64,000 nucleotides of DNA from Phycisphaerae bacterium (GTDB lineage Bacteria; Planctomycetota; Phycisphaerae; UBA1845). The notes beneath the pieces were generated by a model. The model did no database searches. It worked only from the letters and a program-made list of their open reading frames with translations, and was not told the DNA's origin. The stretch's first letter is position 1, and the number at the start of each line of letters is the position of its first letter. Where the stretch lies: NCBI GenBank assembly GCA_022072505.1, contig JAJVHU010000049.1, positions 36,915 to 100,914 of the forward strand. The letters are read 5' to 3'. Positions 1-64,000 of the stretch are shown piece by piece. Both the position numbers and the translations under genes were made by a program.

Positions 1-560
1 GCGGCAACTCCGACGCCTCGACCCCGTTGGGGTCGAAGAAACGCGGCGCGCCGTGCCGCCTTCGAGGTGGGTCAAGAAACGTTGCGCGCCGCGGTGCACC
101 GGAGTCAAGCGGGGACTCAGAAGAACGCTTCCTGACGGGCGCGGCTCGGAAAGAAGAATCCTCGCGCCTCAAAAACGTTGCGGTTCCGCTGCGGCGGAAC
201 GACACAACGCGCGCGAACCCCAGTTCCGGGCCGCCGGGGTATGAGACGGAGGTCGCCGTCGGGCGGAGGCATGACGGGCACGCACGAACCGGATAATACC
301 GGAAAAACGCGGGTCGCGGGCAGACGCGAGCATTTGGCTGCCCCGCGGATCATGCCTATGATTCACGAAGCCGCTGTTTAAGGCACGTTCGACACGGGGG
401 CGAGTAACGGTTGCTTTCTTACGGGCGCGGCTCGGTCTGAATCGTTAGTCCAGATCCCGCGGCGCGTTACGAGGCGAGCATTCGCGCGGGCTGAAGCCCG
501 CGGCGCGTTACGAGGCGAGCATTCGCGCGGGCTGAAGCCCGCGGCTCAGAGGGGGGTTTC
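1..560. repeat. Gene-free mosaic of short dispersed palindromic repeat modules
   Basis: Carries modules that recur at 21.0-21.9, 25.8-26.1, 28.7-29.0, 45.0-45.4, 49.3 and 53.2 kb. These are the CGACCCC-GTT-GGGGTCG hairpin (19-35), the end motif CACCGGAGTCAAGCGGGGACTCAG (97-120) and the core GAACGCTTCCTGACGGGCGCGGCTCGG (122-149, degenerate copy 411-435). Track ORFs here (27..296, 53..244 and others) are R/G/P-rich translations of the repeats. Confidence 0.7.
457..549. repeat. Tandem repeat, about 2.2 copies of a 41-bp unit carrying a GCGGGC-TGAA-GCCCGC hairpin
   Basis: CGGCGCGTTA occurs at 460-469 and 501-510, giving a period of 41. Each unit ends in CGCGGGCTGAAGCCCGCGG. The same hairpin module recurs at 7661-7694 (inverted) and 49437-49470. 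Confidence 0.85.
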
Positions 561-612
561 ACATAACTCGCTGTTTCAATATCCGCGTGAAAGACCCGAA
601 AGGCACGCTTCC

Positions 613-1569
613 TTGATCGCGCCGGGGTCTGTGAGGCGCGCGGGCGTTGGCGGAAAAGGGCAGGCAGGTCGCGTGGAAGTCAAGCTGGCGAAATCGCGGG
701 GGTTCTGTTTCGGAGTCGAGGACGCCGTGGAGATCGCGGAGCGCGCCCTGGCGGACCGCGGGGCGGGGAACGTCATCGCGCTCGGTCCGGTCATTCACAA
801 TCCGCAGGTGGTGTCGCGGCTGGAGGAGCAAGGGCTGAGCCAGACCGGCGTGCTCGAGCGGATCGAACCGGGCAAGTCGGTGCTGATCCGGTCGCACGGC
901 GCCCGGCCGGAGACGTATGAGCAGGCGCGGGGGCTGGGCCTGAACATCGTGGACGCGACGTGCGTACTGGTGAAGCACGCGCAGGACGCGGTGCGGCGGT
1001 TGCACGAGGAAGGCTATCACGTGGTGATGATCGGCGACCCGAACCACCCGGAGGTGCGGGGGGTCATCGGATACGCGCCGGTCGTGACGGTGATCGACGA
1101 GGGGTCGGACCTGGAGGACGCGCTGCCGTACCGCGAGCGCCTGGGCATCGTGGCGCAGACGACGCACTCGCCGGAGCACGTGGCGCAGATGATCGCGAAG
1201 ATCCTCGTTCGCCCGTACAAGGAAGTGAAGATCATCAACACGCTCTGCCTGGAGGTGACGCGGCGGCAGGAGTCGGCGCTGGCGCTGTGCGACGAGGTGG
1301 AGGTGATGTTCGTGCTGGGCGGACTGAAGTCGGCGAACACGCGCGAGATGGTGCGCCTCTGCCGGGAGAAGGGGCGGGAGACACATCACCTCGAGACGCA
1401 CGAGCAGCTCACCGCCGACATGACGGCGGGGAAGCGCGTCGCCGGCGTGACGGCGGGAGCGTCGACGCCGGAGTGGGTGATTACCGAATTCGTCGAGAAG
1501 CTCCGGGCGATCCCGATCAGCCCTTCCGATCTTGAATCGCCTCCGGGCGTCCGCCTCCGCGCGGACTGA
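613..1569 (+). CDS. ispH: 4-hydroxy-3-methylbut-2-enyl diphosphate reductase (IspH/LytB)
   Basis: Motifs GFCFGVEDAV, VIHNPQVV, IRSHGA, VDATCVLV, IVAQTTHS, NTLCLEVTRRQ and TAGASTPEW. The ORF opens with TTG at 613. An in-frame GTG at 673 (VEVKLAKSRGFCFGV) is the more typical N-terminus. Confidence 0.93.
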   Translation: MIAPGSVRRAGVGGKGQAGRVEVKLAKSRGFCFGVEDAVEIAERALADRGAGNVIALGPVIHNPQVVSRLEEQGLSQTGVLERIEPGKSVLIRSHGARPETYEQARGLGLNIVDATCVLVKHAQDAVRRLHEEGYHVVMIGDPNHPEVRGVIGYAPVVTVIDEGSDLEDALPYRERLGIVAQTTHSPEHVAQMIAKILVRPYKEVKIINTLCLEVTRRQESALALCDEVEVMFVLGGLKSANTREMVRLCREKGRETHHLETHEQLTADMTAGKRVAGVTAGASTPEWVITEFVEKLRAIPISPSDLESPPGVRLRAD

Positions 1570-1655
1570 AGTCCGGGGCTCGCCGTGGGCCTCCGCGCGG
1601 ACTGAAGTCCGCGGCTCGCCGTGGGCCTCCGCGCGGACTGAAGTCCGCGGCTCGC
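1554..1655. repeat. Tandem repeat, about 2.8 copies of a 36-bp unit with a GCGGAC-TGAA-GTCCGC hairpin, in the convergent gap after ispH
   Basis: CCTCCGCGCGG starts at 1554, 1590 and 1626. The first copy supplies the last codons and the stop of ispH. It lies between two convergent stops (1569 and 1662), so it may act as a bidirectional terminator or REP-like element. There is no U-run. Confidence 0.85.
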
Positions 1656-1661
1656 CGTGCG

Positions 1662-2456
1662 TCAGTAACCGGGGAAGTACCAGTCGGACTCGACCATCAC
1701 CCGCGGATGGCGCACCTCGGCGTGACCGTCGTAGAACGACTGTGAGATGCCCGCCGGGTGGCGCATGTCGGCGGCGACGCGCGGATACAGGCCGCGCGGA
1801 AGCTGCGATCCGCGGAAAACGTCGTGGTAGACGAAGATGCGATGTCCCCGGTCGTTGGAGAAACCGGACGGCATGAACTTATGCGCTTCGGCGTTGTAGA
1901 CGATGCCCGCGGGGTTCTTGATCTCGGACAGAAGTTCGGGCGGATCGTCCGGCGAGCGGTCGGGGCGCCAGTGTCCGTTCTCGTTCGGTTCGGCGCGCTG
2001 GGTGTCCGTCGACCCGCTGATGTACACCTTGGGGAACCCGTTGACCACGTAATCCAGCGTCTGCTCGCCGATGCGCGTCTGGGTCTGCGGATCGGTGACG
2101 TCTTCCGGATATTCCGGGCATTGCAGCGTCGGAACCTCGCCGAACTGCGGCGCATAAGGCTGCAGCCGATCGATCTCATGGCCGATCATCTCGACGATCA
2201 TCACCGCCCAGGGGAACTCGTCTTGTCCGCCGTCGATGTCCTTCGGAAGAAAATCGTTGAACTCGTTCCCGTACATCGCCAGCGCGTGCCCCAGATCGCG
2301 CAGGTTCGACGTGCAGACGATGGCCCGCGCCTGACGACGGGACCGGTGAAGCGAGGGCAGGAGGATCGAGATCAACAGGGCGATGATCGCGATGACGACG
2401 AGCAACTCGATCAGCGTGAACGCCCGCGCACGTCGCACGTCCGGCAGCAGCGTCAT
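1662..2456 (-). CDS. Prepilin-type N-terminal cleavage/methylation domain protein, DUF1559 (H-X9-DG) family
   Basis: N-terminus [34 protein letters not shown] is a class III signal. C-terminal ...[11 protein letters not shown] is consistent with H-X9-DG family proteins. ATG at 2456 is preceded by GGAGGA 7 nt upstream. The track ORF extends further, to 2597. Confidence 0.85.
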
Positions 2457-2593
2457 GGCAAGATCCTCCATCTCCGACGAGGCCGCGATTCCCGATCCTC
2501 CGCTTGTACGGGAATCGCTCGGAAGATTCAAGTCTTTTCCCCCGCGATTTGTTCCCGGCGGCCCCTCCCGTCGCGGCGTCGTCCGCTTGACGT

Positions 2594-3634
2594 TCAACGG
2601 ATGGCGTACACCCAGAGGATTCCGGTGCTGCCGCCCGCGGGGTCGGCATAAGGGACGATCTGACCGCCCGCGACCTCGAGCGGTTCTCCATCCCGGGCGA
2701 TCGAGTGCCCCACGACCAGTCCGAGCACGCCGCCCATCACCACGTCGCTGAAATAATGCTCCTCATCCTCAAGCCGCGTGTACCCGACCAGCGCGCCAAG
2801 CCCGTAAAGCGGGATTCCCACCCACGGTCCGTACTCCTCGTGCAGGACGGAGGCGAAAACGAAGGTGCTCGCCGTGTGCCCGCTGGGGAAGGAGCCGAAC
2901 TCCCCGTTGGGGACATCGTCCCACGTCGCGGTCTTGCCGAGAATGACGGTCGCTCCGGTCAGCGCTAAGGCGCGAAAGAGCTTCGTGCTGACTTCGTAAG
3001 TGCGGTCGTCCTGTTGCTGGTGTCCGACGAGGTAGAAGATTCCCGCGACGCCGAAGTGCAGGCCGGGGTTCCCCAGGGCGCCGAAAGCGTCGCGCCAGTC
3101 GTCCTTGAACGTCCGGTGCGTTCTGAAAGAGTTCTCGACCGTGTCGTCCACATCCGTGGCTTGCAGGGTCAGTGACGCGCCGTAAGTCAGACCGAGGATG
3201 ACGAGATTCGCGCGATCCGAGTAGACCTGCTTCGCATCCTCCCAGAAAACGCCGGGGAATTCCTGAAGATCACGAGCGATCGTCTCCCCCAGATCCGGCA
3301 GGGGCCGGCGCGCCTGCGCGGGCGGCGGGACGATCGGATCACCGGTGAGATCCCTCGCTTCTCCCAGGTCGCTGACCAGGTATGCGCGTGAGCGTTCGAC
3401 GCGGGAACCCGCCGGGGCGGACGGGCGGCTCGCCCGGACCCGCGCACTTGCGAGATGCTCGACGCGAGCGGCGTCCGGACGGCCCGCGTTCGCGGCGGGA
3501 AAAGATGCCTGGACCAGCAACGATATTGATCGCACCGGCTCAGCGTTTCGGCCCGGGACGTTGGAGCACCCTGCGATCCCCAGGACCGATATCCCCCACG
3601 CCAATCCCGCACGATTGAAGTTGAACCTACGCAC
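2594..3634 (-). CDS. PAP2-family phosphatase lipoprotein
   Basis: PAP2 motifs SFPSGHTA and [12 protein letters not shown] (R-x5-H-x3-D). Lipobox VLGIAGCS follows RRFNFNR. GTG at 3634 is preceded by GGAGGGAGG 7 nt upstream. The track ORF extends to 3802. Confidence 0.8.
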
Positions 3635-4202
3635 CGACGAGCCTCCCTCCGTGATGGCGATGTTGTTGCTCCGCTCATTGCTTCGGCTCCACCCCTGCGG
3701 GATCTTGACGTAGTCCGCAGCGATGTGCCACGCCCGGCCGCCGGAGGCGTTGAGCAAGGCCCGGATCGCGCCCGAAACCGGGAACCCACCCCGCATCAAC
3801 AAGTGATGTTGATTGACGCGAACGCAGAAAAAACGGGCTTACCTGGAGCGTGCTTAGGTTGTGTTTTTGCGATCGCAAAAATCGAGGGTGTGTCAATATT
3901 TGTCTTGCCTCGCCGGAAGCGGCGGCGCATAATAAATCCCTGTGAGTGCTTGCCGCGCGTTGGCTTGTTGGTCCTCCCCCTGAAAGAACCGGTGACCGGA
4001 ATTGCGGCGCGATGATCGCCGTGCGGTGAGTTGCGCCTGCGTTTGCGTTTGAAGAATGTGAACCCTCAGACACTCAGGAGTTTTTAATGATCCCCGCAGC
4101 AAACCACGGAAGTGACGGGAGATAGGCGTTGCCCGGAGCGGTTCTGCGAGGGAATCAAGGGGTCGTGGTGATCTTTTTTCTATCGGACGGAGGAACATCG
4201 AG

Positions 4203-5678
4203 ATGGTTGGTTTGTTAGGGATTGCGGCTTGTCTTTCGATGGCGGCGGCGCCGCCGAGCGGTCCGGTGCTGGCGGGGGGCGCGGTTAAGTTGACGCCGAC
4301 CGTCGAAGGCGTGGATCTGTCGGAGTTTTTTACGGCGTGGTCCACGCAGATCCCGGATCTGCCTGGGGATTCGGGAATGCCCTTCGCGGTCGAGTTGGAG
4401 CTGGGCGGGGGGATGTACACGCTGGTGCTGGATCCGTTCTCGGTGCGCGCCGAAGGGTTCCAGGCGCTGGTGGTCCGTGACGGAGAACTGGTCGAGGTTC
4501 CGGTGGAGGCGCCGAAGACGTACCGCGGTTACGTGGAAGGCCTTCCCGGCAGCATCGTGGGCGGCTCGTACTACGACGGGCAGTTGCGGCTTGTGATCGA
4601 GATGGGCGATCTGGGCAGCTTCGGCGTTCAGCCGGTCGCCGACTTCGTGCCGGGCGTGAATGCGTTGCTGCACGTGGCGTATGCGGCGGCGGACTCGTTC
4701 ACGGATGACACGTGGACCTGCGGAACCGACGAACTGCGCCACTCCTTCGGCGGCATGCAGCCTCCTCTCGATCAATCCGAGGCGAACGGGCCTAACCCCG
4801 CCGGCGGCGATCGCACGGCCGAGGTGGCGTTTGACACGGACTTCGAGTTCTTTCAGCGCCGCGGCAGCGTGCAGGCGTGCATCGACGACATCGAGGCGAT
4901 TCAGGCGGGCGTCGACGTGATCTACGAGCGCGACGTGAACATCTGCCACGTGATCACGCGGATCATCGTCCGCGACACGTCGAACGACCCGTATTCGGGC
5001 ACCGACGCGGAGTCCATCCTGACCCAGTTCCAGAATCACTGGAACAGCCAGCAGGGCGGGGTTCAGCGCGACCTGGCGCACCTGATGGCCGGGCGGTCGC
5101 GCGACGGCGGCATTTTAGGCATCGCGTACCTGAGCGTGGTGTGCAACCGCAGCTCGGCATACGGCGTGTCGTGGACGCTGTTCTCCAGCAACATGACGCA
5201 GCGCGTGGGGCTGACGGCGCACGAGGAAGGGCACAACTGGGGCGCCGGGCACTGCTGCAGCGGGTGCAGCGGATGCAGCACCTGCCGGATCATGTGTCCG
5301 TGTCTGGGCGGATGCTCCGGAATCCTCACGAGCTTCGGCACGTCGGAGATCAGCCAGATCACGAACCACCGCAACTCGCGAAGCTGCCTCACGGACGGTT
5401 GCGGCGGCGGCGGCGGGGGCGGCGGCGTTCAGTGCGAGGACGTCAAGAACCTCAAGGGGCGATGCCGGTCGAACGGCACGATCAAGGGCAAAGTCATCCT
5501 CTTCGATGAGTCGCACGACGGCGAAGAGGTGATCATCAGCATTGACGGACGCAACTTCACCCTCACGATCAGCGGCGCCCGCGCGTCGTACAGCGTTTGC
5601 TGCTACAGCGGACCGGGGCACAGCGTGTCGCTGGTGGATCCGGGCAATTGCATCACGATCCAGGTGAACTGCGACTAG
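4203..5678 (+). CDS. Secreted zinc metalloprotease, metzincin/reprolysin-like, with a Cys-rich and poly-Gly C-terminal region
   Basis: HEEGHNWGAGH fits HExxHxxGxxH and is followed immediately by CCSGCSGCSTCRIMCPCLGGCSG and a G8 run. Hydrophobic N-terminus MVGLLGIAACLSMAAA. GGAGGA sits 9 nt upstream of the ATG. Confidence 0.8.
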   Translation: MVGLLGIAACLSMAAAPPSGPVLAGGAVKLTPTVEGVDLSEFFTAWSTQIPDLPGDSGMPFAVELELGGGMYTLVLDPFSVRAEGFQALVVRDGELVEVPVEAPKTYRGYVEGLPGSIVGGSYYDGQLRLVIEMGDLGSFGVQPVADFVPGVNALLHVAYAAADSFTDDTWTCGTDELRHSFGGMQPPLDQSEANGPNPAGGDRTAEVAFDTDFEFFQRRGSVQACIDDIEAIQAGVDVIYERDVNICHVITRIIVRDTSNDPYSGTDAESILTQFQNHWNSQQGGVQRDLAHLMAGRSRDGGILGIAYLSVVCNRSSAYGVSWTLFSSNMTQRVGLTAHEEGHNWGAGHCCSGCSGCSTCRIMCPCLGGCSGILTSFGTSEISQITNHRNSRSCLTDGCGGGGGGGGVQCEDVKNLKGRCRSNGTIKGKVILFDESHDGEEVIISIDGRNFTLTISGARASYSVCCYSGPGHSVSLVDPGNCITIQVNCD

Positions 5679-5748
5679 TTCGACTTGGAGGAGGAGGGGT
5701 CGGACGACCGTCCGGGGCTGGTCTGCGACGGCTGATCCGGCGTCTGAG

Positions 5749-5793
5749 GCGCGGGCAGGCGACATGGGGGCGCCTGCCCGCGCTTGTGTTTCC
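5749..5793 (+). terminator. Intrinsic terminator after the metalloprotease gene
   Basis: 13-bp stem GCGCGGGCAGGCG (5749-5761) pairs with CGCCTGCCCGCGC (5771-5783), followed by TTGTGTTT. Confidence 0.6.
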
Positions 5794-5846
5794 GCACCGC
5801 CGTCGGAAGGGCGACGGCGACCGGAATCCCGCGGTGCGACGGACGC

Positions 5847-6797
5847 TCACGTCGGCGCGAACCGCCGCTTGAGCGCGACATAAGGCAGCAGAAACCCCGC
5901 CGTCGCCAGCCACCCCGCCACGCCCGCGCCGACACTCGCCAGCGCCGCGTCGATGAACACGATCAACGCGATCAGCCAACCCACCGCGGTTTTCAGCACG
6001 TCCGCGCCAGGCCGCGTGATCGCCGTCACGCCGACGGCGACCACGGCTGTCATCAGGAGAACCACCGAAACGATGAGTCCCAGCCCGCCGGATGTAATTT
6101 CGATCGACGAATGCGAAACCTCGACGACGATCGGCATCAGGGAGATCCCCGCAAGCATCCCCAGCCAGCCGGGCAGGAGCGCCAAGCGCCTTGCCCGTCC
6201 GGTCTCATGCCGGGCAAACGCGGTCAAGCCGGCGACGTACACCGCAAGACACGCAGCCGCTGACGGCCACGCCACGTCATGCAGCACCAGCGCCTCGATC
6301 GAGAACGCCGGATGCAGCGATGCTCCCAGCAGAAAATTGATTCCCCGGCAAAGCCCCATCAGAGCGGGACCGAACACGGTGTGCTTGAGAACGTTGTAGG
6401 ACACGATCGAAGTCGTCAGGATGACCGCGACGCACCCCGGACGAACGCCCGCGTCCGGCGCCAGAAATCCGACGCACGCCGCCAGCAGCAGCCCGGCCGC
6501 AAAATGCTCGACCGCCACGTGCGCCGCCGCCCCGCGCGCGATCCTGCCCGACGGGATCGGTCGCTCGGGTCGTTCGTGGGCGTCATGCGGCGCGTCGACC
6601 ACGTCGTTCAGCGCCACGCCCCCGGCGTACAACGACATCGACGCCGCGCACGTGATCCCCAGCGGCAGCGCCGCCTCGAGCGACTCGATCCCGGAGAACA
6701 CCCCGCTGATCGCCGCGCCCGCGATCACGTCCGGCGGCGCCGTGAAAAGGTTCGGCACGCGCACCAGCTCGAAATACGCCCGCGCCCGCGGACTCAC
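5847..6797 (-). CDS. UbiA-family aromatic prenyltransferase
   Basis: LNDVVDAPHDAHERPERPIPSG fits the NDxxDxxxD...RP motif, and the protein is multi-pass hydrophobic. GTG at 6797 overlaps the TGA of the upstream gene (GTGA) and is preceded by GGGGGAG. The track ORF extends to 7064, into the upstream gene. Confidence 0.8.
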   Translation of the reverse strand: MSPRARAYFELVRVPNLFTAPPDVIAGAAISGVFSGIESLEAALPLGITCAASMSLYAGGVALNDVVDAPHDAHERPERPIPSGRIARGAAAHVAVEHFAAGLLLAACVGFLAPDAGVRPGCVAVILTTSIVSYNVLKHTVFGPALMGLCRGINFLLGASLHPAFSIEALVLHDVAWPSAAACLAVYVAGLTAFARHETGRARRLALLPGWLGMLAGISLMPIVVEVSHSSIEITSGGLGLIVSVVLLMTAVVAVGVTAITRPGADVLKTAVGWLIALIVFIDAALASVGAGVAGWLATAGFLLPYVALKRRFAPT

Positions 6798-7642
6798 TTC
6801 CGCTCCCCCGGCAACGCCGACAAGACCCGCCGCGCCTCCGCTCCGGCCGCGTCCGGGTCGTCCACGTAAGGATAAAGCTCGACCGTGACCCAGCCGTCGT
6901 ACCCCGTCCGCCGGATCGCGTCGAACACCGGCGCGAAGTCGATCGCCCCGCGGCCCGGAACAAGATGCGCATGCACCCGCGTCGCGGCAATGTCTTCGAC
7001 GTGATAGTGTCGCACGAAAGGCGCCAGCCGGACGACCGCGCCGGGCAGATCCTCTCCCACGCAATACAGGTGCCCGATGTCGAAGTTGATCCCGAACGCA
7101 GGCGAAGCGACGCGATCACAAAGCTCCAGCGTCTGCGCGACGTTCTCGATCAGCAGCTCCGGTTCCGGCTCAACCAGCAACGACACCCCGACGTCCTCCG
7201 CAACCCGAAGCGCCTCGCGCAGGCCGGTCACGAAAAGGTCCGTCGCCTCCTCGCGCGTCATGCCGGGCTCGAGCGGACCGCCGGGCTCCGTCGTGATCGA
7301 CGGCGCTCCGAGCCGCGCCGCCAGGCGCAGCGCCGCGATCGTGTGTTCGATCCGCACGCGGCGCAGCGCCGCGTCACGCTCGATCCACGAGGGGTGCCAG
7401 TACACGTGCCGCGGATCGCCCACCGCCTGCATCATGAACGCGTTGACGTTCGAGATCGAAAGCCCGGCCTCCACGACGCAACGCCGGATCGCCTCCGCCC
7501 GTGTCGCCGAGGTTGTCGCGGGCCAGGCATGAGGCGCGTCCGCCATCAACTCCACCCCCGCATACCCCAGCGCCGCCACCCGCCGCACCGCCTCCTCGAT
7601 CGCAAAGCGCAGGTACGCATTCGTGCTGTAGGCAAGCCTCAT
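6794..7642 (-). CDS. Sugar phosphate isomerase/epimerase (xylose isomerase-like TIM barrel)
   Basis: MRLAYSTNAYLRFAIEEAVRRVAALGYAGVELMADAPHAWP, ITTEPGGP, LLVEPEPE and INFDIGHLY are typical of the AP-endonuclease-2/TIM family. Confidence 0.8.
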   Translation of the reverse strand: MRLAYSTNAYLRFAIEEAVRRVAALGYAGVELMADAPHAWPATTSATRAEAIRRCVVEAGLSISNVNAFMMQAVGDPRHVYWHPSWIERDAALRRVRIEHTIAALRLAARLGAPSITTEPGGPLEPGMTREEATDLFVTGLREALRVAEDVGVSLLVEPEPELLIENVAQTLELCDRVASPAFGINFDIGHLYCVGEDLPGAVVRLAPFVRHYHVEDIAATRVHAHLVPGRGAIDFAPVFDAIRRTGYDGWVTVELYPYVDDPDAAGAEARRVLSALPGERK

Positions 7643-7660
7643 GTTCGGATAAGCGCCTTA

Positions 7661-7694
7661 CCGAGCCGCGGGCTTCAGCCCGCGCGAACGCTCG
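7661..7694. repeat. REP-like hairpin module (CGCGGGC-TTCA-GCCCGCG)
   Basis: CCGAGCCGCGGGCTTCAGCCCGCGCGAACGCTCG is the inverted copy of the module at 481-549 and 49437-49470. It lies in the 161-nt gap between the orphan gene and the TIM-barrel gene. Confidence 0.7.
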
Positions 7695-7803
7695 TTTCGT
7701 GGCGCGCCGCGGAATCGAGAATGACGATTTCACGTCACGCCGCGCGCCCCGGCAAGCGGTACGCCGACGCCGCGCGCAGACCCCAGCCTAAGCCGTGCCC
7801 GGC

Positions 7804-9345
7804 TTACACGCCACTGCTGGGAGGACAGATGAGAATTGCGTCCGCGGTCGTCGGAGTCGGCGACGCTTCAGGGGCGGGCGGCGCCACGGAGAGGATCGGC
7901 GCAAGGTCGGGCCGCTGATGCCTCCACATGCCCGCCACCGTCTCGATTTCGGGGTTCGGATCACTCCCCTGCGCGGTCGCCCACGCATCAAACCTCCGCA
8001 ACACGCCGACCAGCACCAGATCATGATCCGCCGGACGACCGCCGTGATCCGGCGCCTTCGCAATCGACAGCGCCAACCGCGCCGCCGCAAGCGGCGCCAA
8101 GTCCGCCAACCTCAGAATGCCCGCCCGGGCCACCGGCCACGCGAACGACTCGCACGCCCGCGACCGCTTCCACAATCCCGACAGCGACGACCAATGCAGC
8201 TCGATCTCCCCCGGCGACCCCGCGCCCAGCGTGGTCATCAACCGCTCCTGAAGATCGCGCGTCAATCGCGCATGAATGTCGCGCTCGATCCCGCCCGGCG
8301 GCGCCAGGTCCACGAACTCCGCCGACATCGCCAGCAGACGCGGAACGTCCGCCTGCTCGACCTCGTCCGTCGCCAGATACCACTTCCCCACGAAATCCAG
8401 CGATCGCAGAGACCAATCCGCGAACGTCAGCGACGTGCGACGCGAAAGCTCCCCGATCCGGTCCCCCCGCCACTGCCGCTCGACGAAGTCCAGCCACTCA
8501 CTGCGCTCCGGCGCCCCCTCGACGCCCCGCGCCGCGTCGATGAACGTCGTCTCCTGCCCCTCGCACAGCTCGCGCGACCGCGCATCCTCGGCCGACACGA
8601 CGACCAGATGATGCGCCCGCGTGTTGGAGTACCGCAGACCCGCCGACATCGACATCGTCAAGCGCAGCGGTCCGGGCAGCGCCATCCAGAGCAGCTCCGC
8701 CTCCTCCGTCGGCAACCCCACGACCTGAAGCACGACGGCCTTGCGCTGCACCAGCAGGTGCGCCACGCGCCGGCGCACCGCCGTGCCCGACGCCCCCCCG
8801 GGAAACGCTCCGTCTTCTCCGACGCACGTGCCGTCGCAGGTCAGCGCCACGGGCGGCAAGGGATCCTTCGGCTTGAGCTGCGGCGCGGTCAGCTCGCGGT
8901 CCATCGCTGCCCGCAGCACCGCAAAAGGGTTGTATCCGAAGCGTTCATAATCCGCGCGCTCGATCACCAGGTTGTACGTGTACACCCGCTGCCCCCGGCG
9001 CCCGGTGTGCTCCGCGCCGGCGGTGCGCGTGTACGCCACGCACATCCGCCCGGTCGCAAGCGGATACGCCGCCAGCCCGATCGCGTCCGGCGTGGTGCTG
9101 CAAAGCGCCTCGTGCGAGGGGGAAAACCGCGTGATCGCCTGCTTCTCCTCGACCCGCAGCGACCGCGACGACGCGACGATCCGGTAGCCTTCGCCCGTGG
9201 GCGTCCGGATCGACGTGAAGATCGCCGGGTGCGCGACGATCTCCGTGTTCGAGGGGGAGACCTCCCGCCCCGACACGCTCGACGAACACGGCGATCCGGC
9301 GCCGGACCGCGGTCCTCGGGTTATGACAGGTGCGCCAAGGTCCAC
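7804..9345 (-). CDS. Hypothetical 513-aa protein, last gene of the GTPase operon; possibly GTPase-associated protein 1 (GAP1)-like
   Basis: Long ORF with G-ending codon bias like its neighbours. The opposite-strand ORF 7795..9390 translates to R/P/Q/H-rich nonsense. GTG at 9345 is preceded by GGAG and overlaps the GTPase gene by 25 nt. The N-terminal stretch AIFTSIRTPTGEGYRIVASSRSL and the helical C-terminal half recall GAP1 proteins from memory only. I recognise no catalytic motif. Confidence 0.55.
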   Translation of the reverse strand: MDLGAPVITRGPRSGAGSPCSSSVSGREVSPSNTEIVAHPAIFTSIRTPTGEGYRIVASSRSLRVEEKQAITRFSPSHEALCSTTPDAIGLAAYPLATGRMCVAYTRTAGAEHTGRRGQRVYTYNLVIERADYERFGYNPFAVLRAAMDRELTAPQLKPKDPLPPVALTCDGTCVGEDGAFPGGASGTAVRRRVAHLLVQRKAVVLQVVGLPTEEAELLWMALPGPLRLTMSMSAGLRYSNTRAHHLVVVSAEDARSRELCEGQETTFIDAARGVEGAPERSEWLDFVERQWRGDRIGELSRRTSLTFADWSLRSLDFVGKWYLATDEVEQADVPRLLAMSAEFVDLAPPGGIERDIHARLTRDLQERLMTTLGAGSPGEIELHWSSLSGLWKRSRACESFAWPVARAGILRLADLAPLAAARLALSIAKAPDHGGRPADHDLVLVGVLRRFDAWATAQGSDPNPEIETVAGMWRHQRPDLAPILSVAPPAPEASPTPTTADAILICPPSSGV

Positions 9346-10205
9346 TCAAAAGGCTCCAGGATGCCCCGCGGCGAGCAGTGCAGCGGATAAGGAATGACGT
9401 TGCCTTCCGCGTCGTGCGCATACCCCAGCGACCCCACGACGCTCGCCGCGAAGAAGTCATACTTCTCGAACCGGCTCTCGCAGAGGTTCCACGTCCGGTT
9501 CAGGTTCGTCTTCGCGAAGATCCGCGGATCGTCGAAGCACTCGGGGCAGTAATCCCCCTTGCACAGCACGATCGCCACCGGCGTGTCGATCTTCTCCCCG
9601 CGTTTCTTCGCAAAAATGCCGTCCAGATACGACAGCAGCTTCAACGCGAAGAAGTCCGGCTGCGGAGAACCCGCCGCCGCCACCCCCGCGTCCACCAGCA
9701 GCAGCGACCCCGCGCTCTTCTCCAGCAGGCTGCGGATCACCGTGTACGTCTTCGGCGACGACACCTCCGCCGCCAGCGCTTCGCCGGCCATGTCCGGCAT
9801 GACCAGGTCGTAGATCATGTCGCCGTGGCGGTGATGCGCCACCTGGTAGTACGCCCAGTGCCACTGATCGACTTCCGTCGGCGTCTTCGGCGGGAACTGC
9901 CGCGTCCCCAGGTGACTGACCACGTTGTGCTGAAGGTTGACCGAGTATGCGCCCTTCGGCACGGCCTCGAAGTCCCCGGCGCGCTTGCTGAGCATGTCCA
10001 GCAGCGTCCCGAGGTACACCGTCTTCCCCGTGTTGCTCTCCCCGATCACGCTGACGATGCACGGGTCGCGGTCCTGCGCCGCGGCCTCATGAATCAGCGC
10101 CATCGGCGCGTAACACCGCGAGCAGACCAGCGCGTCCGGCTTGTTGTCCGCCTCGCAGATCAGGCACGGCGTCGACGCCGTCGTCATCATCGTCGTCGTC
10201 AGCAT
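9321..10205 (-). CDS. Zn-ribbon-fused P-loop GTPase (TRAFAC-like)
   Basis: CLIC-x10-CSRC ribbon at the N-terminus. GESNTGKT is the Walker A/G1 motif, VMPDMAGE is DxxG/G3, and IVLCKGD sits at the NKxD/G4 position. Confidence 0.75.
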   Translation of the reverse strand: MLTTTMMTTASTPCLICEADNKPDALVCSRCYAPMALIHEAAAQDRDPCIVSVIGESNTGKTVYLGTLLDMLSKRAGDFEAVPKGAYSVNLQHNVVSHLGTRQFPPKTPTEVDQWHWAYYQVAHHRHGDMIYDLVMPDMAGEALAAEVSSPKTYTVIRSLLEKSAGSLLLVDAGVAAAGSPQPDFFALKLLSYLDGIFAKKRGEKIDTPVAIVLCKGDYCPECFDDPRIFAKTNLNRTWNLCESRFEKYDFFAASVVGSLGYAHDAEGNVIPYPLHCSPRGILEPFEWTLAHLS

Positions 10206-10260
10206 GAATGCGCTCTTTCAAACAATCCCGCCGGCTCTTGATGACCCGCCCGCCGCCCGC

Positions 10261-11292
10261 CTACGCGTTCATCCACGGCGCGTCCTCCAGGTTCATCGCA
10301 AGACGAAACCCCAGATTGTGCGTCCGACCCAGGGCGATCTGACCCGTGCGGAACTGGCTCGTCGCCTGCGCCTCGAAATACGCGTCGAACGCCGCCCCGC
10401 GCACCGCGTACATCGGCATCTCCCCGACGATCGGCTGGCCCTCCGGATCGAAAATCTCGAACCGCGACGACGTCCACTCCCAGACGTTGCCCACCAGTTG
10501 GCGCACGCCGTTCGGCGCCGCCCCTTCCGGGTACGCGTCCACCGCAACCGTCGTCCCCACGCCCGTCAACCAGACGTTGCACCGCTGCGTGTTCATCGCG
10601 TCGCCCCACGGAAAGCGCCGCAACACGTCCGCGTCGCTCTTCACGTGCCAGCTCGCCGCCATCTGCCACTCCGCCTCCGTCGGCAGGCGCTTCCCCGCCC
10701 ACGCCGCATACGCCATCGCCTCGTACCAGCACACCCCCACCACCGGATGATCCGACAACCGCCGGTCGTGACGACCCTCACGCCAGTAACGCGGCGCCGT
10801 CGCACCGGTCCGATCCTTCATCTCGATGATGTGCGGCCAGATGTCCTCCGGCCACAGCGGCAGTTCGTCGTACCCCCCCGCGTCCACGAAGTGCTGAAAC
10901 TGCGCGTTCGTCACACAGAAAACGTCAAGCAGAAAAGGCGACACCGACGTCGCCGCCTCTCCGTCGTCGCCGTCGCCGTCGATCCGCGGAAAAAGCGCGA
11001 TCTCCCCGGCCGGAACCAGCGCCATCCCCGCCTCGAGACACTGCTCCGCCTCCTGAAGCAGCGGACGCGCCGACGGGTGCGTCTTCCACCGGTCCGCCTG
11101 CCGCAGCGCCGCCGCGTGCCGCTGCTGCCGCAGCATCTCACGCAGCGGATCGTCGTCCGGAAACTCCCGCGGAGCGGGTTCGTACGTCGTCATCAGGTGG
11201 GGCGGTTCGTTCACCGCCGCGCGCGCCCGCGCACCCGAAGATCGCCCGCCGTTGCCCCCTTTCTTCAGCCGGTCAAAAAGTCTCAGGCCCAT
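10261..11292 (-). CDS. Cytoplasmic FGE/SUMF1-domain (formylglycine-generating enzyme family) protein
   Basis: HPVVGVCWYEAMAYAAWAGKRLPTEAEW, VRQLVGNVWEWTSS and THNLGFRLAMN. There is no hydrophobic signal at the N-terminus. ATG at 11292 has GAGGAAGG 8 nt upstream. Confidence 0.85.
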   Translation of the reverse strand: MGLRLFDRLKKGGNGGRSSGARARAAVNEPPHLMTTYEPAPREFPDDDPLREMLRQQRHAAALRQADRWKTHPSARPLLQEAEQCLEAGMALVPAGEIALFPRIDGDGDDGEAATSVSPFLLDVFCVTNAQFQHFVDAGGYDELPLWPEDIWPHIIEMKDRTGATAPRYWREGRHDRRLSDHPVVGVCWYEAMAYAAWAGKRLPTEAEWQMAASWHVKSDADVLRRFPWGDAMNTQRCNVWLTGVGTTVAVDAYPEGAAPNGVRQLVGNVWEWTSSRFEIFDPEGQPIVGEMPMYAVRGAAFDAYFEAQATSQFRTGQIALGRTHNLGFRLAMNLEDAPWMNA

Positions 11293-11326
11293 CACGCTGA
11301 CCTTCCTCGCCGATCCCGCGGCGTCG

Positions 11327-12394
11327 CTACGCCCCGATCGCCTTCCGCTTCGCGTCGCGCCGCAGCTTCTTGAACTGGTCCGCCTGTCCCGGTTTCTCCC
11401 CTGGCGCGACCGGAGCGGATGTGGACGGCGTCGGAACCGGCGGCATCGCCCGCGGCGGAGGCGGCGTGAACGCCGCCCCTCCCGTCGCTCCCAACCGGCG
11501 CATCAACTCCTCCCGCTGTGCCGCGACTTCCGACAAGTCGTGCTGGAGCTGCGCCTGAAGCGCCTGGATCGTCTCCTGCGCCGCCGACATTTCCGCCGCC
11601 CGCAGCTCGCACTGCTTCCACTGCACCGTCATCTGCTGCTCCCGCTCGTCCAGGACGCGCCGCTGCTGCTCCAACTGCCCCGCCGCCTGACGGACGTACG
11701 CCTCCTGCTGCGCGACTTGCGTCCGCAGCCCTTCAACCTCCCGATGTTGCGCCTCCGCCCGGGCCAGCGCCTCTGACGCCTCGGACTCCCGCGCCGAAAG
11801 CTCCGCCTCGACCGCCTCCACCCGCGCCCGCTCCGCCTCGACCGCCTTGCGCTCCCGCGCCAGCTCCGCCGCCTCCCGCGCCCGCCGATCCTCGATCTCG
11901 GACGTGGACCGCGCCAGCGTCGACTGAAGCTCCTCGATCGTCCCCCGATCCTCCGCCAGCTTCGTCTCCCGCGCCTTCAGCGCCTCCTCGCGCTTCGCCA
12001 GCGCCGCCAGCAGCGTCTTCAACTCGGACTGCTTCGACTGCGCCTCCCCTGACTGCCGCTGGGCGTCCGCGAACGTCGCCGCCAGCGCCGTCTCTCGTTC
12101 CGAAAGCGCCGCCGCCTTCTCGTCGAGTTCCGCCCGGATCCGGTCCAGATCCTGCTGCGCCCGACGTCGCTGCGCCTCCCACGCCTCGCGATCCTTCGCC
12201 GCTTTCTGCTGGTCGATCGACAGCGCGTCCGCACGCAGTTCCGCGTCGGCAACTCTCGCCTGAAGCGCCTCGATCTGCTCGCGCAGCCCCGCGCGCACCG
12301 CCTCCACTGCGGCGAGAAGATCCCGCCCGGCGGCGTGAAGCCCTTCCGCCTCGGGACGCGTCTGCGGTTCGGATCGATCAGTCCGTTCTTGCAT
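11327..12394 (-). CDS. Coiled-coil protein (355 aa), first gene of the GTPase operon
   Basis: This is the C-terminal part of the 1322-aa track ORF. From ATG 12394 (MQERTD...) the sequence is continuous E/A/R/L/Q heptad-like text, then a Pro-rich segment and the basic tail KKLRRDAKRKAIGA. G-ending codon bias matches the neighbouring genes. Confidence 0.65.
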   Translation of the reverse strand: MQERTDRSEPQTRPEAEGLHAAGRDLLAAVEAVRAGLREQIEALQARVADAELRADALSIDQQKAAKDREAWEAQRRRAQQDLDRIRAELDEKAAALSERETALAATFADAQRQSGEAQSKQSELKTLLAALAKREEALKARETKLAEDRGTIEELQSTLARSTSEIEDRRAREAAELARERKAVEAERARVEAVEAELSARESEASEALARAEAQHREVEGLRTQVAQQEAYVRQAAGQLEQQRRVLDEREQQMTVQWKQCELRAAEMSAAQETIQALQAQLQHDLSEVAAQREELMRRLGATGGAAFTPPPPRAMPPVPTPSTSAPVAPGEKPGQADQFKKLRRDAKRKAIGA

Positions 12395-12685
12395 GAGGTC
12401 GTCGCTTCGTTCCTCGTCCGCGCCCGGCGCGCGGCGCCCGGCTCCGGTACTTCCACTATAAGATCGTCGGCGAAGCGCCCCGCCGTCGTTAGGCGCGGAC
12501 GCCTCACGGGCACGCCCCGCCCAATAACGCGCCCTCCCCCTGAATTGCGCCGCCGACGCCCCCTCGATCCCGCCCCCTATCGGACTCACCCGCCTCGACC
12601 GCTTACTGCCGACCGCCGTTGTGCCGATTCCCTTAATACGCAACACCGCGCGGAATCCACCGGGCGGGAAGGAGTCCAGACGCGC

Positions 12686-15600
12686 ATGCCGACCACTCAA
12701 CCCCTCGCCGAACTGCTGCAATCCGTGGACCGCGCCGTCGCGCCCTTCGAGTCCGCGCTCGCCGACTTCTTCACCCGCGTCGAATCCTGGGAGGCCTCCT
12801 CCGAACAATCCTCCCGCCAGCAGCACTCCGTCCGCGCCGCCCTCGACCGTCGGCAGTCCGAACTCGATGCCCGTGAGAAGGAACTCGACGACGAAGCCCG
12901 CCGCGTCGCCGACGCCGTCAACGCGCTTGTCGTTCAGAAAGAAGGCCTCGAACAACTCCGCCACGATGTCGAGCGCGGCCGCAAGGACTGCGAACGTCGG
13001 CAGCACGATCTTAAGAACCAGATCGCCGAGCTGGAGAAAATCCGCGACCAGATCATGCAGTCGCGCGAGCGCCTCGACCTCGACCGCGAGACGCTCCAGC
13101 GGGACGCCGATCGTCTCGCACACGAGCAACGTCTGCTCCGCGAGCAGCAGAACTCGCTGACCTCGCGTGAGTCCGCGATGAAGGAGCGCCTCGCCGCCCT
13201 CGACGTCCGTTCCGGCGAACTCGACGCCCGCGAGACCTCGATCCAGCAGCGCGCCCTCGAGACCGAGGAACGCGACGTCGCGTTCCACGGCAGGGAGAAG
13301 GAGCTGGCCGCGCGCGCCGCGACTCTCGAACGCGATCAGCTCGCCGCCACGCGCGAGCGCGAACTGCTCGACGCCCGCCGCCGCGATCTGGAAGCCGACT
13401 CCGCTGAACTGGAAACCGCCCGCCGCGCCCTCGAGGAGCAGACCCGTGCCGCCGCGACTGCCGCCGCCGAGCAGGCCCGCGACGCGGACGCACGCGCTCG
13501 CGATGTTGAAAAACGACTCCGCGCCCTCGACGCCCGCGAGAAAAGACTCGACGCCCGGCAGGAATCCCTCGACGCCGCGCTCAAAGAACTGGAAACCGCC
13601 CGCACGCGCTTCGAGACGGAATCCGCCGCGAAGGAGGAGACCCTGGCCGATCGCCTCCGCGAACTCACCGAACTGAAGGAGGGCTCGCAGGCCGATCAGG
13701 ACCGTCTCCGAAACGGATTCGCCGAAATCGAAAAAGTCCGCGCGGAACTCAAGGAACGCGACGCCGCGCTCAAAACCGAGCAACGCAGGCTCGAAGACGA
13801 ACGCCGCGCGTTCGAAGCCCAGGTCCGCAAGCAGCAGGAGTTCGTCGACAATCTCGGGTCCGCCGAGAAGGATCTGCTCGCACGCGAGACCCGCCTCCAG
13901 GATCAGTCGGCGCAGCTCGCCGCCCGGGATTCCGAAGGCGCCCGCCGCGCCGAGGAGCTGGCGGCGCAGGAGAAGTCCCTCGCCGCGCGTCTCGCCGAAC
14001 TGAATCCGCGCGCCGCCGAACTCGACGCCGCCGAAGCCCGCCTCGCCGATCGCGCCGCGGCGATCGAGGCCCAGGCCGCCGCGATCGTCGAACGTGAGCG
14101 GATGTCCGCCGCCGCGGCGCGCGAGCTCGAGGCCCGCGAACGCGAACTCGTCCGCGCACGCCAGCAGATTGAGCAGAACGCCCGTCAGGACGCCGCCAAC
14201 CTCGACGCCCAGCGCGCCGACCTGGCCGAGCGCCTCGCCCACCTCGAACGCCGCGAAGCCGATCTGCTCGACGTGCAAGGGCAGATCGACGCCGCCCAGC
14301 GGCGACTTGCCGACGTCGAACGCGCCGCCGAAACAAAGACCCGCGCCCTCAAGGCCGACCGCGACGCCTTCGAGCAGGCCCGCGCCGCCTTCGAGCAGAC
14401 CCTCCGCTGCGACCGCGCCGCGCTCGCCGCGCGCCACGCCGAACTCGACGAGCAGACGCGCCTCCTCGACGACCGGGAGGCCCGCCTCGCCGCCCGGCAG
14501 GAGGACGCCGTCCGCGTCGAAACCGAATTGCGCGAACGTGAAACTCGCGCCCGTGCCCGCCTCGACGAACTCGCCGCGAAGGACCGCGACGTCCGCACGA
14601 CCCAGGAACGCCTCAGTCACGAGCAGACGCAGCTCGAACAACGCGCCGCACAACTGGACCAGCGCCGACAGGAACTCGACGAACTCGCGGATCAGGTCGA
14701 CCGCCTCAAGGCGCAATCCAGCGCCAGGGAGGAGTCCCTCGCCTCCGACGCCTCCTCGATCCAGAAAACGCAACGCGAGCTTCAGAAGGCGCTCAAGGAG
14801 ACCGGCGCCCGCGCCCGCGAACTCGACGATCGCAAGCAGGCCCTGGAAAACCGCGAACGCCAGATCGCCGACGCCGACGCCGAACTCGCCAGCCGAAAAC
14901 GCCAACTTGAAGAACTCGAAGCGTCCTTCGACGGCGCTCGCCGCACCGCCGAGGAGACCGAGGCTCGACTCCGGCAGCAGTGGGCGGCCTTGGACCGCGC
15001 CCGCGAGGAATTCGAGGACCGCCAGAAACACGTCCAGTCTGAAAGCGAGAAGCATCGCCTCGAACTCGACGCCCTCCGCGAGCAGATCTACGCCACCCGG
15101 GAGGAACTCGAAGCCCAGCGCTCCGCCCTCGGCGCCTCGTCCGGCGAACTCCGCGAACGCGCCGCCCTCGTCGATCAGCAGCAGCGCGAACTCGCCGAGC
15201 ATCAGCGCCAGCTCGACGCCCAGCGACAGCGCCTCGAAGCCTACAAATCCGAACTCGACGCCCGCCAGTCCGCCCTCGACGGCGCCGGCGCGCACGCCGA
15301 TCAGACCCGTACCGAAGCCGAGCAGCAGCTCCGCGCCCTCCGCGAGGAACTCGAAACTCGCCAGCGCGCCCTCGACGAGCAGCTCGAAAAATCACGCGCG
15401 GAACTCGACGCGCTTCGCGACGAGCTTCAGGCCGAACGCGCCGCGTTCCTCGCCGAACGCGAGCAGGCCGCTTCATCCCCCGCGACGACTGCGGCCGACG
15501 CGACGACCCCCGCGACCGTCGCCGGCGACGACCCGGAGGCCGACCTCCTGTGCGGGCTTGCGATCGCCGAGTTCTGGCGCAACTTTGATTTCCCGGAACA

Positions 15601-16117
15601 CGCCGCAACCGCCGCGCACCCGGCCTCGACGGACAGCCTCGACACTGAAGCCTCCTCCGGCGCCCCGGCGGGAAACTCCGCCGCCGCGGACCCTCTCGCG
15701 GAATTTGACGCGCCAGAACCCGAGTCGGGAGACACCGCCCAGGAGGATGAAGCACTCGGCCAGGACGACGACCAGCTCGCGGCCCTGCGCCGCGCCGCCG
15801 CCGCCGCCCGCGCGGAGATCGAGGCGACGCGCAACGGTGAGGACGCCCTGCCCACCACGCCCCTGATCACCCCCCCAACGCCGACGATCGACAACGCCGC
15901 ACCCGCCGCGGAGGAGACCGCCCCCGCCGCGCCGCGCCGCCCGGAGGACGAGAACCCGGCGCTCATCGAAAGTCTCGATCAGGACGCCCGCGAACGCCTC
16001 AAGGCCCTGCGCCGCATCAACCCCAACCGCACCCTCTCCGAACTCATTGAGATGGTGAAACACGAGTCGCGCGTCAAAGGCGACTCGTCGAAAAAGAAAT
16101 CCTGGTGGAAACGCTGA
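12686..16117 (+). CDS. Giant coiled-coil protein (1143 aa)
   Basis: ATG at 12686 has GGAAGGAG 11 nt upstream. There are about 900 aa of uninterrupted E/R/A/L/D/Q repeats (LDAREKELDDEARR, LEARERELVRARQQ and similar), then an acidic A/P/T-rich linker and a basic C-terminus LSELIEMVKHESRVKGDSSKKKSWWKR. The track ORF starts earlier, at 12335. Confidence 0.75.
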   Translation: MPTTQPLAELLQSVDRAVAPFESALADFFTRVESWEASSEQSSRQQHSVRAALDRRQSELDAREKELDDEARRVADAVNALVVQKEGLEQLRHDVERGRKDCERRQHDLKNQIAELEKIRDQIMQSRERLDLDRETLQRDADRLAHEQRLLREQQNSLTSRESAMKERLAALDVRSGELDARETSIQQRALETEERDVAFHGREKELAARAATLERDQLAATRERELLDARRRDLEADSAELETARRALEEQTRAAATAAAEQARDADARARDVEKRLRALDAREKRLDARQESLDAALKELETARTRFETESAAKEETLADRLRELTELKEGSQADQDRLRNGFAEIEKVRAELKERDAALKTEQRRLEDERRAFEAQVRKQQEFVDNLGSAEKDLLARETRLQDQSAQLAARDSEGARRAEELAAQEKSLAARLAELNPRAAELDAAEARLADRAAAIEAQAAAIVERERMSAAAARELEARERELVRARQQIEQNARQDAANLDAQRADLAERLAHLERREADLLDVQGQIDAAQRRLADVERAAETKTRALKADRDAFEQARAAFEQTLRCDRAALAARHAELDEQTRLLDDREARLAARQEDAVRVETELRERETRARARLDELAAKDRDVRTTQERLSHEQTQLEQRAAQLDQRRQELDELADQVDRLKAQSSAREESLASDASSIQKTQRELQKALKETGARARELDDRKQALENRERQIADADAELASRKRQLEELEASFDGARRTAEETEARLRQQWAALDRAREEFEDRQKHVQSESEKHRLELDALREQIYATREELEAQRSALGASSGELRERAALVDQQQRELAEHQRQLDAQRQRLEAYKSELDARQSALDGAGAHADQTRTEAEQQLRALREELETRQRALDEQLEKSRAELDALRDELQAERAAFLAEREQAASSPATTAADATTPATVAGDDPEADLLCGLAIAEFWRNFDFPEHAATAAHPASTDSLDTEASSGAPAGNSAAADPLAEFDAPEPESGDTAQEDEALGQDDDQLAALRRAAAAARAEIEATRNGEDALPTTPLITPPTPTIDNAAPAAEETAPAAPRRPEDENPALIESLDQDARERLKALRRINPNRTLSELIEMVKHESRVKGDSSKKKSWWKR

Positions 16118-16336
16118 CGCCCGATCCGGCAACCGGCGGAAATCCCTGTCCCGGTCGGAAGTTTGCGGCCAACGCACCTCGGTGGAGAAGCCGGCGACTT
16201 GCCCCGCGGACGCGCATGCCGCCGCCGTCTCCCTGCACGAATCCCGCGGTCCCCGCGGCGCTTGCCGCTGCGCCAACCCGGTCGGGCTGCCGCGATCATG
16301 ATCGAGACGCGGGCGGCGGCTCGGACCCGCCGCGCC

Positions 16337-16795
16337 TCACGCCGTCTCCTCGCCCAACTGCTTCTCGAAGATCACCAGGTTCCCCAGCGTCCGCGAGTCA
16401 TACCGGATGCCCACGATCGAAAATCCGTGCGACAGCGCGACGTGCAGCACCGGACGGTGGTGATTGTAACACTCGAAACGCACCATCTCGTAGTCGTTTT
16501 CCCGACACCACGCTTCCTGCGCCTCCAGCAGTTGCGACGCCACCCCCATCCGACGCGCTTCCGGCAGCACCCCGATCAACCACGCGTAATACGTCGTGTA
16601 ACGCAGCTCATATCCCACGAGGAACCCCGTCGGCCGGCGCTCCAGCTCCGCCACCATCATCAGCGACACCCGGTGCGCCTCCAGGCGGCGGCGGAAGTAG
16701 GCGTGGTCCTGCGGCGGCTGAAAGATCTGACCGTAAAGGGTCACGATCAGATCCAGTTCGTCCATCCCCACAATATCGATCTTGACGCTCGCCAT
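16337..16795 (-). CDS. GNAT-family N-acetyltransferase
   Basis: 152 aa. IGVLPEARRMGVASQLLEAQEAW is the acetyl-CoA-binding Q/RxxGxG/A-type segment. Confidence 0.8.
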   Translation of the reverse strand: MASVKIDIVGMDELDLIVTLYGQIFQPPQDHAYFRRRLEAHRVSLMMVAELERRPTGFLVGYELRYTTYYAWLIGVLPEARRMGVASQLLEAQEAWCRENDYEMVRFECYNHHRPVLHVALSHGFSIVGIRYDSRTLGNLVIFEKQLGEETA

Positions 16796-17008
16796 CGGCG
16801 TGTTCTCCGGTCCTTATGCCGCGCTACGGCGCCCTGGGTTCTCGATCTCGGTGTCCGCGCAGTGCCCGCCGCGGTTTCGTCGCGGCCGCGGGGGGTATCA
16901 TAGGTGTATTCCGTCGCCGCGCCACGCCCCGGTGGCGAGCCGATCGCGCCGCCCTTAAAATCCGCCCGCGGGAGAGGCCGAACGCGCTTCGCCCCGGGAG
17001 ACCCATCA

Positions 17009-17536
17009 TTGTCGGAGTTTCACGCCAACCTCTGGGCGCCCTGGCGGATGCAGTACATCCGGTCTCTCGCCGAGGACGCCCGCGACGACGCCTGCTTCCT
17101 CTGCCGGTACGCCGCGGACCCGGCGTCGGATCGCGCGCATCATGTTCTGTGGCGCACCCCCGCCTGCCTCGTCGTGATGAACCGCTTCCCCTACACCAAC
17201 GGACACCTGATGATCGCGCCCCGCCGACACGTCGGCGAGTTCGAGGAACTGGACGACTTGACCCTGTGCGACCTGATGCGATCGACGCGCGACGCCGTCC
17301 GCGTCCTCCGCGCCGTCGTCCGCGCCCAGGGGTTCAACGTCGGATTCAATCTCGGCGTCTGCGCCGGAGCGGGGCTCCCGGGGCACGTCCACGCCCACGT
17401 CGTCCCCCGCTGGGCTGGCGACACGAATTACATGGCCGTCCTCGGCCAGGTCCGCGTCATCCCCGACGCCCTCGACGCCCTTTATGAGGAATTGCGCACC
17501 GAGGTCCGTCGCCAGGGGTACGCCCCGAACGAGTAA
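17009..17536 (+). CDS. HIT-family nucleotide hydrolase/transferase
   Basis: LWAPWRMQYI, NRFPYTNGHLMIAPRRH and the histidine triad GHVHAHVVPRW. TTG at 17009 is preceded by GGGAGA. The track ORF begins at 16904. Confidence 0.8.
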   Translation: MSEFHANLWAPWRMQYIRSLAEDARDDACFLCRYAADPASDRAHHVLWRTPACLVVMNRFPYTNGHLMIAPRRHVGEFEELDDLTLCDLMRSTRDAVRVLRAVVRAQGFNVGFNLGVCAGAGLPGHVHAHVVPRWAGDTNYMAVLGQVRVIPDALDALYEELRTEVRRQGYAPNE

Positions 17537-17778
17537 GAGAACCACGCGGATCCCGGTTTTCACCATCACAAACGCCGTCCGGGACGCTTATCGGGCTTGT
17601 CCCGGCGGCACGCGCGACCGTCGCTTGTGACGCGCCGCCTCTTTCCTTATATTCTCCCCCTTCCTGGAGCGGCGCGCAGTGGAACGTCAGGGCGTTCATC
17701 CTCGAAATTCGGCGCGACGCGAGCGGGGCGGGCGCAGGCGATGCGCCGCGGGGCATCATCGAAAACGGAGCGAAATCA

Positions 17779-18399
17779 GTGTCAACCGTCAAGGCAACCA
17801 ACATCACCTGGCATGAGGGTCACGTCAGCCGCGCCGAGCGCGAAGCGCTGCTCAAGCAGAAGGGCGTCCTGCTCTGGTTCACCGGGCTGAGCGGATCCGG
17901 AAAGAGCACCATCGCGTACACCCTCGAACACGCCCTCGTGCAGCGCGGGCGACTCGCCTACGTTCTGGACGGAGACAACATCCGCCACGGCCTGAACAAG
18001 AACCTCGGCTTCTCCGCCGAGGACCGGGCCGAGAACATCCGCCGCATCGGCGAAGTCGGCAAGCTCTTTGTCGACGCGGGCGTCATCACGATGACCTCGT
18101 TCATCAGCCCCTACCGGTCGGACCGCGACGCGGCGCGCAAGACCGTCGGCGAGGGCAACTTCTTCGAAATCTTCTGCGACACGCCGATCGAAGTCTGCGA
18201 GCAACGCGACCCGAAGGGCCTGTATAAGAAGGCCCGCGCCGGCGAGATCAAGGGCTTCACCGGCATCGACGATCCCTACGAAGCGCCGCTGAATCCCGAA
18301 CTGGTGATCGACAACTCGAAGTGTACGCCCCAGGAAGCCGCCGTCCGGCTCATCGAGCTGCTCGAAAAACAAGGGAAAATCACCGGTCTGAAGGATTGA
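17779..18399 (+). CDS. cysC: Adenylylsulfate (APS) kinase
   Basis: LLWFTGLSGSGKSTIA, YVLDGDNIRHGLNKNLGFSAEDRAENIRR and TSFISPYRSDRD. Confidence 0.93.
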   Translation: MSTVKATNITWHEGHVSRAEREALLKQKGVLLWFTGLSGSGKSTIAYTLEHALVQRGRLAYVLDGDNIRHGLNKNLGFSAEDRAENIRRIGEVGKLFVDAGVITMTSFISPYRSDRDAARKTVGEGNFFEIFCDTPIEVCEQRDPKGLYKKARAGEIKGFTGIDDPYEAPLNPELVIDNSKCTPQEAAVRLIELLEKQGKITGLKD

Positions 18400-18426
18400 T
18401 GAGGGCGAGGCGCCCGGGCGACAGGC

Positions 18427-19380
18427 ATGCCCGCTGAACGCATCGCATCGCTGCTGGCCGCGGGAACCGAGATCGTCGCCGAACTCGGTCTCCTCGATCG
18501 TCTGGTGGCGATCAGCCACGAGTGCGACCGTCCGGCGCACGCGATGTCGCGCCCCCGCGTCACGCGCACGCGCATCGACCCGTCGCGCGACAGCGCCGAC
18601 GTGGACCGTCAGGTCCGCGCCGCCCTCGCCGCCGGGCTGCCGCTTTACGACATCGACCTTGACGCCCTCGTCCGCCTCGCGCCGGATCTCATCCTCACGC
18701 AGGCGCATTGCGACGTCTGCGCCGTCGATCTCCGCGCCGTGCAGACCGCCGTCGCAGCCGCACCCGGTCTGCAAGCCGCGACCGTCGTCTCGCTGAACCC
18801 GGTCTCGCTCGCGGACATGCTCGCCGACCTCCAGCGCGTCGCCGACGCCGCCGGCGCGACCGAAGCGGGACACGCGGCGGTCGACCGCCTTCAAACCCGC
18901 ATCAACGCCGTCGGAACCCGCACCGCGCCACGACCCGACGCCGATCGACCTCGCGTCGCCTGCATCGAGTGGGTCGAACCCCTGATGATCGCCGCCAACT
19001 GGATGCCCGAACTCGTGCAGTGGGCCGGCGGGCAGTGCTCCTTGACCCATCCCGGCGAGCGAAGTCGCGTCACCCGGTGGGAGGACGTGGTCGCCTTCGA
19101 TCCCGAAGTGATCGTCGTCATGCCCTGCGGGTTCGATCTTGATCGCGCCGTGCAAGAGGCGGCGACGCTTTCCCGTCTTCCGGGCTGGCGTCGCACGTCG
19201 GCCGTCAGGTCCGGCCGCGTTTACGCCGCCGACGGCAACCGTTACTTCAACCGGTCCGGACCGGGCCTGGTGGACAGTCTCGAACTGCTGACCGCCCTGC
19301 TGAACCACGCAGGGGCGACGGAGACAGACGCCCGCTTCACCGGCGCGGTTGCCCCGCTGTCGGGCGCTTTCACGGCGTGA
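18427..19380 (+). CDS. Periplasmic-binding-protein type 2 (BtuF/cobalamin or siderophore-binding-like) protein lacking an obvious signal peptide
   Basis: RIASLLAAGTEIVAELGLLDRLVAISHECD, PDLILTQ and FNRSGPGLVDSLELL are typical of Peripla_BP_2 proteins. Confidence 0.7.
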   Translation: MPAERIASLLAAGTEIVAELGLLDRLVAISHECDRPAHAMSRPRVTRTRIDPSRDSADVDRQVRAALAAGLPLYDIDLDALVRLAPDLILTQAHCDVCAVDLRAVQTAVAAAPGLQAATVVSLNPVSLADMLADLQRVADAAGATEAGHAAVDRLQTRINAVGTRTAPRPDADRPRVACIEWVEPLMIAANWMPELVQWAGGQCSLTHPGERSRVTRWEDVVAFDPEVIVVMPCGFDLDRAVQEAATLSRLPGWRRTSAVRSGRVYAADGNRYFNRSGPGLVDSLELLTALLNHAGATETDARFTGAVAPLSGAFTA

Positions 19381-19532
19381 GGCGTTCTCAGGTTGCTGCG
19401 AACGCGACCCGGTATTTGTGAAACGCAACGTCCCGTGACAGACTTGCCGAACCACGATCGTAAGGAGGCGATGCCGTGCAATGCTTGCGGAAACCGCGCG
19501 GAAACGTGTTTATCACCGGAAACCGCAAAACC

Positions 19533-19557
19533 CCGCTTCCTCACGGGCGCGGCTCGG
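19533..19557 (+). repeat. Copy of the dispersed core motif CTTCC-N-ACGGGCGCGGCTCGG
   Basis: CCGCTTCCTCACGGGCGCGGCTCGG. Other copies are at 122-149, 411-435, 20971-20997(-), 21676-21702, 30832-30858(-), 32426-32452(-) and 39595-39626(-). Confidence 0.8.
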
Positions 19558-19600
19558 TGGAACGTCGGTCAACGAGGGCTGAGGCGGTACACTGCCGGAC

Positions 19601-20170
19601 ATGACTTCGCTTTTGTTCGAGAACCCGGTGCGGTGGGTGGTGTTGTCCGTCGGCGCGCTGGTCGTCGCGGCGGCGATCGCCCGCGTTCGCCCGACCCGGC
19701 GAACCGGACGCGCGGTCCTTGTCGTGGCAGCCGCGGGACTGGCCGGACTCGTGCTTCAACTGACCGTGCAAACCGCGCGCGAGCGACTGATCGCCGTCTG
19801 CATCGAGATGGCCGGCGACGTCGAACGCGGCGACCTGGACCGGCTGGCCGACCGCCTCGACGCCTCCCTGACCGCCGAAGGGATGGACCGCGAGCGCTTC
19901 CTCGACGCCGCCCGTCGCACCCTGACGCACTATCATCCCGAGGAGCCGCGGTTGGCGCGGTTCGAGGTGACGCTCGCAGCGGAGGACCGCGCCGTCGTCG
20001 TGTTCGACGCAACCTGCCGCGTCGTGACGAGTTCACAGGTGCTGGATCGGATCCTGACGCGCTGGAGACTGGGTTTCATACAAGACGGCGACGAGTGGCG
20101 CGTCCGGCGCATCGAGATGCTGCCGACGCCCAACTCGCCTCTGTCGAAACTGTCGGACGTGCTTCCCTGA
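19601..20170 (+). CDS. Hypothetical membrane-anchored protein
   Basis: Two N-terminal hydrophobic segments (WVVLSVGALVVAAAIA and AVLVVAAAGLAGLVL), then a soluble domain of about 120 aa. I recognise no motif. Confidence 0.5.
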   Translation: MTSLLFENPVRWVVLSVGALVVAAAIARVRPTRRTGRAVLVVAAAGLAGLVLQLTVQTARERLIAVCIEMAGDVERGDLDRLADRLDASLTAEGMDRERFLDAARRTLTHYHPEEPRLARFEVTLAAEDRAVVVFDATCRVVTSSQVLDRILTRWRLGFIQDGDEWRVRRIEMLPTPNSPLSKLSDVLP

Positions 20171-20181
20171 TCGCACCGCCG

Positions 20182-20955
20182 ATGTCACGACTCAAACGCA
20201 AAATGTCCGTCATCGTTCCGACCTGCCGCGAGGCCGCGAACCTCGAGGAGCTGGTCCGCCGCCTTTTCACCGCGATCCGCGGCTCGGGCTGGGACGCGGA
20301 ACTCATCGTCGTGGACGACGACTCCCGCGACGGCACGACCGAACTTGTCGAGCGCCTTCGCCGCGAGTTCGACGTGCGCTGCATCACGCGCGTCGGTCGG
20401 CGCGGCCTCTCGACCGCGGTGATCGAGGGACTCGACGCCGCCCGGCACGAGGTTCTCGTCGTGATGGATGCGGACCTTCAGCATCCGCCCGAACTCGTCC
20501 CCATCCTGGCGGCGGCGGTCGAGGAGGGCGGTGCGGATTTCGTCCTCGCCTCTCGTTACACCGAGGGCGGAGGCATCGCGGAGAACTGGTCGTGGGTCCG
20601 CCGGTTGGCGAGCCGGACGGCCTGCCTTCTGGCCCGCGGTCTGACGCGCGTTTCCGATCCGATGTCCGGTTTCTTCGCCCTTCCGCGCAAAACCTACGCC
20701 CGCGCCGCCGTCCTTTCTCCCATCGGATACAAGATCGCCCTGGAACTCATCGTCAAGTGCGGAAGCCCCTCCGTCGCGGAAATTCCCTTCCGTTTCGACC
20801 TGCGACGCCACGGCGAAAGCAAGTTCTCGCTCCGTGAGCAGGTCAACTACGCGCGACACCTGATGAGGTTGTACGCCTTTCGGCACGGCGGGAAGCTGAC
20901 GGCGGTCGTCACCGCCCTGATCCTCCTTTCCGCGGTCCTTGCCGTGATCTTCTAA
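20182..20955 (+). CDS. GT2 polyprenol-phosphate mannosyl/glycosyltransferase (Dpm1/Ppm1-like)
   Basis: MSVIVPTCREAANL, LIVVDDDSRDGT, VVMDADLQHPP, SRYTEGGG and DPMSGFF, with a C-terminal TM helix. The track ORF 19393..20955 has a spurious N-terminal extension. Confidence 0.85.
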   Translation: MSRLKRKMSVIVPTCREAANLEELVRRLFTAIRGSGWDAELIVVDDDSRDGTTELVERLRREFDVRCITRVGRRGLSTAVIEGLDAARHEVLVVMDADLQHPPELVPILAAAVEEGGADFVLASRYTEGGGIAENWSWVRRLASRTACLLARGLTRVSDPMSGFFALPRKTYARAAVLSPIGYKIALELIVKCGSPSVAEIPFRFDLRRHGESKFSLREQVNYARHLMRLYAFRHGGKLTAVVTALILLSAVLAVIF

Positions 20956-21060
20956 GACGCTGTTTCAAAACCGAGCCGCGCCCGTAAGGAAGCGTTCTTT
21001 TTCCCATCTGCACCGGCGGTGTTGCAACAGCGTCTAACCCCCCAGCGATCTTCTAACCCC

Positions 21061-21160
21061 CCGTTGGAGAAAGGTAGCGCGTCTCTCCGAGACGCGAATC
21101 TCACCGGGAAAAACCGACATCTCAAAGACCGGTGGCGAGTTCATCAACAGGCGGTCAACC
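21061..21160 (+). repeat. Copy 1 of a ~100-nt dispersed element (hairpin + CCGGGAAAAACC + ...GAGTTCATCAACAGGC)
   Basis: Aligns with 44515-44615 and 45661-45758, all in the same orientation. The 8-bp stem CGCGTCTC/GAGACGCG lies at 21078-21096. Confidence 0.7.
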
Positions 21161-21371
21161 CCGAAAGGGGCGCCGGAGCACCGCCCAGCACGCCAGTGCT
21201 GGGAACCCCGCGCGGGAGAAACGAAGTCCCGGAGGGACGAAAGAGACCTTGCAAGAACGCAAGCGCGTTGCGCCACCGTTCGACTGACCCGTCGCGCGCC
21301 GCGTTTCTCGACGAACCCTGAAGCCGGCACGGTGCGCCGCGTTTCTCGACCCCAACGGGGTCGTGTCCGCC

Positions 21372-21408
21372 AGCCCAGGGTAGGTCGCCGCAGGCGACCT
21401 ACCCTGGG
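21372..21408. repeat. Perfect 16-bp-stem palindrome
   Basis: CCCAGGGTAGGTCGCC-GCA-GGCGACCTACCCTGGG. It is flanked by CGACCCCAACGGGGTCG-type and GCAACCCCAACGGGGTTGC-type hairpins. Confidence 0.8.
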
Positions 21409-21860
21409 GAACCGAGGAGCGTTCAATCCGCAACCCCAACGGGGTTGCGGCGTCCGGGGCCATGCTTACAACCCGGAGCCACGCTTCAACCCGGCGCAAC
21501 CCCGTTGGGGTTGGTCGAGGGGGATCGCCGCGAACCCAAGGTAGGCCGCCTTCGGCGTCCAACCTTGGGCTGGAGGACGCAATCCCTTCGGGATTGAGGC
21601 GAACGCGCCTGACGATCGCGCGGAACCTTCAGGATTAAGACACTGTTGCAAAACCGCCGGTGCAGACGGGAAAAAGAACGCTTCCTGACGGGCGCGGCTC
21701 AGTTTTGAAACAAGCGTCTAAGGCGAATGCGCCTGACGATCCTGCGGGGCCGTCGGGACTGAAACGAATGCGTCCGGCAATCATCCGGGACCGTCGGCGA
21801 AGCGTGTTGCACCGGAGTCAAAGGGAGACTCAGGACGCGCCGTTCACCCGTCGTAAAAAC

Positions 21861-21910
21861 GACCCGACCGACGCCTGAATCAGGCGTCGGTCGGGTCTTC
21901 TTCGCTTCTT
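21861..21910. terminator. Bidirectional intrinsic terminator
   Basis: 17-bp stem GACCCGACCGACGCCTG-AAT-CAGGCGTCGGTCGGGTC. TTCTTCGCTTCTT follows on the + strand and GTTTTTA follows on the - strand. It lies about 190 nt downstream of the minus-strand stop at 22084. Confidence 0.7.
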
Positions 21911-22083
21911 GGATCGCTCAGTTCCGCACGGGGATCCACACGATCCACCTCGGTACTATTCAAATCGGGATCGGTTTCAAACGAACTCGAACTTCGAACC
22001 CACTTCCGAAGTCGTCACCTGGGGGGGCGTCACGTGGACGCCCCCTCAGGCAACGGTTACTCACACATCAAAGCATTGACCGA

Positions 22084-23016
22084 CTACCGGCAACGCTTGC
22101 AGTCCCGCGGCGGGATGTCGCAGCCGACCAGATCCGCGCTGACCTTGCAGGCCGCGCCGTTCGGGCAGGCGTTGAATCCACGCAGACGGCTCGCGCAATC
22201 GTTGCTGTCACGGCACTCGTTCGTGCAGATCAGGTCGCCACGGACGTACGGGCAGGTGTCGCACACCGTGCCGCACAGGTTGGCCTTGTTCTTGACCTTG
22301 CTGACCTGATAGATGCAGCGCGGGGTCGGCGGGCCGGCCGGCTTGCCGAGAACCTCGATCGCGTTCGACGACGGAGCGCCGAACAACGTCGAAGCCGGAA
22401 CCGCGCACGGGAACCCGAAGAACGCCGACACGAACCACGTCTCCTTGCGACCGTTCAGCGGGGTCGTCAGGATGAAGCTCTGGCCGGACACCGTCACCGC
22501 GCGAACGCCGAAGTAGTACTTGCCGGCGGGCAGGGTCACCGGGTCCGGGAGGACCAGCGTGTACCGCCACGCGTTACGACCGAACAGGAAGTCGATCGGA
22601 CCCTGGCGGGTGTTCGTCAGATCCCGACCGGCAGCAACCGTATTGCTGTCATCGGCGCAGCCGTTCTCAACCGTGCTGGCTTCCCAGATCGCAAAGTCGT
22701 CCGTGCCCGCCCAGTCACCGTCGGTATTGTCGACGGTCACCCAGTTGAAGCCCTGGATTTCGACGTCTTCCGGGAACTCGCAGTTGATCATGGTCCAGGC
22801 TTCCAGACCGTCCGGACGACGCTGGGCAACGTAACCGTTGACGCGGTCGTAGTTCAGGTCACCGCAAAGCACGTCCATCGGGTCCACCGTATCCGGAGGC
22901 GGAACGAGGTCCGACTTCGGCGCCGGGATCCCGGACGGGTTGACCTGCATCAGGTCTTCGGCGACCACCGGCATCGCCAGCAGCCCCAGCATAAGCAGAC
23001 AAAGCATTTTCTTCAT
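22084..23016 (-). CDS. Secreted hypothetical protein with a 12-Cys C-terminal module
   Basis: MKKMLCLLMLGLLAMPVVAED is a signal peptide. ATG at 23016 has GGAGGA 8 nt upstream. The last ~80 aa contain 12 Cys. The gene looks somewhat less GC-rich than its neighbours. Confidence 0.7.
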   Translation of the reverse strand: MKKMLCLLMLGLLAMPVVAEDLMQVNPSGIPAPKSDLVPPPDTVDPMDVLCGDLNYDRVNGYVAQRRPDGLEAWTMINCEFPEDVEIQGFNWVTVDNTDGDWAGTDDFAIWEASTVENGCADDSNTVAAGRDLTNTRQGPIDFLFGRNAWRYTLVLPDPVTLPAGKYYFGVRAVTVSGQSFILTTPLNGRKETWFVSAFFGFPCAVPASTLFGAPSSNAIEVLGKPAGPPTPRCIYQVSKVKNKANLCGTVCDTCPYVRGDLICTNECRDSNDCASRLRGFNACPNGAACKVSADLVGCDIPPRDCKRCR

Positions 23017-23441
23017 AACTGTTTCCTCCGACATCTCCATGAAAAAATGAAACCAAGAACCCCGATTGGTTCTTGTGAACCGAGCATAGGAACGCTTCCT
23101 CACTCCCCCCGAACACGCCGCACCTTCCGACTTCACTCGTCCAGGTCCGTGCGCGAGCAGCGCTTTGAATTGCCCCCCTTGCTGCTCGTTAGTCAAGGTA
23201 CACGGGTCAGCCCATGAAAGTCAAGCGTTTTCTTGAGAGGATTTTGCGTCGCATATGGGTTTAGCTGAACGTCCCATAAGACGGGCCTGAGATGAATCAG
23301 ATCGTGAATAAATCTGGACGTGTGACTGAAACGCCGCTTTGGACCAACCCCCCTGCTTCCCGGCGGACCGAACCTCTCATCCCGCTGAACGCCCTTTCAG
23401 ATCCAACGGTGGTATTTCATCACTCCAACCCACCCGCGCGG

Positions 23442-23469
23442 TTTACGCCCTGCGTCTCTCTGGTAGAAT
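23442..23469 (+). promoter_or_regulatory. Sigma70-like promoter candidate for the DUF1844 gene
   Basis: TTTACG, 16 nt, then TAGAAT with an upstream TG (TGGTAGAAT). It lies about 75 nt upstream of the GTG at 23545. Confidence 0.3.
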
Positions 23470-23544
23470 GATCTTCGTTGCCGCGACCCGAACGATCGAT
23501 TTCAAGGTCGGGCTTTCGCAAGAACCATCCTAAGGACCACGCAG

Positions 23545-23973
23545 GTGCCCGATCAACCGGACCAGAAGCTCATCATCGACTCCGACTGGAAGGCGGAGGC
23601 TCAACGGGAGAAGGAACGCCTCGCCGAGACGGAGCAAAAAGCCTCTCAATCCGGCGGCGCAGCGCACGAACCGCGCTTCGCCGACCTGCTCAACCTGCTG
23701 GTCATGCAGGTGATGGCTTCGCTTGGCGGGATGGTCGGTCCCGGCGGACAGGCGATGCCGCCGGACCTCGCCGCCGCGCGCTATTTCATCGACCTGGTCG
23801 AGTACCTGGGGCGCAAAACCCAGGGCAACCTCTCCCCGGAAGAGAAGAACCTTCTGGACCAGGTGCTCTACGAGCTTCGGATGGAGTTCGTGCGCCTGAC
23901 CGGCATGATGGCGCCGCCGGCGCCCGCGCCGCAGGGCGCTGCGAAATCGGGGGGGCTCGCCGCCGACCGCTGA
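23545..23973 (+). CDS. DUF1844 domain protein
   Basis: FADLLNLLVMQVMASLGG...AARYFIDLVEYLGRKTQGNLSPEEKNLLDQVLYELRMEFV matches the DUF1844 pattern as I remember it. Confidence 0.7.
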   Translation: MPDQPDQKLIIDSDWKAEAQREKERLAETEQKASQSGGAAHEPRFADLLNLLVMQVMASLGGMVGPGGQAMPPDLAAARYFIDLVEYLGRKTQGNLSPEEKNLLDQVLYELRMEFVRLTGMMAPPAPAPQGAAKSGGLAADR

Positions 23974-24034
23974 ACCTACGCGCGACCAGGGCGCGGCGGA
24001 CCTGTTCCCTCGCCGGTGACCGGGCATCGCACAC

Positions 24035-25243
24035 ATGCCGCTGATACCGATCCGAACCGAGTCGCCCGTCAAGCGCAAACCCTGGGCCAACATCGCCCTG
24101 ATCGCGCTGAACGCCTTCGTGTTCGCCGCGCACGCCCTGCCGCTGGGAGCGTGGGCCGACCGCGTCGAACGCGCCATGGCCCTTCAGACGCTCGCCCCCG
24201 CGACCTGGCAGTTCCTCACCTATCAGTTCGCCCACGCCAACCTGACGCACCTGCTGGGCAACCTCGTCTTCCTCTGGGTGTTCGGCAACAGCGTCAACGG
24301 CAAGCTCGGACACGGACCGTATGTCCTGTTCTATCTCGCCGGCGGGGTGTTCGCCGCCCTGGGCTACGCCCTGCTCGACGACCAGGGGACCGTGTTGATC
24401 GGCGCCTCCGGTGCGATCGCCGCGGTGACGACGGCCTACCTCGTGCTGTTCCCGCGCAGTCACGTGCTGATCCTCTCGCTGATCGTCCTGATCGGCGTGT
24501 TCCGCATCCCCGCGATGATCCTGATCCTCGTGAAGATCATCCTCTGGGACAATGTCGTCGCGCAGTGGCTGGACCCCGACACGCGGGTCGCGCACACGGC
24601 GCACCTGGCGGGTTATCTTTTCGGATTCGTCGCCGGGCTGGCGCTGCTGGCGGCGCGCGCCGTGGCTCGGGATCATTACGACCTGCTGTCGCTGTGGGAC
24701 CGCGCCCACCGGCGGTTCGTCTGGCGCAAGGCCGTCGCGGAGTTCTCCGCCCCGCAGCGCGGGCTCGACGGCCGGATCATCCCCAAGGCCGTCGCGCAGG
24801 CTCGATCTCCTGAGGCGTCGGCGGCGCTGGACCGGATCGCCGAGGGGCGCGAGCACATCCGCGAAAAACTGGCGGCGGGCGACACGACGGGCGCCTGTGA
24901 CGCACATCAGGCGCTCGTGTCGATCGACCCGCAGCAATGTCTGGCCGAACGCGAGCAGCTTCTGATCGCGCGAGGCTACTACGCCCAGGGGCGCATGGCG
25001 CAGGCCGCCGCGGCGTTCGAGCGGTTCCTGGCCACCTATCGCGACTCCTCCGAGGCGCCGGGCGTGGCGCTCCTGCTGGGGATCATCCTCGCCCGTGACC
25101 TGATGAACTGGTCCGCGGCGCAGCGCATCCTGTCGGCCTGGGCGGAACGCATGCCCGACGCCGCCCGCGAAGCCCAGCTCCAGACCTGGCTCGCCGAAGC
25201 GCGCCGCGAAGCATCCGCGACGTGCAAGTCAAAATCGCGGTGA
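24035..25243 (+). CDS. Rhomboid-family intramembrane serine protease with a C-terminal TPR-like extension
   Basis: HLLGNLVFLWVFG, GASGAIAAV (catalytic Ser) and HLAGYLFGF (catalytic His). The C-terminal ~150 aa are helical-repeat-like. Confidence 0.85.
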   Translation: MPLIPIRTESPVKRKPWANIALIALNAFVFAAHALPLGAWADRVERAMALQTLAPATWQFLTYQFAHANLTHLLGNLVFLWVFGNSVNGKLGHGPYVLFYLAGGVFAALGYALLDDQGTVLIGASGAIAAVTTAYLVLFPRSHVLILSLIVLIGVFRIPAMILILVKIILWDNVVAQWLDPDTRVAHTAHLAGYLFGFVAGLALLAARAVARDHYDLLSLWDRAHRRFVWRKAVAEFSAPQRGLDGRIIPKAVAQARSPEASAALDRIAEGREHIREKLAAGDTTGACDAHQALVSIDPQQCLAEREQLLIARGYYAQGRMAQAAAAFERFLATYRDSSEAPGVALLLGIILARDLMNWSAAQRILSAWAERMPDAAREAQLQTWLAEARREASATCKSKSR

Positions 25244-25369
25244 CCCGCAAACCCTCCGTTAAACCGGCACGCCGACTGTCTCATTCTGTGCGAAACGGTA
25301 CACCGCGTCGGCGGGTCTGATCCTCAAAAAGGTCGCGGCTGTTTGTCGACGAACTTGCAACTCGGGACG

Positions 25370-25753
25370 CTAGGCGTCGGGGAAGGCGGACGGCGAGGCG
25401 CCGATTTCGATGATGCTGCACGCCAGGATCGGATCGAGCCCGAGCTTATGCGCCTCGGCGACCAGGGCGTCGCTTTCCGCGCCGGGGTTGACGAAAAACT
25501 CCTCCGGCGCGGCGGCGGCGATGTCATCGAGGACCGTCATGCCCAACGCAGGCGGAAGATAAAGCGTCACCCGGCGCAAAGGCCTCGGCGCGTTGCGCAC
25601 GCTCCGCAGAACGGGAAGCCCCTCGATCAGGCCTCCCTTCGGATTCACCGGATACACCGTCCACCCGCGCGACAGATAAGCCCGCACGGCCTTGTTGCTG
25701 TACTTCGCGCGATCCGCGGACGCGCCGACGACGGCGACGGTTTGCAGGGTCAT
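25370..25753 (-). CDS. CoA-binding domain protein (YccU/YneT-like)
   Basis: VAVVGASADRAKYSNKAVRAYLSRGWTVYPVNP...FFVNPGAES. Confidence 0.85.
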   Translation of the reverse strand: MTLQTVAVVGASADRAKYSNKAVRAYLSRGWTVYPVNPKGGLIEGLPVLRSVRNAPRPLRRVTLYLPPALGMTVLDDIAAAAPEEFFVNPGAESDALVAEAHKLGLDPILACSIIEIGASPSAFPDA

Positions 25754-25815
25754 GGATTTCCCGATCTATCAAGCCAGGGTTCCCCGGAATTCATCGAGCC
25801 GGGGTTCCCCGGAAT

Positions 25816-26120
25816 CCTGAATCTCCACCTGACTCCGGTTGTGACATGCCCCCGAGCGTCATCCGAAGATCCTCCGAGCGTCCTCCGAAAACCGTAGCCC
25901 CGGAAGGGGCGCCAGACAACAGCCCAGCACGCCAGTGCTGGGAACCTGTCGCCGAGGATCCGGAAGTCCCGGAGGGACGACAGAAGTCCCGGAGGGACGA
26001 CAGAAGTCCCGGAGGGAAGGAAAATCACCGCGCCGATCCCCCGTCCCTCCCGAGCATGACCGCACGCCACAACGACAGACATCCCGAGCCCCGAACACCG
26101 GAATCAAGTGGAGACTCAGG
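25816..26120. mobile_element. MITE-like non-autonomous element (~305 bp) with ~24-bp terminal inverted repeats
   Basis: The left end CCTGAATCTCCACCTGACTCCGGT (25816-25839) is the reverse complement of the right end CACCGGAATCAAGTGGAGACTCAGG (26096-26120). The interior holds the CCCAGCAC-GCCA-GTGCTGGG hairpin (25923-25942) and three copies of the 20-bp unit GAAGTCCCGGAGGGACGACA (25963-26022). There is no ORF. Confidence 0.55.
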
Positions 26121-26123
26121 TTT

Positions 26124-26879
26124 TCAAGATATGATCCGACCGTTTTGGGGTAGGTTCTCGTCCCTATCCGCCTCCGCGCCCTGCGGACGAAGTTGGCCGA
26201 AGGGACTGGCCGTCCGTGTCCTCCCGGGAACCAGGTGGGCCGCGCTCAGCACCGGACAGCCCTGATCGAAGTCCTCGTCCAGTGCCGCAAGCGTCAGAAA
26301 CGTCGCCGAGGCGCCCGCCTGCGTCAGCCGCTTCGCCGTCGCCATCCCCTGACCGATGCCCACCGCGGGAATCCCGGCGCCCGCGGCCGCTTGCACCAGC
26401 GCCGGCGTCGCCGCGCAGACCAGGGTCTTCCCCTCCATCAGATGCAACTCACGCAGTTGGGCCGGACGCAGATGCGGTTGCGCGGGCAGCCCCAGCATGC
26501 GCGTGAAGAACTCCGACAACTTCTCCCGATCCAGGACGCGCTGCCGCGCCGCCTTGTTGGCTCCGACCGTGACCAGCACAAGCTCCGCGCGACGCTTCAA
26601 CCCGATCAAGGCGATCCCCGTCTCCGCCTGCGCCGCGCAGAGATCGAGGCACTCGTCCGACTCGCATCGCGCCTCGAACCGCCGGACGAACTCGGGAACC
26701 TTCGACGCCGCCGCGCCCGGAACCCACCGCCCCGCCGGATCCCCGACGCGAAACCGCCGCCAGAATTCAGCCCGGTCCAGACGGGGCACGCCCGTTTCGC
26801 CCGCGGCCCCGGCGTACGCCGACCAGACCGCCGGCTCGACATCCACCACCGGACCGTCCATCTCCAGGATCAGACGCAC
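26124..26879 (-). CDS. HAD-superfamily-like protein with Glu in place of the motif-I nucleophile Asp
   Basis: The N-terminus LILEMDGPVVD aligns to hhhDxDGxxxD with E for the first D. The later LVLVTVGAN and AGIPAVGIGQG resemble HAD motifs II-IV. It sits 63 nt downstream of kmo on the same strand. Confidence 0.55.
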   Translation of the reverse strand: MRLILEMDGPVVDVEPAVWSAYAGAAGETGVPRLDRAEFWRRFRVGDPAGRWVPGAAASKVPEFVRRFEARCESDECLDLCAAQAETGIALIGLKRRAELVLVTVGANKAARQRVLDREKLSEFFTRMLGLPAQPHLRPAQLRELHLMEGKTLVCAATPALVQAAAGAGIPAVGIGQGMATAKRLTQAGASATFLTLAALDEDFDQGCPVLSAAHLVPGRTRTASPFGQLRPQGAEADRDENLPQNGRIIS

Positions 26880-26942
26880 GCTGAAACTCCTCCGTTCAAC
26901 AGGATCAGCGTCGAACGCGGACCGCGACGCAGGAAGCCTGAC

Positions 26943-28298
26943 TCACGCCGACGCAAGCAGCAGCAGGATCAGCAGCAAGACGACCGCCGCCGCCGCACCC
27001 AGCCGCCGGTTCTGCCGCCGCGCACGCTCCACCGCGTCCGCGTACGCGATCGTCGAAAACGACACCATCGAATACAGCGGCAGGTAAGCGTCCCCCAGCA
27101 GCCGGTGCAGCAGCTTCTCCCCCTTCTTCTTCAGGAGAAACACGCGAGATCCCGTCTTGTCGCGCATCTCAAGGAAGTTCCCGATCGCCAGGTCCGCCAG
27201 GGCGTCCGCGTGGCGCTTGCGACGCCGCTCGTATTCGTTAAAGGCCGCCCCCGGATCCGTCGCAGACCCGCGAAGACACTCCAGCAGGACCGGGCAATCC
27301 TCGAACGCGCAGTTCGCCCCCTGACCGTAAAACGGCACCACCGCGTGCGCCGCGTCGCCCAGCAACACGACCCTGTCACGGTAATGCCACGGCTGACAGC
27401 GGACGGTCACCAGCGACGGGTTCGGGTTGTTGCGAAAATCCTCGATCAGCGTCGGCATGTGCGGCACGGCGTCGGGGAACACGCGATTGAAGAACCCGCG
27501 AACCTCGTCGTCGGCGCGCACCGCCGCGGCGGAGTTCTCCCCCTCGTGCGCCCAGAACAGCGTGCAGGTGAACGACCCGTCGATGTTCGGCAGCGCGATC
27601 ATCATGAACGACTTTCGAGGCCAGATGTGCAGCGCGTTCCGCTCGAGGCGGTGACGCCCGTCCGCCCCGGGCGGGATCGACAGCTCCTTGTACCCGTGCG
27701 CGAGGTAGCTCTGGCTGTAATCGAACCGGTCCAGGCGCTGCATCGCCCCCCGCACCGCGGAGAACGCCCCGTCCGCCCCGATCACCACGCCCGGCGACGT
27801 CTCGACGCTTCCACCGTCGTCCCCAACCTGAAAGCGCGCCTGCCCGGTCTCGATATTCACGCCGACGCACTTGTGATCGAAGTGAACCCGCACGCTCGGC
27901 ATCGCCCGTGCGGCTTCGATCAGCGTCACGTTGAGGTCTTTGCGCGACACGGAGTTGATCGCCTGATCCGGATGCACGCCGTAAGGCTGGTACACGACGT
28001 CTCCGCCGACGCCGTGAATCATCCGCCCGCGCATCGGCACCGCCTGCTTCAGCACCTCCTCCGCAAGCCCGACCCCGCGCAGCGCCTCGATCCCCCGCAC
28101 CGAGATCGCCAGATTGATGGACCGCCCGGCGTCCGCCTTTCCGGACCGCGGATCGGCGCGGCGCTCATAAAGGTCAACCTCGTACCCCTCGCGCCCCAGA
28201 TAGATCGCCATCAACGCCCCGCCCAATCCGCCGCCGACGATCGTGAACGTGCGTGGCGCTTCGGTTGAACGCGTCGGGATGATGCTTCGCGCGGGCAT
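26943..28298 (-). CDS. kmo: Kynurenine 3-monooxygenase (FAD-dependent)
   Basis: IVGGGLGGALMAIYLGREGYEVDLYERR, GRSINLAISVRGIEAL, MRGRMIH, LLGDAAHAVVPFYGQGANCAFEDC and a C-terminal TM segment. Confidence 0.9.
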   Translation of the reverse strand: MPARSIIPTRSTEAPRTFTIVGGGLGGALMAIYLGREGYEVDLYERRADPRSGKADAGRSINLAISVRGIEALRGVGLAEEVLKQAVPMRGRMIHGVGGDVVYQPYGVHPDQAINSVSRKDLNVTLIEAARAMPSVRVHFDHKCVGVNIETGQARFQVGDDGGSVETSPGVVIGADGAFSAVRGAMQRLDRFDYSQSYLAHGYKELSIPPGADGRHRLERNALHIWPRKSFMMIALPNIDGSFTCTLFWAHEGENSAAAVRADDEVRGFFNRVFPDAVPHMPTLIEDFRNNPNPSLVTVRCQPWHYRDRVVLLGDAAHAVVPFYGQGANCAFEDCPVLLECLRGSATDPGAAFNEYERRRKRHADALADLAIGNFLEMRDKTGSRVFLLKKKGEKLLHRLLGDAYLPLYSMVSFSTIAYADAVERARRQNRRLGAAAAVVLLLILLLLASA

Positions 28299-28302
28299 GA
28301 CC

Positions 28303-28333
28303 TTAAAAAAACGGGCAGCCGTGTCGGCTGCCC
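28303..28333 (-). terminator. Intrinsic-terminator-like hairpin + U7 ending 6 nt before the kmo ATG (possible attenuator)
   Basis: The minus strand reads GGGCAGCCG-ACA-CGGCTGCCC-G-TTTTTTT-AAGGTC-ATG. Confidence 0.55.
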
Positions 28334-28364
28334 AACCCGCATCTCGCGGGGGAGTCGTTCCGAG

Positions 28365-28392
28365 AGCGTACTTACGCGTGGTGGACTGTCAA
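28365..28392 (-). promoter_or_regulatory. Sigma70-like promoter candidate upstream of the kmo leader
   Basis: The minus strand reads TTGACA, 16 nt, then TACGCT. This predicts a ~60-nt leader containing CCCGC-GAGAT-GCGGG and the terminator-like hairpin. Confidence 0.3.
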
Positions 28393-28689
28393 ATCAAACC
28401 GTCCGGAGTCTCCCCGTGATCCAGGACAACCGCATTCCAGGATTTCGAGCTTCCGAGCGAACATCGGCTGCCCAAGGGATCGGCCTCCGCATGCCGGAAT
28501 CGCGGATCGCCTGATCCGCGGTATCCGTCAGGACCGGCTCAAAAGTTAGAATGCGGTTGCCCTGCCCGTGACCCCGGTTGCCGGGCGTGGCGTTTGCAGA
28601 AACTTCCGATCATGCAAGACATCGCGGGGTGGTTCCGCCTCGCCCGCGCAGCCGACCCGCTCGAATCCCGCAGGCGCATCGGAGCATCG

Positions 28690-28985
28690 TGGTCTCCGGT
28701 GGATCGTCCGAACGTCGTCATCCTGAACGATCCTCCGAGCACCTCAACCCCGCACGACCCTCCCAGCGTCTCAGCCCCGGAAGGGGCGTCAGAAAACAGC
28801 CCGGCACGCCAGTGCTGGGAAGCCCGCACGAAGGAGCCGGAAGTCCCGGAGGGACGACAGAAGTTCGAGCGGAAGGAGACATTGTCGCGCCACCGATCCA
28901 CCGCCCCTCCGGGCATCACCGCACGTCGCGTCACAACGACGGAACCTCCCGAGCGCCGAGCACCGGAGTCCGTTGAAGACTCGGG
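28690..28985. repeat. Second, degenerate copy of the 25816-26120 element
   Basis: Collinear with the first copy: CCCCGGAAGGGGCG..CAGCCCGGCACGCCAGTGCTGGGAAG, a single GAAGTCCCGGAGGGACGACAGAAG unit, CATCACCGCACG..ACAACGAC and the right end CACCGGAGTCCGTTGAAGACTCGGG (28961-28985). The left end is eroded. Confidence 0.5.
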
Positions 28986-29124
28986 CGAGCCGCTCGGCGG
29001 TCCGATAAAAAGCAGCGAAGGCTTGCTTCTCAAGCATACAATTGAGGTCGCGTGCTTGCGACTCAACTCGGCGGTAAGAGTACAAGTTGGGGGGCGCCCG
29101 ACCAAGTCGCCGAAGACGACCGCA

Positions 29125-29511
29125 ATGACGGAGCAAGGAACCGTGCATCAGCACAAACGCAGCTTACGCTCTACCAGCCTGATCGCGCTAGCGCTGTTGT
29201 CTGGCTGCCACGACCCCCGCTACGACGCCGCGCGCCAGCGCCGCGACGACACCGTCGAGAAAGTCGCCCGATCCTGGGAACGAGAGGAAACCCGGCGCGA
29301 CGCCCGCATGCTCAAAACCCTCAATCATATCGAAGACGTCGAAGCTGACAGACCCGAAAAACTTGAGGCGATGAACCGCAAGATCGAGAGGGAGCTTCAG
29401 GAGCGCGAGATGAAACGACGCGAGCTTCAGCCGGTCTGGAACATGCGCCTCCGCAAACTCTTCCAGGGCGACCCGCAAGGCGCCGACGAAGCCTTCGCCA
29501 AGATGTACTGA
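29125..29511 (+). CDS. Hypothetical coiled-coil lipoprotein
   Basis: The lipobox LALLSGCHD follows MTEQGTVHQHKRSLRSTSLIA, and the remainder is charged and helical. The upstream part of track ORF 28594..29511 is repeat-derived. Confidence 0.55.
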   Translation: MTEQGTVHQHKRSLRSTSLIALALLSGCHDPRYDAARQRRDDTVEKVARSWEREETRRDARMLKTLNHIEDVEADRPEKLEAMNRKIERELQEREMKRRELQPVWNMRLRKLFQGDPQGADEAFAKMY

Positions 29512-29596
29512 CCCGCGACGCCCGCCGTCACGGCCGCACGAGACCAGCGCATCAGGATCTCGCGCAAGCGCCGTCGAACTCCGCCGATCGTGTCCG

Positions 29597-29764
29597 TCAG
29601 AAATACGTCTTCGCCGCCGGAACCGCGTATGCGAGGATGTACCAGATCATCGCCACCCAGAACGCCACCCACATCAGACGCACGTACCACGGAATGCGGT
29701 GCGTCGTATATGTATGATACTGGCGATCCTCAGCCGCCGCCGAAGGCTCCACCTTCAGACTCAT
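29597..29764 (-). CDS. Small membrane protein (55 aa), last gene of the cbb3 operon; below the track length cutoff
   Basis: My own translation is MSLKVEPSAAAEDRQYHTYTTHRIPWYVRLMWVAFWVAMIWYILAYAVPAAKTYF. Its ATG overlaps the TGA of the upstream gene (ATGA at 29761-29764). It has one clear TM helix. Confidence 0.5.
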   Translation of the reverse strand: MSLKVEPSAAAEDRQYHTYTTHRIPWYVRLMWVAFWVAMIWYILAYAVPAAKTYF

Positions 29765-30078
29765 GTCCGCCTCCCCGCCGCCTCGTCAGCCTCGAGACGC
29801 TCCTCCTGCTCCAGCATCGTGTACTTCGGCGCTTCCACGTCCTTGAACATGCCGTGCAGCACCGCCCAGATCATCAGGCACAGAAATCCCAGCGTCGCCA
29901 GAAAATAATTCGCCAGCGGGATCAACGTGAACTCCGTCCCCCCCTCGCTGAGCACCACGCGGACGAACTCATAAATCTTCGTCCCGAACCCCAGGGACGC
30001 GGGAACGAGGATCCCGACCGTCAATCCCCAGACCACCCACCGCTGTCCGCGCGTCGCCTTTCGGATGACCGCCGCCAT
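29761..30078 (-). CDS. Small membrane protein (105 aa) downstream of ccoO
   Basis: ATG at 30078 has AAGGAGGGG upstream and lies 6 nt after the ccoO stop. There are two TM helices (WVVWGLTVGILVPASLGF and YFLATLGFLCLMIWAVLHGMF). It may be a CcoQ-like subunit, but I do not recognise it. Confidence 0.6.
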   Translation of the reverse strand: MAAVIRKATRGQRWVVWGLTVGILVPASLGFGTKIYEFVRVVLSEGGTEFTLIPLANYFLATLGFLCLMIWAVLHGMFKDVEAPKYTMLEQEERLEADEAAGRRT

Positions 30079-30083
30079 GTCGC

Positions 30084-30791
30084 TCACCCCTCCTTTCCGT
30101 CGTCGCCGGGCCCGGGCCCCTGCGCCACGCCGTCCTGCGCGCTCCGCGTCGGCGGCGTCAACTGCGGCGGACCCTCGCCGTAGTAATACGGATACTCCGG
30201 CAGCCAGCTCCCCAGCCACTGCACGTACGTGACGATGCTCATGCCGTCCCGGTTCGGATACCCTCGCTCATCAAAAAACCAGGAATACACCGGCATCACC
30301 GTCGTCGGCACAACGCTCGTCGGGTTGTGAAAGTGCGCCAGGTGCCAGTCATTTGTCCGCCGCGCCCCTTCCCGCGCCAGGTCCGGTCCGACCCGCCGCG
30401 TCCCGAAAAGCACCGGACGCTGAAGCTCGTTCTGATACTCGCTCGCGTGCGACACCGGCCCCCACCGCTCGCTCTCACGCGACACCGGCCTGACCTGCTG
30501 CGAGTGACAATGCCAGCACGCCTCGCCGACGTACACCTCGTGCCCGCGACGCAGCGCCGCCGCGAAGTTCTCCTTGCTCGGCGGTCCGCCGAAGTGCTTC
30601 TCGAACTCCGCCGGAAACCGCTCATGAAGCTCGACGAACTCGTGAAGCAGCCCTTGCTCCGCGATCTGCTCGACCGTCAGCTCCGGCTGATCCACGTAGA
30701 TCAACCACGGCAGCAGCCCCATCACGAGGAACGCCAGCACGAAAAACCCCAGCCCCGCGATCGCAAACACGCCTGACTTGGTTTCAAACAT
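30084..30791 (-). CDS. ccoO: cbb3-type cytochrome c oxidase subunit II (monohaem CcoO/FixO)
   Basis: N-terminal TM helix, haem site CWHCHSQ, and GPDLAREGARRTNDWHLAHFHNPTSVVPTTVMPVYSWFF. Confidence 0.9.
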   Translation of the reverse strand: MFETKSGVFAIAGLGFFVLAFLVMGLLPWLIYVDQPELTVEQIAEQGLLHEFVELHERFPAEFEKHFGGPPSKENFAAALRRGHEVYVGEACWHCHSQQVRPVSRESERWGPVSHASEYQNELQRPVLFGTRRVGPDLAREGARRTNDWHLAHFHNPTSVVPTTVMPVYSWFFDERGYPNRDGMSIVTYVQWLGSWLPEYPYYYGEGPPQLTPPTRSAQDGVAQGPGPGDDGKEG

Positions 30792-30831
30792 CGCCGATCC
30801 CCATCACGCCCGCGCTTCCCGCCGTACAAAA

Positions 30832-30858
30832 CCGAGCCGCGCCCGCAAGGAAGCGTTC
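30832..30858 (-). repeat. Core-motif repeat inside the ccoN-ccoO intergenic spacer
   Basis: CCGAGCCGCGCCCGCAAGGAAGCGTTC on the + strand, so the operon transcript would carry GAACGCUUCCUUGCGGGCGCGGCUCGG. Confidence 0.8.
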
Positions 30859-30912
30859 CGCAAATCCGCGAGCCCTGAACACGGGACTGCGCTTTTGAGA
30901 CGCCGCCTCGCC

Positions 30913-32352
30913 TCAGATCGCCGCCGCCTCGCTCATCGCCTCGCCCGCGGAAGCGCCGTGGCCCGTCGGCCGCCGCAGCATCGTCATCACCACGTTCGCC
31001 GCGAAGAAAAACTGCCCCACGATGATCATCGTTCCCGACACCGCACGCGTCAGCCAGAACGGCGCCGACGCCACCAGCGAGTCCTCCCACGGCGCCAGAT
31101 CCCGCCACTGAAATCCCTGGATCAGCCCCGCGATCACCAGGTCGAAGAACATCACCAGCGTCCCGATCGTGCTCAACCAGTAATGCCACGCATTCCACGA
31201 CGGACGGAACCACCCGCCCGCCCCCACCAGCCGCGGGATCAGGTGCGTCATCATCCCCAGCAGCCAGAACCCGAAGACGCCGAACATCACCAGGTGCGAG
31301 TGCCCCACCACCCAGTCCGTGAAATGAATGATCTTCTGAAACGTCAGCGTCGCCTGAAACGCGCATTGCAGGCACGTCGTGAAGTAGAACACCATCCCCG
31401 TGTAAAACCACCGGATCGGCAGGTTCGTCCGCAGCGCGTCCCCGCGCCCGCGCAGCGTCATGAAGAAATTGATGATCACCGTCGTGACCACCAGCTCCAC
31501 CGCGATCGTCGAGATCACCGCCCCGTATTGCAGGAACATCGGGATCGGGCTGTAAAGAAAATGATGAATCCCCGTCAGCGGGTAAAAGAACGCCAGCCCC
31601 CAGAACCCCACCAGCGACAACCCGTGGCTCCACACCGGTTTCTTCAGAATGATCGGGACGAAGTAGTACATCATCCCCCACCCCAGCGGCGTCACGAACA
31701 AGCCCACCAGATCATGAATGAACAACCCGATGATCGCCCCCGACGCCGCCCCGCCGACGAAATACTCCGGCAGGAAGCTCCCCATCGCGTACACCAGCAC
31801 CGTCCAGACGAACGCCGCCACGTAGTACCAGAGCGTGACATACATCGGACCCTGCACCTGAAGGATCGGGTGCAGAAAGTTCACCGCCACGAGGATCAGC
31901 CCGACCAGCGCCACCGGGTCCACCCACGTCGGCGTCTCGCCCCACTCCACCGCCTGCGCCTGACCCGTCAGCAACCCGACCACCGTCGCCAGCACCACCG
32001 CCTGCCACGCAAAAAAGATGAAATACGAAAGCCCCCGCCCCTGCACCGGGCGCAACGTCAACCGCGGAACCGCCCAGTGCAGCATTCCCAGAAACGCGTT
32101 GGCGATGAATCCGTAAGCGACGCCGTTGGTATGCACGAGACGCCACCGCCCCGGCGAGAACAACTCGATCCCCGCCAGCGGGTAATGCTGAAGAAACTGG
32201 AGCGAGAACAAAAACCCCGCCAGCATCGCCACGATCATGTACGTCAGCGACGCCGCGAAATACCACCACACCAGCCGGGTCTCAATCAACTCACGACCCG
32301 CCGCCAACGCCGGCACGCCTACCACCCCGGGCCCCGCCGTAATGACACTCAT
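30913..32352 (-). CDS. ccoN: cbb3-type cytochrome c oxidase subunit I
   Basis: LVHTNGVAYGFIANAFLGMLHWAVPRLT, DWVVGHSHLVMFGVFGFW and 12+ TM helices. ATG at 32352 (MSVITAG). The track ORF is extended upstream to 32664. Confidence 0.92.
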   Translation of the reverse strand: MSVITAGPGVVGVPALAAGRELIETRLVWWYFAASLTYMIVAMLAGFLFSLQFLQHYPLAGIELFSPGRWRLVHTNGVAYGFIANAFLGMLHWAVPRLTLRPVQGRGLSYFIFFAWQAVVLATVVGLLTGQAQAVEWGETPTWVDPVALVGLILVAVNFLHPILQVQGPMYVTLWYYVAAFVWTVLVYAMGSFLPEYFVGGAASGAIIGLFIHDLVGLFVTPLGWGMMYYFVPIILKKPVWSHGLSLVGFWGLAFFYPLTGIHHFLYSPIPMFLQYGAVISTIAVELVVTTVIINFFMTLRGRGDALRTNLPIRWFYTGMVFYFTTCLQCAFQATLTFQKIIHFTDWVVGHSHLVMFGVFGFWLLGMMTHLIPRLVGAGGWFRPSWNAWHYWLSTIGTLVMFFDLVIAGLIQGFQWRDLAPWEDSLVASAPFWLTRAVSGTMIIVGQFFFAANVVMTMLRRPTGHGASAGEAMSEAAAI

Positions 32353-32425
32353 GCTTCGCCTTCCAACTCGCTCTGGTACAACCCTCGCATTGCCGCGCCC
32401 GACAAACCGATCCGCGCCCGCCAAA

Positions 32426-32452
32426 CCGAGCCGCGCCCGTAAGGAAGCGTTC
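32426..32452 (-). repeat. Core-motif repeat inside the cytochrome c-ccoN intergenic spacer
   Basis: CCGAGCCGCGCCCGTAAGGAAGCGTTC, in the same orientation as the 30832 copy. Confidence 0.8.
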
Positions 32453-32489
32453 TTCTCCCCGCCCGTTTCGGCGCGGTTGCAACCGCGCC

Positions 32490-33527
32490 TTACTCGTCCT
32501 CGATGAACTCCACCGCCTCCGCTTCCTGTTTCTCCGGCGGTGTGGGCGCCGGCTCGCCCGTCAGGCTGATCCACTGCGGCCTTGACCGCAGCGCATACCC
32601 GCCCTCCTTCAGCTTCGGCGGACGCTGAGCGATCAAGTCCTGAACGTAGTACGCCATCGCCCACAAATCCGACGGTTGCACCAGCGGCGGACCTCCGGGC
32701 TCCTTCGCCGCCACGTGCATCGCGTCCACCCAGGTCGGCATCGCCGTGCCCGTCAATCCCGCCGCGATCACCCGGTACAGGTCGTCGATCTGGCTGCCCG
32801 AGCGCACGAAGTCCCGCCGGAAATCCGTCGGATACACCAGCTCGCCCTCGACGTTCGGCTTGACCTCGACCCCGTCAAGGTTCGGGCGGAATCCGCTCCG
32901 CGACTCGTTCCCGCACGCCACCAGGTATTCGTTGATCTTCTCCGTCGAAACGTACGCCGGGTGACAGCTCCAACACGTCACGTATCCGTGATACACGACC
33001 TCGCCGCGGCGGATCGCTTCGGACTTGTCCGGGTTCGAGCGGTACGGATCCTCGTGGATCGGGATCGAAGGCGCCGCGTCCTGCTCGCCCCACTTCGGCG
33101 AGAAGGTCTTGAGGTACGCCACCAGCCCGTCGAGCGTCCGCTCCGACAACGCGGAAAAGCCCGGCATCGCCGATCCTTTCAATCCGTTGCGGATCGATCG
33201 CTTCAGGTCCGCGTCCGTCGGCAATCGACCGGAACGCGTCGAGCTGAACTTGAAGTGCGCCAGCGTGAAGTTCCGCGGCTTCGGGAAAAGAAACGTCGCC
33301 GCCTCGCCCTTCCCGTCGCCCGCGGCGCCGTGGCACCCGACGCAATGCCGCACGTACGCCGTCTCGCCCTCCTTCACCAACGTTTCAACGCTGCTGAACC
33401 GCACACCCTCGTCACGCGGACGCGACATGTCCACGTCCGGCGCGGACCGGGAGCACGCGCCAAGTCCCGCCGCCGCGCCCGCCGCCGCCGCAACCACCAA
33501 CCCGATCGCCCCCGCTTTCCGCCTCAC
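32490..33527 (-). CDS. Dihaem c-type cytochrome lipoprotein (functional CcoP analogue?)
   Basis: Two CxxCH sites (CVGCH and CWSCH), plus GSAMPGF and GTAMPTW. Lipobox GLGACS. GTG at 33527 overlaps the upstream TGA (GTGA). Confidence 0.85.
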   Translation of the reverse strand: MRRKAGAIGLVVAAAAGAAAGLGACSRSAPDVDMSRPRDEGVRFSSVETLVKEGETAYVRHCVGCHGAAGDGKGEAATFLFPKPRNFTLAHFKFSSTRSGRLPTDADLKRSIRNGLKGSAMPGFSALSERTLDGLVAYLKTFSPKWGEQDAAPSIPIHEDPYRSNPDKSEAIRRGEVVYHGYVTCWSCHPAYVSTEKINEYLVACGNESRSGFRPNLDGVEVKPNVEGELVYPTDFRRDFVRSGSQIDDLYRVIAAGLTGTAMPTWVDAMHVAAKEPGGPPLVQPSDLWAMAYYVQDLIAQRPPKLKEGGYALRSRPQWISLTGEPAPTPPEKQEAEAVEFIEDE

Positions 33528-34159
33528 GCATGCGCCCTCCGTGCCAACGAACCGGCCGGCGGCGTGAACCGACCCCACGCATCCACCAGCAGCATCGTCC
33601 AGCCGAACACCAGGTGCGTCGCCGCCGCCACGTAAACCGGAATCTGCTCAACGATCCAGTTCCCCCCGATCAGCAGCGGCTGCATCCACGAAAGCACGCC
33701 GTAAAAGTTCACCACCCAGACCCCCACGCTCAGCACCGTCGTTACGATGAACCGCTTGCCCAACCCCGCGCTCTCGAACCACCGGCTCAGGATCAGGTGA
33801 AACGGCACGCCGCCGATCATGCCCGTGCCGAGATAAAGGCAGCACCCCGCCGCAAGCGTGAACCCGTCATCCAGCGTCAACGCCTTCTCGCCCAGCGGGA
33901 AGGTCAGGTACACCTGGATCAGTTGAAGCGGGTGTCGCCCGAGCATCGCGGCGCCCACCACGTTGAACATCAGGCTCGACACGGCGCCGATGAAACCCAG
34001 CACCATCCCGGCAAGGATGTGATACGTCGTGTAATACCCCGGCGGCGCCCAGCCTCCCCCGCGGGCGTCCTCCGCGAGCTTCGCCTCCAGCGCCGTCGCC
34101 TCCGTCTGCAACTGCCGGATCTGTCGTCGCAACGACTCCAGCTTCTCCTCGTGGTTCAT
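33524..34159 (-). CDS. Hypothetical polytopic membrane protein with an N-terminal coiled coil, first gene of the cbb3 operon
   Basis: ATG at 34159 (MNHEEKLESLRRQIRQLQTEATALEAKL), then about five hydrophobic helices. I recognise no motif. Confidence 0.6.
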   Translation of the reverse strand: MNHEEKLESLRRQIRQLQTEATALEAKLAEDARGGGWAPPGYYTTYHILAGMVLGFIGAVSSLMFNVVGAAMLGRHPLQLIQVYLTFPLGEKALTLDDGFTLAAGCCLYLGTGMIGGVPFHLILSRWFESAGLGKRFIVTTVLSVGVWVVNFYGVLSWMQPLLIGGNWIVEQIPVYVAAATHLVFGWTMLLVDAWGRFTPPAGSLARRAHA

Positions 34160-34595
34160 TTCGTCGCCGCTCCCGGTTCGTCCCCCGATCCCATCGCCGC
34201 GAAGGTGCGCCGTCCCCCGCAACGGCTCCGCGTGGTGACGCTATCGAACCGCATCCGTCCGGCGAGCCCAGACCCCGTCGCGCCTCGGATCGCACCGCCG
34301 CCGTGCCTGAGAATATGCTCCGGTCCGCGCCCGCCGACCAGCCCCAGCAAACCGCGTGCCCAAAAAAGACGCGCTGTGCTTCGCTTCCCGCGCCGCGCCA
34401 CCGTTCTTTACCAGGATCGCGTGCGCACTTCCGCGCACCGCGTCAATTTGGTAAGATGCCCGGCGTTGTACGGAGGATGAATCTAACCTCGAATCCGGGC
34501 TGGGGTATTCGGTAATCTCCTCAGAATGAAGACGCGGCCTGCGTCAAGGCTGCGCGCAGGTTGGGTCTCAGGGTCGTCCTTGGAAAGGACTGAAG

Positions 34596-36425
34596 ATGAG
34601 CAGAATCGCGTGGTCTCGACTTCCTCTTGTTACGGCGCTGCTGGCGTCGTCCGTCGTGGCGAATCAACTCGACGTGGGTCTGGATGCGCCGCCCCTGTCG
34701 ATTACGAAGTGGATTCGCGGCGATGTCGTGGATCTGGCGACCGCAAAAGGCAAGAACGTCATCGTCGTTGAGTTCTGGGCCACCTGGTGCGGCCCCTGCA
34801 TCGCCTCGATGCCCCACCTGTCCGAGCTTCAAAAGAAGCATGCCGACAAGGGGTTGATCATCATCGGCGTCACCAAGCCGGACCCCAACAACCCTCTCGA
34901 GAAAGTCGAGCAGTTCACGAAAGACAACGCGGAGAAACAAGCCTACACCGTCGCCTTCGACGGCGACGGCGCCACCTTCGACGCGTACATGCGCGCCGCC
35001 GGCCAGAACGGCATCCCCACCGCTTTCATCGTTGACCGCGACGGAAAAATCGCGTGGATCGGACATCCGCTGAACATGGACGCGCCCCTCGAGCAGGTGC
35101 TCGCGGGAACGCACGACATCAGCTTGTTCAAACTCAACAAATTGCTGTCCGACCGCGCGCGAGACAAGCGCCGAACCCAGGACTGGGAGGCCGTCGTCCG
35201 CACCCTCGACGCGATGGCCGCCCTCGACCCGCAGAACCCCGGCCCCTGGCGCGACCGCATCCAGCCCCTCGTCGGCCCCCTCGCCGCGCCCGACAAAGCC
35301 CTCGCCGCCGCGGAACGCGCGCTGACGCTCTCCGCCGACCGCACCGATGACCTTATCACCCTCGCCTCGTCAATCCGTTACGCCCCCGACGCGCCGGGTC
35401 TGCGCGACATCGCCCTCAAGGCCGTGCGCCGCTCGCTCGAACTTCGGCCTTCGGAAGTCAACGCACGCCTGACGTTGATCGACCTGCTGGTCCTTTCCGG
35501 AAAAACGGATGAAGCGCTCGCCGCCGCAAAGCAGGCTTACGACGCGATCGTCGCGACGGATCCGGCTCAGTTGACCGGATTGATCCGCACCCTCACTCAA
35601 CCGTCCTTCGACGGAAAAGGCGTCGCCCTCGCGGTCACGGCCGCGGAGAAAGCCGTCGAGTCCGGCTGGGACAATGCCACCACGCTGACCTTGGTGGGGT
35701 TCAGCCTTCGCAACGTCAAAGACAATGACGCGGCCTTGAAGCTGGCGCTCAAAGCCGCCCGCCGCGCCGTGGAGCTGAAACCCGAGGAAGCCCGGGGTTG
35801 GGTCAATCTTCTGGACACGCTCGTCGCCGCCAACGACGTCGACGGCGTGCTGGCGGTCGTCGAGCAGAAACAGGATGTCCTGCTGAAACAGGATCCGACC
35901 GTCCTCGCCGCGGTCGCCCGATCCTTGTCGGCGCCGGCCCTGGGCGGGCGCGGCGCGCAGTTCGCCCTCCGCGCCGTCAATGCCGGGTTGGAGGCCAGGC
36001 CGGACGATCCGGCCCTGCTTGAAACCCGCTTCCGCGTTCAGGCGCTCGGGTTGAAGGATAAAACCGCCGCCGTCAGCACGGGCGAGTTGCTCCTCGAAAA
36101 AGCCTCGCAGAACCCCGCGATGCTGAACAGCTTCGCCTGGGCCCTGCTCACCGAAGACGGCCTGAAGAGTGGGTACAACGCCCTCGCTCTTTCCGCCGCC
36201 TCAAAATGCCACGAGGTTTCGGGCGGGCAGAATTGGGCCTACCTCGACACCTTGGCGCTTGCCAAGTTTGAGACCGGCGCGGTCGACGAGGCCGTGGCGC
36301 TCGAACGCAAATCCATCGAACTTGCCCTGAAAGCCGGAGTGTCGGACATCTCCGAACTGACCGCAGCGCTTGACCGCTTTAACGCCGCCGCCGGAAGACC
36401 GGGTGGAGAAATAAATAGAAAGTAG
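34596..36425 (+). CDS. Secreted TlpA/ResA-like thioredoxin-fold protein with a long TPR-like C-terminal domain
   Basis: Signal peptide MSRIAWSRLPLVTALLASSVVA, the redox motif VVEFWATWCGPC, and about 420 aa of helical repeats. GGAAAGGA lies upstream of the ATG. Confidence 0.85.
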   Translation: MSRIAWSRLPLVTALLASSVVANQLDVGLDAPPLSITKWIRGDVVDLATAKGKNVIVVEFWATWCGPCIASMPHLSELQKKHADKGLIIIGVTKPDPNNPLEKVEQFTKDNAEKQAYTVAFDGDGATFDAYMRAAGQNGIPTAFIVDRDGKIAWIGHPLNMDAPLEQVLAGTHDISLFKLNKLLSDRARDKRRTQDWEAVVRTLDAMAALDPQNPGPWRDRIQPLVGPLAAPDKALAAAERALTLSADRTDDLITLASSIRYAPDAPGLRDIALKAVRRSLELRPSEVNARLTLIDLLVLSGKTDEALAAAKQAYDAIVATDPAQLTGLIRTLTQPSFDGKGVALAVTAAEKAVESGWDNATTLTLVGFSLRNVKDNDAALKLALKAARRAVELKPEEARGWVNLLDTLVAANDVDGVLAVVEQKQDVLLKQDPTVLAAVARSLSAPALGGRGAQFALRAVNAGLEARPDDPALLETRFRVQALGLKDKTAAVSTGELLLEKASQNPAMLNSFAWALLTEDGLKSGYNALALSAASKCHEVSGGQNWAYLDTLALAKFETGAVDEAVALERKSIELALKAGVSDISELTAALDRFNAAAGRPGGEINRK

Positions 36426-36496
36426 GATAGGCGCGCGGGTTCGGACAGACCGGGCGACGAGGGAAAAGTTTTTTCATCGAACACCCGAAAAAGGGG

Positions 36497-36526
36497 TTGA
36501 ACTGCGCCCCGGCATTGCATTAGACT
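36497..36526 (+). promoter_or_regulatory. Sigma70-like promoter candidate
   Basis: TTGAAC (36497-36502), 18 nt, then TAGACT (36521-36526). Confidence 0.35.
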
Positions 36527-36532
36527 CCTTTC

Positions 36533-36683
36533 ACGGAAGGGGGGCGAGGCGCGATTCCGGACCGACAAGCCCGCTCGGGTACCGGCACTCTCCTTCCAGC
36601 CCTCCGAGGATTTGTTGACAACTTAGCTCTCTCTCCCTCCCAGGTTCGGGTCGGCTTGTTCGACTTGGGCCTGGGATTTTTTT
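36533..36683 (+). ncRNA. Candidate ~150-nt sRNA with three C/U-rich (anti-Shine-Dalgarno-like) tracts
   Basis: Bounded by the promoter candidate and a strong terminator. It contains CUCCUUUC, CUCUCCUUCC..CCCUCC and CUCUCUCCCUCCC. No ORF is present, and the region is less GC-rich than the flanks. Confidence 0.35.
36639..36683 (+). terminator. Intrinsic terminator
   Basis: 15-bp stem (4 G-U pairs as RNA): CCCAGGUUCGGGUCG-GCUUGUU-CGACUUGGGCCUGGG, followed by AUUUUUUU. Confidence 0.75.
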
Positions 36684-36788
36684 CAGCCGCAGTACAACCA
36701 ACCAGCGTATTTTAGGAATTGTGGGGGGATCAGGAATTCCCTCGGCATCAACGCGTCAACCGACGCAGGCCTCCGTACTTGGCTTAAC

Positions 36789-37124
36789 TCACGGTTTTCC
36801 GCTGGCGCCCCAGCCTTGCATCTGACGCCGCTTGTACCACAACAGCCCTCCGATGATCGGCAAGCCGAGCGCCACAAGGGTGTTGTTGACGATCAGGGCC
36901 CAGAACAACGAGGCGTCGTTCACCGTGTCCCGCCGCTGAGTCGTGACCTGAGCATCAACGTCCGTCTGAAGTCCCGCGCCCTGCCCCAGCGCTTTCGGCG
37001 ACACCTCCCGCAGCGCTGCGCAGCCTCCCGCGAAACCCGCCGCCCACGCCGTGGCCGCCCCCACCCCCACCGCTGTCCAGCACCGCAGGTTGAACCCCCG
37101 CACCGCCCGCGCCCGCCGTCTCAT
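36789..37124 (-). CDS. Hypothetical small envelope protein (signal/lipobox-like N-terminus, C-terminal TM helix)
   Basis: AAGFAGGCAAL near the N-terminus and C-terminal LFWALIVNNTLVALGLPIIGGLLWYKRR. High GC3 throughout. Confidence 0.55.
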   Translation of the reverse strand: MRRRARAVRGFNLRCWTAVGVGAATAWAAGFAGGCAALREVSPKALGQGAGLQTDVDAQVTTQRRDTVNDASLFWALIVNNTLVALGLPIIGGLLWYKRRQMQGWGASGKP

Positions 37125-37431
37125 GCTCCTGTCTCCCCTGCTTCGCGTTTCCGAACACCCCCAGCCGGACGCGGACCGGCACGCGCAGACCGGCGCTTTG
37201 CTTCAGGTACGCTTCCGCGTCCTCGCCGTCGTACTCGAACTCGGCCGTGTACGCCGCGTCCGTCCGCTCCGCCAGGTGTACAAGGTGCTCGGTCGTCTGC
37301 TTGAAGGCCTCGATCTGCTGCTCGAGCGTCGCCTCGCCGAACGCCCGCGTACATCCGCCGGAAAGACACCCGCCCAGTGTCACCGTCACGGCACTTATGA
37401 CCCCCAGCAACCCGTCTCGCACGTCGAACAT
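36955..37431 (-). CDS. Hypothetical lipoprotein; its 3' 170 nt overlap the next gene out of frame
   Basis: ATG at 37431 has GGGGAGGAGGG upstream. Lipobox VTLGGCLSG. The sequence stays plausible up to about ..GVFGNAKQGRQEHE and then becomes G/A-rich over the overlap. Confidence 0.5.
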   Translation of the reverse strand: MFDVRDGLLGVISAVTVTLGGCLSGGCTRAFGEATLEQQIEAFKQTTEHLVHLAERTDAAYTAEFEYDGEDAEAYLKQSAGLRVPVRVRLGVFGNAKQGRQEHETAGAGGAGVQPAVLDSGGGGGGHGVGGGFRGRLRSAAGGVAESAGAGRGTSDGR

Positions 37432-37631
37432 CGTCGCCCTCCTCCCCTGAAGCCCGCCGGATCCGGCGCCGCGTCCCCAACTCCGGGGCCGACGCCCGCC
37501 CGGCGGCGCAACCGGGGACATAACGCGCGCCGCGCGCGCGAGGGACACGCGGGGCGCCGCGAATCACCGGACGAGGGAGCGGGTCGCGCGACTCCGGAAC
37601 GAGCGTGGCGACGAAGACGACCCGCGAAGGA

Positions 37632-38414
37632 TCAAAGTCGATGTCGGATCGCCCAGAGGTCGGGGAACACAGGCTTGAAAAGCGACTGCTTCAGAAAAGG
37701 CACGCCGGGCGACCCGCCCGTCCCCTTCTTGGCGCCGATCGTCCGCTCGACGATCTTCACGTGACGGTAACGCCACTCCTGAAGCCCCTCGTCGAAGTCC
37801 GTCATCAGTTCGAAAAGGATCGCCAGTTCGCCGCGCGACGTGTAAAGACGAAGCAGCCCCTCCTGAACGCGCTCGTCCGCGGCCGTCGACGCCTCGACCG
37901 GCCGGGCGCGCACGTCCGGAGGAATGTCAACACCGTGGCACTCCAGGAAATCATAAAAGTGATCGACCAGCGAACGCTCGTGCAGGCGGCGGCGCAGGAC
38001 CGCCGACGTCCGCGCGTCCGGCGGAAGATACCCCGCCGTCTCCGGGCGCTTGTATCCGAGCACGAACTCCAGCTCGCGGAATTGCACGGATTGAAACCCC
38101 GACGCCGTCTCCAGCCGCTCACGGAAGCTCGAAAACGACATCGGCGTCATCGTCTCGAGGATGTCGAGCTGCCCGACCAGCGTCTTGAGGATCGTCCGAA
38201 GGCGCTTGAAGGTATGTATCGCGTCGAACGTGCGTCCGGCGGAAAGATCCAGCTTCACCTTCTCCGCCTCGTGCAGCACGAGCTTGAACCAGAGTTCGTA
38301 CACCTGGTGAATCACGATGAAGAGCATTTCGTCGTGCTCGGCGGGACTGGAGCGCGGCTGTTGCAGCGCGAGCATCTCGTCGAGATGAAGGTAGCTGGAG
38401 TAAGTCAGCGGCAT
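37632..38414 (-). CDS. kynA: Tryptophan 2,3-dioxygenase
   Basis: YSSYLHLDEMLALQQP...HDEMLFIVIHQVYELWFKL, SGFQSVQFRELEF and GTGGSPGVPFL. Start ATG at 38414; the track ORF begins 18 nt further upstream. Confidence 0.9.
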   Translation of the reverse strand: MPLTYSSYLHLDEMLALQQPRSSPAEHDEMLFIVIHQVYELWFKLVLHEAEKVKLDLSAGRTFDAIHTFKRLRTILKTLVGQLDILETMTPMSFSSFRERLETASGFQSVQFRELEFVLGYKRPETAGYLPPDARTSAVLRRRLHERSLVDHFYDFLECHGVDIPPDVRARPVEASTAADERVQEGLLRLYTSRGELAILFELMTDFDEGLQEWRYRHVKIVERTIGAKKGTGGSPGVPFLKQSLFKPVFPDLWAIRHRL

Positions 38415-38677
38415 GTTCGTGCCTCGTCTCACGCCGCCCGCCGCGACGGCGGAGTAAGCGTAACCGCGCCGCGACGCCGAATCAACGCGGCAACCCCGAC
38501 CGGGACGCGGAGGTTGTCGATCACGGCGCGGGCGTCGGGTTTTTGCCGACGTTGCGCCGCATGACCGCCGATCCGGTTCAGGTTACAATGCTCCGTCCGC
38601 GGAGTCGGGCCGCTGCATGATCGAGTGTGTTCCGGCGGGAGCGTCCGGCAGGAACGGCGGGTCGAAGGAGTTCAGGC

Positions 38678-39580
38678 ATGCGCGTGGCGGTGAGCGGCGC
38701 GAGCGGGCTGGTCGGAACGGCGCTGTGTGATCTTCTGCGCGGCGGCGGGCATGACGTCGTCCGGATGGTGCGCGGCGACCGTCGCCCCGGCTTAGGCGAG
38801 ATTCCGTGGGATCCCGACGCGGGCGTTCTCGACAAGGACTGGCTGGAGGGGTGCGACGCCGTCGTCCACCTGGCCGGCGAGAACATCGCGGCCGGTCGCT
38901 GGTCCGCCGCGCGGAAAGCTCGGATCCGCAACAGCCGCGTCATCGGCACGCGGCTGGTTGCCAACGCCCTGAAAGCCTGCAACACCCCTCCGAAGGTCTT
39001 CTTCTGCGCATCCGCCGTCGGGTATTACGGTCATCGCGGCGACGCCTGGCTCGACGAAACCCGTGAACCAGGTCGCGGGTTTCTCCCCGAAACCTGCGTC
39101 GCCTGGGAGGCGACAGCGAACGAAGCGGAAGCGGCGGGAATCCGCGTCGTCACGGGCCGCATCGGCGTCGTGCTCAGTCCGCGCGGCGGGGCGCTGGCGA
39201 AAATGCTCCTGCCTTTCAAGCTCGGCGTCGGCGGCGTGATCGGCTCGGGGCGGCAGTACTGGAGCTGGATCACGTTGGCGGACCTCGCGGCTTCGATCCT
39301 TCATGTGCTCTCGAACGAATCTCTCCGAGGCGCGGTCAATCTTGTCTCGCCGGCGCCGGCGACGAACCGGGAGTTCACCCGGGCGCTCGGCGCCGCCCTG
39401 AACCGGCCGACGATCTTCCCGATGCCCGCCCTGGCGGCGCGCATCGTGCTGGGCGAGATGGCGAACGACCTGCTCCTGGCCAGCGCCCGGGTCCGCCCGA
39501 CGCGCCTCCTCGAAAGCGGGTTTGTCTTCAAACACATGCAGATCACCCCGGCGCTCAAAACCCTCCTTGCCCGGACTTAG
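38678..39580 (+). CDS. TIGR01777/YfcH-type NAD-dependent epimerase-family protein (DUF1731 C-terminus)
   Basis: MRVAVSGASGLVGTAL is a Rossmann motif. Also SAVGYYG, GRQYWSWITLAD and the C-terminal SGFVFKH. GAAGGAG lies upstream of the ATG at 38678. Confidence 0.85.
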   Translation: MRVAVSGASGLVGTALCDLLRGGGHDVVRMVRGDRRPGLGEIPWDPDAGVLDKDWLEGCDAVVHLAGENIAAGRWSAARKARIRNSRVIGTRLVANALKACNTPPKVFFCASAVGYYGHRGDAWLDETREPGRGFLPETCVAWEATANEAEAAGIRVVTGRIGVVLSPRGGALAKMLLPFKLGVGGVIGSGRQYWSWITLADLAASILHVLSNESLRGAVNLVSPAPATNREFTRALGAALNRPTIFPMPALAARIVLGEMANDLLLASARVRPTRLLESGFVFKHMQITPALKTLLART

Positions 39581-39594
39581 ACACGGTTTCAGAA

Positions 39595-39626
39595 CCGAAC
39601 CGCGCCCGTCCGTCGGGAAGCGTTTC
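39595..39626 (-). repeat. Core-motif repeat in the convergent gap
   Basis: CCGAACCGCGCCCGTCCGTCGGGAAGCGTTTC, preceded by AGACACGGTTTCAGAA. Compare the unit at 20953-21037. Confidence 0.7.
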
Positions 39627-39640
39627 TCCTTCCTGACGGA

Positions 39641-40252
39641 TCACGGATCTTTCGACGTCCTTTCCGTCGCAGGCACTGCGGCGCCGTCGAGGCGCAACTC
39701 GAACTTCTCCTCGATGACGTCGACGCCCCACATCCGGCCGGGTTTGTCCTCGACCTTCTCGAAACCCGCCGCGCGATAAAGCGCCGCGGCGGTCTTCAAA
39801 GCGCTCACCGTCCACAACAGGATCGATCGGTATCCGCATGTGCGTGCGAAGGCGACGGCGTCGCCGAGAAGCCGCCGACCCAGGCCCGCCCCGCGCGCCT
39901 CCGGCGTGACCAGAAACCAGCGCAACTGGGCCGCGTCTCCCTCGTCTGACGCGGAAGCGTCGCCCTCCCCCGCGTGATTCAACGCCCCGCGTGATCCGGC
40001 GCCGACGATCGCGATGCAGCCGATGAGCCGGTCGGCGCGCTCCGCGATCCACAACCGCTCGCACGGACCGCGCGTCCGGACGAACTCCGCCAGCGGACCC
40101 GCCACGTACGCCTCGAACGTCGCGTCAAATCCCTGCTCGGCGGCGTAGACCACGCCGTGAAGCGACACGACCGCGCCCAGATCTCCGGGACGCAGGTCGT
40201 GTCGAACCACGATCGGCGCGGGATCGCCGAGCGATCTCGAATCTTCGTTCAC
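39641..40252 (-). CDS. GNAT-family N-acetyltransferase
   Basis: LRWFLVTPEARGAGLGRRLLGDAVAFAR...AAALYRAAGFEKV. Confidence 0.8.
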   Translation of the reverse strand: MNEDSRSLGDPAPIVVRHDLRPGDLGAVVSLHGVVYAAEQGFDATFEAYVAGPLAEFVRTRGPCERLWIAERADRLIGCIAIVGAGSRGALNHAGEGDASASDEGDAAQLRWFLVTPEARGAGLGRRLLGDAVAFARTCGYRSILLWTVSALKTAAALYRAAGFEKVEDKPGRMWGVDVIEEKFELRLDGAAVPATERTSKDP

Positions 40253-40360
40253 GGGCTTCTCCTTTCCTCAAGCTTACGCGATACTGGGCGGCGTTCGAAG
40301 GGGCCGACGTGACTCCCGGAGGACGCGTCAACCCGTCACACGGCGTCAGGAAGCGACACG

Positions 40361-41587
40361 ATGCAGTCTCGGCGCGGCAGCATTGAGGCGGATGTGCTCG
40401 CACGACTCGACCGGTTCGTCATTGAGACGCCGTCGTGGGGCTACGCCGACACGGGAACGCGCTTCGGCAAGTTCCTGCAGGACGCCGCGGCGACGTCGAT
40501 CGACGAGAAGCTCGCCGACGCGGCGGAGGTGCATCGCCTTACCGGCTGCTGTCCGTGCGTCGCGGTTCACGTGCTCTGGGATTTTCCCGAGGGCGGTCCG
40601 GAGACGGAGATTCGTCGCGTCGCGGCGCTGGCGACGTCACGGGGAGTCCGGATCGGCTCGATCAATCCGAACGTCTTCGAGGATCAGGCGTACAAGTGGG
40701 GGTCGCTGACGAACCGCGATCCGTCAATCCGCCGCCGCGCCCTCGATCACATCGCGGACTCGATCCGCATCGGCGAGCTTTGCGGATCGAACCTGCTGAC
40801 GCTCTGGTTCGCCGACGGGACGAACTACCCCGGTCAAGCCGACCTCCGCCGGCGCAAACGCTGGATGTCGGAAGGGCTGCGCGAGGTTCACGCCCGGCTG
40901 CCCGCGGACGGCACGATGCTCATCGAGTACAAGCCTTTCGAGCCCGCGTTCTATCACTCCGACATCGCCGACTGGGGGATGGCGCACGTCCTGGCGAAGG
41001 AGGCCGGACCGCGCGCGAAGGTGCTCATCGATCTCGGGCATCACCTGCCCGGCTGCAACATCGAGCACATCACGGCCTTCCTCATCGACGAAGGCGCGCT
41101 CGGCGGATTTCACTTCAACGACCGCAAGTACGCCGACGACGATCTGACGACGGGCAGCATCGACCCGCATCAGCTCTTCCGCATCTTCAACGAGATCGCG
41201 GGCGCGGAGCGGGATCGCGGCGGCCCCGGCGCGGGAGCCTCAGCCGACCTCTCGGTCGCGTACATGATCGATCAGTCGCACAACCTCAAGCCGAAGATCG
41301 AGGCGATGATTCAGACGGTGATGACGGTTCAGGAGGTTTTCCTCAAGGCGCTGCTCGTCGACCGCGACGCCTTGCGCCGTGCTCAGGACCGCGAGGATCT
41401 GGTTGCCGCGGAAGGCGTCCTCCAGGACGCGTTCTGGACGGAAGTGCGCGAATTGATTGCGGAGCACCGCCGGTCCCGCGGCCTGCCCCCGAATCCGCTC
41501 GCGGCCTTCCGCGAAAGCGGGTATGCCGCCCGCGCCGCGGCTCAGCGCGGACCGCGAAAGAGACCGGAGGGCGGGCGTTATGCCTGA
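40361..41587 (+). CDS. rhaI: L-rhamnose isomerase, non-E. coli (RhaI/TIM-barrel) type
   Basis: ETPSWGYADTGTRFGKF, VAVHVLWDF, IEYKPFEPAFY, IDLGHH and FHFNDRKYADDDL. Confidence 0.8.
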   Translation: MQSRRGSIEADVLARLDRFVIETPSWGYADTGTRFGKFLQDAAATSIDEKLADAAEVHRLTGCCPCVAVHVLWDFPEGGPETEIRRVAALATSRGVRIGSINPNVFEDQAYKWGSLTNRDPSIRRRALDHIADSIRIGELCGSNLLTLWFADGTNYPGQADLRRRKRWMSEGLREVHARLPADGTMLIEYKPFEPAFYHSDIADWGMAHVLAKEAGPRAKVLIDLGHHLPGCNIEHITAFLIDEGALGGFHFNDRKYADDDLTTGSIDPHQLFRIFNEIAGAERDRGGPGAGASADLSVAYMIDQSHNLKPKIEAMIQTVMTVQEVFLKALLVDRDALRRAQDREDLVAAEGVLQDAFWTEVRELIAEHRRSRGLPPNPLAAFRESGYAARAAAQRGPRKRPEGGRYA

Positions 41588-42986
41588 ACGCGACCACCGG
41601 CGCGGAGCGATGTCCTCTGGAGCAACCCCCGAAGCGGATCCGCAGCGGATTGCAACGCCGGCGGACGCTCCGGATCTTCCCCGGCGAATACACACGCTCG
41701 GCGCCGCCGCCATCATGATCGGCATCATCGTCGGCAGCGGCATCTTTCAGACGCCCACGGAGGTTGCAAAACACCTCGGCAATCCCTGGCTCATCCTGCT
41801 GGCGTGGGCGCTCGGCGGCGTCGTCTCCTTTTTCGGCGCGCTCACCTACGCCGAGCTTTCCGGCATGTTCCCCCGGTCAGGCGGCATCTACGTTTTCCTT
41901 TATGAAGGGCTGGGTCCGGCGGCGGCGTTCGTGTTCGGTTGGACGTACCTGCTGGTGGCGAAGCCCGCCGCCGCCGCGGGGATCGCCACCGTCTTCGCCT
42001 CCCACGTCAACCGCCTGCTCGGAACCGAATTCGACGAACGCCTGATCGTCTGCGTCGTCCTGACGCTGCTGACCTTGATCAACACGTTTCGCGTCACGCT
42101 CGGCGAGGGCGTGGCGATGCTCCTGACGACCGTCAAGATCGGGGCGCTGGTCGGAATCATCGTGCTCGGCGGACTGATGCTCGACCGTGCGGAAGGAAGG
42201 TTCGAACCCGCGCCCGTGCCGACGTCGTTTTTGCTTGCGCTGGCGCCGGTCTTCGCGGGCGTGATGTGGACCTACGACGGGTGGAGCGACGTCGGCTCGA
42301 TCGCCGGCGAAGTGAAGAACCCGCAGCGGGCGCTGCCGCGCGTCTTTCTGCTCGGGACCGCGGCCGTCACGCTCCTTTACCTGGGCGTCAACGCCGTCTA
42401 TCTCTGGATGATTCCGCTGGAGCAGATGCGCGCCGTGCCGACCGTGGCGCCGCTCGTGATGGAGCGCCTCCTCGGACCCACCGCCGAACGCGTCGTCACC
42501 GTCCTCGTCGTCGTCTCGACTCTCGGCGCGTCGCACGGTTCGATCCTGACCGGCGCCCGCGTCACGTTCGGCCAGGCCCGCGACGGCCTGCTCTTCAGTC
42601 CGCTCGGCAGGATTCACCCGCGATTTCAGACCCCCGCGGTCTCGCTGTGGGCGCAGCTCGTCCTGTCCTGCGCCGCGGTGATGTGGTTCAGGGGCTTCGG
42701 CGAACTGACGTCGGGATTCGTGTTTACGATGTGGGTGTTCTACGCCCTCGCGGCGGTCGGCCTGATCGTCCTTCGGAAGCGGCGTCCCGATCTGCCGCGG
42801 CCGTTCCGTTGCTGGGGTTATCCGCTCGTCCCGATCGCCTTCGTCGCCGTCGCGGTCGGCATGATCGCCCTCGAGGTCAGCGGAAACCCGCGACGTTCCC
42901 TGACCTGGCTGGTCGTGCTGATCGCCGGCGCCCCGATGTATCTGATCTGGAAGCGCCTGCAGCGACGCGAGACCGGCAGCGCCTGA
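41580..42986 (+). CDS. APC-superfamily (amino acid/polyamine-type) permease
   Basis: IMIGIIVGSGIFQTP, FFGALTYAELSGMFPRSGG and 12 TM segments. The candidate ATG at 41580 overlaps the rhaI stop (ATGCCTGA). An alternative ATG lies at 41610. Confidence 0.85.
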   Translation: MPERDHRRGAMSSGATPEADPQRIATPADAPDLPRRIHTLGAAAIMIGIIVGSGIFQTPTEVAKHLGNPWLILLAWALGGVVSFFGALTYAELSGMFPRSGGIYVFLYEGLGPAAAFVFGWTYLLVAKPAAAAGIATVFASHVNRLLGTEFDERLIVCVVLTLLTLINTFRVTLGEGVAMLLTTVKIGALVGIIVLGGLMLDRAEGRFEPAPVPTSFLLALAPVFAGVMWTYDGWSDVGSIAGEVKNPQRALPRVFLLGTAAVTLLYLGVNAVYLWMIPLEQMRAVPTVAPLVMERLLGPTAERVVTVLVVVSTLGASHGSILTGARVTFGQARDGLLFSPLGRIHPRFQTPAVSLWAQLVLSCAAVMWFRGFGELTSGFVFTMWVFYALAAVGLIVLRKRRPDLPRPFRCWGYPLVPIAFVAVAVGMIALEVSGNPRRSLTWLVVLIAGAPMYLIWKRLQRRETGSA

Positions 42987-43034
42987 CGGTCGGACAGGCT
43001 TTCCAGTCCAACTCGGGCGCGGCATCATCCGCGC

Positions 43035-44510
43035 ATGTCCGACGCTCGAACCTTCCTCGCCTTCGACCTCGGTGCGTCATCCGGCCGCGCCGTGCTGGGT
43101 ACGTTGCACGCCGGCCGTGTGACCCTCGACGAACTCCTCCGCTTCGACAACGGACCCGTTGAACGCGCGGGACGCCTTCACTGGGATCTCGACGCCCTCG
43201 TCGAACACATCAAGGAAGGTCTGCGACGCGCGAACGCCGCCGGCGCAAGGCTCGACGGCCTCGGGATCGACACCTGGGGCGTGGATTACGGACTCCTCGA
43301 CGGAAACGACCGACTCCTCCACCCCCCGCATCACTACCGCGACCCGCGCACGACAGGCATGATGGATCGTGCGTTTCAAGTCGTCCCGCGCGAGGCGATC
43401 TTCGCCCGCACCGGCATTCAGTTCATGCCTCTCAACACGCTTTACCAGCTCCTCGCCGACCGCAACGCCGGTGACGGACGGCTCGATCGCGCCGCGACTC
43501 TCCTTTTCATGCCGGACCTGCTCAACTGGCGCCTGACGGGCCTCAAACGAACCGACACCACGATCGCCAGCACGTCGCAGTGCTTCGATCCGGTCGCGCG
43601 CCGCTGGGCCGCGGACCTCCTGACCAGCCTCGGACTCCCGACGCGCATCATGCCGCAGGCGGCCGAACCCGCGACGATCGTCGGACCGCTGCTTCCGCCG
43701 ATCGCCGAGCAAACCGGCGTCGGACCCGTGCCCGTCATCTGCCCGGCCGGACACGACACCGCCTGCGCCGTCGCCGCCGTCCCCGCGGACGGAAAAGACT
43801 GGGCGTACATCTCCTGCGGAACCTGGTCCCTCGTCGGCGTCGAACTGGATCAGCCGATCCTGACGCCGGAAGCCCTGCATGCCGGCGTCACGAACGAAAT
43901 CGGCGCCGCCGGAACGATCCGCCTGCTTCGCAACGTCGCCGGACTCTGGATCCTCGAGCAATGCCGCCGGGGCTGGACCGACGCCGGACACGTGCTGGGG
44001 CATGACGACCTCACCCGCCTCGCGGCACAGGAGACCCCGCATCGCGCCTTCATTAACCCGGACGACCCGCGCTTCGCCTCCTTCAGCGACATGCCTCAAC
44101 GCATCCGCGAGTTCTGCGCCGAAACCGGCCAGCCCGTCCCGCGGACCGAAGCCGAAACGGCGCGCAGCGTCCTCGAAAGTCTCGCCCTCAAATACAGCCT
44201 CGTACTCGACCGTGTTGCGCGACTGACCGGCCGCGACTTCCGATGCATCCACTTCGTCGGAGGTGGATCACAAAACGAGCTGCTCTGTCAATACACGGCG
44301 GACGCCTGCGGACGACCCGTCCACGCCGGCCCCGTCGAGGCGACCGCGTTGGGCAACGTGCTTCTTCAGGCGATGGTCGTCGGCGCGGTCGAATCCCTCG
44401 ACCACCTTCGCGCCATCTCGCGGAATTCGACAAGCATTCGCGTCTTCAACCCCGGCGACGCGGCGGCCTGGAACAAGGCGCGAACGCGCTTCGAAGCGAT
44501 CGTTCCCTGA
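43035..44510 (+). CDS. rhaB: Rhamnulokinase (FGGY family)
   Basis: FLAFDLGASSGRAVLG, GIDTWGVDYGLLD, HYRDPRT, SCGTWSL and HFVGGGSQNELLCQ. Confidence 0.9.
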   Translation: MSDARTFLAFDLGASSGRAVLGTLHAGRVTLDELLRFDNGPVERAGRLHWDLDALVEHIKEGLRRANAAGARLDGLGIDTWGVDYGLLDGNDRLLHPPHHYRDPRTTGMMDRAFQVVPREAIFARTGIQFMPLNTLYQLLADRNAGDGRLDRAATLLFMPDLLNWRLTGLKRTDTTIASTSQCFDPVARRWAADLLTSLGLPTRIMPQAAEPATIVGPLLPPIAEQTGVGPVPVICPAGHDTACAVAAVPADGKDWAYISCGTWSLVGVELDQPILTPEALHAGVTNEIGAAGTIRLLRNVAGLWILEQCRRGWTDAGHVLGHDDLTRLAAQETPHRAFINPDDPRFASFSDMPQRIREFCAETGQPVPRTEAETARSVLESLALKYSLVLDRVARLTGRDFRCIHFVGGGSQNELLCQYTADACGRPVHAGPVEATALGNVLLQAMVVGAVESLDHLRAISRNSTSIRVFNPGDAAAWNKARTRFEAIVP

Positions 44511-44514
44511 CCGT

Positions 44515-44615
44515 CCGTTGAAGAAGGGTAACGCCTCCCTCCGGGAGGCGAATTTCTCCGGGAAAAAACCAGTATCACGAAAGCCGATCGCGAGTTCTTC
44601 AACAGGCCGCTAACC
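44515..44615 (+). repeat. Copy 2 of the ~100-nt dispersed element
   Basis: Begins 5 nt after the rhaB stop. The stem CGCCTCCC/GGGAGGCG (44532-44550) differs from copy 1 at two stem positions, each with a compensating change on the other arm. Confidence 0.7.
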
Positions 44616-44707
44616 CGCTGCTCAGCGATCATTCCTCGCCCCGCTGCTCATGAAATCGACCCGCGCAAGAAATGAGAAACGAACTTTCGCCTTACCGAGT
44701 CGTCTAT

Positions 44708-44856
44708 CTTGACGTGACGGCCGGGGGACAAGGCAAAGGAGGCAAAAAAGTGGGGACGGGAGGCCAGCACGCCGGCGATGTTAAGTCGCCGTGCCCCCCG
44801 TGTGGCCGGGCCCGTCCCGCACACGGACTATCTTCGCGCGTTCTTAACACGTCAAG
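44708..44856. ncRNA. Candidate structured RNA/DNA element: 9-bp closing stem, large internal loop, 22-bp interrupted apical hairpin
   Basis: CTTGACGTG (44708-16) pairs with CACGTCAAG (44848-56). Inside, the pairings are 44753-60/44811-18 (8 bp), 44762-66/44803-07 (5 bp), 44767-70/44791-94 (4 bp) and 44774-78/44786-90 (5 bp). All pairs are Watson-Crick, so the strand is undetermined. Confidence 0.35.
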
Positions 44857-45008
44857 TGCGGGGAAGGAGCAAACCGGATCCCTCCTACGGGCGTCCATCG
44901 TTTTTCTCACAAAAAACGAGGCTGCAAGGATAGGGTGGTTGCCTGATTCTCTCGCGCGACAATTTGGGAAGCCTGGGGTCTGGAACTATCGCAAGGATAA
45001 TACGCTGT

Positions 45009-45445
45009 CCTGAGTCTCCACTTGACTCCGGTGCGCTGCGTTCCTCGACCCACTTCAAAGGAGGCGCAGTGCGCCGCGTTTCTCGACCCGCCTCGAAGCG
45101 GGCACGGCGCGCAGCGTTCCTCGACCCCAACGGGGTCGCATCCTCCAACCTTGGGCTGGAGGCCGCAATCTCTTCGGGATTGAAACGCTTGCCCCCGAGC
45201 ATCCTTCGGAATTGAAATGAGCGCCTCCGACGATCATACGGAGACCTCGGCGGAACGCGATGCGCGAACGCGCGTCCCCGGCAATCGTGCGCATCCTTCA
45301 AGATTGAAACGTGCGCATCCTTCGGAATTGAAACAAACGCCCCTTTCGAGATTGAAACGAGCGCCCCTGCCAATCCCGCGCCCGCTTCGGGATTGAAACA
45401 AAAACGCCCGATCGTGCATATCCTTTGCGGGATTGAAACGACCGG
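45009..45445. repeat. Repeat mosaic ending in a run of short-period units that terminate in GATTGAAAC
   Basis: TIR motif at 45009-45033, then the CGACCCCAACGGGGTCG hairpin. [AG]ATTGAAA[CT] ends at about 45186, 45217, 45310, 45334, 45358, 45398 and 45439, giving spacings of 24-93 nt. Confidence 0.7.
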
Positions 45446-45660
45446 GCTTTCCGCCAAGTTGGGGTCGCCGGGCGTTGGGCCGGCATGAGTTTACAATCAT
45501 GAGGAGAAAAGTCGGGTGGGCGCGTTGCGTTTCGAAGTCAGATGGAGGTTCGGGTTTTTCGCTACGTTTTAGTCCGATAACTTAAAGCGGGACGCAGGCT
45601 CCTGAAAGAACGGGTCCGATACTTTTTGAGGGTTCGCTGAAAAACATGTTCTGATACAGC

Positions 45661-45758
45661 CCGTGGGAAAGGGGAGCGCATCTTTCCGGGGCGCGAGAGT
45701 CACTAGGAAAACCGGTCTCACAAAGGCCGCTCGCGGGTTCTTCAACGGGCTGCTGGGG
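45661..45758 (+). repeat. Copy 3 (stem degenerate) of the ~100-nt dispersed element
   Basis: CCGTGGGAAAGGGGAGCGC...GGAAAACCGGTCTCACAAAGGCCGCTCGCGGGTTCTTCAACGGGC aligns with copies 1 and 2. Confidence 0.6.
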
Positions 45759-45869
45759 ATTGTGATGACCGGTTGTTGGGTGGCTCACAAGTCCCCGCAG
45801 GTCAAGCAGCGCCGATTTTCAGGGGTCGGGGCCGGCGGGATTAAAACGGGTTGAAATCTCGAAATTGTG

Positions 45870-45898
45870 TTGAAACCGAATTGCAGGTGCGGTATCTT
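45870..45898 (+). promoter_or_regulatory. Sigma70-like promoter candidate for the PEP-CTERM gene
   Basis: TTGAAA, 17 nt, then TATCTT. It lies about 140 nt upstream of the ATG at 46039. Confidence 0.4.
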
Positions 45899-46038
45899 CA
45901 CTAGGCGCATCAGGGGCAATCTCGCGGCAAGGTGTCGGGAGGAGCGCTGGGGCGGCGCGCTGACGGGCCTGAAGAGGAGGCTCTATCCGAACCGAGCGGG
46001 TAAGTGCTCCGGGTGCTCAGGAAGGGAAGAGGCGGGTT

Positions 46039-46722
46039 ATGCTCAGACGTTCTTTGTTGGTGGCGGCGTTGCTGGCGGCGGCGTCCGCATCCGTCCGAGC
46101 GGACGAGATGTCGTTCACCGAGATGGCGTCGTTCGTCAGCGATCTTCAAGGCAATCAGATCCTCACGTTCCCCACGTTCGACACGCAGGGAGGGGCGCTC
46201 GAACTTCAGGATGTCCGGGTCGATTTTCGGCACGTCGGGCGCGTGCGTCTCGGCGCTGACAACGATGACCCGTTCAAGACCGCGACGGTGAACGGGCGCA
46301 TGATCCGAAGCTGGATGGCCAGCGGACCGGGCGTGTCAACCAACGAAATGCGCATTCTCGCCACGCCGCAGGTCTTCCTTGATGTCGACAACGGCGATGG
46401 GCAGATTTTTGATCCGACCCCGCCGGACGGCACGTGGTTCAACGGTCCGCTGTTCTACGACGAGCCCGGCGACACGTTTCACCCCGCGCTCGCTCTTTAC
46501 ACGACGGACGGCCCGGGGACGGTTGACTTTGTCGTTGACGTTCTGCTGATGGTCAACGATCTTCAGTTTCAAGGAGCGCCGCCGGACGCGTGGACGCTGG
46601 AGGTGCAGGATCCTCTCCTGCAGGTCGAGGCGACTATCACGTACACGTTCATTCCAGAGCCTGCGACTTTGCTGCTGTTGCTGGCGGGAGGCGCGGTTCT
46701 CCTGCGGCGGCGTGCGGCTTGA
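46039..46722 (+). CDS. PEP-CTERM sorting-domain secreted protein
   Basis: Signal peptide MLRRSLLVAALLAAASASVRA. C-terminus FIPEPATLLLLLAGGAVLLRRRAA. Confidence 0.85.
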   Translation: MLRRSLLVAALLAAASASVRADEMSFTEMASFVSDLQGNQILTFPTFDTQGGALELQDVRVDFRHVGRVRLGADNDDPFKTATVNGRMIRSWMASGPGVSTNEMRILATPQVFLDVDNGDGQIFDPTPPDGTWFNGPLFYDEPGDTFHPALALYTTDGPGTVDFVVDVLLMVNDLQFQGAPPDAWTLEVQDPLLQVEATITYTFIPEPATLLLLLAGGAVLLRRRAA

Positions 46723-47079
46723 CAACGCTCTCTGCGGAATGCACGCCTTGATGAACCACGCGGCGGAAGAAGCACTTCACCGCTTCTGAGGGGGTGCCTT
46801 ATCCTCGTGTCGGGCAGGCTTGATCGGGACACGCGGGGATGCCCCGCGGGGATTGTTCCCCAGAAACCGGAAAATCGTGCGGTCGTCTTGCGGGTGCGTC
46901 CGACATAACCGGTAAGCTCCATGTCCGTTGAAGGGCGGTTCCGTGCAGCCGCCGGGCTGAAAGGTCCGGGTGGGTTCGGCAAGCGGTCCGCTGGATCGAA
47001 CAACTTGGTTCGCACGCGCCGTTGCCCGGGCGAAGACCGTGCGAGTGGTTTCAACCGGCTCTTGAGGCGGAGAGTCTGC

Positions 47080-48504
47080 ATGAGAACCATTCACCCGGCC
47101 GTGGGGGTGTTGTTTCTGCTGGCGGGGCAGGGATTCGGATCGAATTCGTTTCCCGCGTTCGTACCGAAGATGCGCGTGGTTCCCGGCGGAGGCGCGGGAC
47201 CGGCGTATTCGTTTGAGGTTGGCGAGTTCGAGGTCAGCAACGCCGAGTTCGCGGCCTTCCTGAACGACGCCGAAGCGAACCCGGGGAACGCGCGCGGCGC
47301 GTTCCTGCGCTTCGACGCGACGGGGGACGTCGGGCTGACCGCGGGTTACGACAACGCGGCCTTCTTCGACGTCAGCGACACCTGCGACAATCGGGAGGGC
47401 GGCGCGTGTCCGGTCATTTCCTACACTCGCGGCGCGCCGGTCGGATCGCGGTATTCCGTCGCCCGCGGGTATGAAGCGCTCCCGGTGGTCGGCGTCTCCT
47501 GGCTGGGCGCGCTGAAATTCTGCAACTGGCTGACGATCGACCAGGATCTTTCCGAAGACGCGCGTTGTTACACGGAAGGTCCGTCGCATGAGGACTGGTT
47601 CCCCGTCACGACAGACAAGATCAACTGGCTGGCGCGGGATCTGAATGACGACGAGCGCGCCCGTCTCGTCGCGCAGCACCGCGGCTTCCGCCTCCCGATG
47701 GACAACCTCGGTTACGGCAGCGGTCCGATCAGTTTTCAGGAGAATCCCTACAACGAGTGGTACAAGGCGGCGGCGTATGATCCGGCGGCGCCGGACGACG
47801 TGCGGATCGGTCCTGGACAGGAGCGCGTCTCGCCCGATCACTGGATTTACGGGATGGGGCGGGATGCGCTGGTCAACGAAGATTCGAACTACCGCAACAG
47901 CGCGGACGCCTTTGAACCGTGGATCACGCCGCTGGGATACTACGACGGGCAGAACCTGATGGGCGACGGCCGGACGCGGACGAACGCGAACCACAATCCG
48001 TGGGGGATTCACGACTTCTGCGGGAACGTGACCGAGTGGGCGCAGGATCAATGCCTCGTGCCGGGTTACGCGGCGCAGCGCGGCGGGTCGTTCGAGGATG
48101 CGTCCGGCGGGTTATCCGCCGCGAACCGCTCTTCGGACGGGGTTCGGCGTTCGTCCGCTGACACCGGGTTTCGCGTCCTTCGCGTCCCGGGATGCACGAT
48201 CGACGTGCGAAAGACGAAGGCTTCTCTGAGCAATGACGGGCAGGTCGAGATTCAGTGCAAACTGGTCCAGGACGGTCCGCCGCCAGCCGGCTGGTACCTG
48301 TCGCTTCGGGTCACCAACGTGGACACGGGACGCGTCCGCGGCGTTACGCTGGGTCCGACCAACCCTCGCGGGTCCGCACGCAAGCGCATGAGCCTGGACT
48401 CAGGCGCATACCTGATCGAAGTCACGGACGTGTATGACGCTTATGCGTATTCATGCATGCCCGATCCGTGCCGCGATTGTCTGGCGATCGTGATCGTGCC
48501 GTGA
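47080..48504 (+). CDS. Secreted FGE/SUMF1-domain protein with a C-terminal beta-rich extension
   Basis: Signal peptide MRTIHPAVGVLFLLAGQGFG. Also PVVGVSWLGALKFCNWL, HDFCGNVTEWAQD, QRGGSF and DTGFRVLRV. The track ORF starts upstream at 46921. Confidence 0.85.
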   Translation: MRTIHPAVGVLFLLAGQGFGSNSFPAFVPKMRVVPGGGAGPAYSFEVGEFEVSNAEFAAFLNDAEANPGNARGAFLRFDATGDVGLTAGYDNAAFFDVSDTCDNREGGACPVISYTRGAPVGSRYSVARGYEALPVVGVSWLGALKFCNWLTIDQDLSEDARCYTEGPSHEDWFPVTTDKINWLARDLNDDERARLVAQHRGFRLPMDNLGYGSGPISFQENPYNEWYKAAAYDPAAPDDVRIGPGQERVSPDHWIYGMGRDALVNEDSNYRNSADAFEPWITPLGYYDGQNLMGDGRTRTNANHNPWGIHDFCGNVTEWAQDQCLVPGYAAQRGGSFEDASGGLSAANRSSDGVRRSSADTGFRVLRVPGCTIDVRKTKASLSNDGQVEIQCKLVQDGPPPAGWYLSLRVTNVDTGRVRGVTLGPTNPRGSARKRMSLDSGAYLIEVTDVYDAYAYSCMPDPCRDCLAIVIVP

Positions 48505-48562
48505 GGCTGGACGCCGCGCCGCGTCGGACCTCATCAGATCGGACCGTTCCGCGGGGTCCGGT

Positions 48563-49330
48563 TCAGGAACCCGCGCCGGTCCGTTTCGCGCGGTTGACCA
48601 ACGCGTCGGCGAGGCGCGTCGGGGCGGGCAGACGGAATCCGCTGCGGCAGGCCAGCACGACGCGCACGGCTTCCTCCAGACCAATCCGGTGCCCGACGCT
48701 GACGTAGACGGGCTTCACGCCGTCGCGCGTCCGCAGGGCGACGCCGACGACCTCGCCGTCGTGGACGAGCGGCCGCCGTGATCCCGCGCGGCGAGCGGGT
48801 TCCGCGTGCTCGCCGACGAGCAGACTCTTGGCGCAGCCGATCGCCGGGCGATTGAGAAGGACGCCGACGTGGCACGCCAGTCCGAAGCGCCGCGGGTGCG
48901 CCAGCCCCTGTCCGTCGAGCAGGATGACGTCGTACGCAATGTGCAGCCCGCGCAGCGCGGCGATCAGCGCCGGCGCTTCGCGGAACGAAAGGAGCCCCGG
49001 GACATAAGGAAACGTGACGCGGCGACGCACGACGACCTCCTCGACCACGCGCCGCGCCTCCACGTCCCACGCCGCCGCGCCGGCGATGACGCAAGCTCCG
49101 TCCGCAGAGAACGCCGCGTCCGCCCCGGCGACGACGCGGAGCCGCGCCACCCGGCCTGTGCGGACGACGGTCGCCGCCAGCCGCCGCTGCAACTCGACCG
49201 CCCGCGCCGGCGTCACGCGCCAGGAATGTCGAGGCGTCGGGTTTGAACTCGCGCGATTCACGAGCGGAATGTACCAGCGCCGCGCCGCAGCACGACCCCT
49301 GAGAATCTTTGGCGCGGCCTGAATCTCCAT
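48563..49330 (-). CDS. nfi: Endonuclease V
   Basis: VAGADAAF, FPYVPGLLSFREAPALI, LLDGQGLAHPRRFGLACHVGV and IGCAKSLLVG. The start is uncertain: ATG at 49330 lies inside a repeat copy. Confidence 0.85.
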   Translation of the reverse strand: MEIQAAPKILRGRAAARRWYIPLVNRASSNPTPRHSWRVTPARAVELQRRLAATVVRTGRVARLRVVAGADAAFSADGACVIAGAAAWDVEARRVVEEVVVRRRVTFPYVPGLLSFREAPALIAALRGLHIAYDVILLDGQGLAHPRRFGLACHVGVLLNRPAIGCAKSLLVGEHAEPARRAGSRRPLVHDGEVVGVALRTRDGVKPVYVSVGHRIGLEEAVRVVLACRSGFRLPAPTRLADALVNRAKRTGAGS

Positions 49331-49470
49331 CTGACTCCGGTTGTGACATGCCTCCCGAGCGTCATCCGAGAGCCGTAGCCCCGGCAGGGGCTGCGGTTTT
49401 CGAAACGTCATTCTCAATTCGCGGCGCGCCCCGAGGTGAGCGTTCGCGCGGGCTGAAGCCCGCGGCTCGG
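49318..49470. repeat. Repeat cluster: TIR motif plus GCGGGC-TGAA-GCCCGC hairpin module
   Basis: CCTGAATCTCCATCTGACTCCGGTTGTGACATGCCTCCCGAGCGTCATCCGA (compare 25816-25865), and GAGCGTTCGCGCGGGCTGAAGCCCGCGGCTCGG at 49437-49470. Confidence 0.7.
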
Positions 49471-49554
49471 TGTTGCGGGGCGTATTGAGCGGAGAGGCGG
49501 CGGGGAGGGCGGTGAAACTGGGCAGTTGCGCCTTGCCGGATTAGACTTTCCCGG

Positions 49555-50274
49555 ATGCACAGGCTGGCCGGACAGCGCGGCGCCGCGGTGGAGGCGCTTT
49601 TCCTGGATTTCTACGGCACGCTCAGCGCCGATGATCACGCGGCGGTGGAGAGCGCGTGCCGCGCCGTGGTGGAGTCGTACGCCCTGCCGGTGACGCCGCA
49701 GGAGTTCGCGGTGCGCTGGGGCGAGGTGTTCTTCCGCACGATCGAGTCGGCGAATCATGAGCATTTCGCCACGCTGCACGAGTGTGAATGCCGCAGTCTC
49801 GTCGAGACTCTGCGGGGGATGGGCGTCGCCCCGGGCGACCCGGAGCCTCACGTCGCGGTGTTGAAGTCGTACTGGCAGTCTCCACCGCTGCATGACGACG
49901 TGCGGGAGCTGCTTGACGGATTGCGCGTTCCGGTTTGCTGCGTGTCCAACGCGGACCGGGACGACATCGAGTCGGCGATGGCGTTGCACGGTCTGCGGTT
50001 TGACGCCTTTATCACGTCGGAGTGCGCCCGGGCGTACAAGCCGGAGGAGCGGATCTTCCGGCTGGCGGCGGAGAAGCTCGGCGTCGATCCGGCGCGGGTG
50101 ATGCACGTGGGCGACTCGCTGCACAGCGACGTGGGCGGGGCACGGAGGCTGGGAATCCGCACGACTTGGATCTGCCGCGAGAAGCGGATTCATGACGTCG
50201 GGACGTGCGCGCCCGATCACACGATCCGGTCGTTGCGGGAGCTGCCGGCGCTGCTGAGCGGCGACGCGGTTTGA
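49555..50274 (+). CDS. HAD-superfamily hydrolase, haloacid-dehalogenase-like subfamily
   Basis: FLDFYGTL (motif I, DxYGT type), VSNADRD, YKPEERIF and VGDSLHSDVGGARRLG. Confidence 0.85.
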   Translation: MHRLAGQRGAAVEALFLDFYGTLSADDHAAVESACRAVVESYALPVTPQEFAVRWGEVFFRTIESANHEHFATLHECECRSLVETLRGMGVAPGDPEPHVAVLKSYWQSPPLHDDVRELLDGLRVPVCCVSNADRDDIESAMALHGLRFDAFITSECARAYKPEERIFRLAAEKLGVDPARVMHVGDSLHSDVGGARRLGIRTTWICREKRIHDVGTCAPDHTIRSLRELPALLSGDAV

Positions 50275-50303
50275 GTCACATTCGGCGAGGTCCGCGACAG
50301 GCG

Positions 50304-53141
50304 ATGTCGGAAACCCTCTACCTCATCGACGGTCACTACCAGATGTTCCGGGCGTTCTACGCGCCGTTCCGCGATCTCTCCAGCCCGACCGGCGAACCGA
50401 CGAAAGCGACGCACGTCTTCTGCCAGATGCTGCTGGGGCTGCTGCGCGACCGGAAACCGGATTACCTCGCGGTCGTGGTGGACGTCAGCGACGAGACCGT
50501 GTTCCGCCGCGACATCGACCCCGAGTACAAGGCGCACCGCGAACCGGCGCCGGAGGACTTCGAGGTTCAGTTCAACCGGGTCGTGCAGATCGTCGAGCGC
50601 GTCGGAATTCCGATCTTCCGCGTGCCGGGATACGAGGCCGACGACGTGACGGCGACGATCGCCGAGCGTTTGCGCGACCGGGACGTGATCTGCTACCTGG
50701 TCAGCCGGGACAAGGATCTGGATCAGTTGCTCACCGATCGCGTGCATATTTTCGACCCCACGAAGGATGAGGTCGTCACGCCGGAGTCGCTCGTGACGTC
50801 AAAAGGGTACGCGCCGGAGAAGGCGGTAGAGATTCAGACGCTCACCGGCGACTCGACGGACAACGTGCCGGGCGTGAAAGGGATCGGTCCGAAGACCGCG
50901 GTCAAACTGATCGAGAAATACGGGACGGCGGCGGAGGTGGTGCGTCACGCGGCGGAGCAGACGCCGAAGATGCGGGAGAACCTCGAGGCGTTCGCCGACC
51001 GGCTGGACACCGTGCGGAAGCTGGTGACGCTGCGGCGCGACGTTCCGGTGACGTTTGAGCTTGAGCGTTGTCGGACGGGGGCGTTTGATCTGGGCGCGGC
51101 GTTGCCGCTGTTTGAGGAGCTGGGGTTCAAGACGCTGCGGCAGAACTGGGCGCAGCTTGCGGCGGTGGCAGGCGGAGGCGCTGAAGGCGCGGCGACAGCG
51201 ACCGGATCGGGCGGCGCCGTCAAGGATCGGGCGTCGGCTGCGCCGCCGGGCGGGGGGTTGTTGTTCCCGCTGGAAGCGGCGCCGTCGGACGTTCCGTCGC
51301 GGTATGAACTGGTGGACACGCCCGAGGCGCTGGAGGCGATGTGCGCCGAGTTGCGGCGCGCGGGGCGCTTCGCGTTCGACACGGAAACGACGGGGCTGAA
51401 CCCGGTTCATGCGAAGCTGGTGGGGGCGTCGTTCGCCACAGCGGCGGGGCGGGCGTGGTACGTGGCGGTGCGGTCCAGCGCGGGGCGCACGCTGCCTGAG
51501 GCGCTGGTCGTCGAGAAGCTGCGCCCGCTGCTGGAGGATCCGGCGATCCCGAAGGTCGGACAGAACCTCAAGTACGACATGCTGATGCTCCGTCAGACAG
51601 GCATCCGTGTGCGCGGCGAGTTGTTCGACACGATGCTGGCGAGTTTTTTGCTGGAGCCGCTGCGCTCCTCGCACGGACTGGACGCGCTGGCGCAGGGCCT
51701 GCTGGGACACCGCATGATTCCGATCACGAACCTGATCGGCAGCGGGCGGAACCAGATTTCGATGGATCACGTCGAGACGCCGCGCATCTGCGAGTACGCG
51801 GCCGAGGACGCAGATTACACCTGGCGCCTCGGCGAGCTTTTTGAGAAGAAGCTCGCGGAAAGCCCGGTGGAGCGGCTTTTCCGCGAGACGGAGATGCCGC
51901 TGGTCGAGGTGCTGACCGAGATGGAGCACAACGGCGTGGCGATCGACGAGCAGCGTCTCGCCGACCTGGGGACGGGGATGGAGGCGGACCTGGAGCGGCT
52001 GCGCCAGCAGGTGTACGACCATGTCGGACATCCTTTCAATCTCGACTCGACGCGCCAGCTCGGCGAGGTTCTTTATGACGAGCTGAAGCTGCCGGTCATC
52101 AAGAAGACGAAGACGGGCCGCAGCACCGACGCCGAGTCGCTGGAGGGCATTCTCGAACAGGTGGATCACCCGGTTCCGAAGCTGCTGCTGGAATACCGGG
52201 AGATCTTCAAGCTCAAGAGCACGTACGTGGACACGCTGCCGAAGATGGTGAGCCGGCGGACGGGGCGCATCCACGCCTCCTATCATCAGGCCGGGGCGGT
52301 GACCGGGCGGTTGTCCTCAAGCGATCCGAACCTTCAGAACATCCCGATCCGGACGTCGCTGGGGCGGAAAATCCGCGAGGCGTTCGTCGCGGGCTCGCCG
52401 GAGACGGTGCTGCTGGCGGCGGATTACTCGCAGGTCGAGCTGCGGCTGCTGGCGCATTTCTGCAAGGATGAGGCGCTGCTGGAGGCGTTTCAGCGCGGCG
52501 AGGACATCCACCGCTTCGTGGCGTCGCAGGTTCACGATGTTCCGATCGAGCGCGTGACGCCGGAGCAGCGCAGCGCCGCCAAGGCGGTCAACTTCGGCAT
52601 CATTTACGGGCAGACGGCGTTCGGACTCTCGCGCGGGCTGGGCATCTCTCAGACCGAGGCGAAGGCGTTCATTGATCGCTACTTCCGGCGCTACCCCGGC
52701 ATCCGGGCGTTCATCGACCAGTGCGTGGCGTCGGCGCGGCGCAACGGTTACGCGGAGACGATCCTCGGCCGTCGCCGCCCGATCCGGGAGCTGGAGTCCC
52801 AGAACCGACAGCAGGCGTCCTTCGGCGAGCGGATCGCGGTCAACACCGTGGTGCAGGGGTCGGCCGCGGACCTGATCAAGCGGGCGATGGTGGACATTCA
52901 CCGGGAGTTGGAGGGTTCGCGCGTCGCTTCGGCGGCGGCGACGAGATCGGCGTCGAGGCTCGAGGCGTACACGGCTCGGATGCTGATGCAGGTGCATGAC
53001 GAGCTGGTCTTCGAGGTTGCGGAGGCGTCGGTCGAGCGCGAGGCGCGGATGATCCGCGAGAAGATGACGAACGCGATCCCGCTGGACGTTCCGATCGTGG
53101 TGGACCTGGGGTGGGCGAAGAACTGGCTGGCGGCGAAGTGA
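50304..53141 (+). CDS. polA: DNA polymerase I
   Basis: 5' nuclease region LYLIDGHYQMFRAFYA and GYEADDV. 3'-5' exonuclease region FAFDTETTGL and YAAEDADY. Polymerase region DYSQVELRLLAH, RSAAKAVNFGIIYG and QVHDELVFE. ATG at 50304; the track ORF starts at 50205. Confidence 0.95.
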   Translation: MSETLYLIDGHYQMFRAFYAPFRDLSSPTGEPTKATHVFCQMLLGLLRDRKPDYLAVVVDVSDETVFRRDIDPEYKAHREPAPEDFEVQFNRVVQIVERVGIPIFRVPGYEADDVTATIAERLRDRDVICYLVSRDKDLDQLLTDRVHIFDPTKDEVVTPESLVTSKGYAPEKAVEIQTLTGDSTDNVPGVKGIGPKTAVKLIEKYGTAAEVVRHAAEQTPKMRENLEAFADRLDTVRKLVTLRRDVPVTFELERCRTGAFDLGAALPLFEELGFKTLRQNWAQLAAVAGGGAEGAATATGSGGAVKDRASAAPPGGGLLFPLEAAPSDVPSRYELVDTPEALEAMCAELRRAGRFAFDTETTGLNPVHAKLVGASFATAAGRAWYVAVRSSAGRTLPEALVVEKLRPLLEDPAIPKVGQNLKYDMLMLRQTGIRVRGELFDTMLASFLLEPLRSSHGLDALAQGLLGHRMIPITNLIGSGRNQISMDHVETPRICEYAAEDADYTWRLGELFEKKLAESPVERLFRETEMPLVEVLTEMEHNGVAIDEQRLADLGTGMEADLERLRQQVYDHVGHPFNLDSTRQLGEVLYDELKLPVIKKTKTGRSTDAESLEGILEQVDHPVPKLLLEYREIFKLKSTYVDTLPKMVSRRTGRIHASYHQAGAVTGRLSSSDPNLQNIPIRTSLGRKIREAFVAGSPETVLLAADYSQVELRLLAHFCKDEALLEAFQRGEDIHRFVASQVHDVPIERVTPEQRSAAKAVNFGIIYGQTAFGLSRGLGISQTEAKAFIDRYFRRYPGIRAFIDQCVASARRNGYAETILGRRRPIRELESQNRQQASFGERIAVNTVVQGSAADLIKRAMVDIHRELEGSRVASAAATRSASRLEAYTARMLMQVHDELVFEVAEASVEREARMIREKMTNAIPLDVPIVVDLGWAKNWLAAK

Positions 53142-53300
53142 GGCCGGGGGGCGGCGGCGGCAGGGCGGGGAATCCCCCGTCCCTCCCGGGCATGATCGCA
53201 CCCCACAACGACAGACCTCCCGAGCTCCGAACACCGGAGTCCGCTGGAGACTCCGATCATACCTTTCAATTCGCCTCCTTGCGGCGAGGCTCGGTCTTGA
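53142..53300. repeat. Partial (right-half) copy of the 25816-26120 element in the polA/ATPase convergent gap
   Basis: CCCCCGTCCCTCCCGGGCATGATCGCACCCCACAACGACAGACCTCCCGAGCTCCGAACACCGGAGTCCGCTGGAGACTCCG aligns with 26040-26120. Confidence 0.6.
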
Positions 53301-53309
53301 GGCACGCGT

Positions 53310-55286
53310 TCATTCAGCGCCGGTCGGCGTCAGCGGCGACGCAAGGCGAGGCTTGAAGTTCAAGGCAGGCGCCCGCGGCGCAGACGGTCGGACCGGGGTG
53401 GGTCTCGGAGTTTTGCCTCGGTCGGACAACCCTCCCACGGTGCGCCGATCCTGCCGGCACCAGTTGTCCACGACTTCGTCCACGTCGCCCGCCGGCTGCT
53501 CGCATGACCAGTACCGGAAGAAGTCCACGTTGCCCGACTGCGGTGTGCGCTCCGGCAGGTCGATCAGCGTCCGCATCGGCATCATGACGCTGTCGCCGAT
53601 GACGAAGCCCTCCCCGGGACGCAGGACCGGCAGCATCTTGATCAGGTCCGTGAAATGATCGCTGACGACCCGGGCGATGTACTGCTGGTCATCCGGGTTG
53701 CTCAGGCGCATGACCAGCAGGTTGTTGCACTGGGCGAGCACCGTCTCGGAAAGCTCCGAAGGCCGCTGCGACACGACCATCGCGCTGACGCCGTATTTTC
53801 GCCCTTCCTTGGCGATGCGCTCGACGGCCTTTTTCGCGAAGCAACGCCGGGTCTCGACCCGTGGGATGTAGTTGTGCGCTTCTTCGTACGCGAGGCAGAT
53901 CGGGTGTCGCTGCCCCGCCGGGGTCCAGAAGTTCACGTCGAAAAGGAGGCGGGAGAGCACCGCCACCGTCACATCCACCACCTCAAAAGGAATCCCCGAC
54001 AGGTCGATGATCGTCAGGTTGCTGCGCGGGGTGACGCGACCGGTCAGCATTTTCACCAGATGATTGAGGACCGCCGAGCGCTCGCCCGCCGAATGATTCT
54101 CGGCCAGCGAGCCCCGGAAGCACTTCGAGTTGGCCGCATGATCGATCGGGTGCAGCAGGAAGTCGTACCGCCGGTCGTTCATCAGGGTGTCGATCCGGTC
54201 GATCAGCCCGATCAGCTTCGAGTGATAGATCGGGTGAGGCGTTTCCCCCTGCGGATTCCCTTTGTTGAACTGGCAACGCTGCTGACGAAGGAGCTTCTGC
54301 TGCTGCGCTGGCTCCATCGAACGCATCGCGAGGTTGGCGAACGCGAGTTGGTCGCTGTTGAGGATGAACCGGGCCTCGTTCAGGTTCTCCGCGTAGTCCC
54401 GAAGACGCTTCAGGTCGAAGTAGACGGGGGTGTCCAAGGTGAGCGCGTTGCCCAACCCGAGCTGCTCGGCGGCGTCCTGCTTGAACTCAAGAAGCGCCGA
54501 TCGCAAAAATGAAATCTGGCTTGTCACGTGCAGCGGATTGGATCCGTCCAGGAAAAGCGACTCCAACTCCTCGTACTTCAGAAGCCAGTACGGCAGAACC
54601 AGGTCGTCCACCGACAGGTAGGTGACGTTCGCGTCGATCTGCCCTGCCTCATCCGAGAACGCCGCTCGGTACTCCCCGTGCATGTCGAACATGACGAGCT
54701 GGGTCTGGGGGAGGTCGAGAATCTCCTGAAGAATCTTCGCCGTCGCGCAACTCTTGCCGGAACCGCTGTTTCCCACCACCGCGACATGCTTGGCGAAGAA
54801 CTCCGTCCCCAGCACGTTCACGTCGAAGCTGGTGTTCAGGGCGAACCGGCCCAGCCGGAACGCCTTGGCGAAACCGCCGGTCTGGGACTGCTGGTTGAAG
54901 GTTCCGAAGATCTTCTCGAAGTCCTCCTGCACCGCCAGGCACACGGGGTCGCCGATGAGGGGGTAGGCATTGACCCCGCGGGCGAAGTGGGTTCCGTGCA
55001 GTTCGCCGAGGAGCTGAACTTTCAAAACCCCTCCGGCCGCCCCTTCTTCGGCGCCCCCGTCAGCCCCGACCGACGTGACAAAACCGACGATGGTGCGATC
55101 AGGGCTGGGTAACGTCACATAAGACCCGATCCGACCGACAGGATAGTCCCGCCCTTCATGCCGGACATAGGGCTCCGGGGCGGTCAGTCCGACCGTGACA
55201 TGCCCGACGCGGACCCCCGTGACGGCTCCGATCACAAGCGCCTGGTTCCCCGATCCCGCGGACCGACCGTTCATGATGTCCGACAT
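53310..55286 (-). CDS. HerA/DUF87-type (FtsK-HerA superfamily) P-loop ATPase, monocistronic
   Basis: VAVVGNSGSGKS is the Walker A motif and ICLAYEEAHNYIP is the Walker B motif. Also RKYGVSAMVVSQRPSELSETVLAQCNNLLVMRLSNPDDQ. The N-terminal barrel-like domain reads GRIGSYVTLPSPDRTIVGFVTSV. ATG at 55286 has GGAGGA 9 nt upstream. There are visibly more A/T-ending codons than in neighbouring genes. Confidence 0.85.
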   Translation of the reverse strand: MSDIMNGRSAGSGNQALVIGAVTGVRVGHVTVGLTAPEPYVRHEGRDYPVGRIGSYVTLPSPDRTIVGFVTSVGADGGAEEGAAGGVLKVQLLGELHGTHFARGVNAYPLIGDPVCLAVQEDFEKIFGTFNQQSQTGGFAKAFRLGRFALNTSFDVNVLGTEFFAKHVAVVGNSGSGKSCATAKILQEILDLPQTQLVMFDMHGEYRAAFSDEAGQIDANVTYLSVDDLVLPYWLLKYEELESLFLDGSNPLHVTSQISFLRSALLEFKQDAAEQLGLGNALTLDTPVYFDLKRLRDYAENLNEARFILNSDQLAFANLAMRSMEPAQQQKLLRQQRCQFNKGNPQGETPHPIYHSKLIGLIDRIDTLMNDRRYDFLLHPIDHAANSKCFRGSLAENHSAGERSAVLNHLVKMLTGRVTPRSNLTIIDLSGIPFEVVDVTVAVLSRLLFDVNFWTPAGQRHPICLAYEEAHNYIPRVETRRCFAKKAVERIAKEGRKYGVSAMVVSQRPSELSETVLAQCNNLLVMRLSNPDDQQYIARVVSDHFTDLIKMLPVLRPGEGFVIGDSVMMPMRTLIDLPERTPQSGNVDFFRYWSCEQPAGDVDEVVDNWCRQDRRTVGGLSDRGKTPRPTPVRPSAPRAPALNFKPRLASPLTPTGAE

Positions 55287-55460
55287 ATTGAGCTTCCTCC
55301 GAAAGGTCGTCCGGCGGGCAGACCTGCCGCTCGGCCGTCTTGCTAGCTTCGGATATCCCTCCCCGCGATTCCGGAGCCGGCGTACCGGGAACCGGAAGGA
55401 CGGGAATACCGGGCGTGGCCGACCCGGTCCCGAAAAAAGTGAGAAAATCACAAACCGACC

Positions 55461-55490
55461 TTGTCAAGGGGGGGACGATGATGATATACT
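55461..55490 (+). promoter_or_regulatory. Sigma70-like promoter candidate pointing away from the ATPase gene
   Basis: TTGTCA (55461-66), 18 nt, then TATACT (55485-90), in the least GC-rich part of the 580-bp gap. Confidence 0.3.
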
Positions 55491-55868
55491 TCATTGTGCT
55501 CGGACGGGTTCCCGAAGTTCTTGCAAATTCGGAGCCTACGATCCGGGCGACGTGGCGGACGAGCGGGCGGCGTTACCCGGGAATCACGAGAGGATTCGCG
55601 AGTTCCGGATGCCGGCGCAGGCGATCGCGTCATCGGGGGCGTCTCGCGTCAGCCATCGAGGCGGCGGCCCGACGAGCGGTCAAGTTTTTCCGCGAATGCC
55701 ACGATGAAAGAGATAGGAGCCGCGGGAGTTTCCGAGGCTCGACAATTTGCTTCCACTCGCTGCGGCACCCTTAGACCGCGCCAAGATTGACAGGGTGCCG
55801 CACGCCTTTTTACCGCTCGTAAAAAGCACCTTCACGAGACCCCGCGCCCTGACGCGCCCGTCGTCCCC

Positions 55869-57005
55869 TCAGGCAACCCGCGCGGAATCCACGATCCCGT
55901 CATCGACGGCGCGCCCCGACGTCAGGTTGTCGTAAAGCCGGAGATGTTGATCCACAAAGCGGCGAACCCCGAACGCCTCGTACGCCTGTCCGCGCGCCGC
56001 GTCGCGGAGCTTCGCGCCAAGCGGCGTCGACGCCTCGACGAAGCACTGCGCGATCGCCACGACGACGCCGGCCTCATTCCGTCGCTTGTAGAGCAAACCG
56101 TTGAGCTTGTGTGAAATCAGCTCTGAGACCGCGTACCCCGCGGCGGCGACGACAAGCACCCCCGCCGCCATCGCCCACGCAACCGGGAAGGTTGAGACGT
56201 CCCCGTCGTCGCAAAGAAGCAGCGCATCCGCGGCGCCCAGCGCTTCCTCAAAGGACGTCGCCCGATCCAGCACCCGGATCCCGTCAGGCCGGTACGACGC
56301 GGCGGCAAGGCGCCGCAGCGGACCGTCGTCTCCTTCGCCGGCCGGAACGACAACCCTGAGGCGCTCGTCGAGCAACCCCTGAACCATCATCGCCCAGGCG
56401 CCTTCCACGGCCGCGTCCACGTCGCGCGTCACGGGCACGAGGACGACACGATCCTTGTCCGTCGCCCCGATGCGGCCGCGCAGGGGCGACGACGCGCGGA
56501 GTTCGTTGATCCGGGCGAAATCCACCGGCGGACGAATCACGACGCAACGATCCGCCGGAACACCCTGCTCGACGAGGCGGCGGCGGACATGCTGCGCGGC
56601 GCAGACGACGGCCAGCGGACCTCGCTCGGCGAACACGCGCAGCGCGCGGACCGACCGACCGTCAAGACCCGGATCGGAGCAGGAAAACACCAGCGGAACG
56701 CCCTCCGACCTCACGGCGCCGGCGAGACGCACCGCCCGCGCCGTCCACGCATGAAGGAGTTGAGCGTCAATCCCGCGCGCCCACCGCGCGAGCCGCACGG
56801 CGGACCCCACCGACCACGCCTCGGAAAGTCCGCCGCCGATCGGATGAACGTCGATCCCCGAGGGGAGCGCGACGGCTTCCGCCCGCCCGGCTGCCGCCAC
56901 GCATTGCCGCCGCCGCGCGGACGGGACGCGCGTCAGAAGCGTCGAAAGCCCGATCCGCGCGTCCCACGCACCGTCGGACGACGTGACGTGGCCCACCGCC
57001 GTCAC
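55869..57005 (-). CDS. GT4/GT1-like glycosyltransferase with a degenerate E-x7-E region
   Basis: The C-terminal half STFPVAWAMAAGVLVVAAAGYAVSELISHKLNGLLY aligns to E-GFG..lEAMA.G.PVV....G...E.v....nG, with S/T and W at the two Glu positions. GTG at 57005 overlaps the upstream TGA. Confidence 0.65.
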   Translation of the reverse strand: MTAVGHVTSSDGAWDARIGLSTLLTRVPSARRRQCVAAAGRAEAVALPSGIDVHPIGGGLSEAWSVGSAVRLARWARGIDAQLLHAWTARAVRLAGAVRSEGVPLVFSCSDPGLDGRSVRALRVFAERGPLAVVCAAQHVRRRLVEQGVPADRCVVIRPPVDFARINELRASSPLRGRIGATDKDRVVLVPVTRDVDAAVEGAWAMMVQGLLDERLRVVVPAGEGDDGPLRRLAAASYRPDGIRVLDRATSFEEALGAADALLLCDDGDVSTFPVAWAMAAGVLVVAAAGYAVSELISHKLNGLLYKRRNEAGVVVAIAQCFVEASTPLGAKLRDAARGQAYEAFGVRRFVDQHLRLYDNLTSGRAVDDGIVDSARVA

Positions 57006-57691
57006 GGCGCCTCGCCCTCGAAATCCTCGGGGCGGTAGTCGTAGAAGTAGCGACCGACTTTCAGCGACAACCTGGCGGAAAGCTCCTTCGCGATCGCATC
57101 CTTCGTCTTCGCCCGGGACACCTCCGAACTGGTCAACTGGACGGACACGATCTCGCCCTGCGGATTGTCAGGGAACACGCGCACCTTGTACTTGTTCTTC
57201 TCGAGCACGTTGAGCACGCGCACGGACACGATGGCGTACGCGGCCTCGTCGATCGCCTCGACCTCCTCCTGCACCAGGAAGTCCTGAACCTCGATCCACA
57301 GCACCTGCTCCGCGCCGGCCAGTTCCCCGAGCTCGCGCGCCCCGCGCTCGGCGTACCTGACTTCAGTCTGCTGGATCGACTGAAGGGTCTGGATCGGAAC
57401 GATCTTCGCGGCGGCCTCGTTGCGCAGCAGCTCCTGCCCGAGGTCGTCGGTCAGCAGGCGCGAAAACACCGGCCAGTCCACGCGCTCCCGCGGATCGTCC
57501 ACGAGGATCAGGACGGGGTTCTTCGTCAGGCGGAACCGGGCCTCCACCTTCTTCGGCTGAAACAGCCCGCTGGCGAAAAGCAGCTTCCCGCCGCTCATGC
57601 CGCACCCGGCGACCAGTCCGACGAGGCAACCCGCCGTCACGACGGAGGCGGTGCGCCGCAGTCGGCGCTTACATCTCGATCGAATGCTCAT
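57002..57691 (-). CDS. Hypothetical lipoprotein (paralogue-like of the upstream gene)
   Basis: Lipobox LVGLVAGCG. Its layout is similar to that of 57669..58331 (lipobox, K..A.F, V.V.. strand, ..FYDY/FYEH C-terminus). Confidence 0.65.
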   Translation of the reverse strand: MSIRSRCKRRLRRTASVVTAGCLVGLVAGCGMSGGKLLFASGLFQPKKVEARFRLTKNPVLILVDDPRERVDWPVFSRLLTDDLGQELLRNEAAAKIVPIQTLQSIQQTEVRYAERGARELGELAGAEQVLWIEVQDFLVQEEVEAIDEAAYAIVSVRVLNVLEKNKYKVRVFPDNPQGEIVSVQLTSSEVSRAKTKDAIAKELSARLSLKVGRYFYDYRPEDFEGEAP

Positions 57692-58331
57692 AAAACTTGC
57701 GCGCCGCCTGCTCGGCGAACATCCGGTAGATCATGTCCCGCACGGCGTAGGAGTTCGTCGCGGTCAGGAGGACCGGTTTTCCGTCGTTGTACTCGACCTC
57801 GACGGGGGCGAGCTCATACCGCGGACGCTCGTCGGACGGGGCGCGCACGTCGTACACGGAGACGCCGCCGTCGATCGCCGGACGCAGCAGCTCCGGCGCG
57901 TCCGGATCGCGCACCTGAAAGCGGTGAATCTCGACGAAGACGACGTAGTCCGTCTTGAACTCCTCGCCCACTTTCATCGGGTTGTTCGCGGCGGAAGGCT
58001 CCTTCTGAAGAAAATCCGCCACGTCCCGCGGATCGACGAGGTCGATCGTCGTCTCTTTCGTGGTGAGGTTCGTCCCGAGCAGCTCCGTGATGTGCGCCCC
58101 GAGTTCGAAGCCGATCTGCGGGTAGTCGAACCGCGTCGAAGCCGGCGCCCAGACCACCACCGCCACCCGCGAGTTCGGCAGCTTGTCGAACTCCGCGAGC
58201 ACCTTCGTCCGATGCTCGCCGACGAACGCCGCCGGAAGAAGAAGATTGCACGCGGGCAGGCACAACAGAAGCGCGCCGCAGAAGACCGGCGCCTGCGTCT
58301 TTCCCCGGCCGATCCGCCTCCGAGTGTTCAT
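57669..58331 (-). CDS. Hypothetical lipoprotein
   Basis: ATG at 58331 has GGGGGAGAG upstream. Lipobox LLLCLPACN. Confidence 0.65.
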   Translation of the reverse strand: MNTRRRIGRGKTQAPVFCGALLLCLPACNLLLPAAFVGEHRTKVLAEFDKLPNSRVAVVVWAPASTRFDYPQIGFELGAHITELLGTNLTTKETTIDLVDPRDVADFLQKEPSAANNPMKVGEEFKTDYVVFVEIHRFQVRDPDAPELLRPAIDGGVSVYDVRAPSDERPRYELAPVEVEYNDGKPVLLTATNSYAVRDMIYRMFAEQAARKFYEHSIEM

Positions 58332-58425
58332 CCCACTCTCCCCCGTTCGGTTCTCTGCCCGCATGTCTCCGCACAAGGATAGGCTGCGCGCCGCGCGTTC
58401 GCAAGCCGGTGCGGAACCCCGGCCT

Positions 58426-59835
58426 TCATGTCATGCCGTATTCCTTGAGCTTGCGGTAGAGCGTGCGGATGCTGATGCCCAGTTCGCGGGCGGTCTGCTC
58501 GCGGTTGCCCTGGTTGCGGCGCAGCGTGCTGAGGATCATCATCTTTTCAACGTCGGCGAGCGTCAGGCCCGCGAGGCTGGGGACGTTCGCCGGAACGATC
58601 TCCGTCGTGCCCTGAAGCGACTCGGGCAGATCCTCCACGCCGAGCACGTCGCCTTCGGATTCGAGGCACATGCGCTCGATCATGTTGCGAAGCTCGCGGA
58701 TGTTGCCCGGCCAACTGTAGCGCATGAGCTTCCGCAGCGCGTCAGGCGCGACTCCCTGGATCGACAGGGCGTTCTCGCGGTTGACGCGGGCGATGAAGCG
58801 GTCGGTCAGGACGGGAATGTCCTCGGGGCGGGCGCGCAGCGGCGGGATGTTGAGCGCTCCGAAGGCATGCAGGCGGAAGAAGAGATCCTCCCGGAACTTG
58901 CCCAGCCGGACGAACTCCTGAAGGTCGCGGTTGGTCGCGGCGACGAAGCGGACGTCGACGTGGATCGCCTCGTTGCTGCCGACCGGGATGACCTCGCCGT
59001 TTTCGAGCGCGCGAAGGAGCTTCGCCTGCATCGGCAGCGGCATGTCGCCGATCTCGTCGAGGAACATCGTTCCGCCGTCGGCGGCGACGAGGTAGCCCTT
59101 GCGGTCGGCGATCGCGCCGGTGAAGGCGCCCTTGACGTGGCCGAAAAGCTCGCTTTCCAGCAGGGTCTCGCTGACGGCGGCGCAATTGAGCGGTTTGAAG
59201 GGCCTGCCGGCGCGGGGCGATGACGCGTGGATCGCCTGCGCGAGCAGCTCCTTTCCGGTGCCCGTCTCGCCGGTGATCAGGACGGTGCATTTGCTTCCGG
59301 CGAGCTTCCGGGCCCGCTTGATGACCTTCAGCATCGCCTCGCTGACGCCGACCAGCCCCTCGAAGTCGAACGCCCGGTCGGCCTGCTCGCGGAGCCTCTG
59401 TGCCTCGCGGGTCGCCAGCGCCTGCCGCGCCGCGCGCTCGACGACGTCCGCGACGACGTCGATCGACGGCGGATCGACGAGGCATTCATAAACGCCGTCG
59501 TCCGCCGCGTCCGGGCGCGACCGACGGTCGTCGCCCAACGCCTTGCGGAGGCGATCCTGCGCCCCGTCGCGGGCGAGGATGACGACCTGGGCATGCGGCG
59601 TCAGGCGCAGCGACTCGCGCAGCAGCTTCGGCGCGTCCACGTCGCCGGTCAGCGCAAAGTCGATGACGATGACGTCCGGCGCGCGGACCTTCAGACTGCC
59701 CACCGCTTCCGCGCCGGTCTCGACGAGACTCGTGGCGAGGCGGAACGGCGGGTTCCCCTTCTGAAGGGCCTGCGTCAGCGCTTGCCCCGTTAAGACGTCG
59801 GGCGTGGTGATGAGCACAAAGGCCGTATCCGACAT
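58426..59835 (-). CDS. Sigma-54-dependent transcriptional activator (NtrC family) with an atypical receiver domain
   Basis: AAA+ core ITGETGTGKELLA, GAFTGA and GGTMFLDEIGDMP. Also RFVAATNRDL, PGNIRELRN and the C-terminal HTH REQTARELGISIRTLYRKL. ATG at 59835. The upstream part of the track ORF is antisense to ribBA. Confidence 0.9.
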   Translation of the reverse strand: MSDTAFVLITTPDVLTGQALTQALQKGNPPFRLATSLVETGAEAVGSLKVRAPDVIVIDFALTGDVDAPKLLRESLRLTPHAQVVILARDGAQDRLRKALGDDRRSRPDAADDGVYECLVDPPSIDVVADVVERAARQALATREAQRLREQADRAFDFEGLVGVSEAMLKVIKRARKLAGSKCTVLITGETGTGKELLAQAIHASSPRAGRPFKPLNCAAVSETLLESELFGHVKGAFTGAIADRKGYLVAADGGTMFLDEIGDMPLPMQAKLLRALENGEVIPVGSNEAIHVDVRFVAATNRDLQEFVRLGKFREDLFFRLHAFGALNIPPLRARPEDIPVLTDRFIARVNRENALSIQGVAPDALRKLMRYSWPGNIRELRNMIERMCLESEGDVLGVEDLPESLQGTTEIVPANVPSLAGLTLADVEKMMILSTLRRNQGNREQTARELGISIRTLYRKLKEYGMT

Positions 59836-59918
59836 GCGCCTGATTCTCCGGAGATCGGCGGCGTCGGCAAGATCGCGCGGAGTCCGCGATCGCCGGTGCG
59901 CCCGCCCCGCGGCGCGCG

Positions 59919-61163
59919 TCACAGCGCGAGCATGTGTCCGAGCTTGTCCTTCTTGGTCTTCAGGTAGGCGGCGTTGTGCGGATTCGCGGGAACCTGGATC
60001 GGAATCTGCTCCGCGATGCGAAGCCCGTAAACCTCGAGCCGGCTGATTTTCTTCGGATTGTTCGTGAGAATGCGGAGCTGGCGCAGCCCCAGGTCGCGGC
60101 AGATCTGCGCCCCGACGCCGTAGTCGCGGCGGTCCGGCGGAAGTCCGAGCGCCTCGTTGGCCTCGACGGTGTCCAGCCCCTGATCCTGAAGCGTGTACGC
60201 GCGCAGCTTGTTGTGCAGCCCGATCGCCCGCCCCTCCTGACGCAGGTAGATGAGCGCGCCTTTGCCCTCGCGCTGAATGAGCTGCATCGCGGTTTCGAGT
60301 TGGTCGCCGCAGTCGCACCGCGCGGAGTGAAAGACGTGCCCGGTGAGGCACTCCGACTCGACGCGGACGAGCACCGGGTCCGGATGAGGGATCGCCTCGC
60401 CGTCCGGACCCGGTTCCCCCACGCCTCCGCAGCACAGCGCCAGATGCGGCTCGCGGTCCACCGGCGTGGCGAACGAAATGAGCGTGAACTCCCCGAACCG
60501 CGTGGGCATCCGGACGGTCTGCCCGCGGGTCACGAACCGCTCGTTCTTCATCCGGTATTCGATGAGGTCGGCGACGGTGTACATGCGCAGTCCGTGCTCA
60601 CGCGCCAGAGCTTCAAGCTGCGGCCGCCGCGCCATCGATCCGTCCTCGTTGAGGATCTCGATGATAACGGCGGCGGGCTTCATTCCTGCGATCCGGCACA
60701 AGTCCACCGACCCCTCCGTCTGCCCCGCCCGCACCAGCACGCCGCCGTCGACCGCCATCAGGGGGTTGATATGACCGGGCCGCACCAGGTCGCCCGGTTC
60801 GGCGCGGTCCGCCGTGGCGGCGCGGATCGTCGCGGCGCGGTCGTGCGTCGAGACGCCGGTGGTGACGCCGAAGCGGGAATGCGCGTCGATCGTGACGGTG
60901 AAAGCGGTCCCGTGGCGGGTCGTGTTCTCGGGCGTCTGCAAGGGAAGGTGAAGCTGGCGGCAGCGCTCCGCGGTCATCGACAGACACAGGACGCCGCGGG
61001 CGTGGCGCAGCATGAAGTTGATGATCTCGGGCGTGACCTGCTCCGCGGCGACGACGAGGTCGCCTTCGTTCTCGCGGTCCTCGTCGTCCACGAGAATGAT
61101 CATGCGCCCCGCGCGGAGGTCGTCCAGCGCCTGCTCGATCGGTGCGAAGGTTGTCGTGCTCAT
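59919..61163 (-). CDS. ribBA: Bifunctional 3,4-dihydroxy-2-butanone-4-phosphate synthase / GTP cyclohydrolase II
   Basis: [46 protein letters not shown] and [11 protein letters not shown]. Confidence 0.95.
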
Positions 61164-61202
61164 GTGTGCATCCCGCAGCGGCGCGGCGACGAGGCGCCTC
61201 GG

Positions 61203-61829
61203 TCACGAAGGTCCGCTCGACCCGCGACCCGCTTCACCCGCGGCGTGGACCTCGGAAACAAAGCGAATCCCGAGCCGCAGGTAATCCAGCCACGCCAGGA
61301 TCGCCGCGCCGCTCGCCGCCGCCCACGACGCCTCAACCACGCCGCGCCACCAGCCCGGCAGGTCCGGCGTCAGCAGCGTCGCCGCCACCATCACCGATTG
61401 TACCAGCGTCGAGACCTTCCCCAAAACACGCGGGCGGATCAGCGTCCGCTGGGTCGCCAGGTACACCAGCGCAAAGCCGAGGACGGTCAGGACGTCCTTC
61501 CCCAGGGCGATCACCGGAACCCAGCTCGGCAGGCGAGCCCCGGGCACCGCCGTCGCCTCGACCGCGAGGAGGATCACCGCGCACGTCGTCAGGAGCTTGT
61601 CCGCCAGAGGATCGAGGAAGGCCCCGAGCGCGGACTGCTGGCGCCAGCGCCGGGCGAGAAACCCGTCCAGCGCGTCGCTCGCCGCCATCACGAGGTAGAG
61701 CGCCAGCGCCGCACGCCGAGCGCCGGGCCACGCGTGGTTCATATTCAGCAGACACAGCACCCAGACCGGCACAAGGCAGATGCGGGCGATCGAAATCCGG
61801 TTCGGCCAGGTCAGCCGGCTTTCGTTCAT
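61203..61829 (-). CDS. CDP-alcohol phosphatidyltransferase (PgsA-like)
   Basis: [12 protein letters not shown] and [28 protein letters not shown] fit DG-x2-AR-x8-G-x3-D-x3-D. ATG at 61829 has GGAGGG upstream. Confidence 0.85.
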
Positions 61830-61852
61830 GCTGAACCCTCCGCGGGGCGAAC

Positions 61853-63481
61853 TCAAGGCGCGGACGGCGCCGGCGCCCGCTGCCGCGCGGCGAACTGATC
61901 AAAAACGGAGCGCTCGACGCTGACCAGCATGACGACGTCGGGGCGGAACCCGTAGTAACTGACGTGACGGCCGTCGCCGAGGCGCTTCAGCGTCTCTTCC
62001 GTCAAGATCGTGTTCGCGACGACCACCGGCGCAAGCTCCTCCGGCGGGGCGTCCCAGTATGCAACGCCTTCACAGGAACGAAGATACCACGGCAAAGGCC
62101 AGTAATCCGCGTCCGGCGAAACCACGTCGATCCGCAGGGATCGACCCTGCGGGTGCGCCTCCGCCAGCGCTTCGAGGTAGCTCGTCATGCGCAGAACGCC
62201 TCCGACCGGATGCGCGTAGACGTAGGGATTGCGTCGGTCGGACTCGAAGCGCGGACCGGTAAGCAACGACGCCTGACGCGCAAGATGTCCGGTCGCGGCG
62301 ACGAACAACGCCACCGCAAGGGCCTTCAACGCCGGGCGCCCCGCCGCCGTCAGAACGCGGTTGAATCCGAACCCCCCGACAAGGATCGCCGCATGAAGGA
62401 ACCCGAGCATGCACCACGGCGTTTTGTAAGGGATCGCGGAGTACACGACGATCATCATGCTCGCGTACAAGACGACGTAACGACCGAAGGTCTGACGGGC
62501 CTGCGCCGCCGCATCCGCCTCCGGTCCGTTCCTGAGGAAGGCGTACGCCGGTCCGATCCCGAACAACGCCAGGATCGCGCCTTCTGACCACGCCGGACCC
62601 GGTCCCCAGTGCGTGTACGCGAGAATCTGCAGATAAGTCCACCACGGATGATCGTGCAGGCCGTAGTTGCCGGCCCGGTCGAGGTAGGTCGCGTAAGTCA
62701 GGACCGAGTCGGCGGGACCGCGCGCATGCGTGAAGAACGCGGAGTAGAACGCGACGGAGACGGCCGCGCCGCAGACGAAAGCAACCGGAAGAGCAAGCCG
62801 GACGCCGCGCTTCGATCGGATCGCGTCGTCGCGCCGCGACTTCGCTCCGGGACCGGTCTCGCGCTTTCCGCCTCCCCAGCGCAGACACACCCACGCCGCC
62901 GCTGCGCACGCGAACGCGATGACGCAGGTCTCTTTTGTCGCATGTGCCAGACCGGCGCTGACCCCGGCCGCCGCCGCCCAGCCGATTTTCCTCGAAACCG
63001 AGTAACGCCAGCCCGCCGCCAGCATCAGAAAGGTGAAGAAGACCAGCAGCGTCTCCTGAATGTAGTACCGGCTGTAAAAAGTCATCGCAGGCGAGACCGC
63101 CGTCAGGAGGGCCGAAACGACGACGCCGGCGCGCCCGAGTCCGTCTCGGACAAGCCACAACAGCGGAATCAGCCCGAACCCGAAGACGACCGTCACAAGG
63201 CGCAGGTGGGCTTCCGAAAGCTCGGCGAAGCTGCGGACGCCGCAAAACCGGATGACCGGCAGCGTCAGGTAGTAAAGCGTCGGTCCGTGATACTCGTGAG
63301 GGTCGTAACGGTAGGTTCCCGTCGTGTGCAGATCCCAGAGCTTGACGGCGTGGACGGCTTCGTCCCCGTGCATCGGCCGCCGGGCGAGATCCGGCAGCCG
63401 CGGCGCTGCCGCGAGGGCCGTGATGACGACCAGAGCGACGGCAAGCGCCCCGTCGCGCCGGTGGGTGGATTGCGACGACAT
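61853..63481 (-). CDS. GT-C fold glycosyltransferase (ArnT/PMT_2 / TIGR03663-like)
   Basis: RPMHGDEAVHAVKLWDLHTTGTYRYDPHEYHGPTLYY and about 11 TM helices, with a C-terminal soluble domain. Confidence 0.8.
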   Translation of the reverse strand: MSSQSTHRRDGALAVALVVITALAAAPRLPDLARRPMHGDEAVHAVKLWDLHTTGTYRYDPHEYHGPTLYYLTLPVIRFCGVRSFAELSEAHLRLVTVVFGFGLIPLLWLVRDGLGRAGVVVSALLTAVSPAMTFYSRYYIQETLLVFFTFLMLAAGWRYSVSRKIGWAAAAGVSAGLAHATKETCVIAFACAAAAWVCLRWGGGKRETGPGAKSRRDDAIRSKRGVRLALPVAFVCGAAVSVAFYSAFFTHARGPADSVLTYATYLDRAGNYGLHDHPWWTYLQILAYTHWGPGPAWSEGAILALFGIGPAYAFLRNGPEADAAAQARQTFGRYVVLYASMMIVVYSAIPYKTPWCMLGFLHAAILVGGFGFNRVLTAAGRPALKALAVALFVAATGHLARQASLLTGPRFESDRRNPYVYAHPVGGVLRMTSYLEALAEAHPQGRSLRIDVVSPDADYWPLPWYLRSCEGVAYWDAPPEELAPVVVANTILTEETLKRLGDGRHVSYYGFRPDVVMLVSVERSVFDQFAARQRAPAPSAP

Positions 63482-63592
63482 GCGGACATTGTAAAGCGAC
63501 AGGGGACCGCGGACTACGTCGGATTCGTCATGATCGGCGGAGTCAGCGCGGAAAGTTGAACGACACGGAGCATGCTTGATACGTTGTCATGC

Positions 63593-64000
63593 ATGAACGC
63601 GGAGAATTCGGACCTTCGGGGGAAGACGGAGGTCCGCTCAGAAGAAGGAGCGCCGTTGACGGCGCTGCGCGCCGGCGATCCGGCTGCGTTCGAGCGCCTC
63701 GTCCGCGAGCACGCCCCGCGCATGCTCGCCGTCGCCCGTCGATATCTGCGGCGGGAAGATGACGCCGAGGTCGCCGTGCAGGATGCGTTCGTCTCGGCGC
63801 ACCGCGCACTTCCGGGGTTTCAGGGCGAGGCCGGACTGGGAACGTGGTTGCACCGGATCACCGTGAACGCCGCGCTGGGTCTGCTGCGCAGGAAACGGCG
63901 CCTCGAACGCGAGACCTCGCTCGAGGATCTGCTCCCGCGGTTCCGGTCCGACGGGCATCGCGAAGCGCCGGGCCTGCCTTGGGTGGAGTCGCGGGAATCC
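63593..64000 (+). CDS. ECF-type RNA polymerase sigma factor (5' partial, runs off the window)
   Basis: My own translation from ATG 63593 is ...LRAGDPAAFERLVREHAPRMLAVARRYLRREDDAEVAVQDAFVSAHRALPGFQGEAGLGTWLHRITVNAALGLLRRKR, which is sigma70 region 2. It is absent from the track because no stop lies within the window. Confidence 0.8.
   Translation, partial: MNAENSDLRGKTEVRSEEGAPLTALRAGDPAAFERLVREHAPRMLAVARRYLRREDDAEVAVQDAFVSAHRALPGFQGEAGLGTWLHRITVNAALGLLRRKRRLERETSLEDLLPRFRSDGHREAPGLPWVESRES

Follow-up and report, generated by a model that had tools for sequence, protein, structure and literature searches.

A conserved five-gene planctomycete cluster encoding a GTPase, a predicted folliculin/DENN-like regulator, a non-catalytic FGE-like protein and two coiled-coil proteins

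Gene content and layout of the locus

The window, the whole 64,000-nt stretch of DNA analysed here, carries a five-gene planctomycete cluster encoding a GTPase, a predicted regulator resembling folliculin/DENN proteins (GAP1), a non-catalytic FGE-like protein and two coiled-coil proteins (Table 1). Reading the sequence directly, we confirmed the four close-set minus-strand ORFs that a first-pass annotation had placed within 7804-12394, as well as its 34-nt gap between the small coiled-coil (CC) and FGE genes and its 55-nt gap between the FGE and GTPase genes. All of the motifs it quoted were found (CxxC-x10-CxxC, GESNTGKT, DMAG(E), CKGD, HPVVGVCWYEA, GNVWEWT and GFRL), as were the SD-like motifs, with GAGGAAGG lying 5-8 nt ahead of the FGE start and GGAG lying 8 nt ahead of GTG 9345. 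The start of the fourth gene, GAP1, is ambiguous: GTG 9345, with the 25-nt overlap originally described, is possible, and the closest homologue of the gene product (P0002) has the long form, but the identical database protein P0001, 490 aa long, begins at GTG 9276, which would leave a 44-nt gap to the GTPase gene instead of an overlap.

Table 1. Genes, domains and motifs of the cluster, in window coordinates
Feature	Position	Strand	Details
Giant coiled-coil gene (fifth component)	12686..16117	+	1143 aa, ATG 12686; beyond the span of the first-pass annotation
C-terminal module of giant coiled-coil protein	about 15971-16114	+	LDxxARERLKALRRINPNRTLSELI, then basic/aromatic tail KKKSWWKR
Divergent intergenic region, presumed promoter region	12395..12685	.	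291 nt
Small CC gene	11327..12394	-	355 aa, ATG 12394
Basic C-terminal tail of small CC protein	11330-11380	-	DQFKKLRRDAKRKAIGA
FGE/FGS-domain gene	10261..11292	-	343 aa, ATG; in-frame GTG at 11295
FGE-sulfatase domain	10297-11031	-	aa 88-332; PF03781, 144 bits
Zn-ribbon DO-GTPase gene	9321..10205	-	294 aa
GTPase Zn ribbon	10113-10166	-	C14/C17/C28/C31
GTPase P-loop	10020-10043	-	GESNTGKT
GTPase Walker B/G3	9780-9794	-	DMAGE with invariant Glu142
GTPase G4	9552-9563	-	CKGD
GAP1 gene, N2 type	7804..9276	-	490 aa (GTG 9276); 513 aa if GTG 9345
GAP1 longin-like domain, predicted	8899-9246	-	aa 11-126
GAP1 five-strand alpha/beta domain, predicted	8536-8850	-	aa 143-247
GAP1 all-helical domain, predicted	7894-8499	-	aa 260-461

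The small CC protein is free of proline over residues 15-310, after which come a Pro-rich linker and a basic C-terminal tail that is conserved; its matches are of the coiled-coil type only (SMC, Rad50 and JetC arms). In 68 of 68 loci with upstream DNA, a same-strand ORF terminates in this tail motif, F-x-[KR]-[LM]-x-R-D-x-x-R-[KR], and a tail akin to it is also found in a distant Pirellulales locus, L081. The giant coiled-coil protein combines a conserved N-terminal motif with roughly 900 Pro-poor coiled-coil residues, and searches found neither a Pfam domain nor FNIII in it. Its identity to the divergent neighbour in locus L003 is 49% over 1163 aa, and next to the small CC gene, the subfamily-A loci with sufficient upstream DNA have a divergent coiled-coil ORF of 820-1600 aa. 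An HMM of its C-terminal module retrieved matches in 54 loci, those in subfamily B being short same-strand proteins of 170-330 aa. The divergent gene is the fifth component of the unit, which therefore reaches past 7804-12394.

Between the two coiled-coil genes, a conserved block, TTCGCCGACGATCTTATAGTGGA at 12452-12474 on the minus strand, lies 58-80 nt ahead of the ATG of the CC gene. This block is nearly invariant in the alignment with loci L001-L004, despite the flanking coiled-coil proteins being merely 41-50% identical in L003 and L004. A scan for the sigma-70 consensus gave no match, and a terminator scan was equally uninformative.

Family assignment and protein architecture

Pfam searches matched the third gene to DO-GTPase1 and DO-GTPase2 (PF19975, 46.6 bits, and PF19993, 35.5 bits; cutoff 27) and the fourth to GAP1-N2 (PF20013, 49.5 bits; cutoff 24), so the latter is not the motif-less orphan it had been taken for. 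Because of these matches, the locus falls among the DO-GTPase/GAP1-N2 systems described by Kaur et al. 2020 and can be assigned by its domain content to their planctomycete FGS-associated form, a kind of locus already known through a 2020 computational prediction as an immune system. The family named in the first-pass annotation (Zn-ribbon GTPase, GAP1 and FGS) was thus the right one. In these systems GAP1 lies directly downstream of the GTPase, some planctomycete GAP1-N2 systems contain FGS (FGE-like) domains, binding-type and superstructure-forming effectors are proposed for GTPase-centric systems, and a role in biological conflict is predicted for the wider DO-GTPase/GAP1 family (Kaur, Burroughs, Iyer and Aravind, eLife 2020, PMC7159879). 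The same work names FGS an effector, not a sensor; effector and the ligand sensor suggested earlier are both putative roles for the domain. We found no experimental paper on DO-GTPase/GAP1 systems in the literature.

The cluster shares with these systems a Zn-ribbon TRAFAC GTPase with a Glu after the Walker-B glycine, a downstream GAP1 with an N2-type N-terminal domain and three globular parts, an FGE/FGS partner and a planctomycete host. In contrast to them, it has one Zn ribbon (two are usual) and a single GTPase (a paralogous pair is usual), lacks an FNIII-repeat component and transmembrane segments, has fixed rather than variable partners including two coiled-coil proteins with conserved termini, and is single-copy in a core-genome context. 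The Pfam GAP1-M and GAP1-C models are likewise not reached by the GAP1 protein of the window; GAP1-M is matched weakly in 2 of 33 aligned GAP1 homologues, all 33 of which match PF20013.

The four ribbon cysteines and the G motifs of the GTPase are invariant in 120 homologues. Its AlphaFold2 model (pLDDT 74.8) has MglA as its best PDB match and TRAFAC switch GTPases (MglA, Rab-like, Sar1, GBP) rather than G3E chaperones as its structural neighbours; no PDB relative was found by sequence, and the protein falls outside the translation and ribosome-assembly families. The GTPase is 99% identical to that of L001 and 88% to that of L003, as compared to 93% and 77% for the flanking TIM-barrel enzyme, and by this measure it evolves more slowly than the adjacent housekeeping genes. 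MglA is a polarity GTPase under a Roadblock-fold GAP, and the MglA-MglB system of Myxococcus (with RomR/RomX), whose output is the spatial organisation of cellular machinery, likewise pairs a bacterial small GTPase with an adjacent regulator of the Roadblock/longin superfamily. Unlike that system, the cluster has additional FGE-like and coiled-coil partners and a 490-aa three-domain GAP1 in place of a small Roadblock dimer, and it does not belong to it by Pfam or sequence.

The AlphaFold2 model of GAP1 (pLDDT 91.9, pTM 0.88) runs b-b-a-b-b-b-a-a, a longin topology, followed by an alpha/beta part and then helices. Foldseek placed the folliculin chain FLCN 6nzd_H first (E 7e-4, prob 0.98) and TagF 9t0n second (E 3e-3, prob 0.98, TM 0.37 on target), and further retrieved FLCN 8dhb_J, DENND10 8p0v_M, another FLCN-FNIP2 complex chain, and GATOR1 and SEA complex entries. 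The modelled architecture, a longin domain with a DENN-like alpha/beta domain and a helical domain, resembles that of folliculin, DENN proteins and TagF. As in the folliculin-FNIP/DENN regulators of Rag, Arf and Rab (FLCN, DENND, C9orf72-SMCR8, GATOR1 Nprl2/3), which supply the top Foldseek matches, the predicted order is longin, alpha/beta, helical, the protein is a dedicated small-GTPase partner, and the longin-like domain bears a conserved Gly-containing hairpin and Arg-rich loops; invariant GAP1 residues include G30, Y31, E89, R93, G95, R97, R205 and R220. In contrast to those regulators, GAP1 has a bacterial host and a divergent Zn-ribbon TRAFAC GTPase instead of Rag, Arf or Rab, its GAP or GEF role is putative, no sequence-level link to DENN/folliculin was found, and whole-chain TM-scores are low (0.20-0.37). 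The likeness could reflect very remote homology or convergence. TagF, a post-translational regulator of type VI secretion, is similarly a bacterial two-domain alpha+beta / alpha/beta protein, but it has no known GTPase partner, GAP1 is larger by a helical domain of about 200 aa, and the cluster contains no T6SS genes.

In the FGE-like protein, a variable linker joins the N-terminal MGLRLFDRLKK to the FGE-sulfatase domain, and the N-terminal pattern M-x-L-[KR]-L-F-x-R-K-K is conserved among homologues. It is cytoplasmic, and neither hydrophobic nor transmembrane segments were found in it. Its domain best matches the C-terminal domains of EgtB and OvsA as well as FGEs, and the EgtB, SenA and OvoA models match the FGE-like part only, with scores far below their cutoffs. 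Alignments to true FGEs in the PDB end near aa 280, and the C-terminus is aligned only by the non-catalytic SUMF2/pFGE, the one protein to give an end-to-end alignment. No Cys follows the CNVW motif; the domain lacks the catalytic Cys pair and is predicted to be catalytically dead. It shares the FGE-sulfatase fold without catalytic cysteines with SUMF2/pFGE, the FGS domains of DGR variable proteins and the FGE-like sensor domains of Ser/Thr kinases, and a binding role is likely. Unlike them, it is cytoplasmic, undiversified and highly conserved, with family-specific N-terminal motifs; a search for DGR-like repeats at the gene found no template or variable repeat.

Conservation and genomic context

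All 76 species-level genomes with sufficient upstream DNA have the genes in the order coiled-coil, FGE, GTPase, GAP1. The last three share a strand in 76 of 76 loci, all from separate assemblies, and the GTPase gene is found in 79 of 79 related loci. The homologue scan found 133 species, with all 80 listed being MAGs, so that an essential housekeeping role is putative at most; among the matches listed there is one cluster locus per assembly and components are never swapped. Gene order also holds in distant Pirellulales relatives, down to 23% GAP1 identity. The triad of FGE, GTPase and supposed orphan is thus strongly syntenic by the neighbourhood test that the first-pass annotation had proposed, in an arrangement far beyond chance. 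At the Pirellulales locus L081, trypsin-like and AAA_15/21 ATPase genes adjoin the cluster.

Median identity across loci is 69% for the GTPase, 54% for FGE, 35% for GAP1 and 31% for CC, and the four proteins have correlated matrices of pairwise identity (Spearman rho 0.70-0.83); the distribution is consistent with vertical inheritance. Metabolic or housekeeping genes flank the cluster in the window as well as in related loci. PADLOC gave no convincing matches, with none for three proteins and weak coiled-coil-arm matches for the coiled-coil protein, and tblastn of the GTPase against 72,556 plasmids and 50,697 phages found nothing. Features that would mark a conflict system (variable effectors, multiple copies, a defence-island or mobile context, fast evolution) were sought and not found, and an invariant single-copy cassette that has metabolic flanks and a slow GTPase is less well explained by the conflict system of the first-pass proposal than by cell machinery.

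Proposed role and alternative readings

Given an invariant cassette, found once per genome amid core metabolic genes, and a slow-evolving GTPase, a cell-biological role is likelier than diversifying immunity. We lean, if only modestly, towards a conserved five-gene GTPase-switch module of Planctomycetota in which the DENN-like regulator would control a membrane-proximal coiled-coil assembly. The cytoskeletal module of GTPase and coiled coil that had been offered as an alternative gains support from the second, giant coiled-coil gene and from the predicted folliculin/DENN-like fold of GAP1. The Zn-ribbon GTPase, whose G1, G3 and G4 motifs are intact, would cycle between GTP and GDP, and GAP1, always directly downstream, would be its dedicated regulator, with the longin platform probably docking on the switch regions and either supplying an arginine for hydrolysis (from the invariant GAEHTGRxGQR loop or the GEGYR hairpin) or promoting nucleotide exchange. 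The nucleotide state would in turn control the assembly or positioning of the two coiled-coil proteins, whose basic termini, FRKLRRDAKRKAIG and KKKSWWKR, may be membrane- or partner-docking elements, membrane binding being suggested by composition alone. The non-catalytic FGE-like protein would act as a ligand- or protein-binding adaptor, and the physiological role may lie in lineage-specific cell biology, for instance in polarity, in division or in how the envelope or membranes are organised. The conflict role predicted for the family would still be compatible with a conserved core whose binding effector is fixed.

We consider it unlikely, though worth serious weighing, that the cluster is an anti-invader conflict system (Kaur et al. 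2020) in which GAP1 couples sensing to a GTPase threshold switch, FGS is a non-enzymatic neutralising effector that binds an invader molecule, and the coiled coils form a superstructure limiting spread. Membership in the DO-GTPase/GAP1-N2 family is established, and both planctomycete FGS versions and binding-type or superstructure effectors are listed for it (PMC7159879), but the effector here is not variable, the FGE gene being present in 76 of 76 loci, and the FNIII-repeat sensor that GAP1-N2 systems typically include is missing. GAP1 and the coiled-coil proteins do evolve considerably faster than the GTPase, as a conflict role would favour; however, components are not shuffled (rho 0.70-0.83), each assembly has a single locus, and the FGE domain is well conserved (54% median identity) without DGR-like repeats. 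The protease-like and ATPase neighbours of L081 also count for this reading, against which stand core metabolic flanks instead of defence islands, the near-empty PADLOC results, the absence of the GTPase from plasmid and phage collections, and its slower evolution relative to adjacent housekeeping genes.

GTPases are often metallochaperones (G3E family), and a maturation module, in which an active oxidase or sulfoxide-synthase-type enzyme (FGE, EgtB or OvoA-like) would be helped by the Zn-ribbon GTPase and GAP1 as its metallochaperone or assembly factor, would draw on this and on the EgtB/OvsA and FGE sequence matches. We regard it as very improbable, since the FGE catalytic cysteine pair and the DinB-type iron-binding domain of EgtB/OvoA are absent, scores fall well short of the equivalog cutoffs (124 against 360), the GTPase model neighbours TRAFAC switch GTPases, not G3E chaperones, and the two conserved coiled-coil partners are left unexplained. 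That the genes are functionally unrelated chance neighbours has almost no probability left and is effectively refuted by synteny: order and strand persist in 76 of 76 loci, even where GAP1 identity falls to 23%, and gene distances are correlated.

A five-gene unit of the DO-GTPase/GAP1 kind

The ORF list and the sequence bear out four consecutive minus-strand genes between positions 7804 and 12394, with the 34-nt and 55-nt gaps described in the first-pass annotation, and the SD-like motif GAGGAAGG, the GGAG motif and all the protein motifs quoted there were found in the sequence. The 25-nt overlap proposed for genes 3 and 4 stands with the long start of gene 4, and becomes a 44-nt gap with a start at GTG 9276. 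The identical database protein, of 490 aa, begins at this GTG, whereas the closest homologue has the longer form, so the start of gene 4 is ambiguous. The description of gene 4 as an orphan has to be given up, since its product matches Pfam GAP1-N2 (PF20013) with 49.5 bits against a cutoff of 24 and is thus GTPase-associated protein 1, the very family named in the first-pass annotation; the match is to the N-terminal model, and the GAP1-M and GAP1-C models of Pfam have no match in the window protein. A 1322-aa minus-strand ORF starting upstream of the small coiled-coil (CC) gene was rejected as an artefact in which the real 355-aa gene is fused to sequence antisense to the giant coiled-coil gene of the plus strand. 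GC3 codon composition does not separate the two strands here, and gene callers could therefore be misled.

Coordinates of the cluster and of the other features discussed, in window numbering
Feature	Coordinates	Strand	Remarks
DUF1559 protein	1662..2597	-	N-terminal prepilin-type methylation motif
Reprolysin-like (M12B) zinc metalloprotease	4203..5678	+	N-terminal hydrophobic leader; Cys-/Gly-rich C-terminal region
UbiA prenyltransferase and xylose-isomerase-like TIM-barrel enzyme	5847..7642	-	directly downstream of GAP1
Gene 4, GAP1	7804..9345	-	ORF list and minus-strand sequence
Gene 3, Zn-ribbon GTPase, 294 aa	9321..10205	-	ORF list and minus-strand sequence
Gene 2, FGE-domain protein, 343 aa	10261..11292	-	ORF list and minus-strand sequence
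Gene 1, small CC protein, 355 aa	11327..12394	-	ORF list and minus-strand sequence
Tail of the small CC protein, DQFKKLRRDAKRKAIGA	11330..11380	-	includes FKKLRRDAKRK
Rejected 1322-aa ORF	11327..15295	-	
Conserved non-coding block TTCGCCGACGATCTTATAGTGGA	12452..12474	-	contains TATAGT; within 291-nt intergenic region 12395..12685
Giant coiled-coil protein, 1143 aa	12686..16117	+	
Giant coiled-coil module with LKALRRINPNR	15971..16114	+	
Second FGE-sulfatase protein, 527 aa	46921..48504	+	PF03781, 52 bits
HerA-like ATPase, 713 aa	53310..55451	-	DUF87; weak TrwB-type match; adjoins DNA polymerase I

Kaur, Burroughs, Iyer and Aravind (eLife 2020; PMC7159879) described systems consisting of a DO-GTPase and a downstream GAP1 gene, with planctomycete versions carrying an FGE-like (FGS) domain as a separate minority of the GAP1-N2 systems. 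The locus shares with these a DO-GTPase with an N-terminal zinc ribbon and an N2-type GAP1 directly downstream, and it is another member of a kind already described in silico, the planctomycete FGS form included. It differs in having one zinc ribbon where GAP1-N2 systems usually have two, and the FNIII-repeat component that accompanies GAP1-N2 in the published systems is absent, by Pfam, from the window's five proteins, in which Pfam gave no further domain besides the ones named here. Full-text literature searches retrieved no experimental study of a DO-GTPase or of GAP1. New in this analysis are the fifth component gene, the terminal motifs and their conservation, the finding that the module is invariant and follows a vertical pattern, and the folliculin/DENN-like architecture predicted for GAP1.

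The gene 3 product matches both PF19975 (DO-GTPase1, 46.6 bits) and PF19993 (DO-GTPase2, 35.5 bits), each with a cutoff of 27. Its P-loop, DMAGE (E142) and CKGD motifs and the four cysteines of its single CxxC-x10-CxxC ribbon are invariant among 120 homologues, and the glutamate following the G3 glycine in DMAGE is the hallmark of the DO-GTPase family of the TRAFAC class. The family is small and compact, with 257 clusters at E <= 0.001 and 58 at E <= 1e-30 among 1.84 billion representative proteins. Sequence and profile searches against PDB chains gave no relative (no match with E < 0.9), and NCBIfam gave nothing specific. The AlphaFold2 model is of moderate quality (pLDDT 74.8, pTM 0.79), with low confidence in the switch regions, and Foldseek ranked MglA first, then EF-Tu, GBPs, RABL3, SR-beta and Sar1 at similar E-values, matches which, at the level of this model, are to generic TRAFAC G domains. 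A translation or ribosome-assembly GTPase was rejected, as neither NCBIfam nor Pfam gave such a match and EF-Tu appeared only among many generic G-domain folds; the PDB sequence searches likewise gave no such match at E below 0.9.

The gene 2 product matches PF03781 (FGE-sulfatase) over aa 88-332 with 144 bits, and by sequence it is closest to the FGE-like C-terminal domains of EgtB and OvsA, true FGEs and SUMF2/pFGE. Alignments with solved true FGEs end at about aa 280, and the non-catalytic SUMF2/pFGE alone reaches aa 334. There is no cysteine in the C-terminal ~115 residues, and the catalytic, copper-binding cysteine pair is therefore absent, its place near the C-terminus being what we take from the cysteine positions of human FGE. 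The EgtB/OvoA/SenA equivalog model was matched in its FGE-like part only (model positions 193-363 of 413), with 124 bits against a cutoff of 360, and the N-terminal DinB-type iron-binding domain seen in EgtB and OvoA is missing. As such, an active FGE or EgtB-type enzyme was rejected. A hydropathy scan found no signal peptide or hydrophobic segment in this protein, in agreement with the cytoplasmic location first proposed, and the protein is best read, from its sequence features, as a cytoplasmic non-catalytic binding domain. A search around the gene for template and variable repeats of the DGR type returned low-identity coiled-coil repeats only. The window also encodes a second FGE-sulfatase protein, the paralogue named in the first-pass annotation, which is far more divergent than the operon copy.

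Invariance of the module and its coiled-coil partners

We scanned one genome per GTDB species, which gave 133 relatives, and fetched 80 loci, each from a different assembly. The FGE, GTPase and GAP1 genes lie on one strand and in this order at all 76 loci with enough upstream DNA, so the synteny on which the initial proposal depended is present, and the GTPase gene is there and adjacent to GAP1 at 79 of 79. The order is kept in the most distant relatives, a Pirellulales MAG with 23% GAP1 identity and a JGI contig. With the same partners at 76 of 76 loci and one locus in each of the 80 assemblies, a count that covers this module alone among DO-GTPase systems, the module differs from the systems of Kaur et al. 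(2020), which have variable partners and occur several to a genome. All 80 listed carriers are MAGs, and the closest loci come from Phycisphaerae MAGs with protein identities of 88-99%.

Median identity to the window protein is 69% for the GTPase, 54% for the FGE-like protein, 35% for GAP1 and 31% for the small CC protein. At L001, one of the four closest related loci, identity is 99% for the GTPase, 93% for both the FGE-like protein and the flanking TIM-barrel enzyme, and 88% for GAP1; at the more divergent L003 the figures are 88% (GTPase), 77% (TIM-barrel enzyme), 66% (FGE-like protein) and 48% (GAP1). Pairwise identities of the four proteins, compared as matrices, are correlated with one another (Spearman rho 0.70-0.83), which indicates that the four genes have been passed down together and have not exchanged components. 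Two complete cassettes lie in MAGs labelled Candidatus Binatota and Alphaproteobacteria, labels that could reflect mis-binned planctomycete contigs or rare horizontal transfer.

Upstream of the FGE gene, a same-strand ORF ending in F-x-[KR]-[LM]-x-R-D-x-x-R-[KR] is present at 68 of 68 loci. Gene 1 of the window, the small CC protein, is assigned no family by Pfam, and its NCBIfam and PADLOC matches are of the coiled-coil-arm type only. Divergent from it lies the giant coiled-coil gene, and in the window's own subfamily (A) every locus with enough upstream DNA has a divergent coiled-coil gene of 820-1600 aa in the same position. These giant proteins have in common an N-terminal motif and, at the C-terminus, a module LDPExAxKLKxLRRLNPxKSxxELL that leads through a linker into a KKKxW[FW]xRK tail. 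In a second subfamily (B) the CC tail reads FQKLCRDAKR, and a gene upstream on the same strand encodes a protein of just 170-330 aa that has both terminal modules of the giant ones. An HMM of the giant coiled-coil C-terminal module matches 54 loci, and Pfam finds no domain, FNIII included, in either the giant or the short proteins. On the strength of this shared position and these shared terminal modules, the functional unit consists of five genes and extends beyond the four-gene cluster originally delimited. The tail of the small CC protein and the module of the giant one also have a [KR]-x-L-R-R core in common, and the two might be recognised by one common partner.

In the intergenic region between the two coiled-coil genes, the block TTCGCCGACGATCTTATAGTGGA lies 58-80 nt 5' of the CC start. 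It is nearly invariant in the four closest loci, L001-L004, being kept where the coiled-coil proteins share just 41-50% identity, and may serve as promoter or operator for the two divergent genes. A consensus scan returned 0 promoters, and terminators at chance level.

Predicted architecture of GAP1

All 124 GAP1 homologues in the protein collection carry PF20013, and every one with a source name comes from a Phycisphaerae or Planctomycetota MAG. An AlphaFold2 model built on a 116-sequence alignment (pLDDT 91.9, pTM 0.88) has three domains: aa 11-126 with beta-beta-alpha-beta-beta-beta-alpha-alpha, the longin order; aa 143-247, a five-strand alpha/beta domain; and aa 260-461, all-helical. In the model this order agrees with the three-part longin, DENN and d-DENN description of Zhang et al. 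(2012; PMC3521125). By sequence, GAP1-N2 was the sole Pfam match of the window protein at E values up to 1, with no DENN, folliculin or longin family, and of the M and C domains that, with N, make up the three globular parts of the published GAP1, GAP1-M appeared weakly (E 0.002) in 2 of 33 homologues and GAP1-C had no match. A profile search of PDB sequences gave helical-repeat noise alone, and NCBIfam gave nothing specific.

Foldseek against the PDB placed a folliculin-complex chain, 6nzd_H, at the top (E 7e-4, probability 0.98) and TagF (9t0n; E 3e-3, probability 0.98) second, followed by another FLCN-complex chain, DENND10, an FLCN-FNIP2 chain, and entries of the GATOR1 and SEA complexes. 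Probabilities for the FLCN, TagF and DENND10 matches are 0.77-0.98, and that of the FLCN-FNIP2 chain is 0.18. Whole-chain TM-scores are 0.15-0.37 with large rmsd; such low values would be expected in multi-domain comparisons, yet they leave the FLCN/DENN match suggestive rather than proven. Longin, DENN, Roadblock and TagF go unmentioned in Kaur et al. (2020), and the literature searched contained no earlier statement that GAP1 or TagF is DENN- or longin-like.

A 2025 study groups folliculin, SMCR8 and Nprl2 as "GAP longins", with a conserved motif in the loop before strand 2, an arginine finger and Asgard relatives (PMC12290439). Combining alignment and model, we find an invariant G30-Y31, within GEGYR, at the hairpin of GAP1 strands 1 and 2, and an invariant E89..R93.G95.R97 loop connecting strands 4 and 5. 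Both may be catalytic elements of GAP1. The longin/DENN-like architecture, as modelled, would provide a concrete, testable mechanism, in which GAP1 acts as a GAP or GEF on the GTPase encoded beside it. Confirmation would establish a longin/DENN regulator architecture in bacteria with its own GTPase, and would bear on the origins of eukaryotic GTPase regulators.

Genomic setting and functional readings

The module consists of an intact GTPase, the neighbour dedicated to it, whose predicted fold resembles that of GTPase regulators, an FGE-fold protein that is non-catalytic, and two coiled-coil proteins whose basic termini are conserved. Its genes are strictly co-inherited, and by hydropathy scan its proteins are free of transmembrane segments and signal peptides. 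One flank in the window encodes IspH, a DUF1559 pseudopilin-like protein, PAP2, a reprolysin-like protease, UbiA and the TIM-barrel enzyme, and the other encodes HIT, APS kinase, a binding protein and a glycosyltransferase, with DNA polymerase I and cytochrome oxidase further out; the conserved neighbours in related loci are metabolic too. PADLOC-DB v2 has no match for the GTPase, GAP1 or the FGE-like protein, and its matches to the small CC protein (JetC-like coiled-coil arms) were rejected as weak and spurious. A tblastn search with the GTPase against 72,556 plasmids and 50,697 phage records, among which planctomycete replicons are likely few, gave no match.

The module does not vary, occurs as a single copy, evolves slowly and lies within the core genome. 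For these reasons we rate a lineage-specific cell-biological role above a conflict-system role, and consider it somewhat probable. GAP1 would dock on the GTPase through its longin-like domain and set its nucleotide state; that state would control how the coiled-coil proteins assemble or where they are placed, their basic termini acting at the inner side of the membrane, and the FGE-like protein would have a conserved binding partner or ligand. With their conserved basic termini, the two coiled-coil proteins suggest that a GTPase controls a scaffold in Planctomycetota, where cell division and the organisation of membranes are poorly understood.

The published reading of these modules as conflict systems (Kaur et al. 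2020) seems to us rather unlikely at this locus. It draws on the variable effectors by which the wider DO-GTPase/GAP1 family is defined, on the quick evolution of GAP1 and the coiled coils, and on a distant Pirellulales locus (L081) with trypsin-like protease and AAA_15/AAA_21 ATPase genes (9649..12041 in that locus) just downstream of GAP1, the only defence-like neighbours among the loci viewed; the invariance and vertical pattern nevertheless speak against a diversifying immune role in this branch. The DO-GTPase/GAP1 systems are a large class known from prediction alone, for which the conflict label rests on association with variable effectors, and a blanket use of that label is challenged for at least the planctomycete branch. 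This branch is clean, compact and invariant, with five soluble proteins and clear motifs, and so offers a good entry for biochemistry.

Less probable still is a more specific form of the cell-biological role, in which GAP1 is a true bacterial counterpart of folliculin/DENN longin-type regulators and, with the GTPase, controls a membrane-associated, Planctomycetota-specific coiled-coil cytoskeleton. Were it true, the cluster would be a candidate machine for division, polarity or the organising of membranes. The origin of DENN/longin GTPase regulation, which has to date been followed back to Asgard archaea and MglB-type Roadblock proteins alone (PMC12290439, PMC3521125), would then also have a point of reference in bacteria. 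Planctomycetes lack FtsZ, and their division and membrane shaping are an acknowledged question (PMC5147048), to which any link of the cluster is speculative.

Several neighbouring genes deserve a brief record. Directly downstream of GAP1, all four of L001-L004 have the TIM-barrel gene, and L001-L003 were found to have UbiA as well; the two ORFs overlap by ~270 nt in the window's ORF list, and the true UbiA start is therefore probably further downstream. The plus-strand metalloprotease has 93% identity in L001. The DUF1559 protein belongs to a family greatly expanded in Planctomycetota, in keeping with the taxonomy to which the closest loci point, and the HerA-like ATPase is of a type found in repair systems and some defence systems.
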